Shown: positions 1 through 42,554 of the stretch, piece by piece
How positions within the stretch are numbered: the stretch's first letter is position 1
Layout of the letters: every line of letters begins with the position of its first letter
From: a virus
Taxonomy: Duplodnaviria > Heunggongvirae > Uroviricota > Caudoviricetes
Direction: 5' to 3' (one strand)
DNA length: 42,554 bases
Virus record (IMG/VR): IMGVR_UViG_2802429237_000001
Span: 1 to 42,554 of that record
The notes under the pieces: model-generated
The model's input: only the letters and a program-made list of their open reading frames with translations
Database searches by the model: none
Told to the model about the DNA's origin: nothing
Position numbers and translations under genes: made by a program

Positions 1-342
1 ATGATGAAAAAAAGTATATTGGCGTTTTTGTTGCTCACCAGTTCCACAGCGGTGCTGGCGGCTCCTCAGGTGATTACCGTCAGCCGTTTTGAAATTGGCA
101 AAGACAAATGGGCGTTTAATCGCGAAGAAGTGATGTTGACATGCCGACCGGGTAATGCGCTGTATGTCATTAATCCCAGCACCCTGGTGCAATACCCTTT
201 GAACGATGTTGCGCAAAAAGAGGTTTCCAGCGGGAAGACTAAGGCCCAGCCTATTTCAGTGATCCAGATTGACGATCCCAACAAACCTGGTGAAAAAATG
301 AGCCTGACGCCATTTATAGAACGAGCTGAAAAACTCTGCTAA
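1..342 (+). CDS. yebY: Host periplasmic protein YebY (DUF2511-like), with signal peptide
   Basis: 113-aa ORF with N-terminal signal peptide ([20 protein letters not shown] then APQ); matches my recollection of enterobacterial YebY; lies outside the repeat-delimited prophage. Confidence 0.8.
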
Positions 343-370
343 TTACCTGAATTAGCCTTTTGATTTCCCA

Positions 371-410
371 AAAAAACGCCGGGGATCTTTTATCAGACCG
401 GGCGTTTTTT
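371..410. terminator. Hairpin flanked by A-run and T-run; likely bidirectional intrinsic terminator after yebY
   Basis: aaaaaacgccgggg...gaccgggcgtttttt: imperfect GC-rich stem with poly-A on the 5' side and poly-T on the 3' side. Confidence 0.5.
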
Positions 411-496
411 ACTTTTTAAAGGATGATAAAGACGCTTTTTTCTGACCACTTTTCATGTGGACTGGAAAACCTGGCGTCGTCATCTATTCTTAAAGG

Positions 497-599
497 GCAA
501 GGCAACTAAGCCTGCATTAATGCCAACTTTTAGCGCACGGCTCTCTCCCAAGAGCCATTTCCCTGGACCGAATACAGGAATCGTATTCGGTCTCTTTTT
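497..599 (+). ncRNA. sdsR: SdsR (RyeB) small RNA; its terminator hairpin carries the prophage att core
   Basis: gcaaggcaactaagcctgcattaatgcc...ccgaatacaggaatcgtattcggtctcttttt matches my memory of the ~104-nt SdsR sequence; ends in hairpin ccgaatac/gtattcgg plus U-tract; context between yebY and pphA is the known sdsR/ryeA locus. Recollection-based, not searched. Confidence 0.6.
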
Positions 600-600
600 A
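574..600. repeat. attL core: 27-bp direct repeat acaggaatcgtattcggtctcttttta
   Basis: Exact copy of 41533..41559; lies next to the integrase gene; flanking sequence diverges on both sides. Confidence 0.75.
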
Positions 601-631
601 ATTGTATTTAAAATCAACTAGTTGCAAACGT

Positions 632-651
632 TTCCCCGAAATTCCCCGAAA
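632..651. promoter_or_regulatory. Tandem repeat ttccccgaaa x2; candidate integrase arm-type binding sites
   Basis: ttccccgaaattccccgaaatttactcgaatttc between attL core and int stop; a related motif attcccgaaaatttc...actcgaaaaaaa occurs near attR at 41386..41420. Confidence 0.3.
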
Positions 652-730
652 TTTACTCGAATTTCTGTATTCCGGTCTTTTTTGGTTATATCACAACCAA
701 AATATATTTAACAATCCATTTACGTAAAAA

Positions 731-1807
731 TCAGAGCAGTAAGTACGTTTTTTCTCTATCATCAAGATACAGTTTTGTTGTCTTCTCCGATGTGTGGCCA
801 AGTAGACGTTGAGCAAATTCTTCTCCACAGGTTTCTTTGTACAGTCGTCCGGCCAGACTTCTGATCTCGTGAAAAGTTGGCGGATTTTCACTGAACTGGA
901 TACCCGATAATTTTCTGGCTGCGACAAATTTTTTTGTCAGGCCGTCCGGGTGAATGCTGCCGTCCGGGCTGTTTTTTCTGATCCCTGCACTGATTAGATA
1001 ATCCCCCCGACTTAGCAGTCGACACCGATCAATCACTGCTCCCAGCCGTAAACCAGCGACCGGAAGGCTGAGTGACAGGGGGATAGCAATCATCATTCCT
1101 GTCTTAATTTGCTTGATGTGGAGACGATCATCATAAATATCACTGAATCGCATATTCGTTATGTCTTCGCGACGTTGTCCTGTTACAAGGGCTAAGTCCA
1201 TAGCTAATGGGAACCATGCCGGAAGTTGGTCTGCTGCCTCCCTGATGTAGTTGTATGTCTTTAGTTTCAGCCGTTCTCTTGTAACTACTATTTTCGGTGC
1301 TCTTGTTGGCGTTACTGGATTTTGAGATATACGTCCTTCAACAATGGCTTCGCGGAACATATCAGATAACACAGAACGCATTGATCCTGCCATCGTGTTT
1401 TTCCCTCCTTCAATCCACAAATCAAGAAACTCGGCAATATGGCGAGTGGTTATTTCTGTCAGTAAAATCCCTCCTAATTTTTCTTTTATTGTTTCCAGTT
1501 GATTTACCCTAATTTTATAAGTATTTCTGGACACTTTTCTCCTTATAAGAATCGTTTTGTAACGTTCAATCCAGTCTGCCATAGTAAATGAGTCGACCCC
1601 TTTAAGTTTTTCAATTAAGGCAGCAGGAGAGTAGTTTTTGTATATATAATGATTTGCTTCAATTGCCTGCGCGATTGCATCTCTTCTTGAAATTTTACCT
1701 AGTGTAAATTCTTCTTTCGTCAGAGGGTTGCGCCAGTAATATGCTTTGTCCCTCCTTCGATATGTTAAGTTCCTAGGCAAATTGGGATCGTATTTTTTCC
1801 GCTGCAT
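731..1807 (-). CDS. int: Tyrosine recombinase, lambda Int-family prophage integrase
   Basis: 358-aa ORF adjacent to attL; C-terminal tyrosine-recombinase-like region (HEIRSLAGRLY...LLGHTSEKTTKLYLDD); position and length match Rac IntR. Confidence 0.9.
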   Translation of the reverse strand: MQRKKYDPNLPRNLTYRRRDKAYYWRNPLTKEEFTLGKISRRDAIAQAIEANHYIYKNYSPAALIEKLKGVDSFTMADWIERYKTILIRRKVSRNTYKIRVNQLETIKEKLGGILLTEITTRHIAEFLDLWIEGGKNTMAGSMRSVLSDMFREAIVEGRISQNPVTPTRAPKIVVTRERLKLKTYNYIREAADQLPAWFPLAMDLALVTGQRREDITNMRFSDIYDDRLHIKQIKTGMMIAIPLSLSLPVAGLRLGAVIDRCRLLSRGDYLISAGIRKNSPDGSIHPDGLTKKFVAARKLSGIQFSENPPTFHEIRSLAGRLYKETCGEEFAQRLLGHTSEKTTKLYLDDREKTYLLL

Positions 1808-2060
1808 GTTTTAACTTCTCCAGTAACGGACTGTCTCTCCCTTGTCGCCCATTAGGCTGATGGTGTGTTATATCGGTATCAACCTTATTTGGGTTGATAT
1901 AGAAAGCCTCCGGAACCACTCTGTAACTCCTCCCGTGTAGTTCAGGTGCAGGATAAATGTTTCCATTCCTTGCCCATCGTCGCAGCGTTGATATTGATGG
2001 TGGATTATCCGGATATCTGAGTTTTCCCCACGTTTTGAGTGTCACAAGATTCATTGCCAT
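1773..2060 (-). CDS. xis: Putative excisionase
   Basis: Small basic ORF immediately upstream of int and overlapping its start by 35 nt, the classic xis-int arrangement; start may be Met1 or Met3. Confidence 0.6.
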   Translation of the reverse strand: MAMNLVTLKTWGKLRYPDNPPSISTLRRWARNGNIYPAPELHGRSYRVVPEAFYINPNKVDTDITHHQPNGRQGRDSPLLEKLKHAAEKIRSQFA

Positions 2061-2076
2061 ACCTCTTACGATATGA

Positions 2077-2105
2077 CCGCCAGTAAATATACAGAATACT
2101 GGCGG
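2077..2105. promoter_or_regulatory. Perfect inverted repeat ccgccagta-N11-tactggcgg upstream of xis
   Basis: 9-bp perfect arms; sits 17 bp upstream of the xis start on the transcribed strand; operator-like or attenuator hairpin. Confidence 0.3.
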
Positions 2106-2160
2106 ACGTGATTGATTTTTAATAATCAGCTATGAAGTTCTAATTTGGATATAATGCAAC

Positions 2161-2349
2161 TCACGAGGACAGAAGTTTCTCGCAATTAAAATTTATCAGT
2201 TTTACTTTCTGCTCTCTGGAAACGCCTGCTTCTTTTTTCCCCGAGAGCATTTTTTCGCATTCCGATTTGGTTAACTTTGTTTTTGAGTACCTTGTCCAGT
2301 TAGTAGGAGTGCCACCTTCCTTTTCAATAGTGGCGGTAATTTTATACAT
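2161..2349 (-). CDS. Hypothetical small protein (Rac ydaC position)
   Basis: 62-aa ORF from ATG at 2349 with strong SD (tggaggtg) upstream; overlaps the last codons of lar. Confidence 0.5.
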   Translation of the reverse strand: MYKITATIEKEGGTPTNWTRYSKTKLTKSECEKMLSGKKEAGVSREQKVKLINFNCEKLLSS

Positions 2350-2551
2350 GAACACCTCCATTATTATTTCCAGTAGTTCGTTTATTCCATCTTTCGAGTG
2401 CTTCTTTTTCACTTCTACCATAGCCGGTTCGGGATTCGCATCCGTTACACTTCGCGCGGTAATATCCTGAAATGGCTTTCACCGTTACTGATGGACAACC
2501 ACAAAAAGGGCATGGTTTGACTTTTTCATACCGCATTGTCTTTTCTCTCAT
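2342..2551 (-). CDS. lar: Lar-family restriction alleviation protein (zinc ribbon)
   Basis: KPCPFCG...CNGCESRTG zinc-ribbon pattern typical of Lar/RalR; located upstream of recT as in Rac; start could instead be Met6 at 2536. Confidence 0.75.
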   Translation of the reverse strand: MREKTMRYEKVKPCPFCGCPSVTVKAISGYYRAKCNGCESRTGYGRSEKEALERWNKRTTGNNNGGVHV

Positions 2552-2599
2552 AAAATAAAATTTTGTGATGGCGGTGAGGCTACACCGCCAAAGTAAATA

Positions 2600-3703
2600 T
2601 CAGGAGCCGATATATTCTGGTTTCATATCTGTCAGTGTCGTTTTATACGCCTCATATAATTCACCCAGATGTGGCCGGGCAGCATTCAGCGTATTTTCCA
2701 GAGCAGTAAATTTTTGTTCTGCTTCTGGATCACCTGATGAAGGAAGGTCATTTATCATCTTCTCGATACTGGCAATAGCATTGAGACGGTGATGACGCCG
2801 AACCACTTTTCCTTTAAGCTCGGCAAAGAATTCGCCGATCTGGTTTTTCTGATCCTCTATCTCTTGGCGTAATGCAGTGGTTTCCTCAGTCGTGGCCGCG
2901 CTTTCGACACGCTGCCGGAATTCATCAATCCACGCTTCGTCAATACGCTGTTCGATGGCTTCTGTTCGCTGCTCGCTTACCTCGCTATAATTCTGTACCG
3001 GCACAGGATTGATGATTTTTTCCTGTGGCTCTTCCAGTTCGTCCGGGGTATACACGCCCAGGATGACGTCAGGACAATAAAGGCGAGCCCAGTATTTCAA
3101 CGCCAGATAGGCGAGCTGTTGTTTCGGGTTTGAGGTCCATAAAGGAGAATTACGCGTAATCACGCTGGAAAGAAACACCGGTTCTCCCCAGGTAATCTCA
3201 CTTTCACCGCGAAGAACTGCACCAACTCGAACTGAGAGACCATACTCATCTTCACTGGTCCAACATGGGATCGTTTCTTTTTTCTCATAGATTCCGCCTC
3301 CTTTGGCCGTTTTCTTAACGGTCTCCACTCGGGTGCGAGAGCATTTCTCCCAGTCTCCCTCGTACTTGTAATGGAAGCGGCCTACAATTGCACTTGAGCT
3401 AGAGATCACAGCGTTAACCAGTTGTGCTTCATAACCCAGAACTCCGTTTACCAGGTGTGTTTTCTGAGCCACAGCGTAGGGGTTCATGCCCCATTGCATG
3501 GCTTGCATGATGATTGCCATGCAGTCGGCAGGATTTCCGCGAAGGTGATCGGGAACTGTGACGGTGGCCTGTGCCATCAAGCCGGCTACTGCCTGAAGTT
3601 GCGTCAACGCCTGAACGTTAAAAATAGTGTTACTGGCAGAAATGGTATTTGGTGTCTGCTCTGTCGTGATGATATTGGTATTTTGCATGGTCAGGTTCTC
3701 CAT
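2600..3703 (-). CDS. recT: RecT-family single-strand annealing recombinase
   Basis: 367 aa; region GNPADCMAIIMQAMQWGMNPYAVAQKTHLVNGVLGYEAQL resembles RecT; start overlaps the recE stop by one base. Confidence 0.85.
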   Translation of the reverse strand: MENLTMQNTNIITTEQTPNTISASNTIFNVQALTQLQAVAGLMAQATVTVPDHLRGNPADCMAIIMQAMQWGMNPYAVAQKTHLVNGVLGYEAQLVNAVISSSSAIVGRFHYKYEGDWEKCSRTRVETVKKTAKGGGIYEKKETIPCWTSEDEYGLSVRVGAVLRGESEITWGEPVFLSSVITRNSPLWTSNPKQQLAYLALKYWARLYCPDVILGVYTPDELEEPQEKIINPVPVQNYSEVSEQRTEAIEQRIDEAWIDEFRQRVESAATTEETTALRQEIEDQKNQIGEFFAELKGKVVRRHHRLNAIASIEKMINDLPSSGDPEAEQKFTALENTLNAARPHLGELYEAYKTTLTDMKPEYIGS

Positions 3704-6700
3704 TAAGCCAGATGCAGTGCTTCAAGACGACGAAGATCAAAGTCGTTTAATTCGTCGGTGTAACTTTCGGTAATCGGTGCTGGCCAGTTGTTTGTCTCCA
3801 GGGCTTCGTTTATCTGGCGTAGCGTCCGGCGATATTCCTGTCGACCAAGTTCCAGGAGTTCCTGCGAGGCTTCCACGACTGCCACCCAGTGATAGCCAGC
3901 ATCTTTGTTGACGAAGATCCAGAAAAATTTGTCCAGGTTTGCCACATCGCAATACATTGCGGCGCTGAGGTGATAATCACGCTCAATAATTTCACGGTGC
4001 AGGCGATCTTTAAGTCGTTCCTGTCGCACATAACCGAGGCTGACTGACTTCACGTCAGCGCAAATGCTTTCGTATGGCAGCCGGATTTCGATATCAGGAC
4101 GGACCCTGATTTCCAGCCCGGTTTCTTCATCAAACCCGAAATAGCTGATTTCAGATTTGCGATCCGGGTGGTTGAGTAGCCTTGCTGCATCGGTATTGTT
4201 TTGCAGTGCCGCGTGAATATTTTTTGCCTGTTCATACATATCCGGACTGATAAACGTTTTCCCGGCATTTTCTTCTTGCTGGCGTTTTTGCCAGTCCTCC
4301 AGTGTCACCAGTTCCGGGCGAATTTTCCGTGCGATTTCGGTTAATTGCTCTTTTGTGCCACTGATGTTGTAAGGCAAAGATTTAGCACGTTCTTTTTTTG
4401 CCAGTTCTGGGTCTACAGTTTCAATTTGATCCAGAAGCTGCTCCCGTGCTCCACTGGTTTTCAACAGAGGAGGGAGGCTTGCGTTGTATTCTTTAATACA
4501 GGCTTTCATTGCTGATGCTGTGTGTTTTTCCCCCTCAGGAATACGCCGAAATTCCACCGGAAGCGAACCGTAAAGGATGCCTGTTTCTTCGGCCCCGGCA
4601 CTTACAGACAGTGGCTGTATAAGAGTGCTGTTGTAGCTTTCGATCCACTCTTTCATCTGCTCTGGTGTCATCAGTGCTGGCAGACTGGCATTGTGTTTTT
4701 TAATGATGGCGATCAGTTCGCTAGAAGTAGTAACCACATATTCAGGAACCGGTACCGGAATGGCATATTCATCAGCGAATTTATCCGTTTCCAGAACATA
4801 GCTGTGAATGATCCGCCCACGCAGCAGTGCATCACTTTCCTCACTCGGAATAGTTCCGGCAATGTGCCGTCCGTGGTAATACATCAGGCTGATACGAGCA
4901 TCCTTCAGCATTGTGCTGCTTATTCCATTGGCAGAGTGATAAACCTCGTTTGGGAGGTTTTCATAGCGGCCTGGTTCGAAATATGATGGCCACATGATTT
5001 CAGTTGCTACAGGAGCTGACGCTTCACCAGTTTCATCACTGCAATTGTGATGCGAATCGCTGCCAGCGTTCTCCTTGTGCAGAGGTTCAGTGCCTTCCAT
5101 TTCCTCCGGATCTTTTTCCAGAGATTCATCCAGATTTTCTTCATTAAAGGTTTCCTGATACGTTGCGTCGCCCATTACCGCACCACAGTCGGGGCAGCTA
5201 TCCCCACCAGTCTGACCGCAGGCATTGCAGACTTTTTTCGGTTCCTGTTGCACTACTGGCTCAGGTTGTTTCACATCCGGGCTAGTTTTTTCAGTTTCTG
5301 GCGTGTTTTGTTCCGTTTCTGGCTGGTTCTGGTTCACAGAATCGCGAGTCTGGATCCCCTTAACCCATTTCGGATCATTCGGGTCGCTAATCCCTTCAAC
5401 AAATTCTCCACGCGAGGCAGCCAGCAATTTGTCTGCATCGACAGGATTTTTGGGCGGAATGTTTTTCCGGGCTTCATGGAGTTCTGCCCGCAGTTTCTGA
5501 TATTTCGCATCAACAGGGTTTACCTGTGACTGAGCATCCAGCGGCTGCGTGTCCTGATGATGTTCAGTTGCGTCCGGTTCCATTGTTTCAGCCGTTGCCT
5601 GTTCATCTGCCATTGCGCAAGATGGTTGCGGTTTTTCTTCATCATTCGGTTTTTCTTCTTCTGTTACACGCTGCGGCATCGGAGCAGAGGAGCGACCGCA
5701 GGCAATATCCACGATTTCCGGATCAGGGTTGGCATGATCGGTTTCAGTCAGTACTTTGTTCAGATATTCAGTGACGTGTGCGGGGATAACCTCGATACCA
5801 ATTGGTGCTTCTTTCACGGCCGCAACCACGATGGCACGGGAATAATCCAGCCCACCAGGCATGGCGATGAATTTGTCGCGGAAAACAGAAAAGGGTGGTT
5901 TATTTTCAGCGATAATTTCCTCGACACGTTTAGCGTGTGCTGGATGAAGGTTATAAATGTCCACGTCCATTGAACGGGCCAGTACGCCAGTGGCTACGTC
6001 GCGCGCCAGCGACGTCAGATCGTGAACGAAACCTTCGCCGCGGTCGGTAAGAATGCCGCCACCGGCATTTGCGCCCGACGGGGTGCGATTGATTTCAGAT
6101 ACGCAATTTCCTTTTGCCCACTCTTTTATCAGTAAGCTCTGATCCAGGTAATCGGTTTTCATCCAGGTGGATATGAACTTGTTGTATTCAGCCGGACTGA
6201 TGCGGCGAGTTTCTGCGTGAGTGAATGCCTTTTCCACGGAGCGCGCCAGTCTTTCCAGATGGTGGTTTGTCAGTTTATCCAGCTCAGGATGTGAGCGCAC
6301 CGCTGTAAGCATGCTCTGGAGGTTATGCTCCTCCATATCCATCTCCAGGCGGATCACGTCCTGGCGTTGTTCCGGTGTGGCGTGATGTTTGTATTTCCCA
6401 TTGAACTCCTGACCAAAGAAGTAGAGGTGCAGGAAACGATGAGCAAGACTGAGAGTGGCGACGGATACTTCGCAATCCTGGCAATCCCCGTGAGCGTCTG
6501 CCCGTGTGTTTTCTTCCTGGCCTCCCGCCGGTTCTTCGGTTTCCGGTGCATCCTCCTGATGGTGAACGTCGTCTGGCGCTGCTCCCGGTTTTAGTTCCCA
6601 GGTCATGGAGTCTTTGCTGAGTTGATAGCGTTCACTCCAGGTAAAATCGATCTCACCTTCAGGGGGAAGGTCATTAACGACAGGAAAATTCGTGGCAACA

Positions 6701-6858
6701 GGTTTAAAATAGCTGCTCAGTTTTTTACCTGACTTAACGAGCAGGTAGTCCAGAGTGGTGCTGGTCGATTCAAAATCGTCGTTTGCCCACAGGACGACGT
6801 CAGGTTCACCGGATGATTTTTTCGCTTTCCGTAACAGGAAGAGTGGTTTTGTGCTCAT
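3703..6858 (-). CDS. recE: Exodeoxyribonuclease VIII (RecE)-like protein, extended form (1051 aa)
   Basis: Directly upstream of recT; C-terminal region with PD-(D/E)xK-like RecE nuclease segment ([21 protein letters not shown]...ICADVKSV); central acidic low-complexity linker and [16 protein letters not shown] zinc-ribbon-like motif. Confidence 0.75.
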
Positions 6859-6928
6859 TGTTTTTTAACCTCAACTCAGATTAAAATTACTGCGAGTGAT
6901 GAATAAATGTCCCAGGTTCTTCACTCAG

Positions 6929-6958
6929 GCCTGCACACTGTGCAGGCTTTCTTTTTTT
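6929..6958 (+). terminator. Intrinsic terminator on + strand inside the leftward early operon
   Basis: Perfect palindrome gcctgcacactgtgcaggc followed by tttcttttttt on the + strand. Confidence 0.4.
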
Positions 6959-6986
6959 CAGATTTCACCTTTTTATTTCATTGCAA

Positions 6987-7232
6987 TCAGATCTGCCAGA
7001 AATTCGGCTTTTTTTCTGCGGGCAGATTATTTCCGATGTAAACCAGGCACATTTTTGTGGCACCTTCAACAAGAGTTTTAAAGTTTCCTGATAGACCGTC
7101 GATATCAACCACAGTGAATGGGGTTTCTTTATTTTCTGTTTTAATTACGTAGCCAATATGCTTTCCTTCCAGGTAAACCTCGTGAACAATGTTATCAGTA
7201 GTTGCAACAGTGGCTTCATAATTGGTGTTCAT
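6987..7232 (-). CDS. Hypothetical early protein (Rac racC position)
   Basis: 81-aa ORF between recE and the ydaE-like gene on the same strand; no recognisable domain. Confidence 0.5.
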   Translation of the reverse strand: MNTNYEATVATTDNIVHEVYLEGKHIGYVIKTENKETPFTVVDIDGLSGNFKTLVEGATKMCLVYIGNNLPAEKKPNFWQI

Positions 7233-7306
7233 GTTTTTCTACTTAATTAAGGTTGAGCGAATCCCTGCCATTGCTGGCATAAATTCAGTTTCGAATAGTC
7301 AGTTAA

Positions 7307-7477
7307 TTAAAGTTCGTGTGCCATCTGGTCTTTTTCGGCACAATTTTTACTACAATATTTTTTCATTTCCGTCGTTGGGATAACTCCACGCATGAAATGA
7401 AGTGGTCTTTTAATACTTTTGCTTTCTTCAATTTCTTTATTGCAAAGGTGGTAAGCACATTTTATTTTCTTAGTCAT
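7307..7477 (-). CDS. ydaE: YdaE-like small zinc-binding protein
   Basis: 56-aa ORF not in the track (below 60 aa), translated by hand: [56 protein letters not shown]; C-x4-C...C-x3-C; start ATG overlaps the kilR stop (ATGA); same position and length as Rac ydaE. Confidence 0.6.
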   Translation of the reverse strand: MTKKIKCAYHLCNKEIEESKSIKRPLHFMRGVIPTTEMKKYCSKNCAEKDQMAHEL

Positions 7478-7698
7478 CACCATGACTCCGCCTTTACAGG
7501 TAAACCATCACGACCGAGGAAGACTTTAATCATGCAGTCAGTAATGCATGTTTTTGTGGTCAGGCTACGGATATAAAGTTTCCGCTTTTTAATATTATTT
7601 GCCGAGGCGATATATGTCCGACCTTCATGAAGAACATAATCGCCAGGGGTCACGCACTGACGTGGTATTTCATCAGTTCCGAAGTGATGTGCAATCAT
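7477..7698 (-). CDS. kilR: KilR-like cell-division inhibitor
   Basis: 73 aa from ATG at 7698 with SD ggaga 6 nt upstream; length and position match Rac KilR; sequence [15 protein letters not shown]... is consistent with my recollection. Confidence 0.6.
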
Positions 7699-7755
7699 AA
7701 TTATCTCCATTTTTACAAATGAACTTTGTTGATGCGGTGCCTGGTGCCTCCAGGT

Positions 7756-7782
7756 GACGTTAACCAGTTAACAATTAACGTC
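7756..7782. promoter_or_regulatory. Inverted repeat gacgttaa-N11-ttaacgtc in the kilR leader region
   Basis: 8-bp perfect arms containing HpaI-like gttaac motifs, 60-85 bp upstream of kilR; operator or 5'-UTR hairpin. Confidence 0.3.
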
Positions 7783-7864
7783 GGATAATCCACCCATAAC
7801 ACTGATGCTTTTAACTGTTCCGCGTGCGCTTAGCCGCATTCACCGCATCACAAAATTCACTTTA

Positions 7865-7927
7865 AAAAGGGCAGACATCAGTCGAACTTCAAGAAAAAAA
7901 CTGATGCCGCCAGGACTACACACAGTA
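7865..7927 (-). ncRNA. Candidate DicF-like small RNA with intrinsic terminator
   Basis: Minus-strand sequence ...tcctggcggcatcagtttttttcttgaagttcgactgatgtctgccctttttaaa: hairpin plus U-tract; resembles my recollection of DicF (tttggcggtatcagtttt...gactgctctgccgcccttttt) in the ggcggNatcagtttt and gactgNtNtctgcc segments. No convincing ORF in this gap. Boundaries approximate. Confidence 0.3.
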
Positions 7928-8104
7928 GTGTTGTTATTCACAACCGGAAGCGCACGGTCGAAGAAATTTAACGACAAGCCTTCTAAGGGAAAAACACCTC
8001 CTCCGTGCGCTTTCGTGTTGTGTGCCTGTCTTTTTACCACTTCAGGCTCGGTGGTCTCGGCTATACCCCTACAGCGAGAATATTGAATTAATCCAATAAA
8101 TTGA

Positions 8105-8257
8105 TTAGCTGGTATTTTTGGCAAGCCAGCGACGTGCGCCAGCTTCGGTTTTAAACGTTTTGCTTTTGGTATACGTCATCGCGGTGAACGTGCCGTCCTG
8201 GTTGGGGAACACGCCGTATACCAGAGATTCGTTGTTGCCAAGATCGATAGTATCCAT
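8105..8257 (-). CDS. YdfK/YnaE-like small protein (DUF1391-like)
   Basis: 50-aa ORF translated by hand: MDTIDLGNNESLVYGVFPNQDGTFTAMTYTKSKTFKTEAGARRWLAKNTS; SD aggggaaa upstream; resembles the Qin/Rac cold-shock-associated YdfK/YnaE as I recall them. Confidence 0.55.
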   Translation of the reverse strand: MDTIDLGNNESLVYGVFPNQDGTFTAMTYTKSKTFKTEAGARRWLAKNTS

Positions 8258-8453
8258 GTTGACCTCATTTCCCCTTAACGCCGGGTGGCGGAACTAAAAC
8301 CTACAGCGCCGTGCTGTTCTTGATAGAAATATTAGTAACACGGATATTTTAAGTCAACAGTATGGCGTATGATATTTTTGATTTAGTAACTATGTAAATG
8401 TTTTTTCAAGGGAAAAATATTAGTTACACAGCTGATTTGCAGAAGTTATGGCA

Positions 8454-8486
8454 CAAAAAAAACCGACTAAGACGTCGGTTTTTTTG
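8454..8486. terminator. Bidirectional intrinsic terminator downstream of racR
   Basis: aaaaaaaaccgac-taagac-gtcggttttttt: 7-bp stem flanked by A-run and T-run. Confidence 0.6.
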
Positions 8487-8511
8487 TTGTGGATGGGGTA
8501 GTGAGTGGTGG

Positions 8512-8973
8512 CTACTGGTTACGTTTCTTTAGTGCCAGCATGTTCTCGAAGGCTTCCTCGTAGAGCTTGTTTAGTCCACGTAGCTGGTTAAGGAGTTTGG
8601 CTTTTTCTGACGCAGGTAGAATCTCGAAGAGGTTAAGTAACTCTGCCTGTTCTTCATTGACCAGCCTCCATCCTTTGCCTGAAAAGCTATCATCATAAGT
8701 ATCTGATGATCTTACATAATTCATTAAGTCTTTAAGGTCTTCTCGAATGTCCTCTGGTTTTACCTTTAACAGAGCCGCAAATTTTAGCGCAGCGTCGGTA
8801 TTTACCGGTATCTTGCCGTTCAGATACTGGCTAACGGTGCCTTGAGATTCGAACCCCAACAGCTCAGCCGCCAGCTCTTGAGTCAGCTTCAGCTCTTTTT
8901 TTCTTGCATTCCATGCGGCTTTTAAATTCTTGCTCGCTTCTGGAGTTGCAATCACTTCGCGTGTTTTTTTCAT
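8512..8973 (-). CDS. racR: RacR-like HTH (XRE-family) prophage repressor, no peptidase domain
   Basis: 153 aa; HTH segment LTQELAAELLGFESQGTVSQYLNGK; divergent from the cro-like gene; RacR-like size and position; no S24 peptidase C-terminal domain. Confidence 0.8.
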   Translation of the reverse strand: MKKTREVIATPEASKNLKAAWNARKKELKLTQELAAELLGFESQGTVSQYLNGKIPVNTDAALKFAALLKVKPEDIREDLKDLMNYVRSSDTYDDSFSGKGWRLVNEEQAELLNLFEILPASEKAKLLNQLRGLNKLYEEAFENMLALKKRNQ

Positions 8974-9080
8974 ACATAGAGTTTATTTGTTTTACCAATA
9001 TTATCAAAGATAGTCTGACTGTTGATCTTTAAAATTAGTGGGGCTAATATTTGCTCGAGGCATAACGTAGAAGGTTGGCT
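8974..9080. promoter_or_regulatory. Divergent promoter/operator region of the immunity switch
   Basis: 107-bp AT-rich gap between divergently oriented racR and ydaS-like genes; partial dyad tcaaagat...atctttaa. Confidence 0.5.
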
Positions 9081-9356
9081 ATGAACTTAAGAGACTATTT
9101 AAAAGAGAAACATATCACCCAGTTACAGTTTGGGAAGCTAACGGGTTTATCTCAGGTGCATGTAAGTCGAGTGCTGGGGGGCTATGAAAGATTCAGCCCT
9201 GAAAAAGCATTACGTGTTGCTGAAGTAACGAATTTCGAGGTTACACCTCATGAACTCCGGCCTGATATCTACCCGAATCCGACCGATGGTTTACCTGTTG
9301 GGTGTAAGGCTAACACACAAAATGCACAGGAGTTGATTCATGAAAATCAGGCATGA
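9081..9356 (+). CDS. ydaS: Cro/YdaS-like HTH protein
   Basis: 91 aa from ATG at 9081 (track start 9075 is TTG); SD aagg; HTH QLQFGKLTGLSQVHVSRVLGG; divergent from racR as in Rac. Confidence 0.7.
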   Translation: MNLRDYLKEKHITQLQFGKLTGLSQVHVSRVLGGYERFSPEKALRVAEVTNFEVTPHELRPDIYPNPTDGLPVGCKANTQNAQELIHENQA

Positions 9357-9762
9357 GCACATCGAATCAGTGTTGTTAGCCCTAGCCGCTGAAAAAGGGC
9401 AGGCGTGGGTCGCTAACGCAATTACTGAAGAATATCTGCGCCAGGGGGGCGGCGAATTGCCCCTGGTACCAGGCAAGGACTGGAATAATCAGCAGAACAT
9501 CTATCACCGTTGGTTAAAAGGTGAAACGGAAGCGCAAAGGGAAAAAATTCAGAAACTGATCCCTGCAATTCTGGCAATCCTTCCGCGCGAGCTGCGTCAC
9601 CGACTCTGCATCTTCGATACCTTGGAACGCCGTGCATTACTGGCGGCGCAGGAAGCGTTGAGTACGGCAATTGATGCGCATGATGATGCAGTCCAGGCCG
9701 TTTACCAGAAAGCGCATTTCAGCGGCGGCGGGTCTTCCGACGATTCTGTCATTGTTCATTAA
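9340..9762 (+). CDS. ydaT: YdaT-like protein (toxic partner in the RacR-controlled module)
   Basis: 140 aa, the same length as Rac YdaT; follows the ydaS-like gene with 17-nt overlap; SD caggag. Confidence 0.65.
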   Translation: MKIRHEHIESVLLALAAEKGQAWVANAITEEYLRQGGGELPLVPGKDWNNQQNIYHRWLKGETEAQREKIQKLIPAILAILPRELRHRLCIFDTLERRALLAAQEALSTAIDAHDDAVQAVYQKAHFSGGGSSDDSVIVH

Positions 9763-9774
9763 GCAAAAGTTTCC

Positions 9775-10632
9775 ATGCTGTTTGTGCTTATTCTAAGCCA
9801 CCGGGCAGCATCATACGGGGCAATTATGGCCGCATTACCATACATGCAACTGTACATAGCTGATTACCTGGCTGACACCATGCATTTGTCAGCAGAGGAG
9901 CACGGTGCGTATTTGTTGCTGATGTTCAATTACTGGCAAACAGGAAAGCCAATACCCAAAAACAGGCTGGCAAAAATTGCCCGTCTGACTAACGAGCGAT
10001 GGGCTGATGTTGAACCATCCTTGCGGGAGTTTTTTTGCGATAACGGCGAGGAATGGGTGCATCTTCGGATTGAGGAAGATCTGGCATCAGTCAGGGAAAA
10101 ATTAACCAAAAAATCAGCCGCAGGAAAAGCATCTGTTCAGGCCAGAAGAAGCAGAAAGAAAGCAGATGTTCAAACAAAACAAGAGAGAAATTTAACAGGT
10201 GTTCAAACAGATGTTGAAGTGGTGTTTGAACATGATGTCAACACAAAGGCAACTAATAAAGATACAGATAAAGATCTAAAAACAGATCCCCCCCTAAATC
10301 CCCCCCGGGGGAATCGAGGTGTCAAAAAGTTTGACCCTCTGGATATTGCTTTGCCGAACTGGATTTCTGTCTCGCTTTGGCGTGAGTGGGTTGAATTTCG
10401 CCAGGCATTGCGTAAACCGATTCGAACGGAGCAGGGCGCTAACGGGGCGATACGGGAGCTGGAAAAATTCCGCCAGCAGGGTTTTTCACCTGAGCAGGTG
10501 ATTCGACACAGCATCGCCAATGAATACCAGGGCTTGTTCGCGCCGAAAGGTGTTCGGCCTGAGACGTTGCTCCGACAGGTTAACACCGTCTCGTTGCCGG
10601 ACAGTGCGATCCCGCCAGGCTTCAGGGGGTAA
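9775..10632 (+). CDS. ydaU: YdaU-like replication protein (DUF1376-like)
   Basis: 285 aa, matching Rac YdaU length; N-terminal segment YMQLYIADYLADTMHLSAEEHGAYLLL; alternative start at ATG 9826 has a better SD. Confidence 0.7.
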   Translation: MLFVLILSHRAASYGAIMAALPYMQLYIADYLADTMHLSAEEHGAYLLLMFNYWQTGKPIPKNRLAKIARLTNERWADVEPSLREFFCDNGEEWVHLRIEEDLASVREKLTKKSAAGKASVQARRSRKKADVQTKQERNLTGVQTDVEVVFEHDVNTKATNKDTDKDLKTDPPLNPPRGNRGVKKFDPLDIALPNWISVSLWREWVEFRQALRKPIRTEQGANGAIRELEKFRQQGFSPEQVIRHSIANEYQGLFAPKGVRPETLLRQVNTVSLPDSAIPPGFRG

Positions 10633-10638
10633 GAGACC

Positions 10639-11385
10639 ATGAAAAATATTGCGACAGGCGGCGTTCTGGAGCGTATCCGCAGACTGACCCCACCACATGT
10701 AACTGCCCCATTCAGAACGGTTACGGAGTGGCGTGAGTGGCAACTTGCTGAAGGCCAGAAACGTTGCGAGGAGATCAACCGCCTGAATCGTCAGTTGCGG
10801 GTGGAAAAAATTCTGAATCGCTCTGGCATCCAGCCGTTGCACCGTAAATGCTCGTTTGCGAATTACCAGGTGCAGAACGACGGCCAGCGATACGCGTTAA
10901 GCCAGGCGAAATCCATCGCCGATGAACTGATGACCGGGTGTACAAATTTTGCGTTCAGCGGAAAACCTGGTACCGGGAAGAATCACTTAGCGGCAGCTAT
11001 CGGGAATCGCCTGCTGAAAGACGGTCAGACAGTGATTGTGGTTACCGTGGCTGATGTTATGAGCGCCCTGCACGCCAGCTATGACGACGGGCAGTCAGGC
11101 GAAAAATTTTTGCGGGAGCTGTGCGAAGTGGATCTGCTGGTTCTTGATGAAATTGGCATTCAGCGCGAGACGAAAAACGAGCAGGTGGTGCTGCACCAGA
11201 TTGTTGATCGCCGGACAGCGTCGATGCGCAGCGTGGGGATGCTGACAAACCTGAACTATGAGGCCATGAAAACATTGCTCGGCGAGCGGATTATGGATCG
11301 CATGACCATGAACGGCGGACGCTGGGTGAATTTTAACTGGGAGAGCTGGCGTCCGAATGTTGTCCAGCCAGGAATTGCGAAGTAA
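10639..11385 (+). CDS. ydaV: DnaC/IstB-like AAA+ helicase loader
   Basis: 248 aa; Walker [11 protein letters not shown] and Walker B LLVLDEIG; follows the replication initiator gene; matches Rac YdaV length. Confidence 0.85.
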
Positions 11386-11407
11386 TTTTTACCGGGAGGA
11401 AATTTTA

Positions 11408-12169
11408 ATGGAGACCGTTTTTGACGCACTGAAAGCAATGGGAAAAGCCACATCCATAGAACTTGCTGCGCGACTTGATATCAGTCGTGAAGAAGTGCTG
11501 AACGAACTATGGGAACTGAAAAAAGCTGGCTTCGTTGATAAAACCGCGTACACCTGGCGCGTGGCTGATAACAACGTTCGGCAGGAACAGCCAGCACTGG
11601 CAGAACAGCCGGAAGAAACCACCACAGCAACAGTAGCGAAAATCTCAGAGTGCGATTTAACCGCGACGATTGAACAACGCGGACCACAAACGGCTGATGA
11701 GCTGGCTACATTGTTTGGTACCACATCACGCAAAGTGGCTTCAACGCTGGCAATGGCAATCAGCAAAGGTCGTCTGATTCGCGTAAATCAGGGCGGTAAA
11801 TTTCGTTACTGCATACCGGGCGATAATTTACCAGCAGAGTCGAAAGCAGCATCGGTAGCGGAAACTGATGGTAAGGCCTTTCCTCAGCCCGCAGGTGTTG
11901 CGTTACCAGTACAGGAGGCTGCAACACAGGAAGAAATTAAAACAGAAACTGTGGCGGATATTGTGCAGTCGCTGCCATCGTTTACTGCAACGCGATCTGA
12001 TGATTTGATTTTGCCATCGCTGCATTTGGCAAACCGCGAACTGCGTCGGGCGAAAAATCATGTCCAGAAGTGGGAGCGTGTCTGCGCCGCGCTGCGTGAG
12101 TTGAACAAGCACAGGGATATTGTACGACAGATTACTGATTCTTCCCGCCATGTTGCATCGGAAAAGTGA
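11408..12169 (+). CDS. Hypothetical protein, N-terminal winged-helix-like region
   Basis: 253 aa from ATG at 11408 with SD gggagg; the track ORF starts earlier at 11357 but overlaps ydaV. Confidence 0.55.
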
Positions 12170-12184
12170 TTGCCGGAGGCGCTT

Positions 12185-12646
12185 ATGGCAAAAGTATTTA
12201 CACAAGAAGAGCGGGAAAAAATTAAGGGGAAGGTTGTTGAGCTCGTGCGCCAGAGTGGGCGCGAGACGTTACGACAACTGGAAGCTAAGACAGGTGCGAC
12301 AAGATATCTGATGAGTGTTCTTGCCAGAGAGCTGGTTGCCAGTGGCGATTTATACAACTCCGGCTACGGGTTATTTCCGTCTGAACAGGCACGTAAGGAC
12401 TGGATAAAGGCCCGCAAAAAGATGTCGAAAGCAGCAGTGAAAAAAAAGAGCGACCCGGACCTGGTTTATTCATTACCAGACGGAGAAATACGCCGCTATG
12501 ACAGGCGTCTGAACATAATCTGTCGCGAGTGTCGGAGGAGCGAAGCTATGCAGCGCGTACTGGCGTTTTACCAGAATGGTTTTCGAGAGATATTCGGTGA
12601 ACAGGTTATGCATGAGGGAAATCATGGCACTCAGGTCAGTGTGTAG
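12185..12646 (+). CDS. Hypothetical basic protein
   Basis: 153 aa from ATG at 12185 with SD ggagg (track start 12170 is TTG); conserved-looking C-terminus with CRECRR motif. Confidence 0.5.
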   Translation: MAKVFTQEEREKIKGKVVELVRQSGRETLRQLEAKTGATRYLMSVLARELVASGDLYNSGYGLFPSEQARKDWIKARKKMSKAAVKKKSDPDLVYSLPDGEIRRYDRRLNIICRECRRSEAMQRVLAFYQNGFREIFGEQVMHEGNHGTQVSV

Positions 12647-12882
12647 GCACGTTGACGGTAGAAAGCATATGGGGGATCGATCGTTCTAGTTATGCTGTAA
12701 GAGCGAAAGCGCAGGCGCTGGGTATCAACAGGATGTTACGGGGTGACTTTCACTTGAGCTAGTGGGATCAATTTTACTGTTGGGGTGGGGGGACGTTAAG
12801 TTGCTGACAATTTCGAAATGTTTTTGATAAAGGCAGCGATTTTCTTTGATGGAGGGGCTACAAAAAATTTTTCATGTGAAAT

Positions 12883-14049
12883 ATGATATCTGCGATGTTA
12901 TCAAATGTGAAAATATTTATGAATCTGCAAAAAAGAAGAAAAGTTCAAAAACTAAACTATCGCGGGCAAGTTTCGAAACTGAAGAGGGGGATATTTAATT
13001 CTCTGAAAAGCACGGATTGGGAAGGAGTAGAAAATGCGAAGAGAAAACTGGAATATTACAAACGCACTCGTAAGCTACGAGTCTCGAAGAAAAAGTTGAC
13101 AACAAGTAATAAAAGGGTGGTTTTTTCTGCTCCGATATCTATTAATTATTACAACGATCGTGATTTTGAAATCATGAATAAATTTTTAAATAATTTACGC
13201 GATTGCGTGTTGAAGAATAATCGTGTTTATATAGATTTTTCTTCAACTAAATATATAAGTGCAGCTGCTATGTTATCTTTTCTCGCTGAAGTTGATGTGC
13301 TTATTAAGAAAAGTGAATTTGGAGTAAATGCCATAGGGTTTTCACATCCGAAAGACAAGAAAATTGAAAGCATTTTGAATCAAGTCGGTTTCTATGATCT
13401 ATTAAGGAAACCTAAAAGAGAAACTGAAAGTTATGATGATGTGACTTTTTGGAAATATACATCAGGTTCTTGTTCTGAGCCTCTTTTAGCAAAAGAAATG
13501 ATGGTGGAAATAAAAAAAGAGTTAGAAAGAAAATCATCAAAAAAATTATACCGTGGCTTTACTGAGGCCATGTCTAATTCTGTCGAGCATGCTTATGTTG
13601 ATGATTTAATGCATACGGAAGATGACGAAACAGCTAAGTGGTGGACCTTTGCTGGCATACATGACAAAAATCTTACAGTGGTAATATGTGATAAAGGAGT
13701 GGGAATACCTTCAACATTGCCTAAAACACAAGGTGTAAGTGTGCTAATGAACATCTTCAAAAAACTTAGAGTTCCATTAGCAAATGTAAAGGATTCTACT
13801 TATATAAAGGCTTCCACGTTACTTCAGGAAACGAGGACTGGGGAGCTGAACCGAGGTAAAGGCTTGAATGATATCAAATCGGTAATCGATTCAATAGGTG
13901 ATGGTTTTATGGGGATTTTTTCATCAAAAGGGCGCTATATTTACAAAGGGAAAACTGGCATTATTAACGAAGTGCTTAGAGATTACAAAAGCTCTGTTAA
14001 TGGTACTATAATTGAATGGACAATTCCTTGTGAGGTGGAAACTGAGTAG
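12883..14049 (+). CDS. GHKL-family ATPase/serine-kinase-like protein (RsbW-like C-terminal domain) with Lys/Arg-rich N-terminus
   Basis: 388 aa; Bergerat-fold motifs: N-box EAMSNSVEHAY, G1 box ICDKGVGIP, G2 box NRGKGLNDIKS; N-terminal 75 residues highly basic; AT-rich coding sequence. Confidence 0.7.
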   Translation: MISAMLSNVKIFMNLQKRRKVQKLNYRGQVSKLKRGIFNSLKSTDWEGVENAKRKLEYYKRTRKLRVSKKKLTTSNKRVVFSAPISINYYNDRDFEIMNKFLNNLRDCVLKNNRVYIDFSSTKYISAAAMLSFLAEVDVLIKKSEFGVNAIGFSHPKDKKIESILNQVGFYDLLRKPKRETESYDDVTFWKYTSGSCSEPLLAKEMMVEIKKELERKSSKKLYRGFTEAMSNSVEHAYVDDLMHTEDDETAKWWTFAGIHDKNLTVVICDKGVGIPSTLPKTQGVSVLMNIFKKLRVPLANVKDSTYIKASTLLQETRTGELNRGKGLNDIKSVIDSIGDGFMGIFSSKGRYIYKGKTGIINEVLRDYKSSVNGTIIEWTIPCEVETE

Positions 14050-14050
14050 T

Positions 14051-14365
14051 ATGAAAATTATAAAAGTAGCCAGTCGTTATCCTTGCCCAGGACCTCGTTT
14101 TAAAAGATTGGGGCCCGCTTCTGGTGAGGAGTTTCGTGAGTGGGTAGAAAGAGAGCTTAAACATTCACCAGATCTAACAATAGACCTTGATGGAACGGAG
14201 GGGTATGGTTCTTCTTTCTTGGAGGAGTGCTTTGGCGGATTGATTAGGCGTGGCGTGAGTCCTGATAAGGTTAAAGGGATTAAATTTATCTCAGAAGAAG
14301 AACCTGAGTTAATTGACGAGATAAATGAATATATCGAGGACGCTATAAAGGTATCTCATGGCTAA
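14051..14365 (+). CDS. STAS-like domain protein (DUF4325-type)
   Basis: 104 aa; starts 2 nt after the upstream stop with SD gaggtgg; core LTIDLDGTEGYGSSFLEECFGGLIRRG resembles DUF4325/STAS-like proteins as I recall them. Confidence 0.65.
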   Translation: MKIIKVASRYPCPGPRFKRLGPASGEEFREWVERELKHSPDLTIDLDGTEGYGSSFLEECFGGLIRRGVSPDKVKGIKFISEEEPELIDEINEYIEDAIKVSHG

Positions 14366-14876
14366 TTCAAGTATCCAGGTCTGTACTTGGAGTGCAGACT
14401 TTTGGTGTAAGTTTTTTTCTTTGTTTAAAGATGAAAATCAGTATGTAACTTGGTTTTTAGTTTTAGTTGGATGGGGGATTACGGCATATATTGCTTATCT
14501 CCAAACCACAAAAAGTAGAGGAGATGCTATTAAAGATGCTCATAATGAATGGATCGGTGAGTTTAGACAAAAACTGGAGTTGCTTGAGGATTTTGCCTTA
14601 GAGTTCTGGGCTGAAGATAATAATAAAGAACCTACACTGGCGTTAGCAAAAATGAGTAGGGAGGTTAAGAGTTTAACTACTATCGCTAAAGAAATTGAAA
14701 GGGCCGGTGGTGAAAAATATAAGGCAAAATTGTTTAAGGAATTACGCCAAGCCATGACATATGATAGTGATGTTCACAACCGACCTCTAAGACCTGATTG
14801 TATGCAAATTGTTAGGATTAGAGAAACATGTGCAAGTTTGAGAAGTGCGTACGGGCGCAAAAGCTTGACTGAATAA
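14358..14876 (+). CDS. Single-pass membrane protein with coiled-coil-like C-terminal domain
   Basis: 172 aa; start overlaps the upstream stop (ATGGCTAA); one hydrophobic helix YVTWFLVLVGWGITAYIAYL (about residues 30-50); SD aaagg. Confidence 0.6.
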   Translation: MANSSIQVCTWSADFWCKFFSLFKDENQYVTWFLVLVGWGITAYIAYLQTTKSRGDAIKDAHNEWIGEFRQKLELLEDFALEFWAEDNNKEPTLALAKMSREVKSLTTIAKEIERAGGEKYKAKLFKELRQAMTYDSDVHNRPLRPDCMQIVRIRETCASLRSAYGRKSLTE

Positions 14877-15273
14877 CCTCATATTGCTGAGTAGCTGGTA
14901 CTGCATATTATTATGAAAACACATCGTGGTTTTTATATAAAAGCTGCTTATTATTAAGAGATCTGTTTTATGTTTTTGGCTAGTAAAATGTGATTCTTAA
15001 CTTAAATGTTCCCTTACACTAGATTTATAATATCATCGTGTGATTTATAAACTATGCATTAGTAATAATTAATTTTTCGGAAAAATAGTTAAGTAAAATT
15101 GCTGCGTGTGCTTGAGGCTATCTGCCTCGGGCATGAACACCAACGGCAGATAGAGAAAAGCCCAGTTAACATTACGCGTCCCGCAAGACGTTTAATATTA
15201 ATCTTAGGCCAATTTCATGCTAGACACATGGATGTTAGCCTCTTACGTGCCGAAAGGCAAGGAGAAGCAGGCT

Positions 15274-15429
15274 ATGAAGCAGCAAAAGGCGATGTTAGTC
15301 GCCCTGATCGTCATCTGTTTAACCGTCATTGTGACGGCACTGGTAACGAGGAAAGACCTCTGCGAGGTACGAATCCGAACCGGCCAGACGGAGGTCGCTG
15401 TCTTCACAGCTTACGAACCTGAGGAGTAA
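15274..15429 (+). CDS. hok: Hok/Gef-family type I toxin
   Basis: 51 aa MKQQKAMLVALIVICLTVIVTALVTRKDLCEVRIRTGQTEVAVFTAYEPEE; matches the Hok/HokD (RelF) pattern; in-frame upstream extension from 15217 may correspond to a mok-like leader. Confidence 0.8.
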   Translation: MKQQKAMLVALIVICLTVIVTALVTRKDLCEVRIRTGQTEVAVFTAYEPEE

Positions 15430-15497
15430 GAGACCAGGCGGGGGAGAAATCCCTCGCCACCTCTGATGAGTCAGGCATCCTCAATGCACCCACACTT

Positions 15498-15528
15498 AAC
15501 CCGCTTCGGCGGGTTTTTGTTTTTATTT
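15498..15528 (+). terminator. Intrinsic terminator of the hok transcript
   Basis: aacccgc-ttcg-gcgggtt followed by tttgtttttatttt. Confidence 0.6.
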
Positions 15529-15649
15529 TCAACGCGTTTGAAGTTTTGGATGGTGCCGGAATAGAATCAAAAATACTTAAGTAGCGCGCAGGGAGAAGAG
15601 GGATGGACCCCGAACAGGGGAGTGCTATTTATCTGGAAGGATTCTGTTG

Positions 15650-15823
15650 ATGAAAATCGAAGAATTACGTGAAATTTTTAGTGAAGATGGCCTCTATGCT
15701 GTGCGCGTTGAGAATGGAGAAGTTATCTACACAACGTTAATTCCTGATGATCATGTGATTTTATCTATCGAGGCATTCATTGAATACTTGGAAAGGCTCG
15801 GTTTCAAGGTGGTTCGGGAATGA
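15650..15823 (+). CDS. Hypothetical small acidic protein (57 aa)
   Basis: Hand-translated: MKIEELREIFSEDGLYAVRVENGEVIYTTLIPDDHVILSIEAFIEYLERLGFKVVRE; SD ggaagga 7 nt upstream; absent from the track because below 60 aa. Confidence 0.35.
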   Translation: MKIEELREIFSEDGLYAVRVENGEVIYTTLIPDDHVILSIEAFIEYLERLGFKVVRE

Positions 15824-15882
15824 GTTATAATTCGTAAGCCAGCCTGAACAACTGGCAACCTACAGCGCCATTGGAGATAGCA

Positions 15883-16482
15883 ATGGCGCATATACAACTG
15901 GTTAAACAAACTTCTTCTGGTTTACTTCTCCCGGCGACGCCAGAGAGTTGCGATTTTCTGCATCAAATCAAAATAGGCGAGTGGATACACGCTGATTTTA
16001 AGCGCGTTCGTAACTACGCATTCCATAAGCGTTTTTTCAAACTTCTGCAACTCGGATTCGATTACTGGACTCCGGTCGGAGGGGCGATCACGCCTCGCGA
16101 ACGAAAACTGGTTTCAGGATTCGTTGATTACCTGTGTGAATCAGTAAGCCGGGAACATACGCCAGCTCTGAGCGAAGCCGCAGAGCAATATCTGAATACA
16201 GTTGCGGCACGCAGAACCCAGGATACGGCATTGCTAAAGTCGTTTGAGGCTTTCCGCGAGTGGGTAACCATTCAGGCCGGATTTTACACCGATCATGTTT
16301 ATCCGGACGGTAGCCGTGGGCGCAGGGCGAAATCCATCGCGTTTGCGAATATGGACGAAACCGAGTTTCAGCAGGTTTATAAATCTGTACTGAATGTGCT
16401 GTGGAACTGGATCCTGTTCCGTAAATTTTCCTCTCCGGAGGAAGTCGAAAATGTGGCCGCGCAGTTACTGGAGTTTGCGTAA
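15883..16482 (+). CDS. nin-region hypothetical protein (Qin ydfU-like position)
   Basis: 199 aa from ATG at 15883 with SD ggag (track start 15871 is TTG); stop overlaps the next gene start (TAATG). Confidence 0.6.
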   Translation: MAHIQLVKQTSSGLLLPATPESCDFLHQIKIGEWIHADFKRVRNYAFHKRFFKLLQLGFDYWTPVGGAITPRERKLVSGFVDYLCESVSREHTPALSEAAEQYLNTVAARRTQDTALLKSFEAFREWVTIQAGFYTDHVYPDGSRGRRAKSIAFANMDETEFQQVYKSVLNVLWNWILFRKFSSPEEVENVAAQLLEFA

Positions 16483-16772
16483 TGGTGGATTTACGTAAAG
16501 CGGCGCGGGGGCAGATGTGCACCGTCAGAATTCCTGGCTACTGCAATCACAATCCCGAAACTTCTGTGCTGGCGCATTACAGGCTGGCGGGGACGTGCGG
16601 AACAGCGACAAAACCACACGATATGCAGGCAGCGATTGCCTGTAGCTCATGCCACGATTTAATCGACGGGCGGGTAAAAACCAGCGATTACACCAAAGAA
16701 GAATTACGCCTGATGCATGCAGAAGGTGTTTTTCGCACACAAGAAATCTGGAGAAAGGAAGGTTATTTATGA
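16482..16772 (+). CDS. ybcO: YbcO-like putative nuclease (DUF1364-like, Cys-rich)
   Basis: 96 aa with cysteine pattern CTVRIPGYC...CGTATKP...ACSSCHDLIDGR resembling DLP12 YbcO as I recall it; same length. Confidence 0.7.
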   Translation: MVDLRKAARGQMCTVRIPGYCNHNPETSVLAHYRLAGTCGTATKPHDMQAAIACSSCHDLIDGRVKTSDYTKEELRLMHAEGVFRTQEIWRKEGYL

Positions 16773-17311
16773 TTTACCCAACAAATACAGGCAAAAGCGG
16801 GGAACACCTTCGTCTCACCACGCTGGAAAGTGTCTGGATTCAGGGAAAACTGCGCATGTGGGGGCGCTGGTCGTATATTGGCGGCGGTAAGACGGGAAAT
16901 ATGTTTAACCAGTTGCTGACCTCTAAAAAGCTGACAAAAACGGCAATTAACGAGGCGCTCCGGAGGATGAAAAAAGCAGGTCTGGACAAACCTGAACTTG
17001 AGGCTTTTTTGCGGGAGATGATCAACGGCAAGCAAAAAAGCTGGTTGGCGCATTGTACTGATGCAGAGGCGTTATGTATTGATAGAGTCATAAGTGAGGT
17101 GCTAGCAGAGCATCCTGGATTGATTAGTGTCCTCCGGCAACGGTATGAAGGACGGGGGATGACTAAGCGCAAAATGGCTGAATTGCTAAATGATGCACAT
17201 CCTGAGTGGTGTTTTAGCACATGCGAAAAGCGAATTGCTAATTGGTTGGCTGTTGCTGAGTATGCCCTATATATTCCCATGCGAGAATCATTTGCTCAAA
17301 AAATAGCTTGA
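16769..17311 (+). CDS. Putative late-gene antiterminator Q-like protein
   Basis: 180 aa from ATG at 16769 (ATGA overlap with ybcO stop); last gene of the early-right operon before a terminator and the lysis region. Family not confirmed. Confidence 0.45.
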   Translation: MIYPTNTGKSGEHLRLTTLESVWIQGKLRMWGRWSYIGGGKTGNMFNQLLTSKKLTKTAINEALRRMKKAGLDKPELEAFLREMINGKQKSWLAHCTDAEALCIDRVISEVLAEHPGLISVLRQRYEGRGMTKRKMAELLNDAHPEWCFSTCEKRIANWLAVAEYALYIPMRESFAQKIA

Positions 17312-17394
17312 TTTTTTACGCATAAACTGCTTCAATTCCGGTATGCTTCGCAAAGCTGTATCGCGAGGCGAACCAAGCGCATGAACTTTACCAG

Positions 17395-17423
17395 AACCCG
17401 CCATTGAGCGGGTTTTGTTGTTT
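17395..17423 (+). terminator. Intrinsic terminator downstream of the Q-like gene
   Basis: cccgcc-attga-gcggg followed by ttttgttgttt. Confidence 0.6.
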
Positions 17424-17436
17424 GAGGAGGGGGGGA

Positions 17437-17637
17437 ATGAATCAGACTGGTCAACCCAGCTATGCGCTTTTCGCTGGGAATGATAGCAACAACCTCAAAA
17501 CGTTTGTTCTTGAGGTTGATTGCTACCGCACTGAAGACGCGCTACTAGCAATGGAGAAAGCTATAAGCGAATTAAAAATCTGTCAGCGTCAGTTCGGCTA
17601 TGGAAATGATTCTGGTGTCAGAGCCATTATTCGATAA
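17437..17637 (+). CDS. Hypothetical small protein (66 aa)
   Basis: ATG at 17437 preceded by strong SD gaggaggggggg; 3' end overlaps the convergent minus-strand gene by 11 nt. Confidence 0.45.
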   Translation: MNQTGQPSYALFAGNDSNNLKTFVLEVDCYRTEDALLAMEKAISELKICQRQFGYGNDSGVRAIIR

Positions 17638-18175
17638 TTCTTTCTCCAATAATAACTGGCAATGGAATGAGTACCTCCCAGAATGGTTGATACCCTGCGT
17701 AAATCTGAGTTGTTTCTCCCTTCCAGTAAAGATCCAGCCTCTGAGATATTTCTACTGGGGAGCAGTTCAGATTTAACAAATTCATATCGCCTCTATGATA
17801 GTTCGACGATGAGTTGACTTGAAATATTGGGGTATCAAGTGGAAACTTTGAAAAACCTCTGAACCAGGCTGCTTCTTTTACAGACTCACATGCAAAAATT
17901 GATTGGAAACGCGATGGTTTTTCAGGGAAATGTGATTTTCTTCGTTCTTCCAGCAGTATTTCTATTATTGCTCCAAATCGTTCATCTGAGCTGACGAGGT
18001 TTATGTGGTAGTTGAAAAAAAGATTATTTGCATGCCTGGATACGCCGTCGGAAAACAATGAGCTCGTATGAGCCTGAAGTGGAACGATTGGGCAGTGCGG
18101 TTCAGTCAACTCAATTTTCATGCCTGACGTCAGTGTACGCAGCCTGTCAAGTGTGAAAAAAAGATGGTTCGCCAT
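17627..18175 (-). CDS. Hypothetical cargo protein (182 aa), opposite strand between Q-like gene and lysis genes
   Basis: ATG at 18175 with SD aggaaag; lower GC than flanks; no domain recognised. Confidence 0.6.
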   Translation of the reverse strand: MANHLFFTLDRLRTLTSGMKIELTEPHCPIVPLQAHTSSLFSDGVSRHANNLFFNYHINLVSSDERFGAIIEILLEERRKSHFPEKPSRFQSIFACESVKEAAWFRGFSKFPLDTPIFQVNSSSNYHRGDMNLLNLNCSPVEISQRLDLYWKGETTQIYAGYQPFWEVLIPLPVIIGERIIE

Positions 18176-18209
18176 ATTAATGCTTTCCTGCTGATATTGG
18201 TTATTTCTG

Positions 18210-18237
18210 TTGATTTAACGATATCAGGATATATAAG
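18210..18237 (+). promoter_or_regulatory. Candidate late promoter (PR'-like): ttgatt-N16-tataag
   Basis: -35-like ttgatt at 18210..18215 and -10-like tataag at 18232..18237; about 230 bp upstream of the holin gene and upstream of a terminator hairpin. Confidence 0.3.
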
Positions 18238-18342
18238 TGTAGTGAATACAATGCTGTAAAAGCGGTAGAGCAGCCTCCGCATCTGGTAGCCTGACTGGAT
18301 GAAATAGTGCAGTGATATTCCTAATAGCCACGATTAATAGAC

Positions 18343-18371
18343 CTCGGCATTTGCCGGGGTTTTTTATTTAA
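18343..18371 (+). terminator. tR'-like intrinsic terminator upstream of the lysis cassette
   Basis: cucggca-uu-ugccggg (one G-U pair) followed by guuuuuuauuu. Confidence 0.5.
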
Positions 18372-18465
18372 GGCCGCAGACAGGCCCATTTAGTGCAACG
18401 CCTTTCCCCGTTTCCGCTCCTGGAATATTCGGGGATTTTTTATTCCCTCAATTTGCACCCGCGAT

Positions 18466-18825
18466 ATGTGCGAGGTGAGAGATGATGAAATGCCTCATAA
18501 CCCAAATACCTGGCCGGACTGGCTGGAGTTGTTTCAGAGCTGGTGGCGTGGAGACACTCCGCTGGGCGCAGTGATTATGTCGATCGTTATGGCTGGTTTG
18601 CGCATCGCCTATTTTGGCGGTGGTGGGGGCTGGAAACGAAAAACGCTTGAGATTTTGCTCTGTGGTGCCCTGACGCTGACCTTTGCATCCGCGCTTGAGT
18701 ATGTCGGATGGCCTAAATCACTTTCTGTTGCCATTGGTGGAGGGGTGGGGCTGATTGGTGTTGATGCTATTCGTGGTGCGGCAATGAGGGTCATCGGTAA
18801 CAAGTTCGGTGCCCATAAGGAGTAA
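18466..18825 (+). CDS. S: Holin, lambda S-like class I
   Basis: Hydrophobic helices GAVIMSIVMAGLRIAYFGG, ILLCGALTLTFASALEYVGW, SVAIGGGVGLIGV arranged like lambda S; probable start at ATG 18490 (SD gaggtgaga) with upstream in-frame ATG at 18466. Confidence 0.8.
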   Translation: MCEVRDDEMPHNPNTWPDWLELFQSWWRGDTPLGAVIMSIVMAGLRIAYFGGGGGWKRKTLEILLCGALTLTFASALEYVGWPKSLSVAIGGGVGLIGVDAIRGAAMRVIGNKFGAHKE

Positions 18826-18828
18826 TTA

Positions 18829-19305
18829 ATGCAGACACTTAATTCCCAGCGTAAAGCTTTCCTTGATATGGTGGCATGGTCAGAAGGAACAGATAACGGA
18901 CGGCAGAAAACCAGAAATCACGGTTATGATGTTATTGTCGGTGGCGAACTGTTCACTGATTACTCCGATCACCCCCGCAAACTTGTCACGCTAAATCCGA
19001 AACTCAAATCAACAGCCGCCGGACGTTACCAGCTTCTTTCCCGTTGGTGGGATGCCTATCGTAAGCAACTTGGCCTGAAAGACTTCTCGCCGAAAAGCCA
19101 GGACGCTGTGGCACTGCAGCAGATTAAAGAGCGTGGCGCTTTACCGATGATTGACCGTGGCGATATTCGTCAGGCAATCGACCGTTGCAGCAATATCTGG
19201 GCGTCGTTACCTGGTGCAGGTTACGGTCAGTATGAACATAGAATCGGTGACCTGATTTCCCGATTTAAAGAAGCTGGTGGGGTGGTAAATGAAGCTGAGA
19301 TATAA
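18829..19305 (+). CDS. R: Endolysin, lambda R-like lytic transglycosylase
   Basis: 158 aa; NSQRKAFLDMVAWSEGTDNGRQKTRNHGYDVIVGGELFTDYSDHPRKLVTLNPKLKSTAAGRYQLLSRWWDAYRKQLGLKDFSPKSQDAVALQQIKERGALPMIDRGDIRQAIDRCSNIWASLPGAGYGQ is nearly identical to lambda R as I recall it. Confidence 0.9.
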   Translation: MQTLNSQRKAFLDMVAWSEGTDNGRQKTRNHGYDVIVGGELFTDYSDHPRKLVTLNPKLKSTAAGRYQLLSRWWDAYRKQLGLKDFSPKSQDAVALQQIKERGALPMIDRGDIRQAIDRCSNIWASLPGAGYGQYEHRIGDLISRFKEAGGVVNEAEI

Positions 19306-19681
19306 GCTGGTTATTGTTGCCTTCTTTGTTACCGTCATCGGTTCTTTTATCTGGTCTGCCGGGCATTACTACAGCAAATATCAACACGAAAAGGAGCGTG
19401 CTGATGAGGCTGTACGAAATGCTGAATCTGCAACAGCCATTACCAGTAACGTCCTGCAATCACTGCAAATCATCAATACAGTTATAGAGGCTAACCAGCA
19501 TGCAAAACAGCAGATCGCACTGGAGTCACAGAGAACCCAGGAAGATATCAAAGTGGCTGTTGCGGATGATGATTGTGCTGTTCGTATCGTTCCTTCTGGC
19601 GCAGTTAAGCGGTTGCACGAATACGCGAACGGTATACGTGTCGGTGCCGGTCGTTCCGTTACCAGCCAGTCTGACGGATGA
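19289..19681 (+). CDS. Rz: Rz-like i-spanin
   Basis: 130 aa; N-terminal TM helix LVIVAFFVTVIGSFIWSAGHYY then coiled-coil-like periplasmic domain; immediately follows the endolysin. Confidence 0.7.
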   Translation: MKLRYKLVIVAFFVTVIGSFIWSAGHYYSKYQHEKERADEAVRNAESATAITSNVLQSLQIINTVIEANQHAKQQIALESQRTQEDIKVAVADDDCAVRIVPSGAVKRLHEYANGIRVGAGRSVTSQSDG

Positions 19682-19844
19682 AACACCCCAGCCAGATTTA
19701 CCCGACCCGTTTACGTGGGGAGCCAGCATTAACCTGAATGTTGCGTTGTTGTCAGCGTTAGCACAGTGCAACAGGGATAAGGCTGATATCAGGACTTTTG
19801 AGAAAAATAGGGCAGCACAAACCAATGGCACGATTAAACGTTGA
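19566..19844 (+). CDS. Rz1: Rz1-like o-spanin lipoprotein, overlapping Rz in +1 frame
   Basis: Signal peptide MMIVLFVSFLLAQLSGC with lipobox LSGC; proline-rich mature part; starts inside Rz and extends 163 nt beyond it. Confidence 0.6.
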   Translation: MMIVLFVSFLLAQLSGCTNTRTVYVSVPVVPLPASLTDETPQPDLPDPFTWGASINLNVALLSALAQCNRDKADIRTFEKNRAAQTNGTIKR

Positions 19845-20010
19845 AGTTATCCCACCAGACAGCGAAACGATGAACGGGATTTTTGCAGAGATTGAACGTA
19901 AATATGCGCATCAGCCGATGACGCCAAAAGTTATCGATGAAATGCAACGCGAAGCGGCGCGCCTTGTACGGCGAGCGACAAACACGAAGGTTACGTTCGT
20001 TCGGGACTGA
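19825..20010 (+). CDS. Hypothetical small protein (61 aa)
   Basis: ATG at 19825 (track start 19798 is TTG); overlaps the Rz1 3' end; weak SD; followed by a perfect 10-bp hairpin. Confidence 0.3.
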   Translation: MARLNVEVIPPDSETMNGIFAEIERKYAHQPMTPKVIDEMQREAARLVRRATNTKVTFVRD

Positions 20011-20147
20011 CATTACAGAAGCTCCTTTGATAAGGAGCTTCGATAATGTCACTAAGAGGAAAAATTCATGGCAAAACCGGACTGGGAGGCCATCGAATCG
20101 GTGCCCCGGGCCAGATTGCTCTCTCCGTTAAATCAGAACTCAAAATC

Positions 20148-20609
20148 CTATCCGTGGAAAATATTTGCATCCAAATCATCTATGAGATTAGACCTAACTG
20201 ATTCATAATTTTTCCCATATGCGGCCCCTTTACCTGAATGGGTTACATGCCCAATAGGACCGTACAGAAGTATAGAGATTGTGAATGATATTTCATCAGA
20301 AATGCCGCCTATCTTTTGAAACCAAAGTTCCGGGTTACGATTCCGGTCGGTTACAACGTCAAATACAAGCGCGATAAGATCTGGGAGATAGTACATGTTA
20401 AATCCGCCATTTGGGGTCAACTCGAGATTCAACAGGTCTTTGATGGAGGGATAATTGCTTACATCATCCTGAATGCCATTCTTAAGAGCTGTAAACACAA
20501 AGTTCAGCATTTCAGCAACTTTATCTTTGTTTGGTTCTACTCCATTTCTGAAGGACCGCTCTCCAGATTCATATTTTTCAACACAAAAATCTAATAAATT
20601 CATTATCAT
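20148..20609 (-). CDS. Hypothetical cargo protein (about 151 aa) at the lambda bor position
   Basis: Opposite-strand AT-rich ORF between lysis cassette and terminase; probable start ATG at 20603; its RBS overlaps the terS RBS on the other strand; no domain recognised. Confidence 0.6.
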   Translation of the reverse strand: MIMNLLDFCVEKYESGERSFRNGVEPNKDKVAEMLNFVFTALKNGIQDDVSNYPSIKDLLNLELTPNGGFNMYYLPDLIALVFDVVTDRNRNPELWFQKIGGISDEISFTISILLYGPIGHVTHSGKGAAYGKNYESVRSNLIDDLDANIFHG

Positions 20610-20625
20610 TCCCCGAGGTAACTAA

Positions 20626-21177
20626 ATGGCGCTCACCGACAAACAAGAGATGTTCTGTCGCGAGTACCTCATCGATTTAAACGCCACGCAAGCGGCTATT
20701 CGGGCGGGGTACAGCGCTAAGACAGCTAACCGTACCGCATCCGAAAACCTGTCAAAACCTGACATCAAGTTAAGAATCGCCGAACTGAAAGCGCAACGCA
20801 ATGATCTTGTTGGTATTAATGCAGAATATGTACTTAATCGCCTTATTGAAATCGACCAGATGGATGTGCTTGACATTCTCCTGCAAAACGGTGAGCTAAA
20901 ACCCATTAAAGACTGGCCTAAGGTATGGCGCACAACGCTATCAGGAATGGATGTCGTGGAGATGGTATCCGCAGATAGCGCCGCACTTCTGAAGAAAATC
21001 AAATGGCCTGATAAGGTTAAAAACCTTGAGTTGCTTGGGCGCCATGTTTCTGTTCAGGCGTTTAAAGACAACGTCAAAAATGAAGTGACTGGCGCTGATG
21101 GAGGTCCAGTCAGAACAGAAATTACCAACTTAACGCCGGAGCAGGTTGCAGAGGCGTATAGAAAAATGATGGGCTAA
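20626..21177 (+). CDS. Terminase small subunit
   Basis: 183 aa; N-terminus [30 protein letters not shown] typical of small terminase subunits; directly precedes the large subunit. Confidence 0.8.
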
Positions 21178-21179
21178 GT

Positions 21180-22802
21180 ATGCCGTTACCATTCCCCTTC
21201 GATTTTAAGCATCCTGATTACCAGATGGTTTTTGAATGGCGGATGGAACGCTTACAGCGCATTCGCCAGAACCCTGAAATATTGCCTGCACTAAAACAGT
21301 TTTACCGAACCAATCCGGCTCAGTTCATCATCGACTGGGGCATGACAACGGACCCGCGTAATATTGATTATGGCCTGCCGGTGACCATTCCGTTTTTACT
21401 CTTCCCTAAGCAGGAGGAGTGGATCCACTGGATTATGGAACGCTGGGGCAATCGGGAGAATGGTATTACCGAAAAATCCCGTGAAATGGGGCTCAGTTGG
21501 ACCGCGATCGGACTGGCATGCTCGCTTTGTCTCTTCAACAAAGAAATGGTTATCGGTTTCGGCTCCCGTAAAGAGGAATACGTCGACAGCACTGGTGACC
21601 CGAAAGCATTGTTCTGGAAGGCACGCAAGTTCGTGGAAACGCTACCTGTAGAGTTTCGCGGTTCGTGGAGTGAGAAGAAGCACGCGCCATATATGCGTGT
21701 TGAGTTTCCTGAAACTGGTGCCGTTATCAAAGGCGAGGCTGGCGATAATATTGGTCGTGGTGACCGTACCACGCTTTATCTGGTTGATGAGGCTGCATTC
21801 CTTCAGCGTCCTCTGCTGATTGATGCGGCGTTGTCACAAACGACGCGTTGCCGTATCGACCTGAGTTCAGTTAACGGCATGGCTAACCCGTTCGCTCAGA
21901 AGCGTCATGGCGGGAAGATACCGGTATTCACATTCCACTGGCGGGATGATCCTCGCAAGGATGAAGAGTGGTATCGCAGGGAATGCGAGAAAATCGATAA
22001 TCCGGTGGTGGTGGCACAGGAACTTGATCTGAACTACAGCGCATCAGCGGAAGGCGTTCTGATTCCATCCGAATGGGTACAGGCTGCCGTTGATGCGCAT
22101 ATCAAACTGGGTATCCAGCCAACAGGCAAACGACTTGGCGCGATGGATGTCGCCGACGAAGGCAGGGACAAAAATGCCTTTTCCACCCGTCATGGCTTCC
22201 TCCTGGAAAATGTGCGGGAATGGTCCGGTGTGGGCAGCGACATTTATCAGTCCGTCGAGAAGGTTTTCGGCTTTTGCGAACAGGACAACCTCGAAGAGTT
22301 TCGCTTTGACGAGGACGGGCTGGGCGCTGGCGTTCGCGGCGATGCACGCGCTATCAACGAACTGCGTAACGCTGCGCGTCGACCGTCAATACTTGCCACA
22401 CCGTTTCGAGGTAGTGGCGCGGTATTTGATCCGGATGATGAAGCTGTTCGCGGGGACAACGGGCAAGCCGCACGTCTGAACAAGGACTTCTTCGCTAACG
22501 CCAAAGCCCAGAGCTGGTGGCGGTTACGTAAACTTTTTCAGAATACCTGGCGCGCCGTGGTTGAAGGTATGGCTTACAACTCGGACGAAATCATCTCAAT
22601 CAGCAGTAGCATGGCACTCAAAGATAAACTCATCATCGAGCTTTCGCAGCCGACCTATTCCATTAATGGTGTGGGAAAAATCGTTATTGATAAACAGCCT
22701 GATGGAACCCGATCGCCAAACCTTGCCGACTCGGTGATGATCAACTATGCCCCAATGAATTCAGCCCTGAACATCTGGGAGCTGCTAGGGAGACAGGCCT
22801 GA
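21180..22802 (+). CDS. Terminase large subunit
   Basis: 540 aa; position between terS and portal; nuclease-like acidic segments ([11 protein letters not shown]). Confidence 0.85.
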
Positions 22803-24268
22803 TGGCACGAAACAAACAAGCCCTGCGGCGAACTGCGCAGGCCACAGCTGATGGTTATGAGAATTTTATTGCCCGCGTAGGGATGCAGACACCTAACCAG
22901 CACTCAGCATCCACCTACCGGGCTAATTTCACCAGTCGTAACCGCATGCTGGTGGAATGGTCCTATCGTTCATCCTGGATCATCGGCGAAGCAGTCGATG
23001 CTATCCCGGATGATATGACCCGCAAAGGCATTCGCATCACTTCGGAAATTGATGCAAAAGATCGTGGCATTCTCGAATCACAACTGGATGAGTTGCAAAT
23101 CTGGGATGCGCTGAATGACGTGCTGAAATGGTCGCGCCTCTACGGCGGCGCGGTGGGTTTCATCATGATTGAGGGGCAGGCACCAATGACCCCGCTGCGA
23201 CCCGAAACCATCGGTAAGGGCAAGTTTAAGGGGATTCTCCCGCTCGACCGCTGGATGATCGACCCGGTACTGACCCGCCGCATTAAAGATATGGGGCCGG
23301 ACCTGGGTAAACCTGAGTTTTACGATGTGGTGACCACAGCAACGGGAATTCCTGCCTGGCGCATTCATCACAGTCGCCTGATTCGCTTTGATGGCGTCAC
23401 GCTGCCATTTCAGCAGAAGATGACCGAGAACGAATGGGGAATGTCGGTTGTAGAGCGTATCTGGGATCGTCTTACCGCGTTCGACAGCGCTACTGTCGGC
23501 GCGGCGCAGCTGGTCTACAAAGCGCATTTGCGTACCTACAGCGTGGAGAAGCTACGCGAGCTTATCGCACTTGGTGGTCCTGCGTATGAAGCGTTGCTGA
23601 AGAATATTGACCTGATTCGACAGTTCCAGAGCAATGAAGGCATGACTCTCATGGACTCGCGGGATAAGTTTGAAACCCATCAGTACAGCTTCAGTGGTCT
23701 GGATGACATCCTTTCACAGTTTGCAGAACAGATTAGTGGCGCTGTTGGTATCCCACTGGTGCGGTTGTTCGGACAGTCCCCGAAGGGATTTTCTACCGGC
23801 GATGCAGACCTTGCCAACTATTACGACCGGGTAAGCTCGTTGCAGGAGAGGCGTTTACGTCTTCCGGTGCGGCGGATACTGGACATCATGCATCGTTCGG
23901 AACTTGGCAAGCCGCTCCCGGATGATTTCACGTTTGAGTTTAACCCGCTCTGGCAAATGTCTGATGTCGATCGTTCAACGGTGGCGTTAAATACCACCAA
24001 CGCAATCAGTACAGCGCTGGGTGATGGTCTGATGACACTGAAAGCCGCTATGACTGATTTGCGCGAAAATTCTGACGTAACCGGCATCGGGGCATCCATT
24101 ACCGACGAGGACATAGAGAATGCCGAAGACGAAGCGCCGCCCGGCATCGGCGAACCTGATGACGAACCGCAGGAACCGTCAGGCGGAAATCCGGTATCGA
24201 ACCAGTCTACGCAGGATAGCGCGGGCGGTCGGGGACATCGTAAATGGTCGCTACGATGGTTCAAATGA
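22802..24268 (+). CDS. Portal protein (Mu gp29-like)
   Basis: 488 aa; start overlaps terL stop (TGATG); acidic C-terminal tail; canonical position. Confidence 0.75.
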   Translation: MARNKQALRRTAQATADGYENFIARVGMQTPNQHSASTYRANFTSRNRMLVEWSYRSSWIIGEAVDAIPDDMTRKGIRITSEIDAKDRGILESQLDELQIWDALNDVLKWSRLYGGAVGFIMIEGQAPMTPLRPETIGKGKFKGILPLDRWMIDPVLTRRIKDMGPDLGKPEFYDVVTTATGIPAWRIHHSRLIRFDGVTLPFQQKMTENEWGMSVVERIWDRLTAFDSATVGAAQLVYKAHLRTYSVEKLRELIALGGPAYEALLKNIDLIRQFQSNEGMTLMDSRDKFETHQYSFSGLDDILSQFAEQISGAVGIPLVRLFGQSPKGFSTGDADLANYYDRVSSLQERRLRLPVRRILDIMHRSELGKPLPDDFTFEFNPLWQMSDVDRSTVALNTTNAISTALGDGLMTLKAAMTDLRENSDVTGIGASITDEDIENAEDEAPPGIGEPDDEPQEPSGGNPVSNQSTQDSAGGRGHRKWSLRWFK

Positions 24269-24893
24269 CAGTATCACGGAAATTATTGAGGCGCTGGAAC
24301 GCTACAGTGAAATCATCACCCCCTGGGCGACAAAGGTCGCGGAAAACTTTACCGCCGACATTGTGCGCAAGAATGATGAGCAGTGGCGTAAACACAGCAA
24401 AACCATCAGCCGTGAGCTACGCAATCTGGTAAACAGTGCCCCTCCAGGGCAGGTGATGAAATCCATCGTTGCTGAACAGGTTAAGTACATCAAATCGCTA
24501 CCCCTCGAGGCGGCTGACAGGGTGTACGACATCCAGAATCGGGCGATAGAAGCTGTTGTTACCGGTGGGAGAGCGGAACATTTTGCTAAAGAAATAGCCG
24601 CATCGGGTGATATAGCAAAGTCCAGAGCTGACCTGATTGCCCGTACTGAACTTGGACGTGCAACCGGAGCGCTGGATCAGGCGCGTGCGCTGTCAATTGG
24701 TTCGAATGGTTATATCTGGCGTACAGCCGAAGATGGTGACGTCAGGCATTCTCATCAGGAAATGGAAGGTAAATTTGTCGAATGGGGCAAACCTCCAACG
24801 CTTGACGGCATGACAGGTCATGCTGGCGAGCTCCCGAATTGTCGCTGTTATAAAGAAATCGTTTTTCCCACCTCCCAATCTTATCCCGCCTGA
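24120..24893 (+). CDS. Head morphogenesis protein, Mu F-like
   Basis: 257 aa; C-terminal segment WRTAEDGDVRHSHQEMEGKFVEWGKPP...GELPNCRCY resembles the Mu F/SPP1 gp7 family; start uncertain (149-nt overlap with portal). Confidence 0.7.
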   Translation: MPKTKRRPASANLMTNRRNRQAEIRYRTSLRRIARAVGDIVNGRYDGSNDSITEIIEALERYSEIITPWATKVAENFTADIVRKNDEQWRKHSKTISRELRNLVNSAPPGQVMKSIVAEQVKYIKSLPLEAADRVYDIQNRAIEAVVTGGRAEHFAKEIAASGDIAKSRADLIARTELGRATGALDQARALSIGSNGYIWRTAEDGDVRHSHQEMEGKFVEWGKPPTLDGMTGHAGELPNCRCYKEIVFPTSQSYPA

Positions 24894-24907
24894 ATCGCAG
24901 GTAACCC

Positions 24908-26128
24908 ATGAAATATTTTTTCAATACCCGGCTGGGAGAAACCCGCTACCAGCTGGCTGACGGCTCGTTGCTGTGCAAAGACGTGCCGATAGGACGAACA
25001 GGTAAGCAGCTCTATGGTGCTGATGACCTGCCAAAACTGAAACCCGATAAGTTCGGTGAAATAGTCGTCACACGTTCTCCTGAGCAGGTATTCCATCCGG
25101 CCACGCTTGCCTCATTCGAAGGGATGAGCATCACGATCCTGCATCCTGAAGATGAAAACGGGAATGTGCGGCTAGTAAATCCCGAGAACTGGAAAGAGCT
25201 TGCTGTCGGGCATCTTCAGAATGTCCGGCGCGGGACGGGTGAGCAGTCTGATTTGATGCTGGCTGACCTTATCGTCAAAGACGAAAACGCCATTCAGCTT
25301 ATCGAAGATGGCCTGCGTGAAGTGTCGTGCGGCTATGACGCGGAGTACGAGCAGACCGAGCTAGGTAAAGCCGAGCAGGTCGATATTACCGGAAACCATG
25401 TGGCTCTTGTCCCCAAAGGCAGAGCCGGAAATCGTTGTGCAATTGGAGACAGAGACACAATGGCAAATCAAAAGAAAAACTGGTGGAACCGCATGCGTGC
25501 AGCCATCAAGACAGGAGATGCCGACACCATGAACGAACTGGTGGAGTCGGCTCCCGCATCGGTTACAGGAGATGAGGGGGATTTGCCGCAGGGCGTTAAT
25601 CTCAACATCAACCTGTCCCCGCAGCAACCACTACCGGACAAAGCACCAGAGATGGGTGGAGGTCCAACCGGCGACAGTGATGATGACCTCAAAACATTAC
25701 TGAAAGCCCTGCTGGCTAAGCTGGAAGGAAATGCCACGGGCGATAACGATAATAAGCCTGACGATAATCCGACCGGTGACGGCGAGGACGATGAAGAGGA
25801 AACCACGATTACTGGTGACTCAGCCTGGCGTGCCGAAGTTATCGTTCCGGGTATCGATCTGAGCCGTAAGATGAAACCGACCGAGTTCAAACGCGAGGTT
25901 CTGGCTTCCGCAGATAAAATGCTGGTTCGCCAGATCGTCGGTGATGCGGATATCCGCAAATTGCCGAAACAATCGGTCGACATGGCGTTTAATGCCGTGT
26001 CTGAGATTGCCAAAGGGCGCAACACCCGCGCCACCACCGGCGATGCACAGCGCCTAAACATGGGCATGACCAGTATCGCTTCCCTGAACAAACAAAACGC
26101 TGAATTCTGGGCAAACCGTAAAGGGTAA
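24908..26128 (+). CDS. Putative head scaffold/prohead protease-like protein
   Basis: 406 aa; acidic Gly/Asp-rich central linker; located between the Mu F-like gene and capsid genes. Confidence 0.55.
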   Translation: MKYFFNTRLGETRYQLADGSLLCKDVPIGRTGKQLYGADDLPKLKPDKFGEIVVTRSPEQVFHPATLASFEGMSITILHPEDENGNVRLVNPENWKELAVGHLQNVRRGTGEQSDLMLADLIVKDENAIQLIEDGLREVSCGYDAEYEQTELGKAEQVDITGNHVALVPKGRAGNRCAIGDRDTMANQKKNWWNRMRAAIKTGDADTMNELVESAPASVTGDEGDLPQGVNLNINLSPQQPLPDKAPEMGGGPTGDSDDDLKTLLKALLAKLEGNATGDNDNKPDDNPTGDGEDDEEETTITGDSAWRAEVIVPGIDLSRKMKPTEFKREVLASADKMLVRQIVGDADIRKLPKQSVDMAFNAVSEIAKGRNTRATTGDAQRLNMGMTSIASLNKQNAEFWANRKG

Positions 26129-26131
26129 AAA

Positions 26132-26638
26132 ATGAATAATGTATTTCTGTACCGGATGCCTGTTGGCATTGCCGGGGCTATCTCTCGCCCGCAGGACTTA
26201 ACCGTCGAACCGGTGGTCCTTAAATCCGATAACGCCTTCGCTGCCTATGGCCTGGCTGGTAAATACGATGATGACGGTTTTTTCGTGCCGCTGGCAGATG
26301 GTGATACCGCAGACAAGGTGAAGGGGATCTACGTGCGCCCTTATCCGACCACTTCGCAGCCGGACATGGTTCGCCAGGTGGGGACTGGCAAGAACTTCCC
26401 GGGCGACGCCATGAAGCGTGGCTACGTGACCATTAATCTCGGTTCTGATTTTGATGCCAGCACCATCAAAAAAGGCGACCCGGTATACGTTGTCGTCTCC
26501 ACTGATGAATCCATCAAAGTGCCCCTGGGTGGATTCATGGCCACGTCAGTCAGTGGCAAAAACGTGGTGCTGACCAACGCTGAATTCACAGGTGCCGGTG
26601 ATGCTGACGGCAATGCAGAAATTTCCTGGAAGATTTAA
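26132..26638 (+). CDS. Putative head decoration/accessory protein
   Basis: 168 aa with SD aagggtaaaa; immediately upstream of the major capsid gene. Confidence 0.5.
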   Translation: MNNVFLYRMPVGIAGAISRPQDLTVEPVVLKSDNAFAAYGLAGKYDDDGFFVPLADGDTADKVKGIYVRPYPTTSQPDMVRQVGTGKNFPGDAMKRGYVTINLGSDFDASTIKKGDPVYVVVSTDESIKVPLGGFMATSVSGKNVVLTNAEFTGAGDADGNAEISWKI

Positions 26639-26649
26639 GGAACAGACGA

Positions 26650-27591
26650 ATGATTACTTTTGATCAGGCAACCGTTGACAGCTCTGGTGCCTTTCTCATC
26701 GGGGAGCTGGAGCGACTCGACCAGACGCTGAACCTGCCACTGGTGGGGTACACCTGGACCCGTGATATTCAACTGCGTGAAGATGTCTCCATCGCAGATG
26801 ACATTTCCAGCTGGACGAATACCAGCTTCGCCGCTGCGGGTACTGGTGCAAATCCGAATGGCAAAAACTGGGTAGGCAAAGACTCAACCGCTATTGCTGG
26901 CGTGAACGTGGATATCGGCAAATCCGGTAACCCGCTGAACCTGTGGGGGATGGAACTTGGCTGGACGATCATAGAATTGCAGGCTGCTCAGCAGGTCGGC
27001 CGCCCGATTGATACGCAGAAGTATGACGGTATGCAACTGAAATGGCAGATGGATAACGATGAACAGGTATATGTTGGCGATTCCGCATTAAACCTGAAAG
27101 GCCTTGTCACCCTGGACGGCGTGCCTGTCAACAACGCTGCCAAAACGTGGGCAACCTCAACACCGGACGAAATCCGCGCGAGCATTAACCAGGTGCTGTC
27201 TGATGCGTGGGCCGCTTCCGGTTACTCTGTGGTTCCGCGTGATTTGCTGATCCCGCCTGAGCAGTTTGCTCTGTTGTCCAGCATCATCGTTTCATCTGCG
27301 GGTAACCAGTCCCTGTTGACGTATCTTCAGACCAACACCATCAGCTATCACCAGAACGGTGTTCCGCTGAATATCCGCGCGGTTAAATGGCTGAAAGGCC
27401 GTGGTGTGGGGAAAAAGGATCGCATGGTTGCGTACACCAACGATAAAAAATACGTCCGCTACCCGCTGGTTCCGCTTCAGAGCGTGCCGGTGCAGTATCG
27501 CGGTCTGTATCAGATCGTCACTTACTACGGCAAGCTGGGTGCGGTTGAGCCAGTGTACAAAGAAACCATTTCGTACGTTGATGGCATCTAA
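26650..27591 (+). CDS. Putative major capsid protein
   Basis: 313 aa; SD aagga; position after scaffold/decoration genes; followed by a GC hairpin. Confidence 0.65.
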   Translation: MITFDQATVDSSGAFLIGELERLDQTLNLPLVGYTWTRDIQLREDVSIADDISSWTNTSFAAAGTGANPNGKNWVGKDSTAIAGVNVDIGKSGNPLNLWGMELGWTIIELQAAQQVGRPIDTQKYDGMQLKWQMDNDEQVYVGDSALNLKGLVTLDGVPVNNAAKTWATSTPDEIRASINQVLSDAWAASGYSVVPRDLLIPPEQFALLSSIIVSSAGNQSLLTYLQTNTISYHQNGVPLNIRAVKWLKGRGVGKKDRMVAYTNDKKYVRYPLVPLQSVPVQYRGLYQIVTYYGKLGAVEPVYKETISYVDGI

Positions 27592-27632
27592 CAGCCACAT
27601 GGCCCCCTGGCGGGGCCATTAAGGATGACCCG

Positions 27633-27854
27633 ATGGCAAAAAATAATGCAGTAATACACGTACATACCCCGTTTGTGCTCACGCTTCCCGACGGTTCACG
27701 GCGCGAGTTTGTTAAAGGCCGTCATGCTGTGGAGGAAGACGTTGCCACGCACTGGTTCACTCGTGCGCACGCGGAAGTATCCGTTGGCAAAGCCACAGAC
27801 GCGCGTAACGAGGTAAAAAATGCCAAAGAATCAAAGTCTGCCAGCGGTAAGTGA
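27633..27854 (+). CDS. Hypothetical small head-associated protein
   Basis: 73 aa; SD aaggatg; overlaps the next gene by 35 nt. Confidence 0.45.
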
Positions 27855-28227
27855 TTTTCGCCGCGACTTCCCGCAGTTTGCTGACCCTGCCAAATATCCC
27901 GAAGCGCAAATCCAGTTTCGTCTGAATCTGGCCGATGAACTGCTGAGTGAAAACGTCACCGGCAAAAAGTTGTTTCCGTACTTTGCCGGATTGTTCGTTG
28001 CGCACTACATGACGCTCTGGGCGGCAGACAGCAGAGCGATGCTGGCTGGTGGTCCGGGCGGTTCAACCAATGGTGTTCAGTCCTCAAAGTCCGTTGACAA
28101 GGTAAGCGTCAGCTATGACACCAGCGCGACGCTGAATCCTGATGCAGGTTTCTGGAATAACACCCGATATGGCGCTGAATTTTATCAGTTGATCACGATG
28201 TTCGGTGCAGGCGGTCGCCAGCTATGA
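27820..28227 (+). CDS. Putative head-tail connector protein (DUF4054-like)
   Basis: 135 aa; strong SD gaggtaaaaa; position. Confidence 0.55.
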
Positions 28228-28778
28228 GTTTCAAAAGCGGTGTAACAACGAGGGTGGATAACGCTAAGGCCATTCTGGATGCGCTCAGGTCGTTAACCAA
28301 AAAAGATGTGCTGGTCGGCATCCCTTCGGAAGACAGCGAGCGGGATGATGTTCCGTTTGGTAATGCGGGCATCGGTTACCTCAACGAATACGGCTCACCA
28401 GAGCAGAACATCCCGCCACGACCTCACCTGGTCCCCGGCGTTAAATCGGCAGAAGAGCAGACGGTGCCGCAGCTCAAAACCGCGGCGCAGGCTGCTCTTG
28501 ATGGTAATGCTGCGGGAGCAGAACGCGCACTCAACCGTGCCGGAACGCTGGCCGCTAATGGCGTCAGGCGTTACATGACTATTACCGACTTTACGCCGCT
28601 TGCTGACAGCACTGTTGAAGCCCGGGCTCGTCGGGGGCGCAAGGGGGCAACACTGGAACTTGCCCGGCGTGTTGCTGGCGAATCTCCCGGAACCGATCTG
28701 GCGAAACCATTAATTGACACCGGGCAATATCGCAGAGCTATTACCCATGTAGTGAGGGATAAAGATGCCGACTCTTGA
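28224..28778 (+). CDS. Putative head completion/virion morphogenesis protein
   Basis: 184 aa; translationally coupled ORF in the head-tail joining block. Confidence 0.55.
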
Positions 28779-29154
28779 TGTAACAGATGTGCTTTTTGAC
28801 CCCGATTTTTGCGACTTCAATTTGTGGGTAACACGCCGAGTGCAAACGGTGGATGAGGACGGGATCGGCAGCGACAGTGAAGTTAAAAAGCAGTTTGCCG
28901 GAGTCGTAACTGTTGATCGCTCTCTGGAAAACCGCCGTATGCAGGCAGGGCAGGTAATCAGCGGTGCAATTCTGATTGTGACGACTGAGCGACTGACGCA
29001 GGGACAGACTGGTCGTGATGCCGATATCGTGACGTATCAGGGCCGTGATTATCGTGTGACCTTCGTCGACCCGTATACAGCTTATGGGGCCGGATTCGTT
29101 CAGGCGCATTGTGAGTTGATGCCGTTTGATGGGGGAACTCCGGTTGAGCAATAA
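28765..29154 (+). CDS. Putative head-tail joining protein
   Basis: 129 aa; SD gtgaggga; coupled to flanking genes. Confidence 0.5.
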   Translation: MPTLDVTDVLFDPDFCDFNLWVTRRVQTVDEDGIGSDSEVKKQFAGVVTVDRSLENRRMQAGQVISGAILIVTTERLTQGQTGRDADIVTYQGRDYRVTFVDPYTAYGAGFVQAHCELMPFDGGTPVEQ

Positions 29155-29692
29155 CACCAGTACAGAGCGCGGATGGTTAATACCAACCAGTGGCGATCCG
29201 GATTATGACGAAGCGCTCGACAGGCTGTTAAGCCAGTGGATGCGTAACGTTTCCGGTCTGTCTGCCGGGATGGTTCGCCCGCGCTGGCAGAAAGAGCAGC
29301 CGCCACTGCTACCGGTTGAAACGAACTGGTGTGCGTTTGGGGTTATCGGATGGTCAGGTGATGACAGTCCGGCATTCACCAGACAGACCGATGATGGCTC
29401 TCAGCTCTGGCGGCATGAAACGATTGAGTGTATGGCTTCGTTTTATGGACCGGCGGGGATGGTGTATGCGTCCCGGTTTCGTGACGGTATATCTGTGCCG
29501 CAGAATAATGCAGCACTGAATGCGCTGGGGCTGTCTCTTGGCGATTACACAGGTCTGACTCCCTTCCCTGAACTTATTAATCAGCAATGGGTCCGCCGCT
29601 ACGATATGACGGTGCGCCTGCGCCGGAAGGTTGTGCGCGAGTACGGTATTAAATCGCTGGTGGAAGCACCAGTCATCTTTTTCGGAGATTAA
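29129..29692 (+). CDS. Putative tail completion/neck protein
   Basis: 187 aa from ATG at 29129 (track start 29126 is TTG); precedes the sheath gene. Confidence 0.5.
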   Translation: MGELRLSNNTSTERGWLIPTSGDPDYDEALDRLLSQWMRNVSGLSAGMVRPRWQKEQPPLLPVETNWCAFGVIGWSGDDSPAFTRQTDDGSQLWRHETIECMASFYGPAGMVYASRFRDGISVPQNNAALNALGLSLGDYTGLTPFPELINQQWVRRYDMTVRLRRKVVREYGIKSLVEAPVIFFGD

Positions 29693-29695
29693 GCT

Positions 29696-30841
29696 ATGGC
29701 ACAGGGCTTGCCTGTATCAAACGTTGTTAATGTTGATGTGATCATGTCGCCGCGTGCAGCATCAGGGCGAAATTTTGGTGCATTACTCATTCTCGGCCCG
29801 TCCACAATCATTCCGGTAAGTGAGCGCATTCGCCGTTATTCTGCCGCGGAAGATATTGGAAAAGATTTTGGTGTGGAATCACCAGAATATAAGGCTGCGC
29901 AGGTGTTTTTCTCACAATCACCGAAACCTCAGGAGGTTTTTGTTGGTCGTTGGGTGAAAACGAAGGGAGACAGCGAACAGGCCACGCCTGAGACGCTGGA
30001 GCAGGCTGTGAATGCCATGCTCGATTATACTTCATGGTATGGGCTGGGGATTGCAGACGAGGAAGATATTCCGGATGCAGACTGGCTGAAAGTGGCTGCG
30101 GCGATCGAATCCTCTTCTGTAAGCCGTATTCTGGCGATTACGACAAGCGATGAGAAATGCCTGCAAACTGCATCCAGCGATGATTTGGCATCAAAACTGA
30201 AAACCGCCGGATATTCACGCAGTTTTATTCAGTATTCATCGGGTAATAAATACGCTGCGTTATCTGCATTTGGCCGGGCATTCACGGTTAATTTCAATGG
30301 CAGTAATACCGCGATTACGCTCAAGTTTAAGCAGGAGCCGGGTGTCGGGTATGAAACACGGACAGTCAGCCAGGCATCGGCACTTGATGCAAAAAACTGC
30401 AATGTGTTCGTGTACTACCAGAATGATACAGCTATCCTCCAGCAGGGAGTGATGGCCAACGGTGATTTCTTTGATGAACGCCACGGCCTGGACTGGTTAC
30501 AGAATTATGTGCAGACCAACCTCTATAACCTGCTTTATACCAGCACCACGAAAGTTCCCCAGACTGAAGCCGGTATTACCCGACTGTTATCAAGTGTTGA
30601 AAAATCACTGGATCAGGCCGTTCAGAATGGACTGATTGCTCCGGGCGTATGGAACGGTGGCGACCTTGGTCAGTTGTCATCAGGTGACACGCTGCCTAAA
30701 GGTTATTACGTATACGCCCAGCCGCTGGATGAACAGGCACAATCAGAACGTGAAGCCCGTAAGGCTCCGGTGATTCAGGCTGCAATAAAACTTGCAGGCG
30801 CGGTTCATTACGCTGACGTACAGATTAACGTTGTTCGCTAA
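29696..30841 (+). CDS. Putative contractile tail sheath protein
   Basis: 381 aa; gene order sheath, tube, chaperone, tape measure; SD ggaga. Confidence 0.65.
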
Positions 30842-30851
30842 GGGGAAGTGA

Positions 30852-31292
30852 ATGTCTACCTATTCTTTTATGGATGTCACTGCGACGCTGACCGGGCCGA
30901 CCGGTTCGATTGACCTTGGGTACGGTTCTGCAAGTTCTGAAGAGGGGATTGTGGTTGCGATGGGCGGTCCTAAAAACACCATGACCATCGGTGCTGATGG
31001 CGAAGTGATGCACAGTCTCCATGCAGATAAAAGCGGGACGATTACCGTTAACCTTCTGAAGACATCACCGACAAATAAAAAATTGTCGCTGGCGTATAAC
31101 GCCCAGAGCCAGTCTTCTGCCACATGGGGGAATAACGTTATCGTGATCCGCAACAAGGTCAGCGGCGACATCATCACGGCACGCAGTGTTGCGTTCCAGA
31201 AACAACCGGATAACGCCAACGCTAAAACCGGTAATACGATGCCGTGGGTGTTTGACTGCGGCAAGATTGACCAGGTTCTCGGGGAGTTTTAA
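30852..31292 (+). CDS. Putative tail tube protein
   Basis: 146 aa directly after the sheath gene with SD aggggaag. Confidence 0.6.
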   Translation: MSTYSFMDVTATLTGPTGSIDLGYGSASSEEGIVVAMGGPKNTMTIGADGEVMHSLHADKSGTITVNLLKTSPTNKKLSLAYNAQSQSSATWGNNVIVIRNKVSGDIITARSVAFQKQPDNANAKTGNTMPWVFDCGKIDQVLGEF

Positions 31293-31295
31293 TAC

Positions 31296-31748
31296 ATGGA
31301 ATTCGAAATCAAAGGTGTGAAATATCGCGTGGCAAAACTCAGCGTTTTTGACCAGCTGAAAGTGACCCGCAAACTTCTGCCGGTGCTGGCAGGAATGATG
31401 TCAGATTTCGGGAGCATTCGCTCCCGTTTGCCTGCTGATGGCAAAATCGACACCGTGAAATTCGAGCAGTTAAAACCGGTGTTTGAATCCATGCTCCCGC
31501 GTATCGCTGAGGAACTGTCTTCCCTGACCGAAGATGACACCGATGCGATTATTCACCCCTGTCTTGCGGTGGTATCGCGGCGTCATATGGACGGATGGGT
31601 GCCGGTATTTACCCGGGGCGAACTGATGTTTGATGATATTGACTTGCTGGTCATGCTGCAGCTGGTGGCGCGGGTGGTCGCCGATTCGCTGGGAAATTTT
31701 TTGCCTACACCCCTTACCAGCACGACGCAGAGCCTGCAACAGGGCTGA
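31296..31748 (+). CDS. Tail assembly chaperone (G-like)
   Basis: 150 aa immediately upstream of the tape measure gene; contains slippery heptamer T_TTT_TTG near its 3' end. Confidence 0.65.
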   Translation: MEFEIKGVKYRVAKLSVFDQLKVTRKLLPVLAGMMSDFGSIRSRLPADGKIDTVKFEQLKPVFESMLPRIAEELSSLTEDDTDAIIHPCLAVVSRRHMDGWVPVFTRGELMFDDIDLLVMLQLVARVVADSLGNFLPTPLTSTTQSLQQG

Positions 31749-31945
31749 CGTTTAACAGCCTGCCGGACGGGCTGTCCTACCTTCTCAATCCGGTTGACGC
31801 CGGGTTAATTCCTTATACAGCACTTAAAGATGGCTCTGTCGATTTGTACGACATTGCTCTCTTGAATGACCATCTGGTGGTAAAAGCGGATAACCAGCGG
31901 CGCATTGAGAAATGGAGAGAGGATAATGAACGCCGAGACTATTAA
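31697..31945 (+). other. -1 frame extension of the tail chaperone (G-T-like fusion), inferred
   Basis: Slippery site T TTT TTG at 31697..31703; the -1 frame stays open for 82 codons to TAA at 31943..31945, overlapping the tape measure start. Confidence 0.45.
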
Positions 31946-33914
31946 AGATTTCCTCGTCTCGCTTGGCTTCAGTGTGGATGATGCAGGAGCGAAAAAATTC
32001 GGTTCTGTTCTCGCCGGTACAACTGCAAATGTCATCAAAATGGGGCTGGCCGTCGAAGGAGCTGCGCTGTCCGTGGTGGCCTTCACGGCTAAGATCGCCT
32101 CTGGTCTGGATAATCTTTACTGGGCGTCACAGCGCACCGGCGCGACAGTCCAGGGAATTCAGTCTATTGGCTATGCGGTTTCGCAGGTTGGCGGCAGCGT
32201 GGACGCTGCGCGATCTTCTCTGGAAAACCTCTCCCGGTTTATTCGTAACAATCCCGGGGCAGAGGGATTTCTGAATCGCCTGGGCGTTCAGACACGGGAT
32301 GCCAGCGGCAACATGCGTGACATGGCCGCTATCTTTACGGGCGTTGGACAGAAACTCAGCAGCATGCCGTATTACCGGGCTAACCAGTATGCGCAGATGC
32401 TGGGCATTGACGAAAATACCCTTATGGCGATGCGCCGGGGTGTGGGTGGCTTCTCCGGGCAGTACAGCGCAATGGCGAAAGCTATCGGCTTCAATGCTGA
32501 CGAGGCGGCCAGAAGCTCCAACAAATTTATGACCTCCCTGCGTGAGTTTGGCGCGATGGCAGGCATGGCCCGTGACAAAATCGGCTCTAATCTTGCGGGG
32601 GGGCTTGCGGGTTCGCTGGACACCCTGCGCCGCCATATCCTGGACAACTTCCCTCGTATCGAGCAGACCCTGACGAAAGCCATAAAAGGCATTCTGGCGC
32701 TCGGGGATATTATCGGGCGGCTGTTCTTCAGACTGATTGAAGGAACATCAGGCCTCATCACCTGGTGGCAATCGCTGGATAAGCAAACGCGGGAGTTGAT
32801 CTCGCTGTTTGGCGCACTGACGATTGCGCTGCGCATTCTGAACAGTACGTTCTGGATGTCGCCGGTTGGCCTCATTACCGCGCTGGCGGCGGGGATTGCC
32901 CTCCTGTGGGAGGACTATCAGACCTGGAAGGAAGGCGGCGACAGCCTGATTGACTGGGGCAAGTGGAAACCGGAGGTCGATGCCGCGTTGAAGATGGTTC
33001 GTGACCTTAAAACGACCGTTAACGACCTGGCGAAAGCGCTGGCGAAACTGCTCAATATTGACCCCAAATCATGGTCCCTGAAGTGGGATTTCAGCAACTT
33101 CATCGACCAGATGGGCGAATTCAGCAAAATGCTGAACATGATCGCCGACCTGCTCAACGCTATCAAAGATGGACGCTGGGCTGATGCCGTCAGCATCGGC
33201 AAACAGATACTTAATCAGGGCAGCGAAAATCAGTCAGCGATGCCGATGGTTACAGACAGCGCTAACAGTACTGCCGACTGGATTAAAGAGCACTGGGGAT
33301 TCGATCCCCGCAGTGTGGGCCGGACGGTACGCGGCTGGTTTGGTGATGATGAGCCGGAACAACATGCACAGGCTACAAAACGAGGAGAGCGGAATAACAA
33401 TCCGGGAAACCTTAATTTTGCTGGTCAGGCGGGGGCTTCTCTTGAACATCCGGGCGGGCGATTTGCCAGATTTGAAACTGCCTTTGATGGATTACGGGCT
33501 CTTGCTCGTCAGTTAATGTTGTACGCCGGGCGAGGAATAAACAGTGTGGAAAAAATTATCTCTACCTGGGCACCTGCCTCTGATAATAACAACACAACTG
33601 CGTATATCAGGGCTGTATCGCAACGACTGGGAGTGGATCCCCGGGCTGCCCTGAATATGAGCGATCCGCAAACCATGTCAGCATTGATGAGCAGCATTAT
33701 CCAGCATGAGAATGGAAGAAATATCTATTCTCGAGAGCTGATTAATAAGGCTGCCGTGGCGGGAATTAGTGGCAAAGTGACAGAGGTTAACCAGCAAAAT
33801 ACCTACCACATTTACGGTGGCGGAGATCCGCACGCTGTCGGTAATGAGGTTGCACGTCGGCAACAGTCTGCAAATGCTCAGGTCATGCGAAGTAATCAGG
33901 TGAGGGTGGGTTAG
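31926..33914 (+). CDS. Tail tape measure protein
   Basis: 662 aa from ATG at 31926 with SD ggagagagga (track start 31905 is TTG); long helical hydrophobic stretches. Confidence 0.8.
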   Translation: MNAETIKDFLVSLGFSVDDAGAKKFGSVLAGTTANVIKMGLAVEGAALSVVAFTAKIASGLDNLYWASQRTGATVQGIQSIGYAVSQVGGSVDAARSSLENLSRFIRNNPGAEGFLNRLGVQTRDASGNMRDMAAIFTGVGQKLSSMPYYRANQYAQMLGIDENTLMAMRRGVGGFSGQYSAMAKAIGFNADEAARSSNKFMTSLREFGAMAGMARDKIGSNLAGGLAGSLDTLRRHILDNFPRIEQTLTKAIKGILALGDIIGRLFFRLIEGTSGLITWWQSLDKQTRELISLFGALTIALRILNSTFWMSPVGLITALAAGIALLWEDYQTWKEGGDSLIDWGKWKPEVDAALKMVRDLKTTVNDLAKALAKLLNIDPKSWSLKWDFSNFIDQMGEFSKMLNMIADLLNAIKDGRWADAVSIGKQILNQGSENQSAMPMVTDSANSTADWIKEHWGFDPRSVGRTVRGWFGDDEPEQHAQATKRGERNNNPGNLNFAGQAGASLEHPGGRFARFETAFDGLRALARQLMLYAGRGINSVEKIISTWAPASDNNNTTAYIRAVSQRLGVDPRAALNMSDPQTMSALMSSIIQHENGRNIYSRELINKAAVAGISGKVTEVNQQNTYHIYGGGDPHAVGNEVARRQQSANAQVMRSNQVRVG

Positions 33915-34501
33915 TGGATATTCTCTCTACACTTTTTCATCAGCAGAGCAGAAAAATAGGAATGATTGTTCCCAGTGTTGTTATTTCAGAGAAGCATACA
34001 GATATGCTTGAAATAACAGAGCATCCGGTAGAGGTCGGGGCCGCTGTCGCTGATCATGCCTATAAAAAACCGTCAGAAGTGGTGATGGAGGTTGGTTTCG
34101 CCGGTGGCGGCGCATTGCTGGATTTTGCCAGTAACCTGACGGCTACCAGCCTGCTCGGCCTGAGTCCTCAGCAGACGTATCAGGAGCTACTGGATCTGCA
34201 GGAAAGCCGTATCCCCTTCGATGTGGTAACCGGTAAACGACTGTACAGCAACATGTTGATCCGGGCGCTGGAAGTGACGACGGACAAGACAACCGAAAAC
34301 GTCCTGTCCGCCGTCATCACCCTGAGGGAGGTCCTTATCTCCCGGACACAGCAGATTACCGCCGCGGATAAAACCAACATGAAGGAAGGGGCCAGCACGT
34401 CGGCGGTACAGAATAGCGGCAACAAAACCACAAAGCCTCCAGATACTTCACTGCTGAAAAGCATCACGGGTAACGTGGTGTCATTACTGGGGGGCGGTTA
34501 A
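33914..34501 (+). CDS. Putative tail protein (Mu gp43-like position)
   Basis: 195 aa; GTG start overlapping the tape measure stop (TAGTG); alternative ATG about 48 nt downstream. Confidence 0.5.
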   Translation: MDILSTLFHQQSRKIGMIVPSVVISEKHTDMLEITEHPVEVGAAVADHAYKKPSEVVMEVGFAGGGALLDFASNLTATSLLGLSPQQTYQELLDLQESRIPFDVVTGKRLYSNMLIRALEVTTDKTTENVLSAVITLREVLISRTQQITAADKTNMKEGASTSAVQNSGNKTTKPPDTSLLKSITGNVVSLLGGG

Positions 34502-34803
34502 TGACAATTCAGGAAATTCCGCTGACAGCGGACAACCAGCAGTTCAGCATCGTCCTGGGTGGTGTCACCTGGCGGATTAGCATCATATGGCGAGATCCTT
34601 ACTGGATTATGGACCTGCAGAACGACAGAGGAGAGCCGGTAATCTCCGGTATTCCTCTCGTCACTGGCGCTGATCTGCTGGCGCAGTACGCCTGTATGGG
34701 GCTTGGTTTTAAGCTGTTGGTGGTCTGCGATGACAACACACAGGATTATCCCACGAAAACTGACCTGGGCGGTCGCAGTCATTTACTGGTATCAACGGAG
34801 TAA
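34501..34803 (+). CDS. Putative small tail/baseplate protein
   Basis: 100 aa; start overlaps upstream stop (TAATG). Confidence 0.5.
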   Translation: MTIQEIPLTADNQQFSIVLGGVTWRISIIWRDPYWIMDLQNDRGEPVISGIPLVTGADLLAQYACMGLGFKLLVVCDDNTQDYPTKTDLGGRSHLLVSTE

Positions 34804-34805
34804 GC

Positions 34806-35882
34806 ATGTCACAGAACTGGATGAGACATTTCGAGCTGCAGCTTGTGGACGGGAACGGTCAGGGAATTGAGCTAAGTGATTTCAAAGTCACCTTTACGAT
34901 CGACTGGTTCAACATCAGCAGCGCGTCCCGGGTAGGGACTATCAAAATTTATAACCTCTCGGCAGATACTGTGAACCGAATTACCGGGCAGGAGTTTTCG
35001 AAAGTGCGTCTGATTGCGGGTTACGACGGTATCGCGCCGGAGGTGTCGGCAAGCGACGTCGGGACAGTGCGGGAAGTTGACGCGGCGGACGTGGGCCAGA
35101 GTGATGGTCGCAACTACGGACTGATTTTCAGCGGTGAAATTCGCTACTCGGTCACAGGAAAAGACAGTCCGGTTGATTCCTACGTCCTGATTCAGGCAGC
35201 AGATACTGATCTGGCTTTTGCCACCAGTATAACCTCACAGACGCTGGCTGCCGGTTACACGGTCGCTGATGTGAACCGTGCGCTGATGAAAGACTTCGAA
35301 GCCAAAGGCGCGACCGAAGGCCTGACGCCTGAAATGCCTGCTAATGTATTCCCCCGGGGGCGGGTGCTCTTTGGCATGACGCGGCATCTAATGGATAACG
35401 TAGCCGGGCAATGTGGCGCAACATGGCAATTCGTGGACGGTCAGCGCCAGATGGTGGCGAATAACGAATATGTTCACGAAGCGATTGTGCTCAACAGCGC
35501 TACCGGGCTTATCGGTATGCCGCAGCAGACCATCGGCAACGGCGTAAACGTCCGCGCGCTTATTAATCCGAACATCCGGGTTAACGGGCTCATTCAGCTG
35601 GATCAGGCTTCCGTCTATCGTACTGCGTTGTCGAACAACGATATTGCGATGGCTGGTGGTCAGATCACCGACCAAAACACGGACGGAAATATCACGCTCA
35701 GCGGCACCATATCGCAGCCTGCCAGCATCGCAACGGATGGCGTTTATATTGTGCGCGGGATTATGTACACTGGTGACACAAGGGGCCAGGCGTGGTACAT
35801 GGACATGATGTGCGAAGCGCGTGGCGCGGCGGATTTACTTTCGTCCTCAGCGCAGCAAAGGATTTATTCATGGAGCGTATGA
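34806..35882 (+). CDS. Putative baseplate hub protein (Mu gp44/P-like)
   Basis: 358 aa; position after tape measure and two small tail genes. Confidence 0.55.
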   Translation: MSQNWMRHFELQLVDGNGQGIELSDFKVTFTIDWFNISSASRVGTIKIYNLSADTVNRITGQEFSKVRLIAGYDGIAPEVSASDVGTVREVDAADVGQSDGRNYGLIFSGEIRYSVTGKDSPVDSYVLIQAADTDLAFATSITSQTLAAGYTVADVNRALMKDFEAKGATEGLTPEMPANVFPRGRVLFGMTRHLMDNVAGQCGATWQFVDGQRQMVANNEYVHEAIVLNSATGLIGMPQQTIGNGVNVRALINPNIRVNGLIQLDQASVYRTALSNNDIAMAGGQITDQNTDGNITLSGTISQPASIATDGVYIVRGIMYTGDTRGQAWYMDMMCEARGAADLLSSSAQQRIYSWSV

Positions 35883-36217
35883 AGTTAGTTCTGACAATTT
35901 CGTTACTGTTTTCCTGCTCATCGGCTTTCGCTGATTTGCAATGCGGGGGATACCGACTTCATGCATCTGATAACGGGTGGACGAAAATCAACGGCGAACA
36001 GGTAACATCTCAGAAAATTAAGTTTCTTGGTCAGAAAGATGACTGGGACAACGTTAAAACCGACATGGGCCTGATGCCTTCCCGCGATGGCAACAATTAC
36101 GGCTTTGAGTTTGTGAAGCGTAACGGAAAAGCCTTCCTGAACGTCCAACTGCTGCAAAACAGCATGGATGCTCCGAAAATCATTGGATCTTACCCTTGTA
36201 AGAAAATTGCTGATTGA
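35870..36217 (+). CDS. Secreted hypothetical protein with signal peptide (cargo within tail operon)
   Basis: ATG at 35870 or 35879; signal peptide MKLVLTISLLFSCSSAFA then DLQ; cysteines in the mature part; lower GC than neighbours; own terminator downstream. Confidence 0.6.
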   Translation: MERMKLVLTISLLFSCSSAFADLQCGGYRLHASDNGWTKINGEQVTSQKIKFLGQKDDWDNVKTDMGLMPSRDGNNYGFEFVKRNGKAFLNVQLLQNSMDAPKIIGSYPCKKIAD

Positions 36218-36235
36218 ACATTTTTAGTATTCATT

Positions 36236-36269
36236 GAAAAAGCCTCATATCGCCGTGAGGCTTTTTTTT
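36236..36269. terminator. Bidirectional intrinsic terminator
   Basis: gaaaaagcctca-tatcgccg-tgaggctttttttt between convergent genes. Confidence 0.6.
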
Positions 36270-36280
36270 GGGGATGTTAT

Positions 36281-36502
36281 TTAGACTTTCGTACCTATAA
36301 ATCCGCCATCCTTAAATCTAGCTTTGAAATTTTCTTTATTACAATCAGTCATTTTATGACATTTCGGGCATTGTTGCTTGTTCCCAAACAAAACTCCAGA
36401 CTGAAGGGACTCACGATCCCCAATCCATATAGCTGAAGGAAACCATGCTCCACAATGCAGGCATTTGACCTGAATATCGGTTGTTTGCGAGTCAGTGCTC
36501 AT
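36281..36502 (-). CDS. Zinc-ribbon protein (73 aa), opposite-strand cargo in tail module
   Basis: ATG at 36502 with SD aagga; two CxxC pairs (CLHCG and CPKC); the track ORF extends further upstream to 36565. Confidence 0.55.
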   Translation of the reverse strand: MSTDSQTTDIQVKCLHCGAWFPSAIWIGDRESLQSGVLFGNKQQCPKCHKMTDCNKENFKARFKDGGFIGTKV

Positions 36503-36643
36503 ATCTAATCCTTGTAAAGATTTAATTGCTGTGATTGATAAGCGGAAAACGGTTAATAAAACCAACCACTATCCGAACATATAGTTTGATTGCTCTTAAC
36601 AAAAATATCAAAGTAAGTGTTTTAAATTATTGGAGCCTATCAA

Positions 36644-37396
36644 ATGGCAGTATCCGACCAGACCCGCAGCGGCGACCTTGCTGAAACATTCAAATCCGAG
36701 CGGGAAACCATTAAAAACCAGATCCGTGTCGCCTTGCCTGGCATTATTCAGTCATTCGATCCTGATGCGGTGACGGCGGTTGTGCAGCCTGCTATCCGTT
36801 CGGTTGAAAAGGATAATGACGGCAGCCGCATTACCAAAAATTACCCATTGCTGGTGGATGTGCCAGTGGTATTCCCGCGCGGAGGAGGCTGTACGTTGAC
36901 TTTTCCGGTAAAAGCCGGGGATGAGTGTCTTGTCGTTTTTGCCGATCGTTGTATTGATTTCTGGTGGCAGAACGGCGGGATACAGGAGCCTGTTGATGAC
37001 AGAATGCATGATTTATCGGATTCGTTTTGTATTGTCGGTCCCCAGTCGCAGGCAAGGAAGATTAGCGGTATTAATACCAGTGCCACACAGTTGCGTAGTG
37101 ACGACGGCAGCACCTATTTTGAGCTTAATCCTGATACCAGGAAAATTAAAATTGTCGCACCCGGGGGGCTTGATGTGGTCGCCCCTCTGGCTGATTTTTC
37201 TGAGAAAGTAACCATTCATGGCCTGTTAACCTGGATGGGGGGCATGGTGGGGTCTGTTGTTTCTGGCGTGGCTTCAAAAATCACTGGTGCTGTTGAGTTC
37301 TTGGGGAGCGTTAAGGCTAACGGCAAGCCAATCGATGATACGCACACTCATGGCGGTGTTCAGCGCGGTGGAAGCAGTACCGACGGGGTAAACTGA
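36644..37396 (+). CDS. Baseplate central spike protein (gpV/Mu gp45-like)
   Basis: 250 aa; SD ggag; Gly-rich C-terminal region; position before W-like and J-like genes. Confidence 0.65.
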   Translation: MAVSDQTRSGDLAETFKSERETIKNQIRVALPGIIQSFDPDAVTAVVQPAIRSVEKDNDGSRITKNYPLLVDVPVVFPRGGGCTLTFPVKAGDECLVVFADRCIDFWWQNGGIQEPVDDRMHDLSDSFCIVGPQSQARKISGINTSATQLRSDDGSTYFELNPDTRKIKIVAPGGLDVVAPLADFSEKVTIHGLLTWMGGMVGSVVSGVASKITGAVEFLGSVKANGKPIDDTHTHGGVQRGGSSTDGVN

Positions 37397-37749
37397 TGCG
37401 ATACAGACGTGAAGACGCCGATGGCGATTACACCTTTGGCAGCGGTGATGACACCTGGCTGATTAACTCGCCTGAGGCCGTGGCGCAGGCTGTGAAAACG
37501 CGATTCGAAGTGTGGTATGGGCAATGGTTTCTCGACACCACCGAAGGGACTCCGTGGATCCAGTCTGTGCTCGGTAAGCAGAAGCCGGAAACCTACAACC
37601 TGGCGATCCGTAAGCGCATCCTCGAAACGCGGGGCGTTAAATCAATCCTCTCTTTCAATACGACAGTGGATACCACGACCCGACGTGTCATGTTTTCCGC
37701 TGAAATCGACACTCTCTATGGAATAACGACTGTTACATCGGAGGCGTAA
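37396..37749 (+). CDS. Baseplate protein (gpW/Mu gp46-like)
   Basis: 117 aa; coupled (ATGA-type overlap) between spike and J-like genes. Confidence 0.55.
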   Translation: MRYRREDADGDYTFGSGDDTWLINSPEAVAQAVKTRFEVWYGQWFLDTTEGTPWIQSVLGKQKPETYNLAIRKRILETRGVKSILSFNTTVDTTTRRVMFSAEIDTLYGITTVTSEA

Positions 37750-38948
37750 TGGCTCTGAACCTTGATTCTCTCGGTTTATCTGCAAAGGTAACCGCGGAGG
37801 GGATCAGTGCGCCTGATTATCAGACGATACTCAGCACCCTGATTAGCTATTTTCAGCAGATTTATGGCAGTGATGCCTACCTCGAACCGGACAGCAAAGA
37901 CGGCCAGATGGTGGCTCTGATGGCGCTGGCGATTCATGATGCCAATAATACTGCGATAACTGTCTACAACTGTTTTTCACCGGCAACCGGCTATGGGGCT
38001 GCACTGACCAGTAACGTGAAAATAAATGGTATTTCACGTAAAGGCGCGACGAACTCTACGGTTGATTTGCTTCTTACAGGAACTGCCGGAACAACCATCA
38101 TTAATGGCAGCGTGAAAGACAGTAATAATGTGATATGGCGTTTGCCTGCTTCAGTGGTGGTCGGCGTGGATGGTACAGTGATGGTGACCGCAACATGTTC
38201 CGTCAGTGGTGCAGTGGCGGCGCTGGCTGGAACTATCACTGAAATTAATACGCCAACCCGTGGCTGGGTTTCGGTAACTAATCCTGCTGCGGCTACTGTG
38301 GGCACTCCGGCAGAAACTGACGCTGAGTTACGTATTCGCCAGTCGCAAAGTGTTGCGTTGCCATCAATAACCCCATTTGAAGCATTGGATGGCGCTGTTT
38401 CTAATGTTGCCGGTGTAACCCGCCACAAACTCTATGAAAACGATACTGGTTCGGAGGACGGTAACGGGTTACCGCCACACTCTGTTGCTGTAATTGTGGA
38501 TGGCGGTGATGTGACGGATATTGCTCAGGCTATCAGAGGGAATAAAGGCCAGGGGACAGCCACTTACGGTACAACATCCGTTACGGTTCCGGATAAATAC
38601 GGCAATCCCCATGTAATCAAATTCTCGCGTTCCAGTGATGTGCCTGTTTATGCCCGGATTAAATTAAAAGTTTTTACGGGTTATACATCACAGATAGGGC
38701 TGCAGATCCAGCAGGCTATTTCCGACTATATCAATAGTCTGACGATCGGTGATTCGGTCCTTTTAAGTCGCATTTACTCACCGGCGAATCTTGGCGTGGT
38801 GAGTGGCGGGAATGCACGCTATTACGATATTCAGGAACTGACGATTGGTAAATCCCCGGGGGCTTTGTCGTCATCAAACATTGATATCAGATATAACGAA
38901 TCTGCGTCCTGTACCCCGGAAAATATCGTTATAACGGTGGAGTCATGA
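37749..38948 (+). CDS. Baseplate J-like protein
   Basis: 399 aa; size and order typical for baseplate J (Mu gp47). Confidence 0.7.
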   Translation: MALNLDSLGLSAKVTAEGISAPDYQTILSTLISYFQQIYGSDAYLEPDSKDGQMVALMALAIHDANNTAITVYNCFSPATGYGAALTSNVKINGISRKGATNSTVDLLLTGTAGTTIINGSVKDSNNVIWRLPASVVVGVDGTVMVTATCSVSGAVAALAGTITEINTPTRGWVSVTNPAAATVGTPAETDAELRIRQSQSVALPSITPFEALDGAVSNVAGVTRHKLYENDTGSEDGNGLPPHSVAVIVDGGDVTDIAQAIRGNKGQGTATYGTTSVTVPDKYGNPHVIKFSRSSDVPVYARIKLKVFTGYTSQIGLQIQQAISDYINSLTIGDSVLLSRIYSPANLGVVSGGNARYYDIQELTIGKSPGALSSSNIDIRYNESASCTPENIVITVES

Positions 38949-39625
38949 GCAAATACACCGAACTAATCACAAACTACCACGCCACCAAACCTAAATTTCT
39001 TGCACATGTTGATCTGATGACCCGGCCGCTTATTGATGTTGCGGCTGCCACCAGAGGGCTGATTACTGCATTTGATATTGACTCTGCGGTTGGTGTGCAA
39101 CTTGACATTCTGGGATTGTGGATCGGACGTAGCCGTGTTGTCAACCAGCCTATCTCAGGTGTCTATTTCAGCTGGGATACCGACGGGCTTGGATATGATC
39201 AGGGGGTATGGCAGGGGCCATATGATCCTGATTCCGGATATATGTATCTCAGCGATGAAACTTATCGTGTCATTCTTAAAGCGAAGATTGCGATTAATAA
39301 CTGGGACGGACGGAATGATTCGCTTCCGGCAATTCTTGACGCTGCAACAGCAGGAACCGGACTGCGAATGCAGATAGTCGATAACCAGGACATGACGATA
39401 TCGGTCTGGGTCTTTCCTGATACTGATATTTCAGATGTATCGCGTGAGTTAATTGCTGCAATTAAACAGGGATATCTCACAGTAAAAGCCGCCGGGGTGT
39501 GGGCGGGTGGCATTGAAACACCTTCGGTGGAAACCCCATCGGAAGGCTCAAAATTTTTTGGTTTTGATATGGATAACGAATTCATCAGTGGTTTTGATGT
39601 AGGAGCATGGGGAGTATTACTCTGA
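38945..39625 (+). CDS. Baseplate/tail protein (gpI/Mu gp48-like)
   Basis: 226 aa; overlaps the J-like stop; precedes the tail fiber gene. Confidence 0.55.
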   Translation: MSKYTELITNYHATKPKFLAHVDLMTRPLIDVAAATRGLITAFDIDSAVGVQLDILGLWIGRSRVVNQPISGVYFSWDTDGLGYDQGVWQGPYDPDSGYMYLSDETYRVILKAKIAINNWDGRNDSLPAILDAATAGTGLRMQIVDNQDMTISVWVFPDTDISDVSRELIAAIKQGYLTVKAAGVWAGGIETPSVETPSEGSKFFGFDMDNEFISGFDVGAWGVLL

Positions 39626-40521
39626 TGGCGAAAAATGACTTTAAAGCGTTTGCAACTGATCGAAATGCCAATGTTATGCCGCAGAAGGAATGGGAAGCAT
39701 TGCCTGCGCTTTTATCCGGATTTACAGCAGGGAAAGCATCCAGTGCGCAAGTCAATAAGGTTATTCGGCAGGCCAGCTTTATAGCAGCAGCACTTGCACA
39801 GTACACAGCAAACAAAAGCGGACTGGATGTATTGGATGATGGCGACCTGAATGGGTTCATTACCAAAATGTCTTCTGCGTTCGGTAAGGATTATCAGGCG
39901 CTTGATGCCACGTTGACGGCTCTGGCAGGACTGGCGACTGGGGCAAATAAGCTACCGTATTTCACTGGCACAGATAAGGCTGCGCAGACCGACCTCACTA
40001 AGGTAGGCCGTGATATTATCGGCAAAAATACTATTGCTGACATTCTCGCATACCTTGGTTTGGGAGAAGGCTCTGCATTGCCTGTTGGCGTACCTGTTCC
40101 GTGGCCTTCGGCCACACCGCCGACAGGCTGGTTGAAATGCAATGGCGCTGCCTTTGATAAGGTGAAATATCCTAAGCTTGCCAAGGTATACACTACCGGA
40201 AAATTACCTGATTTACGTGGCGAATTCATTCGTGGCTGGGATGACGGACGTGGTGTGGATAGTGGGCGAACGTTATTGAGTGCTCAGAGCGATACGCTGC
40301 AAAATATTACAGGTAGCTTTTTGGATATGACTGCGGGGCCAAATAATAGTGCTGTCGGCGTATTTACATCTTCAGTATTGACACCAAATCTCGCATCACT
40401 TGCGACAGGTGGTGCATATAAACAGGCGAATTATTATTTTGATGCATCACGTGTTGCCAGAACATCAGCGGAAACACGTGCACGCAATATTGCATTTAAC
40501 TATATAGTGAGGGCTGCATAA
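39607..40521 (+). CDS. Tail fiber protein
   Basis: 304 aa; conserved fiber motif PVGVPVPWPSATPPTGWLKCNGAAFDKVKYPKLAKVY...LPDLRGEFIRGW; start may be ATG at 39625. Confidence 0.8.
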   Translation: MGSITLMAKNDFKAFATDRNANVMPQKEWEALPALLSGFTAGKASSAQVNKVIRQASFIAAALAQYTANKSGLDVLDDGDLNGFITKMSSAFGKDYQALDATLTALAGLATGANKLPYFTGTDKAAQTDLTKVGRDIIGKNTIADILAYLGLGEGSALPVGVPVPWPSATPPTGWLKCNGAAFDKVKYPKLAKVYTTGKLPDLRGEFIRGWDDGRGVDSGRTLLSAQSDTLQNITGSFLDMTAGPNNSAVGVFTSSVLTPNLASLATGGAYKQANYYFDASRVARTSAETRARNIAFNYIVRAA

Positions 40522-41123
40522 TGGATAAAGCTGTCTTAAATAGTGAGCTTATTGCCACGAAGGCAGGGAATATTACTGTCTATAATTATGATGGTGAAAC
40601 ACGAGAATATATTTCCGCATCAACTGAATATCTTGCCGTTGGTGTCGGCATTCCGGAATGTTCCTGTTTAGATGCTCCTGGCGCATACAAAGCTGGTTAT
40701 GCAATCTGTCGTTCTGTGAATTTAAATTCGTGGGAATATGTGCCAGACCATCGCGGCGAAATCGTCTATAGCACCGAAACAGGAGAATCGAAAGAAATCA
40801 CAGATCCGGGTGATTATCCTGAAAATACAACCACTATGGCCCCGTTAACGCCATACGATAAATGGGATGGTGAGAAATGGGTGACAGACACCGAGGCACA
40901 ACACAGTGCCGCAGTAGAAGCGGCAGAAGCACAGCGCCAGTTACTGATTGATGCTGCTATGGCTTCCATTAGTCTGATTCAGTTGAAATTACAGGCCGGA
41001 CGTAAACTGACGCAGGTAGAAACAACCCGATTAAACGCTGTGCTGGATTACATTGACGCGGTGACAGCAACAGATACCAGCACCGCGCCAGATGTCATCT
41101 GGCCTGAACTGCCAGAGGCGTAG
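40521..41123 (+). CDS. Tail fiber assembly protein (Tfa-like)
   Basis: 200 aa; C-terminal segment LQLKLQAGRKLTQVETTRLNAVLDYIDAVTATDTSTAPDVIWPELPEA typical of Tfa chaperones. Confidence 0.8.
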   Translation: MDKAVLNSELIATKAGNITVYNYDGETREYISASTEYLAVGVGIPECSCLDAPGAYKAGYAICRSVNLNSWEYVPDHRGEIVYSTETGESKEITDPGDYPENTTTMAPLTPYDKWDGEKWVTDTEAQHSAAVEAAEAQRQLLIDAAMASISLIQLKLQAGRKLTQVETTRLNAVLDYIDAVTATDTSTAPDVIWPELPEA

Positions 41124-41228
41124 ACTGGGTGGCTAATTGCATCAGGAGTTCATCGCCAGAAGGCGGCGATCATCTATGATGTTGGCGTATCGACTTTGTA
41201 TAAGAAGTTTCCGCTCGGAGATGAATGA
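41124..41228 (+). pseudogene. 3' remnant of a Pin/Gin-family DNA invertase (HTH end)
   Basis: In-frame directly after the tfa TAG stop: TGWLIASGVHRQKAAIIYDVGVSTLYKKFPLGDE, resembling the C-terminal HTH of Hin/Gin/Pin invertases (..IYDV.LSTLYKK..); no catalytic domain remains. Confidence 0.55.
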
Positions 41229-41532
41229 AACCGTAGCACGTCGTATGCAAGAACGTGCCACGGCTGGCTGATGGACGTTCGATAGCGCGAGTTTGAATGA
41301 AAATCAGCCGGAGGTGATTTTACATAATTGCTACGGAATTATTCAATACAGGGATTGCTTGTGTATGCATGGATTGACCTGAAATATTCCCGAAAATTTC
41401 TCTAAAAAACTCGAAAAAAATGGTAACTAATTGAATGCATTAATATGTAATGGTACGTGTCAGGGATTAAAAGATGAGTATAAATTTATTTAATGCATTG
41501 ATTCTAAAAGCTTTTGTTGCTTATTGACGAAA

Positions 41533-41559
41533 ACAGGAATCGTATTCGGTCTCTTTTTA
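41533..41559. repeat. attR core: 27-bp direct repeat acaggaatcgtattcggtctcttttta
   Basis: Exact copy of 574..600; preceded by an AT-rich non-coding arm. Confidence 0.75.
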
Positions 41560-41705
41560 TCTATAAAGCCAACGGATGAATACATCACTGTTTTCCCTGT
41601 GCTGACTTCACAATCAACCATAACACACACTCTACTGCTTCAGTCCAGCCTTTTTTAACATTTATGTTAAAATAATGTGACCTTCTGCGCGGGAGTAAAA
41701 AATTG

Positions 41706-42362
41706 ATGAAAGAGGCAGGCCGCACCTATCAGAAAATTGATGGCAGCCATTGGCGACATATCTGGTTGGTAGGGGATATTCATGGCTGCCTTGGGCTACT
41801 GCGTATCAAATTATGGCACTGCCGTTTTGACCCGTGGCAAGACTTATTGATCTCGGTAGGTGATGTTATTGATCGTGGTCCGGAGAGTTTGCGTTGTCTT
41901 CAACTACTGGAGCAACGCTGGGTTAGAGCGGTAAGAGGTAATCATGAGCAGATGGCGATAGATGCACTGGCCGCGCAGCAGATGTCTTTATGGTATATGA
42001 ACGGTGGCGACTGGTTTGCTGCGCTGACAGATAAACAACAGAAGCAAGCAGAAAGGGCACTCGAAAAATGCCAGCATTTGCCTTTTATTCTTGAATTAAA
42101 CAGTTGCACGGGCAAACATGTTATTGCCCATGCTGATTATCCAGACGACATTTATCAATGGCAAAAGGAAGTCGATTTGCACCAGGTATTGTGGAGTCGT
42201 TCGCGATTACGTGAAGGCCAAAAAGGGCAGGGAATTAGCGGTGCTGACCATTTCTGGTTTGGCCATACGCCATTACCTCATCGTGTAGATATTGGAAACT
42301 TGCATTATATAGACACCGGCGCCGTCTTCGGAGGGACACTCACGGTGGAACAACTCCAGTAA
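41706..42362 (+). CDS. pphA: Serine/threonine protein phosphatase 1 (PrpA/PphA), host gene
   Basis: 218 aa from ATG at 41706 (track start is TTG); metallophosphatase motifs GDIHGC, GDVIDRG, GNHE; close to my recollection of E. coli PphA but not identical. Confidence 0.9.
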   Translation: MKEAGRTYQKIDGSHWRHIWLVGDIHGCLGLLRIKLWHCRFDPWQDLLISVGDVIDRGPESLRCLQLLEQRWVRAVRGNHEQMAIDALAAQQMSLWYMNGGDWFAALTDKQQKQAERALEKCQHLPFILELNSCTGKHVIAHADYPDDIYQWQKEVDLHQVLWSRSRLREGQKGQGISGADHFWFGHTPLPHRVDIGNLHYIDTGAVFGGTLTVEQLQ

Positions 42363-42554
42363 CTAAAAGTTACTGTACTCCTGTGCGGGCCGCCAGAACC
42401 CATCAATAAAATCCTCAACAGGAAAGCAGCCACCGTGGCGGATCCGTTGATCGTCCATTGAGTAGATGCACTGCTGTTCCGTGTTGTAAACGTCAACAAC
42501 AATATCTTCACAGCCAGCGTCCAGATAGCAAACAAAAAGTACCAGCGCGAACAT
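42363..42554 (-). CDS. yebW: YebW-like small host protein
   Basis: 63-aa ORF MFALVLFVCYLDAGCEDIVVDVYNTEQQC... beginning at the window edge and abutting pphA as in E. coli; recollection-based. Confidence 0.7.
   Translation of the reverse strand: MFALVLFVCYLDAGCEDIVVDVYNTEQQCIYSMDDQRIRHGGCFPVEDFIDGFWRPAQEYSNF

Follow-up and report, generated by a model that had tools for sequence, protein, structure and literature searches.

The tape measure gene and its surroundings

The window, by which we mean the whole stretch of 42,554 nt that was analyzed (positions 1 to 42,554 of the IMG/VR virus record IMGVR_UViG_2802429237_000001, Caudoviricetes), represents a temperate prophage with a contractile tail and includes a tail tape measure gene on the plus strand at positions 31926–33914 (662 aa, stop codon included). 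Over its full length the encoded protein matches phrog_2276 ("tail length tape measure protein") with an E value of 3e-283, and it has weak matches to the Pfam model PhageMin_Tail (22.7 bits, cut-off 33.2) and to TIGR01760 (18.3, cut-off 28.8). The ATG at 31926 is the likely start of the gene: the Shine-Dalgarno sequence GGAGAGAGG lies directly 5' of it, and the resulting length of 662 aa agrees with the annotation of phage SEN34 and with the residue numbering used in the original prediction, which had been made from the sequence alone. An in-frame TTG at 31905, 5' of this ATG, is an unlikely start.

The gene is placed between a gene for a tail chaperone (31296–31748), which has a T TTT TTG slippery site and a −1 frame that is open up to 31945, and downstream genes for a Dit-like protein, a Pam3-gp18 plug, and a hub. 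The hub, which is of the E217/Pa193 type, and the Pam3-type plug are tail components that the prophage has in common with phage Pa193. No lysozyme domain was found in the hub or in the spike (36644–37393), and a second tail lysozyme as in T4 gp5 was rejected on these grounds; within the tail, a muralytic domain is predicted only at aa 487–622 of the tape measure protein.

The body of the tape measure protein (aa 1–486; 31926–33383, plus strand, as are all parts of this gene) ends in the linker EPEQHAQATKR (33351–33383), which is common to relatives that carry an SLT domain and forms the upstream junction of an exchangeable cassette. Within the body, aa 291–328 (LISLFGALTIALRILNSTFWMSPVGLITALAAGIALLW; 32796–32909) form a hydrophobic stretch with Kyte-Doolittle values above 1.6 at aa 308–328 (19-residue window), and comparison with tape measure proteins of other phages (PMC11456595) makes this stretch a candidate membrane-inserting segment. 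The cassette itself is a predicted peptidoglycan glycosidase domain of the Enc34 type (PHA02564) at aa 487–622 (33384–33791). It is followed by a conserved C-terminal tail (aa 623–662, QQNTYHIYGGGDPHAVGNEVARRQQSANAQVMRSNQVRVG; 33792–33911) that forms the downstream junction and whose motif is kept behind both types of cassette in many genera. Pa193 gp41 binds to the tail tip and hub through its residues 840–858 (PMC11456595), and by comparison the C-terminal tail of the prophage protein probably anchors it to the hub or spike.

A conserved-looking domain had originally been predicted at 33360–33730, in the C-terminal ~120 residues of the protein. The peptide quoted for this interval is the exact translation of the plus strand and is in frame with the open reading frame 31905/31926–33914; its limits, however, start 24 nt early and end 61 nt short of the domain, losing the last helix, and the domain is not located at the extreme C-terminus because the 40-aa tail follows it.

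The lysis genes of the prophage are found elsewhere in the window. An endolysin of the lambda R type (18829–19305, plus strand; PDB 1am7, E value 1.7e-96; phrog_90) is flanked by a holin gene (18466–18825; phrog_126, PF05106) and a gene for an Rz-like spanin (19289–19681; phrog_214). We considered that the tape measure domain could be a second copy of the prophage's own endolysin and rejected this, given that the endolysin is lambda R-like and the two have no similarity. The domain sits in a structural tail protein, apart from the lysis endolysin, as is the case for virion-associated hydrolases.

Family, fold, and active site of the domain

Neither Pfam nor NCBIfam models match the C-terminal 195–204 aa of the tape measure protein, and Pfam SLT (PF01464), a family marked by the catalytic E-S motif and by GLxQ and AYNxG motifs, does not match the protein at an E value of 1 or less. 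[quoted passage not shown] The segment is thus conserved far beyond chance, as its appearance had suggested. We assigned chain L of 9VVP ("Gp29") to the gp16-like proteins of Kayfunavirus by tblastn analysis of the aligned segment. The family comprises 9,939 cluster representatives at an E value of 1e-3 or less (3,837 at 1e-10 or less), and the domain occurs in 753 phage records and in 255 of 5,426 complete E. coli genomes. Orthologs in E. coli are named inconsistently by the NCBI pipeline and RefSeq, either as "lytic transglycosylase" or as "hypothetical protein".

A template-free AlphaFold model of the domain has a pLDDT of 93.6 and a pTM of 0.87, and the predicted fold is all-helical, resembling a permuted α-lobe of lysozyme. 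The segment had been described as globular-looking, unlike the helical tape measure body; in the model it is indeed a compact globule and not an extended coiled coil, but it is itself entirely helical. [quoted passage not shown]

To analyze conservation we used 149 representatives with a pairwise identity of at most 50%, and residues were mapped onto Enc34 by alignment to 7q47, in which the chain index exceeds the numbering of the paper by one for all three residues concerned. The signature motif RNNNPGN (aa 489–495; 33390–33410) is located at the N-terminal edge of the domain, is also present in 7q47 and 9vvp, and is nearly invariant (R489 in 147, N492 and P493 each in 148, and N495 in 145 of the 149 representatives), as are an aromatic-AP motif and an NxTxAY motif. 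W548 (33567–33569) corresponds to Trp79 of Enc34, an aromatic residue that positions the substrate, and is replaced only by Tyr or Phe in the entire set (W/Y/F in 149/149); Y560 (33603–33605) corresponds to Tyr95 and is Tyr in 147/149; and E595 in the HENG motif (33708–33710) corresponds to Glu131, the proposed catalytic residue, and is Glu in 149/149. Comparison of the domain with copies from Citrobacter and Trabulsiella gave dN/dS values of 0.03–0.04, indicating purifying selection.

When the structures are superimposed, Glu131 of Enc34 coincides with the catalytic Glu in enzymes of the GH73 and GH23 families (PMC8943055). In the same work Glu131 was not mutated and a substrate complex was not obtained (PMC8943055), so that the catalytic mechanism of the family rests on structural superposition. 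For the alternative that the segment is a receptor-binding or other host-interaction domain, which the original prediction had also raised, we found no support: fold searches turned up no resemblance to binding domains, and the invariance of the active-site residues is a further argument against it.

Exchange with SLT domains and proposed role at entry

The tape measure protein of SEN34 contains a Pfam SLT domain (E value 1.9e-23) in exactly the slot that the Enc34-type domain occupies in the prophage. Nucleotide identity between the two genes is about 83–97% in the body up to about position 33356 and resumes at about 33781, with 75–80% in the C-terminal tail. This exchange within a near-identical protein marks aa 487–622 as the precise boundaries of a portable domain. 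Of the tape measure relatives from different species, 65 could be classified: the Enc34-type domain is present in 29 and SLT in 36, and in no case do the two occur together. The type of cassette changed at least 14 times on the tree of the body. One relative from Alkanindiges (L068) fits neither type and has no Pfam hit. The SLT cassettes have an invariant catalytic E-S motif of their own; the possibility that the two types are alignable homologs was rejected by profile-profile comparison (hhalign probability 0.2%). The same alternation is seen in T7-like phages, in which T7 gp16 has SLT at its N-terminus (E value 8.5e-31) and K1F gp16 has an Enc34-type domain there (38% identity to the prophage domain, E value 5e-28). 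The repeated and mutually exclusive exchange with SLT, mirrored in gp16, argues that the Enc34-type fold, which is poorly characterized, serves the same purpose as a lytic transglycosylase.

The isolated domain of Enc34 lyses outer-membrane-permeabilized E. coli, P. aeruginosa, and Hafnia, with an activity on P. aeruginosa equal to that of hen lysozyme (PMC8943055); within our comparison, muralytic activity has been measured only for this protein, Enc34 ORF39deltaC (PMC8943055). We consider it probable, with good confidence, that aa 487–622 constitute a virion-borne enzyme of the Enc34-endolysin (PHA02564) type that cleaves the glycan strands of peptidoglycan and is used at entry. The function would most likely be the ordinary one of cutting a hole in murein at DNA injection, performed here by a less familiar, swappable domain. 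The original proposal of a cell-wall-active domain delivered during injection is therefore supported by the homology to Enc34, the retention of the catalytic Glu and both aromatic residues, the presence of SLT in the same slot, and the existence of a separate endolysin. From this evidence we infer that the prophage's own copy is enzymatically active, that it is present in the virion and delivered to the periplasm, and that the events of entry follow the order given below.

In the proposed mechanism, the tape measure protein would fill the lumen of the tail tube, with its last 40 residues docked at the hub or spike. Upon contraction of the sheath the spike would breach the outer membrane, the tape measure protein would exit the tube with its C-terminus leading, and the 136-residue domain would fold or refold in the periplasm. 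There Glu595 would act as the general acid while Trp548 and Tyr560 hold the sugar in position, and a local hole would be cut in the murein. The way to the inner membrane would then be open to the tube and to the hydrophobic part of the tape measure protein (aa 291–328), and these would conduct the DNA. The tube lumen is unlikely to accommodate three or six folded 15-kDa domains side by side, and the domain would have to be unfolded or housed in a cavity of the hub prior to ejection, a state that we assume by analogy with the discussion of Pa193. It is also possible that the C-terminus is proteolytically removed during tail assembly, as it is in gpH of lambda.

The bond that is cleaved can be assigned with less confidence. 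By analogy with the argument made for Enc34, the domain is probably a β-N-acetylglucosaminidase; that it instead cuts murein as a lytic transglycosylase or muramidase is possible though doubtful, and would alter the chemistry and leave the biological role the same. NCBI names the copies P0001, P0005, P0006, and P0008 as well as some of the hits in E. coli genomes "lytic transglycosylase", but this name may have been inherited from relatives in which SLT is part of an otherwise shared protein, and there is no Pfam SLT or NCBIfam match. The single catalytic Glu is shared with GH23 lytic transglycosylases, Enc34 superimposes also on the GH23 enzymes gp144 and MltC, and in two virion proteins the domain and SLT can take each other's place; against this, the profiles of the two cassettes do not align, and the structure most similar to that of Enc34 is a GH73 glucosaminidase, with the authors of the Enc34 study arguing for glucosaminidase activity (PMC8943055). 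Glucosaminidase and endopeptidase products have been reported for the related M4Lys.

The slot could further be regarded as a place for hot-swappable cassettes, with the chemistry of the host cell wall selecting which of them it contains, an idea that we consider improbable. SLT lytic transglycosylases need a free C6-OH on MurNAc and are blocked by O-acetylation of peptidoglycan, whereas this modification would leave the Enc34-type domain unaffected, provided that it is a glucosaminidase. In favor of the idea, the ratio of Enc34-type to SLT cassettes is 15:3 among relatives from Morganellaceae hosts and 14:33 among the others (Fisher p 1.7e-4, ignoring shared ancestry), and we treat this skew between host families as a lead only. 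Prophages of E. coli, which is not known to O-acetylate its murein, include 262 with the Enc34-type domain versus 7 with SLT, which counts against the idea. Peptidoglycan of Photorhabdus is 65.6% O-acetylated (PMC1199599), which speaks for the idea; the eight Photorhabdus loci probably represent one lineage, which counts against it.

A dead or nonhydrolytic murein-binding module, which would hold the tape measure protein to the sacculus after ejection or have a structural role in the tail tip, is very unlikely. It is true that tape-measure-embedded copies are known from sequence while activity data come from free Enc34, and that the small, all-helical fold is devoid of the β-lobe of classical lysozymes. 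This reading is, however, difficult to reconcile with the Glu that is kept by every representative, the near invariance of the RNNNPGN, aromatic-AP, and NxTxAY motifs, the low dN/dS, the catalytic E-S motif of the SLT domains that otherwise hold the slot, and the lysozyme-like activity of the free Enc34 domain. Finally, although the family provides the true endolysin of chi-like and 9g-like phages, an action at the end of infection, for example by surplus or unassembled tape measure protein assisting lysis, is extremely improbable given the complete lambda-type holin, endolysin, and spanin cassette of the prophage, the fusion of the domain inside a structural tail protein that has no signal sequence, and the same logic of fusion in gp16-type ejection proteins.

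Although it is very common, the domain escapes the models of Pfam and NCBIfam, and labeling it correctly would benefit the annotation of many prophage tails. As a minimal domain that presumably tolerates unfolding and refolding, it may also suit enzybiotic or engineering use.

Comparison with known systems

That tape measure and ejection proteins can carry muralytic domains is well known, and in this respect the biology is unsurprising. T5 Pb2 is a tail protein with a muralytic domain, and motif 3 of the Tmp of mycobacteriophage TM4 is a muralytic domain in a tape measure protein (cited in PMC11456595). These two, Pseudomonas phage Pa193 gp41, and the tape measure proteins of enterococcal phages, which have lytic transglycosylase domains, follow the same principle of an embedded hydrolase that is ejected before the DNA. 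The catalytic folds in Pa193, TM4, T5, and the enterococcal phages are different ones, namely SLT/GH23, Rpf-like, and M23 peptidase, and none of the papers that we found describes a tape measure protein with an Enc34-type domain.

Among the closest known proteins are ORF39 of the Hafnia phage Enc34 (PDB 7Q47; CDD PHA02564, "V virion protein") and M4Lys of the Salmonella phage BSPM4. The Enc34 protein is a free-standing lysis enzyme that is encoded in a lysis cassette and has a C-terminal membrane domain of two helices, whereas the prophage domain lies inside a tape measure protein and is shorter, being without the Enc34 insertions around FDKRKAADGS and KKNGVVE. The paper on Enc34 mentions neither tails nor tape measure proteins (PMC8943055).

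With respect to the carrier protein, the tape measure protein of SEN34, a Salmonella phage of the genus Brunovirus, is 79% identical at the amino acid level overall and the genes are about 90% identical at the nucleotide level outside the cassette. SEN34 and the other SLT-bearing relatives, which are found in Enterobacter, Citrobacter, Pantoea, Yersinia, and other genera, have the same gene order, flanking linker, and C-terminal tail as the prophage and differ in that the slot holds SLT (GH23) instead of the Enc34-type domain.

The gp16-type internal virion protein D of Kayfunavirus (K1F gp16; 9VVP chain L) has the same domain in a component of the ejectosome. This protein is expelled from the virion to build a conduit for DNA and carries the Enc34-type domain where T7 has SLT. 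It is a podovirus core protein of ~1,300 aa that is stored in the capsid and has the domain at its extreme N-terminus, whereas in the prophage the domain is near the C-terminus of a protein of the tail lumen.

The tape measure protein and its C-terminal domain

The open reading frame at 31905–33914 encodes a 662-aa protein whose start is likely ATG 31926, which is preceded by GGAGAGAGG and agrees with the start annotated for its homologue in Salmonella phage SEN34. Because phrog_2276 ("tail length tape measure protein") from PHROGs matches the frame over its full length (E 3e-283), the call as a tape measure protein is sound; the frame scores under the cut-offs of the Pfam and TIGRFAM tape measure models. 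The original prediction placed a cell-wall-active or host-interaction domain, delivered during injection, at 33360–33730 (+). Translation of these positions, which are in frame with the tape measure gene, gives exactly the peptide quoted. The domain is confirmed, and the cell-wall-active reading, with its presumed delivery, is supported by homology to the Enc34 endolysin, predicted fold, active-site conservation, and alternation with another enzyme domain, as described below.

No Pfam or NCBIfam model matches the last 200 residues of the protein. The C-terminal segment does match phrog_873 ("endolysin", E 6e-50) and phrog_7182 ("tail injection transglycosylase", E 6e-28) in PHROGs, and 9vvp_L ("Gp29", E 1e-19) and 7q47_A (E 8e-13) in a PDB sequence search. 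[quoted passage not shown] The domain is all-helical, resembles a permuted alpha-lobe of lysozyme, and lyses E. coli, P. aeruginosa, and Hafnia cells whose outer membrane has been permeabilised (PMC8943055). Its proposed catalytic Glu131, with Trp79 and Tyr95, is superimposable on GH73 and GH23 active sites, and its beta-N-acetylglucosaminidase specificity was argued, not measured, by the authors (PMC8943055). A template-free AlphaFold2 model of aa 481–624, built from a 27-sequence alignment (pLDDT 93.6, pTM 0.87), has 7q47 as its sole PDB match in Foldseek (E 5e-8, TM 0.78; next match E > 1). W548, Y560, and E595 align in HMMER with 7q47 chain residues 80, 96, and 132, which by a uniform offset of +1 are Trp79, Tyr95, and Glu131 of Enc34.

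At E ≤ 1e-3 an exhaustive HMMER search returned 9,939 cluster representatives, of which 3,837 remain at E ≤ 1e-10. Among the best 149 representatives, mutually ≤50% identical, Glu595, Pro550, Gly522, and an aromatic residue at position 548 are each kept in 149, Tyr560 is kept in 147, and the RNNNPGN motif is nearly invariant. By the Nei–Gojobori method, dN/dS across the domain is 0.037 against Citrobacter braakii and 0.032 against the Trabulsiella copy, at a dS of about 1.6 that is close to saturation. Judged from these sequence comparisons, dN/dS and residue conservation together are the mark of a maintained enzyme rather than of a decaying or purely structural remnant.

Exchange of Enc34-type and SLT cassettes

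Over its whole length, the tape measure protein of SEN34 is 79% identical to that of the prophage. Nucleotide identity between 31926 and about 33356 is mostly 80–97%, apart from a single 60-nt window with 68%; it falls to 28–47% across 33357–33780, and is back at 75–80% from about 33781 to the stop. The divergent SEN34 stretch is a Pfam SLT (lytic transglycosylase, GH23) domain (aa 510–604, E 1.9e-23). The reciprocal mosaic is found in E. coli phage vB_EcoM-689R2, in which the Enc34-type cassette is 93–100% identical in nucleotides over 33422–33780 and the central body is divergent. The GC content of the cassette is 0.49 versus 0.557 upstream.

Scanning a single genome for each species yielded 70 loci, mostly from Enterobacterales, and 62 of these together with the prophage, SEN34, and 689R2 gave 65 classifiable tape measure proteins. 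Each carries, at a constant relative position, either an Enc34-type (29) or an SLT (36) cassette and never both, usually followed by a shared C-terminal motif, (Q/E)(N/T)xI(Y/H)G...DP...(R/K)Q..(A/V)N; the E-S motif is invariant in SLT cassettes. In a neighbour-joining tree built from aa 1–350 of the body, the cassette switches at least 14 times (label shuffles: mean 21.5, minimum 15), and the bodies nearest to that of the prophage (96% aa; Enterobacter soli and E. asburiae) have SLT. An exchangeable cassette fills this slot. The two families have no sequence similarity detectable by hhalign (probability 0.2%). NCBI names orthologues "lytic transglycosylase" or "hypothetical protein"; as a statement of SLT family membership the former label is unsupported, there being neither a Pfam SLT match nor an hhalign probability above that value.

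Among 5,426 complete E. coli genomes, the 5' end of the tape measure gene occurs in 309 (326 places), the Enc34-type cassette in 255 (262 places), and the SEN34-type SLT cassette in 6 (7 places). There is a low probability that cassette choice tracks host wall chemistry. Morganellaceae hosts have 15 Enc34-type versus 3 SLT cassettes and other hosts 14 versus 33 (Fisher p 1.7e-4, uncorrected for ancestry), and Photorhabdus murein is 65.6% O-acetylated, a modification that blocks lytic transglycosylases (PMC1199599); contrary to this idea, E. coli prophages in complete genomes are overwhelmingly Enc34-type.

Several relatives vary around the slot. By phmmer or Pfam, neither cassette is present in the Alkanindiges illinoisensis locus (L068, 4078–4974), where the slot, with ISFETAGS...GLIQFM, may be filled by a third, divergent GH23-like cassette. 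In Xenorhabdus and Morganella loci (L057, L059–L062, L064–L066), an extra 100–230 residues with repeated NAMANIxNM-like motifs replace the short conserved tail behind either cassette type. Some SLT-bearing relatives have insertions between body and cassette (about 70 aa in L006, L007, and L036, 220 in L027, and 90 in L048 and L049), and therefore the region upstream of the slot is also length-variable. Near-identical enterobacterial tape measure proteins in records labelled Bacteroidota (L036, Chryseobacterium sp. 18061, 85% aa) and Firmicute (L072, Bacillus sp. AFS073361, a 395-nt contig, 84% aa) are probably contaminating contigs, not true host range.

Prophage context and lysis genes

The tape measure gene lies in a complete temperate prophage. 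Its gene order runs from an integrase (734–1807, −) through a Rac-like recombination module (2603–6858, −), made up of RecT (PF03837) and a protein of 1,051 aa that resembles exonuclease VIII/RecE and ends in a PDDEXK domain, an HTH repressor, a lambda-type holin, endolysin, and spanin cassette (18466–19681), and portal and major capsid genes to a DUF3383 sheath (29696–30841), a KPP10-Orf10-type tube (30852–31292), and a tail chaperone (31296–31748, +) directly before the tape measure frame. A Dit-like protein, Pam3-gp18-type plug, E217-gp41-type hub, and gpV-like spike follow in that order, then wedge proteins, a fibre, and a fibre-assembly protein. Inside the chaperone gene (31296–31948, +), a slippery T TTT TTG (31697–31703) looks like a G/GT-type programmed −1 frameshift site. 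Beyond it the −1 frame stays open until the stop at 31946–31948, which would add about 82 aa and overlap the start of the tape measure gene at 31926; in E. coli genomes NCBI annotates a "DUF6889 family protein" CDS over this stretch. Between the hub and spike genes, a 115-aa frame (35870–36217, +) with a signal-peptide or lipobox-like N-terminus (MKLVLTISLLFSCSSAFA) and no Pfam match may be a moron, e.g., a superinfection-exclusion lipoprotein. A calcineurin-like metallophosphatase gene (41703–42362, +; PF00149, E 4.5e-13) just past the tail-fibre assembly gene, at the right prophage end, may be cargo.

The endolysin (18829–19305, +), with a lambda S-type holin on one side and an Rz-like spanin on the other, is essentially lambda R (PDB 1am7, E 1.7e-96). 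It is without a Pfam or NCBIfam match at the thresholds used and has no relationship to the tape measure domain. No muralytic domain was seen in the spike and hub, which leaves the tape measure domain as the sole candidate in the tail for cutting the wall.

Related ejected proteins and comparison with known systems

By tblastn, which gave 747 matching phage records, the 9vvp segment belongs to a gp16-type protein of Kayfunavirus phages named "internal virion protein D / DNA ejectosome component". Residues 4–141 of K1F gp16 are 38% identical to the prophage domain (E 5e-28) and have no Pfam match, and T7 gp16 has a Pfam SLT domain in the equivalent place (aa 15–127, E 8.5e-31). Together with the tape measure slot, Enc34-type and SLT domains thus interchange in two unrelated protein classes, both of which are expelled from the virion when infection starts. 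In the phage collection the Enc34-type domain also occurs as a free endolysin in chi-like and 9g-like phages, and within proteins of the D3112/MP22 and SPN1S types that are labelled "structural" or "head". Long proteins with the domain close to their C-terminus (median 55 residues behind it) make up 93 of the 149 closest representatives, and 52 of these 93 are detectably homologous to the tape measure body of the prophage.

Pseudomonas phage Pa193 has tail components in common with the prophage. Its tape measure protein contacts the tail tip and hub through residues 840–858 and has a putative transglycosylase domain upstream of them. In the authors' proposal, this protein lies extended in the lumen, leaves it with the C-terminus in front, and on folding in the periplasm becomes first a hydrolase and then a channel (PMC11456595). 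For the prophage domain, the present analysis shows homology, fold, conserved residues, selection, and alternation with SLT, and from these we infer virion presence, folding state, timing, and bond specificity. By analogy with Pa193, aa 623–662 would dock at the hub or spike, contraction and spike loss would free the C-terminal end, aa 487–622 would fold and then cleave glycan strands via Glu595, and the hydrophobic segment aa 291–328 would contribute to an inner-membrane conduit.

A literature search, in which PHA02564 was scarcely mentioned, found no paper placing an Enc34-type fold in a tape measure protein, and the words "tail" and "tape measure" do not occur in the Enc34 paper (PMC8943055). 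The repeated alternation of SLT and Enc34-type cassettes is a neat but modest addition. Muralytic domains in tape measure proteins are well documented, as in T5 Pb2, and the literature search gave, as a further case, enterococcal tape measure proteins that carry a lytic transglycosylase domain. Pa193 gp41 is likewise a tape measure protein with a muralytic domain, and TM4 Tmp is another, listed among the references of the same paper (PMC11456595).

Follow-up and report, generated by a model that had tools for sequence, protein, structure and literature searches.

In phages lambda and HK022, the P arm of attP carries P1, H1, P2, X1, X2/F and H2, and the P' arm carries H' and P'1-3. Integration into a small-RNA locus has been described for the Salmonella phage PhiW104, which, as relayed in PMC7380047 (from Balbontin et al. 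2008), inserts into the final ~23 bp of ryeB/sdsR; in the same account (PMC7380047) the insertion changes ryeA in its 5' part, with RyeA levels falling and RyeB levels rising. The prophage analysed here lies in the same ryeA/ryeB (sraC/sdsR) locus, with an att site internal to ryeA, an intact SdsR and a RyeA that has lost its 5' part and promoter. The host genus is different, and the likeness is one of locus, drawn from the description of PhiW104 and not from phage sequences.

We analysed the interval 41229-41532 of a 42,554-nt stretch of viral DNA (IMG/VR record IMGVR_UViG_2802429237_000001; this whole stretch is hereafter the window). The prophage within it is 40,959 bp long and carries int and xis at the end far from the interval. 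A first-pass annotation had described the interval as an AT-rich, non-coding right arm between an invertase remnant and attR. Its limits were placed correctly, with the remnant on the left and the att repeat, from 41533, on the right (Table 1). The interval is also non-coding throughout, and AT-rich for about two thirds of its length only: GC content is 30% in 41327-41532, compared with 50% in the left third (41229-41326) and 48% in the whole window. The interval consists of two modules, element X (41228-41323) followed by the P arm (41324-41532), that is, ordinary lambda-type att anatomy next to a widespread junction element. We assign a probability of about 0.8 to the reading that these are a lambda-type P arm and a separate mobile junction element.

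The absence of a credible ORF, also claimed earlier, was borne out, as only frames of 25-46 aa with TTG or GTG starts are found. These small ORFs were rejected as genes: they are without start and ribosome-binding signals, and the two that span the core are disrupted in 34-35 of 38 related sequences. An Rfam search over 40900-41800 returned no family at threshold, with only sub-threshold fragments of RyeA and CssrB, and a simple terminator scan found none in 41229-41532. By alignment, the invertase remnant to the left corresponds to the 3' end of the pinE gene that E. coli relatives carry in full length. About 164 N-terminal codons of the invertase have been lost, and the remnant begins 7 nt past the tfa stop (41121-41228). 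The invertible tail-fibre segment of relatives (L006) is missing here as well, and the tail-fibre type is therefore fixed.

Table 1. Features at the two ends of the prophage, in window coordinates; signed distances are in bp from the centre of the SdsR terminator loop
Feature	Position	Strand	Remarks
yebY	1-342		host gene left of the prophage
SdsR	500-599	+	116 bits
RyeA body	603-459	-	176 bits; kept at attL
27-nt att identity, attL copy	574-600		completes an intact SdsR terminator
P' arm	604-730		
P' arm IHF site	612-624	+	+33 to +45
P' candidate arm-type sites	634-643, 644-653, 654-663		10-bp phase; first from +55
Integrase	731-1807	-	PF09003, PF22022, PF00589
Excisionase, lambda Exc family	1773-2060	-	PF07825, E 6.5e-14
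Tail-fibre assembly gene tfa	40521-41123		stop codon 41121-41123
Pin/Gin-type DNA invertase, C-terminal remnant	41130-41228	+	32 codons; Pfam HTH_7, E 1.4e-5
Element X, two-hairpin junction element	41228-41323		50% GC
Element X hairpin 1	41231-41263		
Element X stem 2	41266-41272 with 41303-41309		paired segments
Element X conserved GATTTTAC	41316-41323		
P arm of attP	41324-41532		30% GC; conserved in 35 distinct relatives
Candidate arm-type Int site P1, TTCCCGAAAA	41387-41396	+	-151 to -142; CYCGAAW
Candidate arm-type Int site P2, AACTCGAAAA	41408-41417	+	21 bp from P1; CYCGAAW
Degenerate IHF-like site, two mismatches	41433-41445	-	first copy of the 20-nt repeat; first aatgcatt
IHF consensus AATCAATGCATTA (H2 analogue)	41491-41503	-	-47 to -35; second aatgcatt
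27-nt att identity, attR copy	41533-41559		exact repeat of 574-600
Putative RyeA start	near 41609	-	directed through the core into the P arm
Host RyeA promoter, -10 TATGGT with upstream TG	41622-41617	-	by alignment to K-12; conserved
Host phosphatase gene pphA	41703-42362		right of the prophage

Attachment sites at the 3' end of sdsR

Both prophage ends carry the same 27-nt sequence, ACAGGAATCGTATTCGGTCTCTTTTTA (574-600 and 41533-41559), which corresponds to the 3' half of the SdsR terminator. When window positions 1-600 were joined to 41560-42554, the resulting sequence was 99.2% identical over 1598 bp to Escherichia whittamii strain Sa2BVA5, in an alignment that was collinear and unbroken at the junction and represents the empty site. 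The att-type core is thus duplicated at the prophage ends and single in the unoccupied E. whittamii site. At the level of sequence, insertion of the prophage in the sdsR/ryeA locus is proven. The joined host flanks are only 83% identical to those of E. coli K-12, and the 99.2% collinearity with E. whittamii indicates that the host is E. whittamii or a very close relative.

The point of exchange could be narrowed with an E. coli lysogen of a related prophage, in which attL consists of host-left and phage-right sequence and attR of phage-left and host-right sequence. Marker bases in this lysogen confine strand exchange to 11 nt, ACAGGAATCGT, which correspond to 41533-41543 in the window. These 11 nt contain the 7-nt loop of the SdsR terminator, AGGAATC (41535-41541), with the inverted-repeat stem on either side, the form that core sites usually take. 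For annotation, the prophage boundary is fixed at 41533 and the crossover is narrowed to 11 bp near the terminator loop. In our reading the prophage integrated by Int-mediated exchange within this loop, which placed the P arm at attR and the P' arm beside int at attL.

The attR junction was found in 211 and the attL junction in 228 of 5426 complete E. coli genomes, meaning that ~4% of them carry a prophage of the same integrase type at sdsR.

A phage record with a closely related integrase (96.6% identical to that of the window) is PP818812.1, deposited as 'Actinobacillus phage vB_Apl-pPE4'. Its attP core matches 26 of 27 nt of the 3' end of Escherichia sdsR, an enterobacterial sRNA, and from these sequences the stated Actinobacillus host looks doubtful.

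The lambda-type P arm

The integrase contains the lambda arm-binding, central and catalytic domains, the first of these matching PF09003 (lambda Arm-DNA-bind_1) with 29.7 bits against a cut-off of 22, and is 40-42% identical to the integrases of HK022, HK97 and lambda over 97% of its length. Given this domain composition, the Exc-family excisionase and the degree of identity, the lambda model of a heterobivalent integrase applies. Furthermore, phage PP818812 (L001) and the IMG/VR contigs L022, L027/L029 and L031 have P arm, core, P' arm and int in one uninterrupted stretch. This order in phage records is that of attP as expected before integration.

The suggestion that the interval holds the attP arm sites can be upheld for 41324-41532, and has to be withdrawn for the left third (41228-41323), which is not att DNA. 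The grounds for an attP arm are the records with an intact attP, the repeats in both arms, IHF sites at lambda-like distances and the lambda-type Int and Xis. The assignment of 41324-41532 as the P arm of a lambda-type attP is well supported; its anatomy can be read from the sequence, and binding by Int, IHF and Xis is predicted.

The candidate arm-type motif CYCGAAW occurs 27 times in the window, and five of these copies, on a single strand, fall within the ~340 bp of the arms, where its density over the whole window predicts ~0.2; the motif was picked once the sequences had been inspected and was defined on the same sequences used for counting it. The exact IHF consensus WATCAANNNNTTR has three matches in 42.5 kb, two of which are in the arms (612-624 and 41491-41503). 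The P-arm site carries one mismatch in most relatives, and the divergent attPs of L027 and L031 have kept the P' IHF consensus and the CYCGAAWTT repeats, with changed flanks.

The first-pass annotation had also pointed to a motif common to the interval and the attL side. As an exact 12-mer, CCCGAAAATTTC, this motif is found once in the window (41389-41400) and is not shared; the two sides do share a shorter core of 7-9 nt, CYCGAAW(TT), which on the attL side is present as CCCCGAAATT at 634 and 644 and as TACTCGAATT at 654. The palindrome reported to occur twice is present, as AATGCATT at 41434 and 41492, the sole two copies in the window, with 1.82 expected by chance. Both copies sit within a 20-nt direct repeat, and most related arms have AATGTATT and AACACATT in their place. 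As they are neither enriched nor conserved, the palindromes were rejected as functional sites and appear to be incidental. A further repeat, CAKGGATTR, has three same-strand copies in the P arm (41349-41357, 41368-41376 and 41461-41469) and no others in the window; two copies lie beyond the outermost arm site, and the repeat is poorly conserved in relatives.

The arrangement of the sites resembles that of lambda and HK022, with two candidate arm-type sites in the P arm and three sites in 10-bp phase in the P' arm. The distances of lambda H2, H' and P'1 (~-47 to -35, +33 to +45 and +55) are matched here within 1-2 bp and on the same strands, where the lambda H2 position of -47 to -35 was measured from the centre of the 15-bp common core (27731). 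P1, at -151 to -142, compares with the lambda 'int 1' footprint at ~-149 to -130 from the centre of the 7-bp overlap (27732). ATATGTAATG lies at a similar distance to ATATGTTGTG of lambda X1 and is only suggestive as an Xis site. There are also differences. The lambda arm site is AGTCACTAT, compared with CYCGAAW here; P1 and P2 are in the same orientation 21 bp apart and, unlike in lambda, have no good IHF site between them; and P2 is ~15 bp farther from the core than in lambda. The core itself differs from that of lambda and HK022, with an sRNA terminator serving as attB. In excision, the N-terminal domain of Int would bind the CYCGAAW repeats and its catalytic domains the core, IHF would bend the P arm at 41491-41503 and the P' arm at 612-624, and Xis would bind between P2 and the 41491-41503 IHF site.

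The truncated invertase, the lack of an ORF or of an Rfam family at curated thresholds, and palindromes in no more than chance number would also be compatible with a functionless scar between a deleted invertase and att that has become AT-rich by drift. This is highly improbable, since the same sequence is found within the intact attP of phage genomes, its motifs lie at lambda-like distances, the junction recurs in the complete E. coli genomes at the frequency given above, and the left module shows compensatory base changes, described below.

Element X, a two-hairpin structure at module junctions

Element X is 75-85% identical to non-coding DNA of HK97, HK106, phi80, HK633, many Stx phages and others, and in these relatives the flanks differ on both sides. 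Scanning viral contigs with its invariant loop yielded more than 119 loci. Over 75 distinct sequences, the two-helix structure is 90.7% paired, and 10 of 20 pairs have changed on both sides, in both helices. Cells with such changes on both sides numbered 92, whereas shuffles gave 26.8 (0/500) and slid controls 11 or fewer. Folding of X in the window gave z-scores of about -4.2 to -4.4 on both strands, and a covariance model scored the window copy at 111.7 bits. We regard the predicted structure as supported. An extension of stem 2 towards the GATTTTAC tract was also tried and was unconvincing, with only 55-71% pairing.

The same model identified a copy in lambda between ea47 and ea31 (108.9 bits; J02459 24156-24261, L157), a diverged lambda copy directly after tfa (orf-194) and convergent with ea47 (36.7 bits; J02459 22567-22667), and an orphan in E. 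coli K-12 between ykgJ and ecpE (101.8 bits; NC_000913.3 ~304211-304315, L158) with no phage genes nearby. Just upstream of X, the most frequent same-strand genes are pin (42), tfa (18) and tail-fibre (stf) genes. The downstream neighbour is often an opposite-strand DinI-like gene ending 5 nt away, or an integrase, and in the att family of the sdsR locus it is host pphA. No X was found downstream of pinE of e14 in K-12. No Rfam family covers X. This conserved, covarying structure at phage module junctions is the only part of the locus that is possibly new.

Two further observations concern the surroundings of X. A 17-nt inverted repeat (41222-41238 and 41329-41345, 82% complementary) brackets it and allows an alternative plus-strand fold of -51 kcal/mol (z -4.4). 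The repeat was rejected as a part of X because its left arm belongs to the coding sequence of pin and is missing in many relatives; it is probably lineage-specific. The HK633 record labels as 'attP' the same sequence as the K-12 orphan, owing to that similarity; this label is probably wrong because X occurs in phages with unrelated integrases.

As judged solely from position and structure, the most probable role of X is that of a terminator or 3'-end barrier at the RNA level where convergent transcription units meet. On the plus strand it would close off late (tail-fibre) transcripts, and on the minus strand it would close off int-side transcripts or, at attR in the lysogen, transcripts from the RyeA promoter. 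Hairpin 1 may serve minus-strand transcripts, an assignment made because wobble pairs are more numerous on the minus strand, and stem 2 with AUUUUAC may serve plus-strand transcripts; the wobble-pair bias is weak and comes from related, non-independent sequences, so that the strand assignment is ambiguous. Against a terminator, the window copy has only short U-tracts, UUUCAUU for the minus and AUUUUAC for the plus strand, and the simple terminator scan gave no hit in the interval. Better minus-strand U-runs past hairpin 1 are found in some relatives, such as HK633 and phi80, and the tfa-proximal copy of lambda shows a U-rich plus-strand tail.

The position of X would also suit a retroregulator of int like lambda sib/tI, cleaved or terminating only in the unintegrated phage and separated from int by integration. 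Like lambda sib, X lies beyond attP when viewed from int, and integration leaves it at attR, apart from int. In HK97 X directly adjoins the annotated sib site, and stem 1 of X has 44 wobble pairs on the int strand compared with 17 on the other. However, HK97 has its own separate sib hairpin beside X, and X often occurs without int nearby, as next to DinI-like genes, in the lambda ea47-ea31 region and in the K-12 orphan. The stems of 8-14 bp are short for RNase III, with no extended conserved stem, the stretch from P1 to X has no significant fold (z -0.38), and on the int strand hairpin 1 is followed only by UUUCAUU rather than a U-run. Resemblance to lambda tI/sib is confined to the hairpin and the position beyond attP, with no sequence similarity. 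A sib-like role is thus less likely than termination, and on balance quite unlikely.

Returning to X as a terminator or 3'-end barrier, a match was noted to the 3'-terminal hairpin of Rfam CssrB (RF02799), a Shigella chromosomal sRNA, which aligns to hairpin 1 on the plus strand. It scores 29.7 bits against a gathering score of 76 and covers only the last ~30 model positions, the remaining ~150 nt being absent; it hints that hairpins of this kind can lie at the 3' end of an RNA. For lambda, Luk and Szybalski (1983) reportedly located late-operon terminators in the b region. The lambda copies of X may coincide with the late-operon terminators of that older literature, and X might correspond to poorly defined stops for antiterminated late transcription. 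A literature search on CssrB and the lambda late-operon terminators yielded nothing usable. We tentatively raise the possibility that X is an undescribed RNA family, a compact two-way terminator or insulator at the meeting point of the late operon and opposed genes that is mobile together with module junctions.

Transcription across the host junctions

In K-12, ryeA (b4432) starts at 1923066, 38 nt past the SdsR 3' end on the pphA side, and its -10 box, TATGGT, is given by a promoter-mutation primer (PMC6610125). In the lysogen the RyeA promoter stays at attR and the RyeA body lies at attL, 41 kb away. The first-pass annotation had considered a RyeA-like antisense transcript entering from the host side, and the orientation of the promoter makes host-side transcripts into the P arm plausible. 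Intrinsic terminator prediction found none inside the P arm, and the first structure able to stop such a transcript would be hairpin 1 of X. A match to SraC/RyeA RNA (RF00101) at 41562-41459 (minus strand) scores 30.7 bits, below the threshold of 37, with only the 5' hairpin region aligning; this sub-threshold match is the severed RyeA 5' fragment.

At attL, the SdsR terminator is complete (-15.8 kcal/mol, z -3.75), whereas no fold was obtained for the attR hybrid (-4.5 kcal/mol, z +0.36), which would thus not hold back plus-strand transcripts on their way out of the prophage towards pphA. Transcription of pphA in K-12 comes from read-through that starts at the sdsR promoter (PMC6610125). The prophage puts pphA 41 kb from that promoter, and expression of pphA in lysogens may depend on transcripts leaving the prophage.

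These features bear on whether the interval encodes a small RNA or protein of its own, for example a chimeric RyeA'-phage RNA acting on SdsR, or a promoter in the arm for pphA. The RyeA promoter reads into the arm, the first 27 nt past the host leader are complementary to the SdsR 3' end, and with the attR hybrid unfolded plus-strand transcripts could reach pphA, a gene that in K-12 needs the read-through described above. Against this, neither a conserved structure nor an ORF is present in the arm, the small ORFs have no start and ribosome-binding signals, and a promoter-like site on the plus strand was found only at 41153-41180, within the pin remnant and thus upstream of the interval, with none in the P arm. 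Any such RNA would be a by-product of the insertion and not a function of the DNA, and we consider this explanation unlikely. In lysogens with a prophage at sdsR, SdsR retains a terminator, whereas RyeA is separated from its own promoter and pphA from the sdsR promoter, which could alter small-RNA regulation.

Elsewhere in the prophage, two further RNAs were identified: a RalA antitoxin RNA (2165-2343; 216.7 bits), belonging to a RalR/RalA module like that of the Rac prophage, and a sok antisense RNA (15106-15279; 96.4 bits) of a hok/sok-type module. In the P' arm, the minus strand of 601-628 contains a promoter-like sequence, TTTGCA-16-TACAAT, that is aimed at the RyeA body at attL and overlaps the IHF site; it could yield a truncated, phage-driven RyeA in lysogens.
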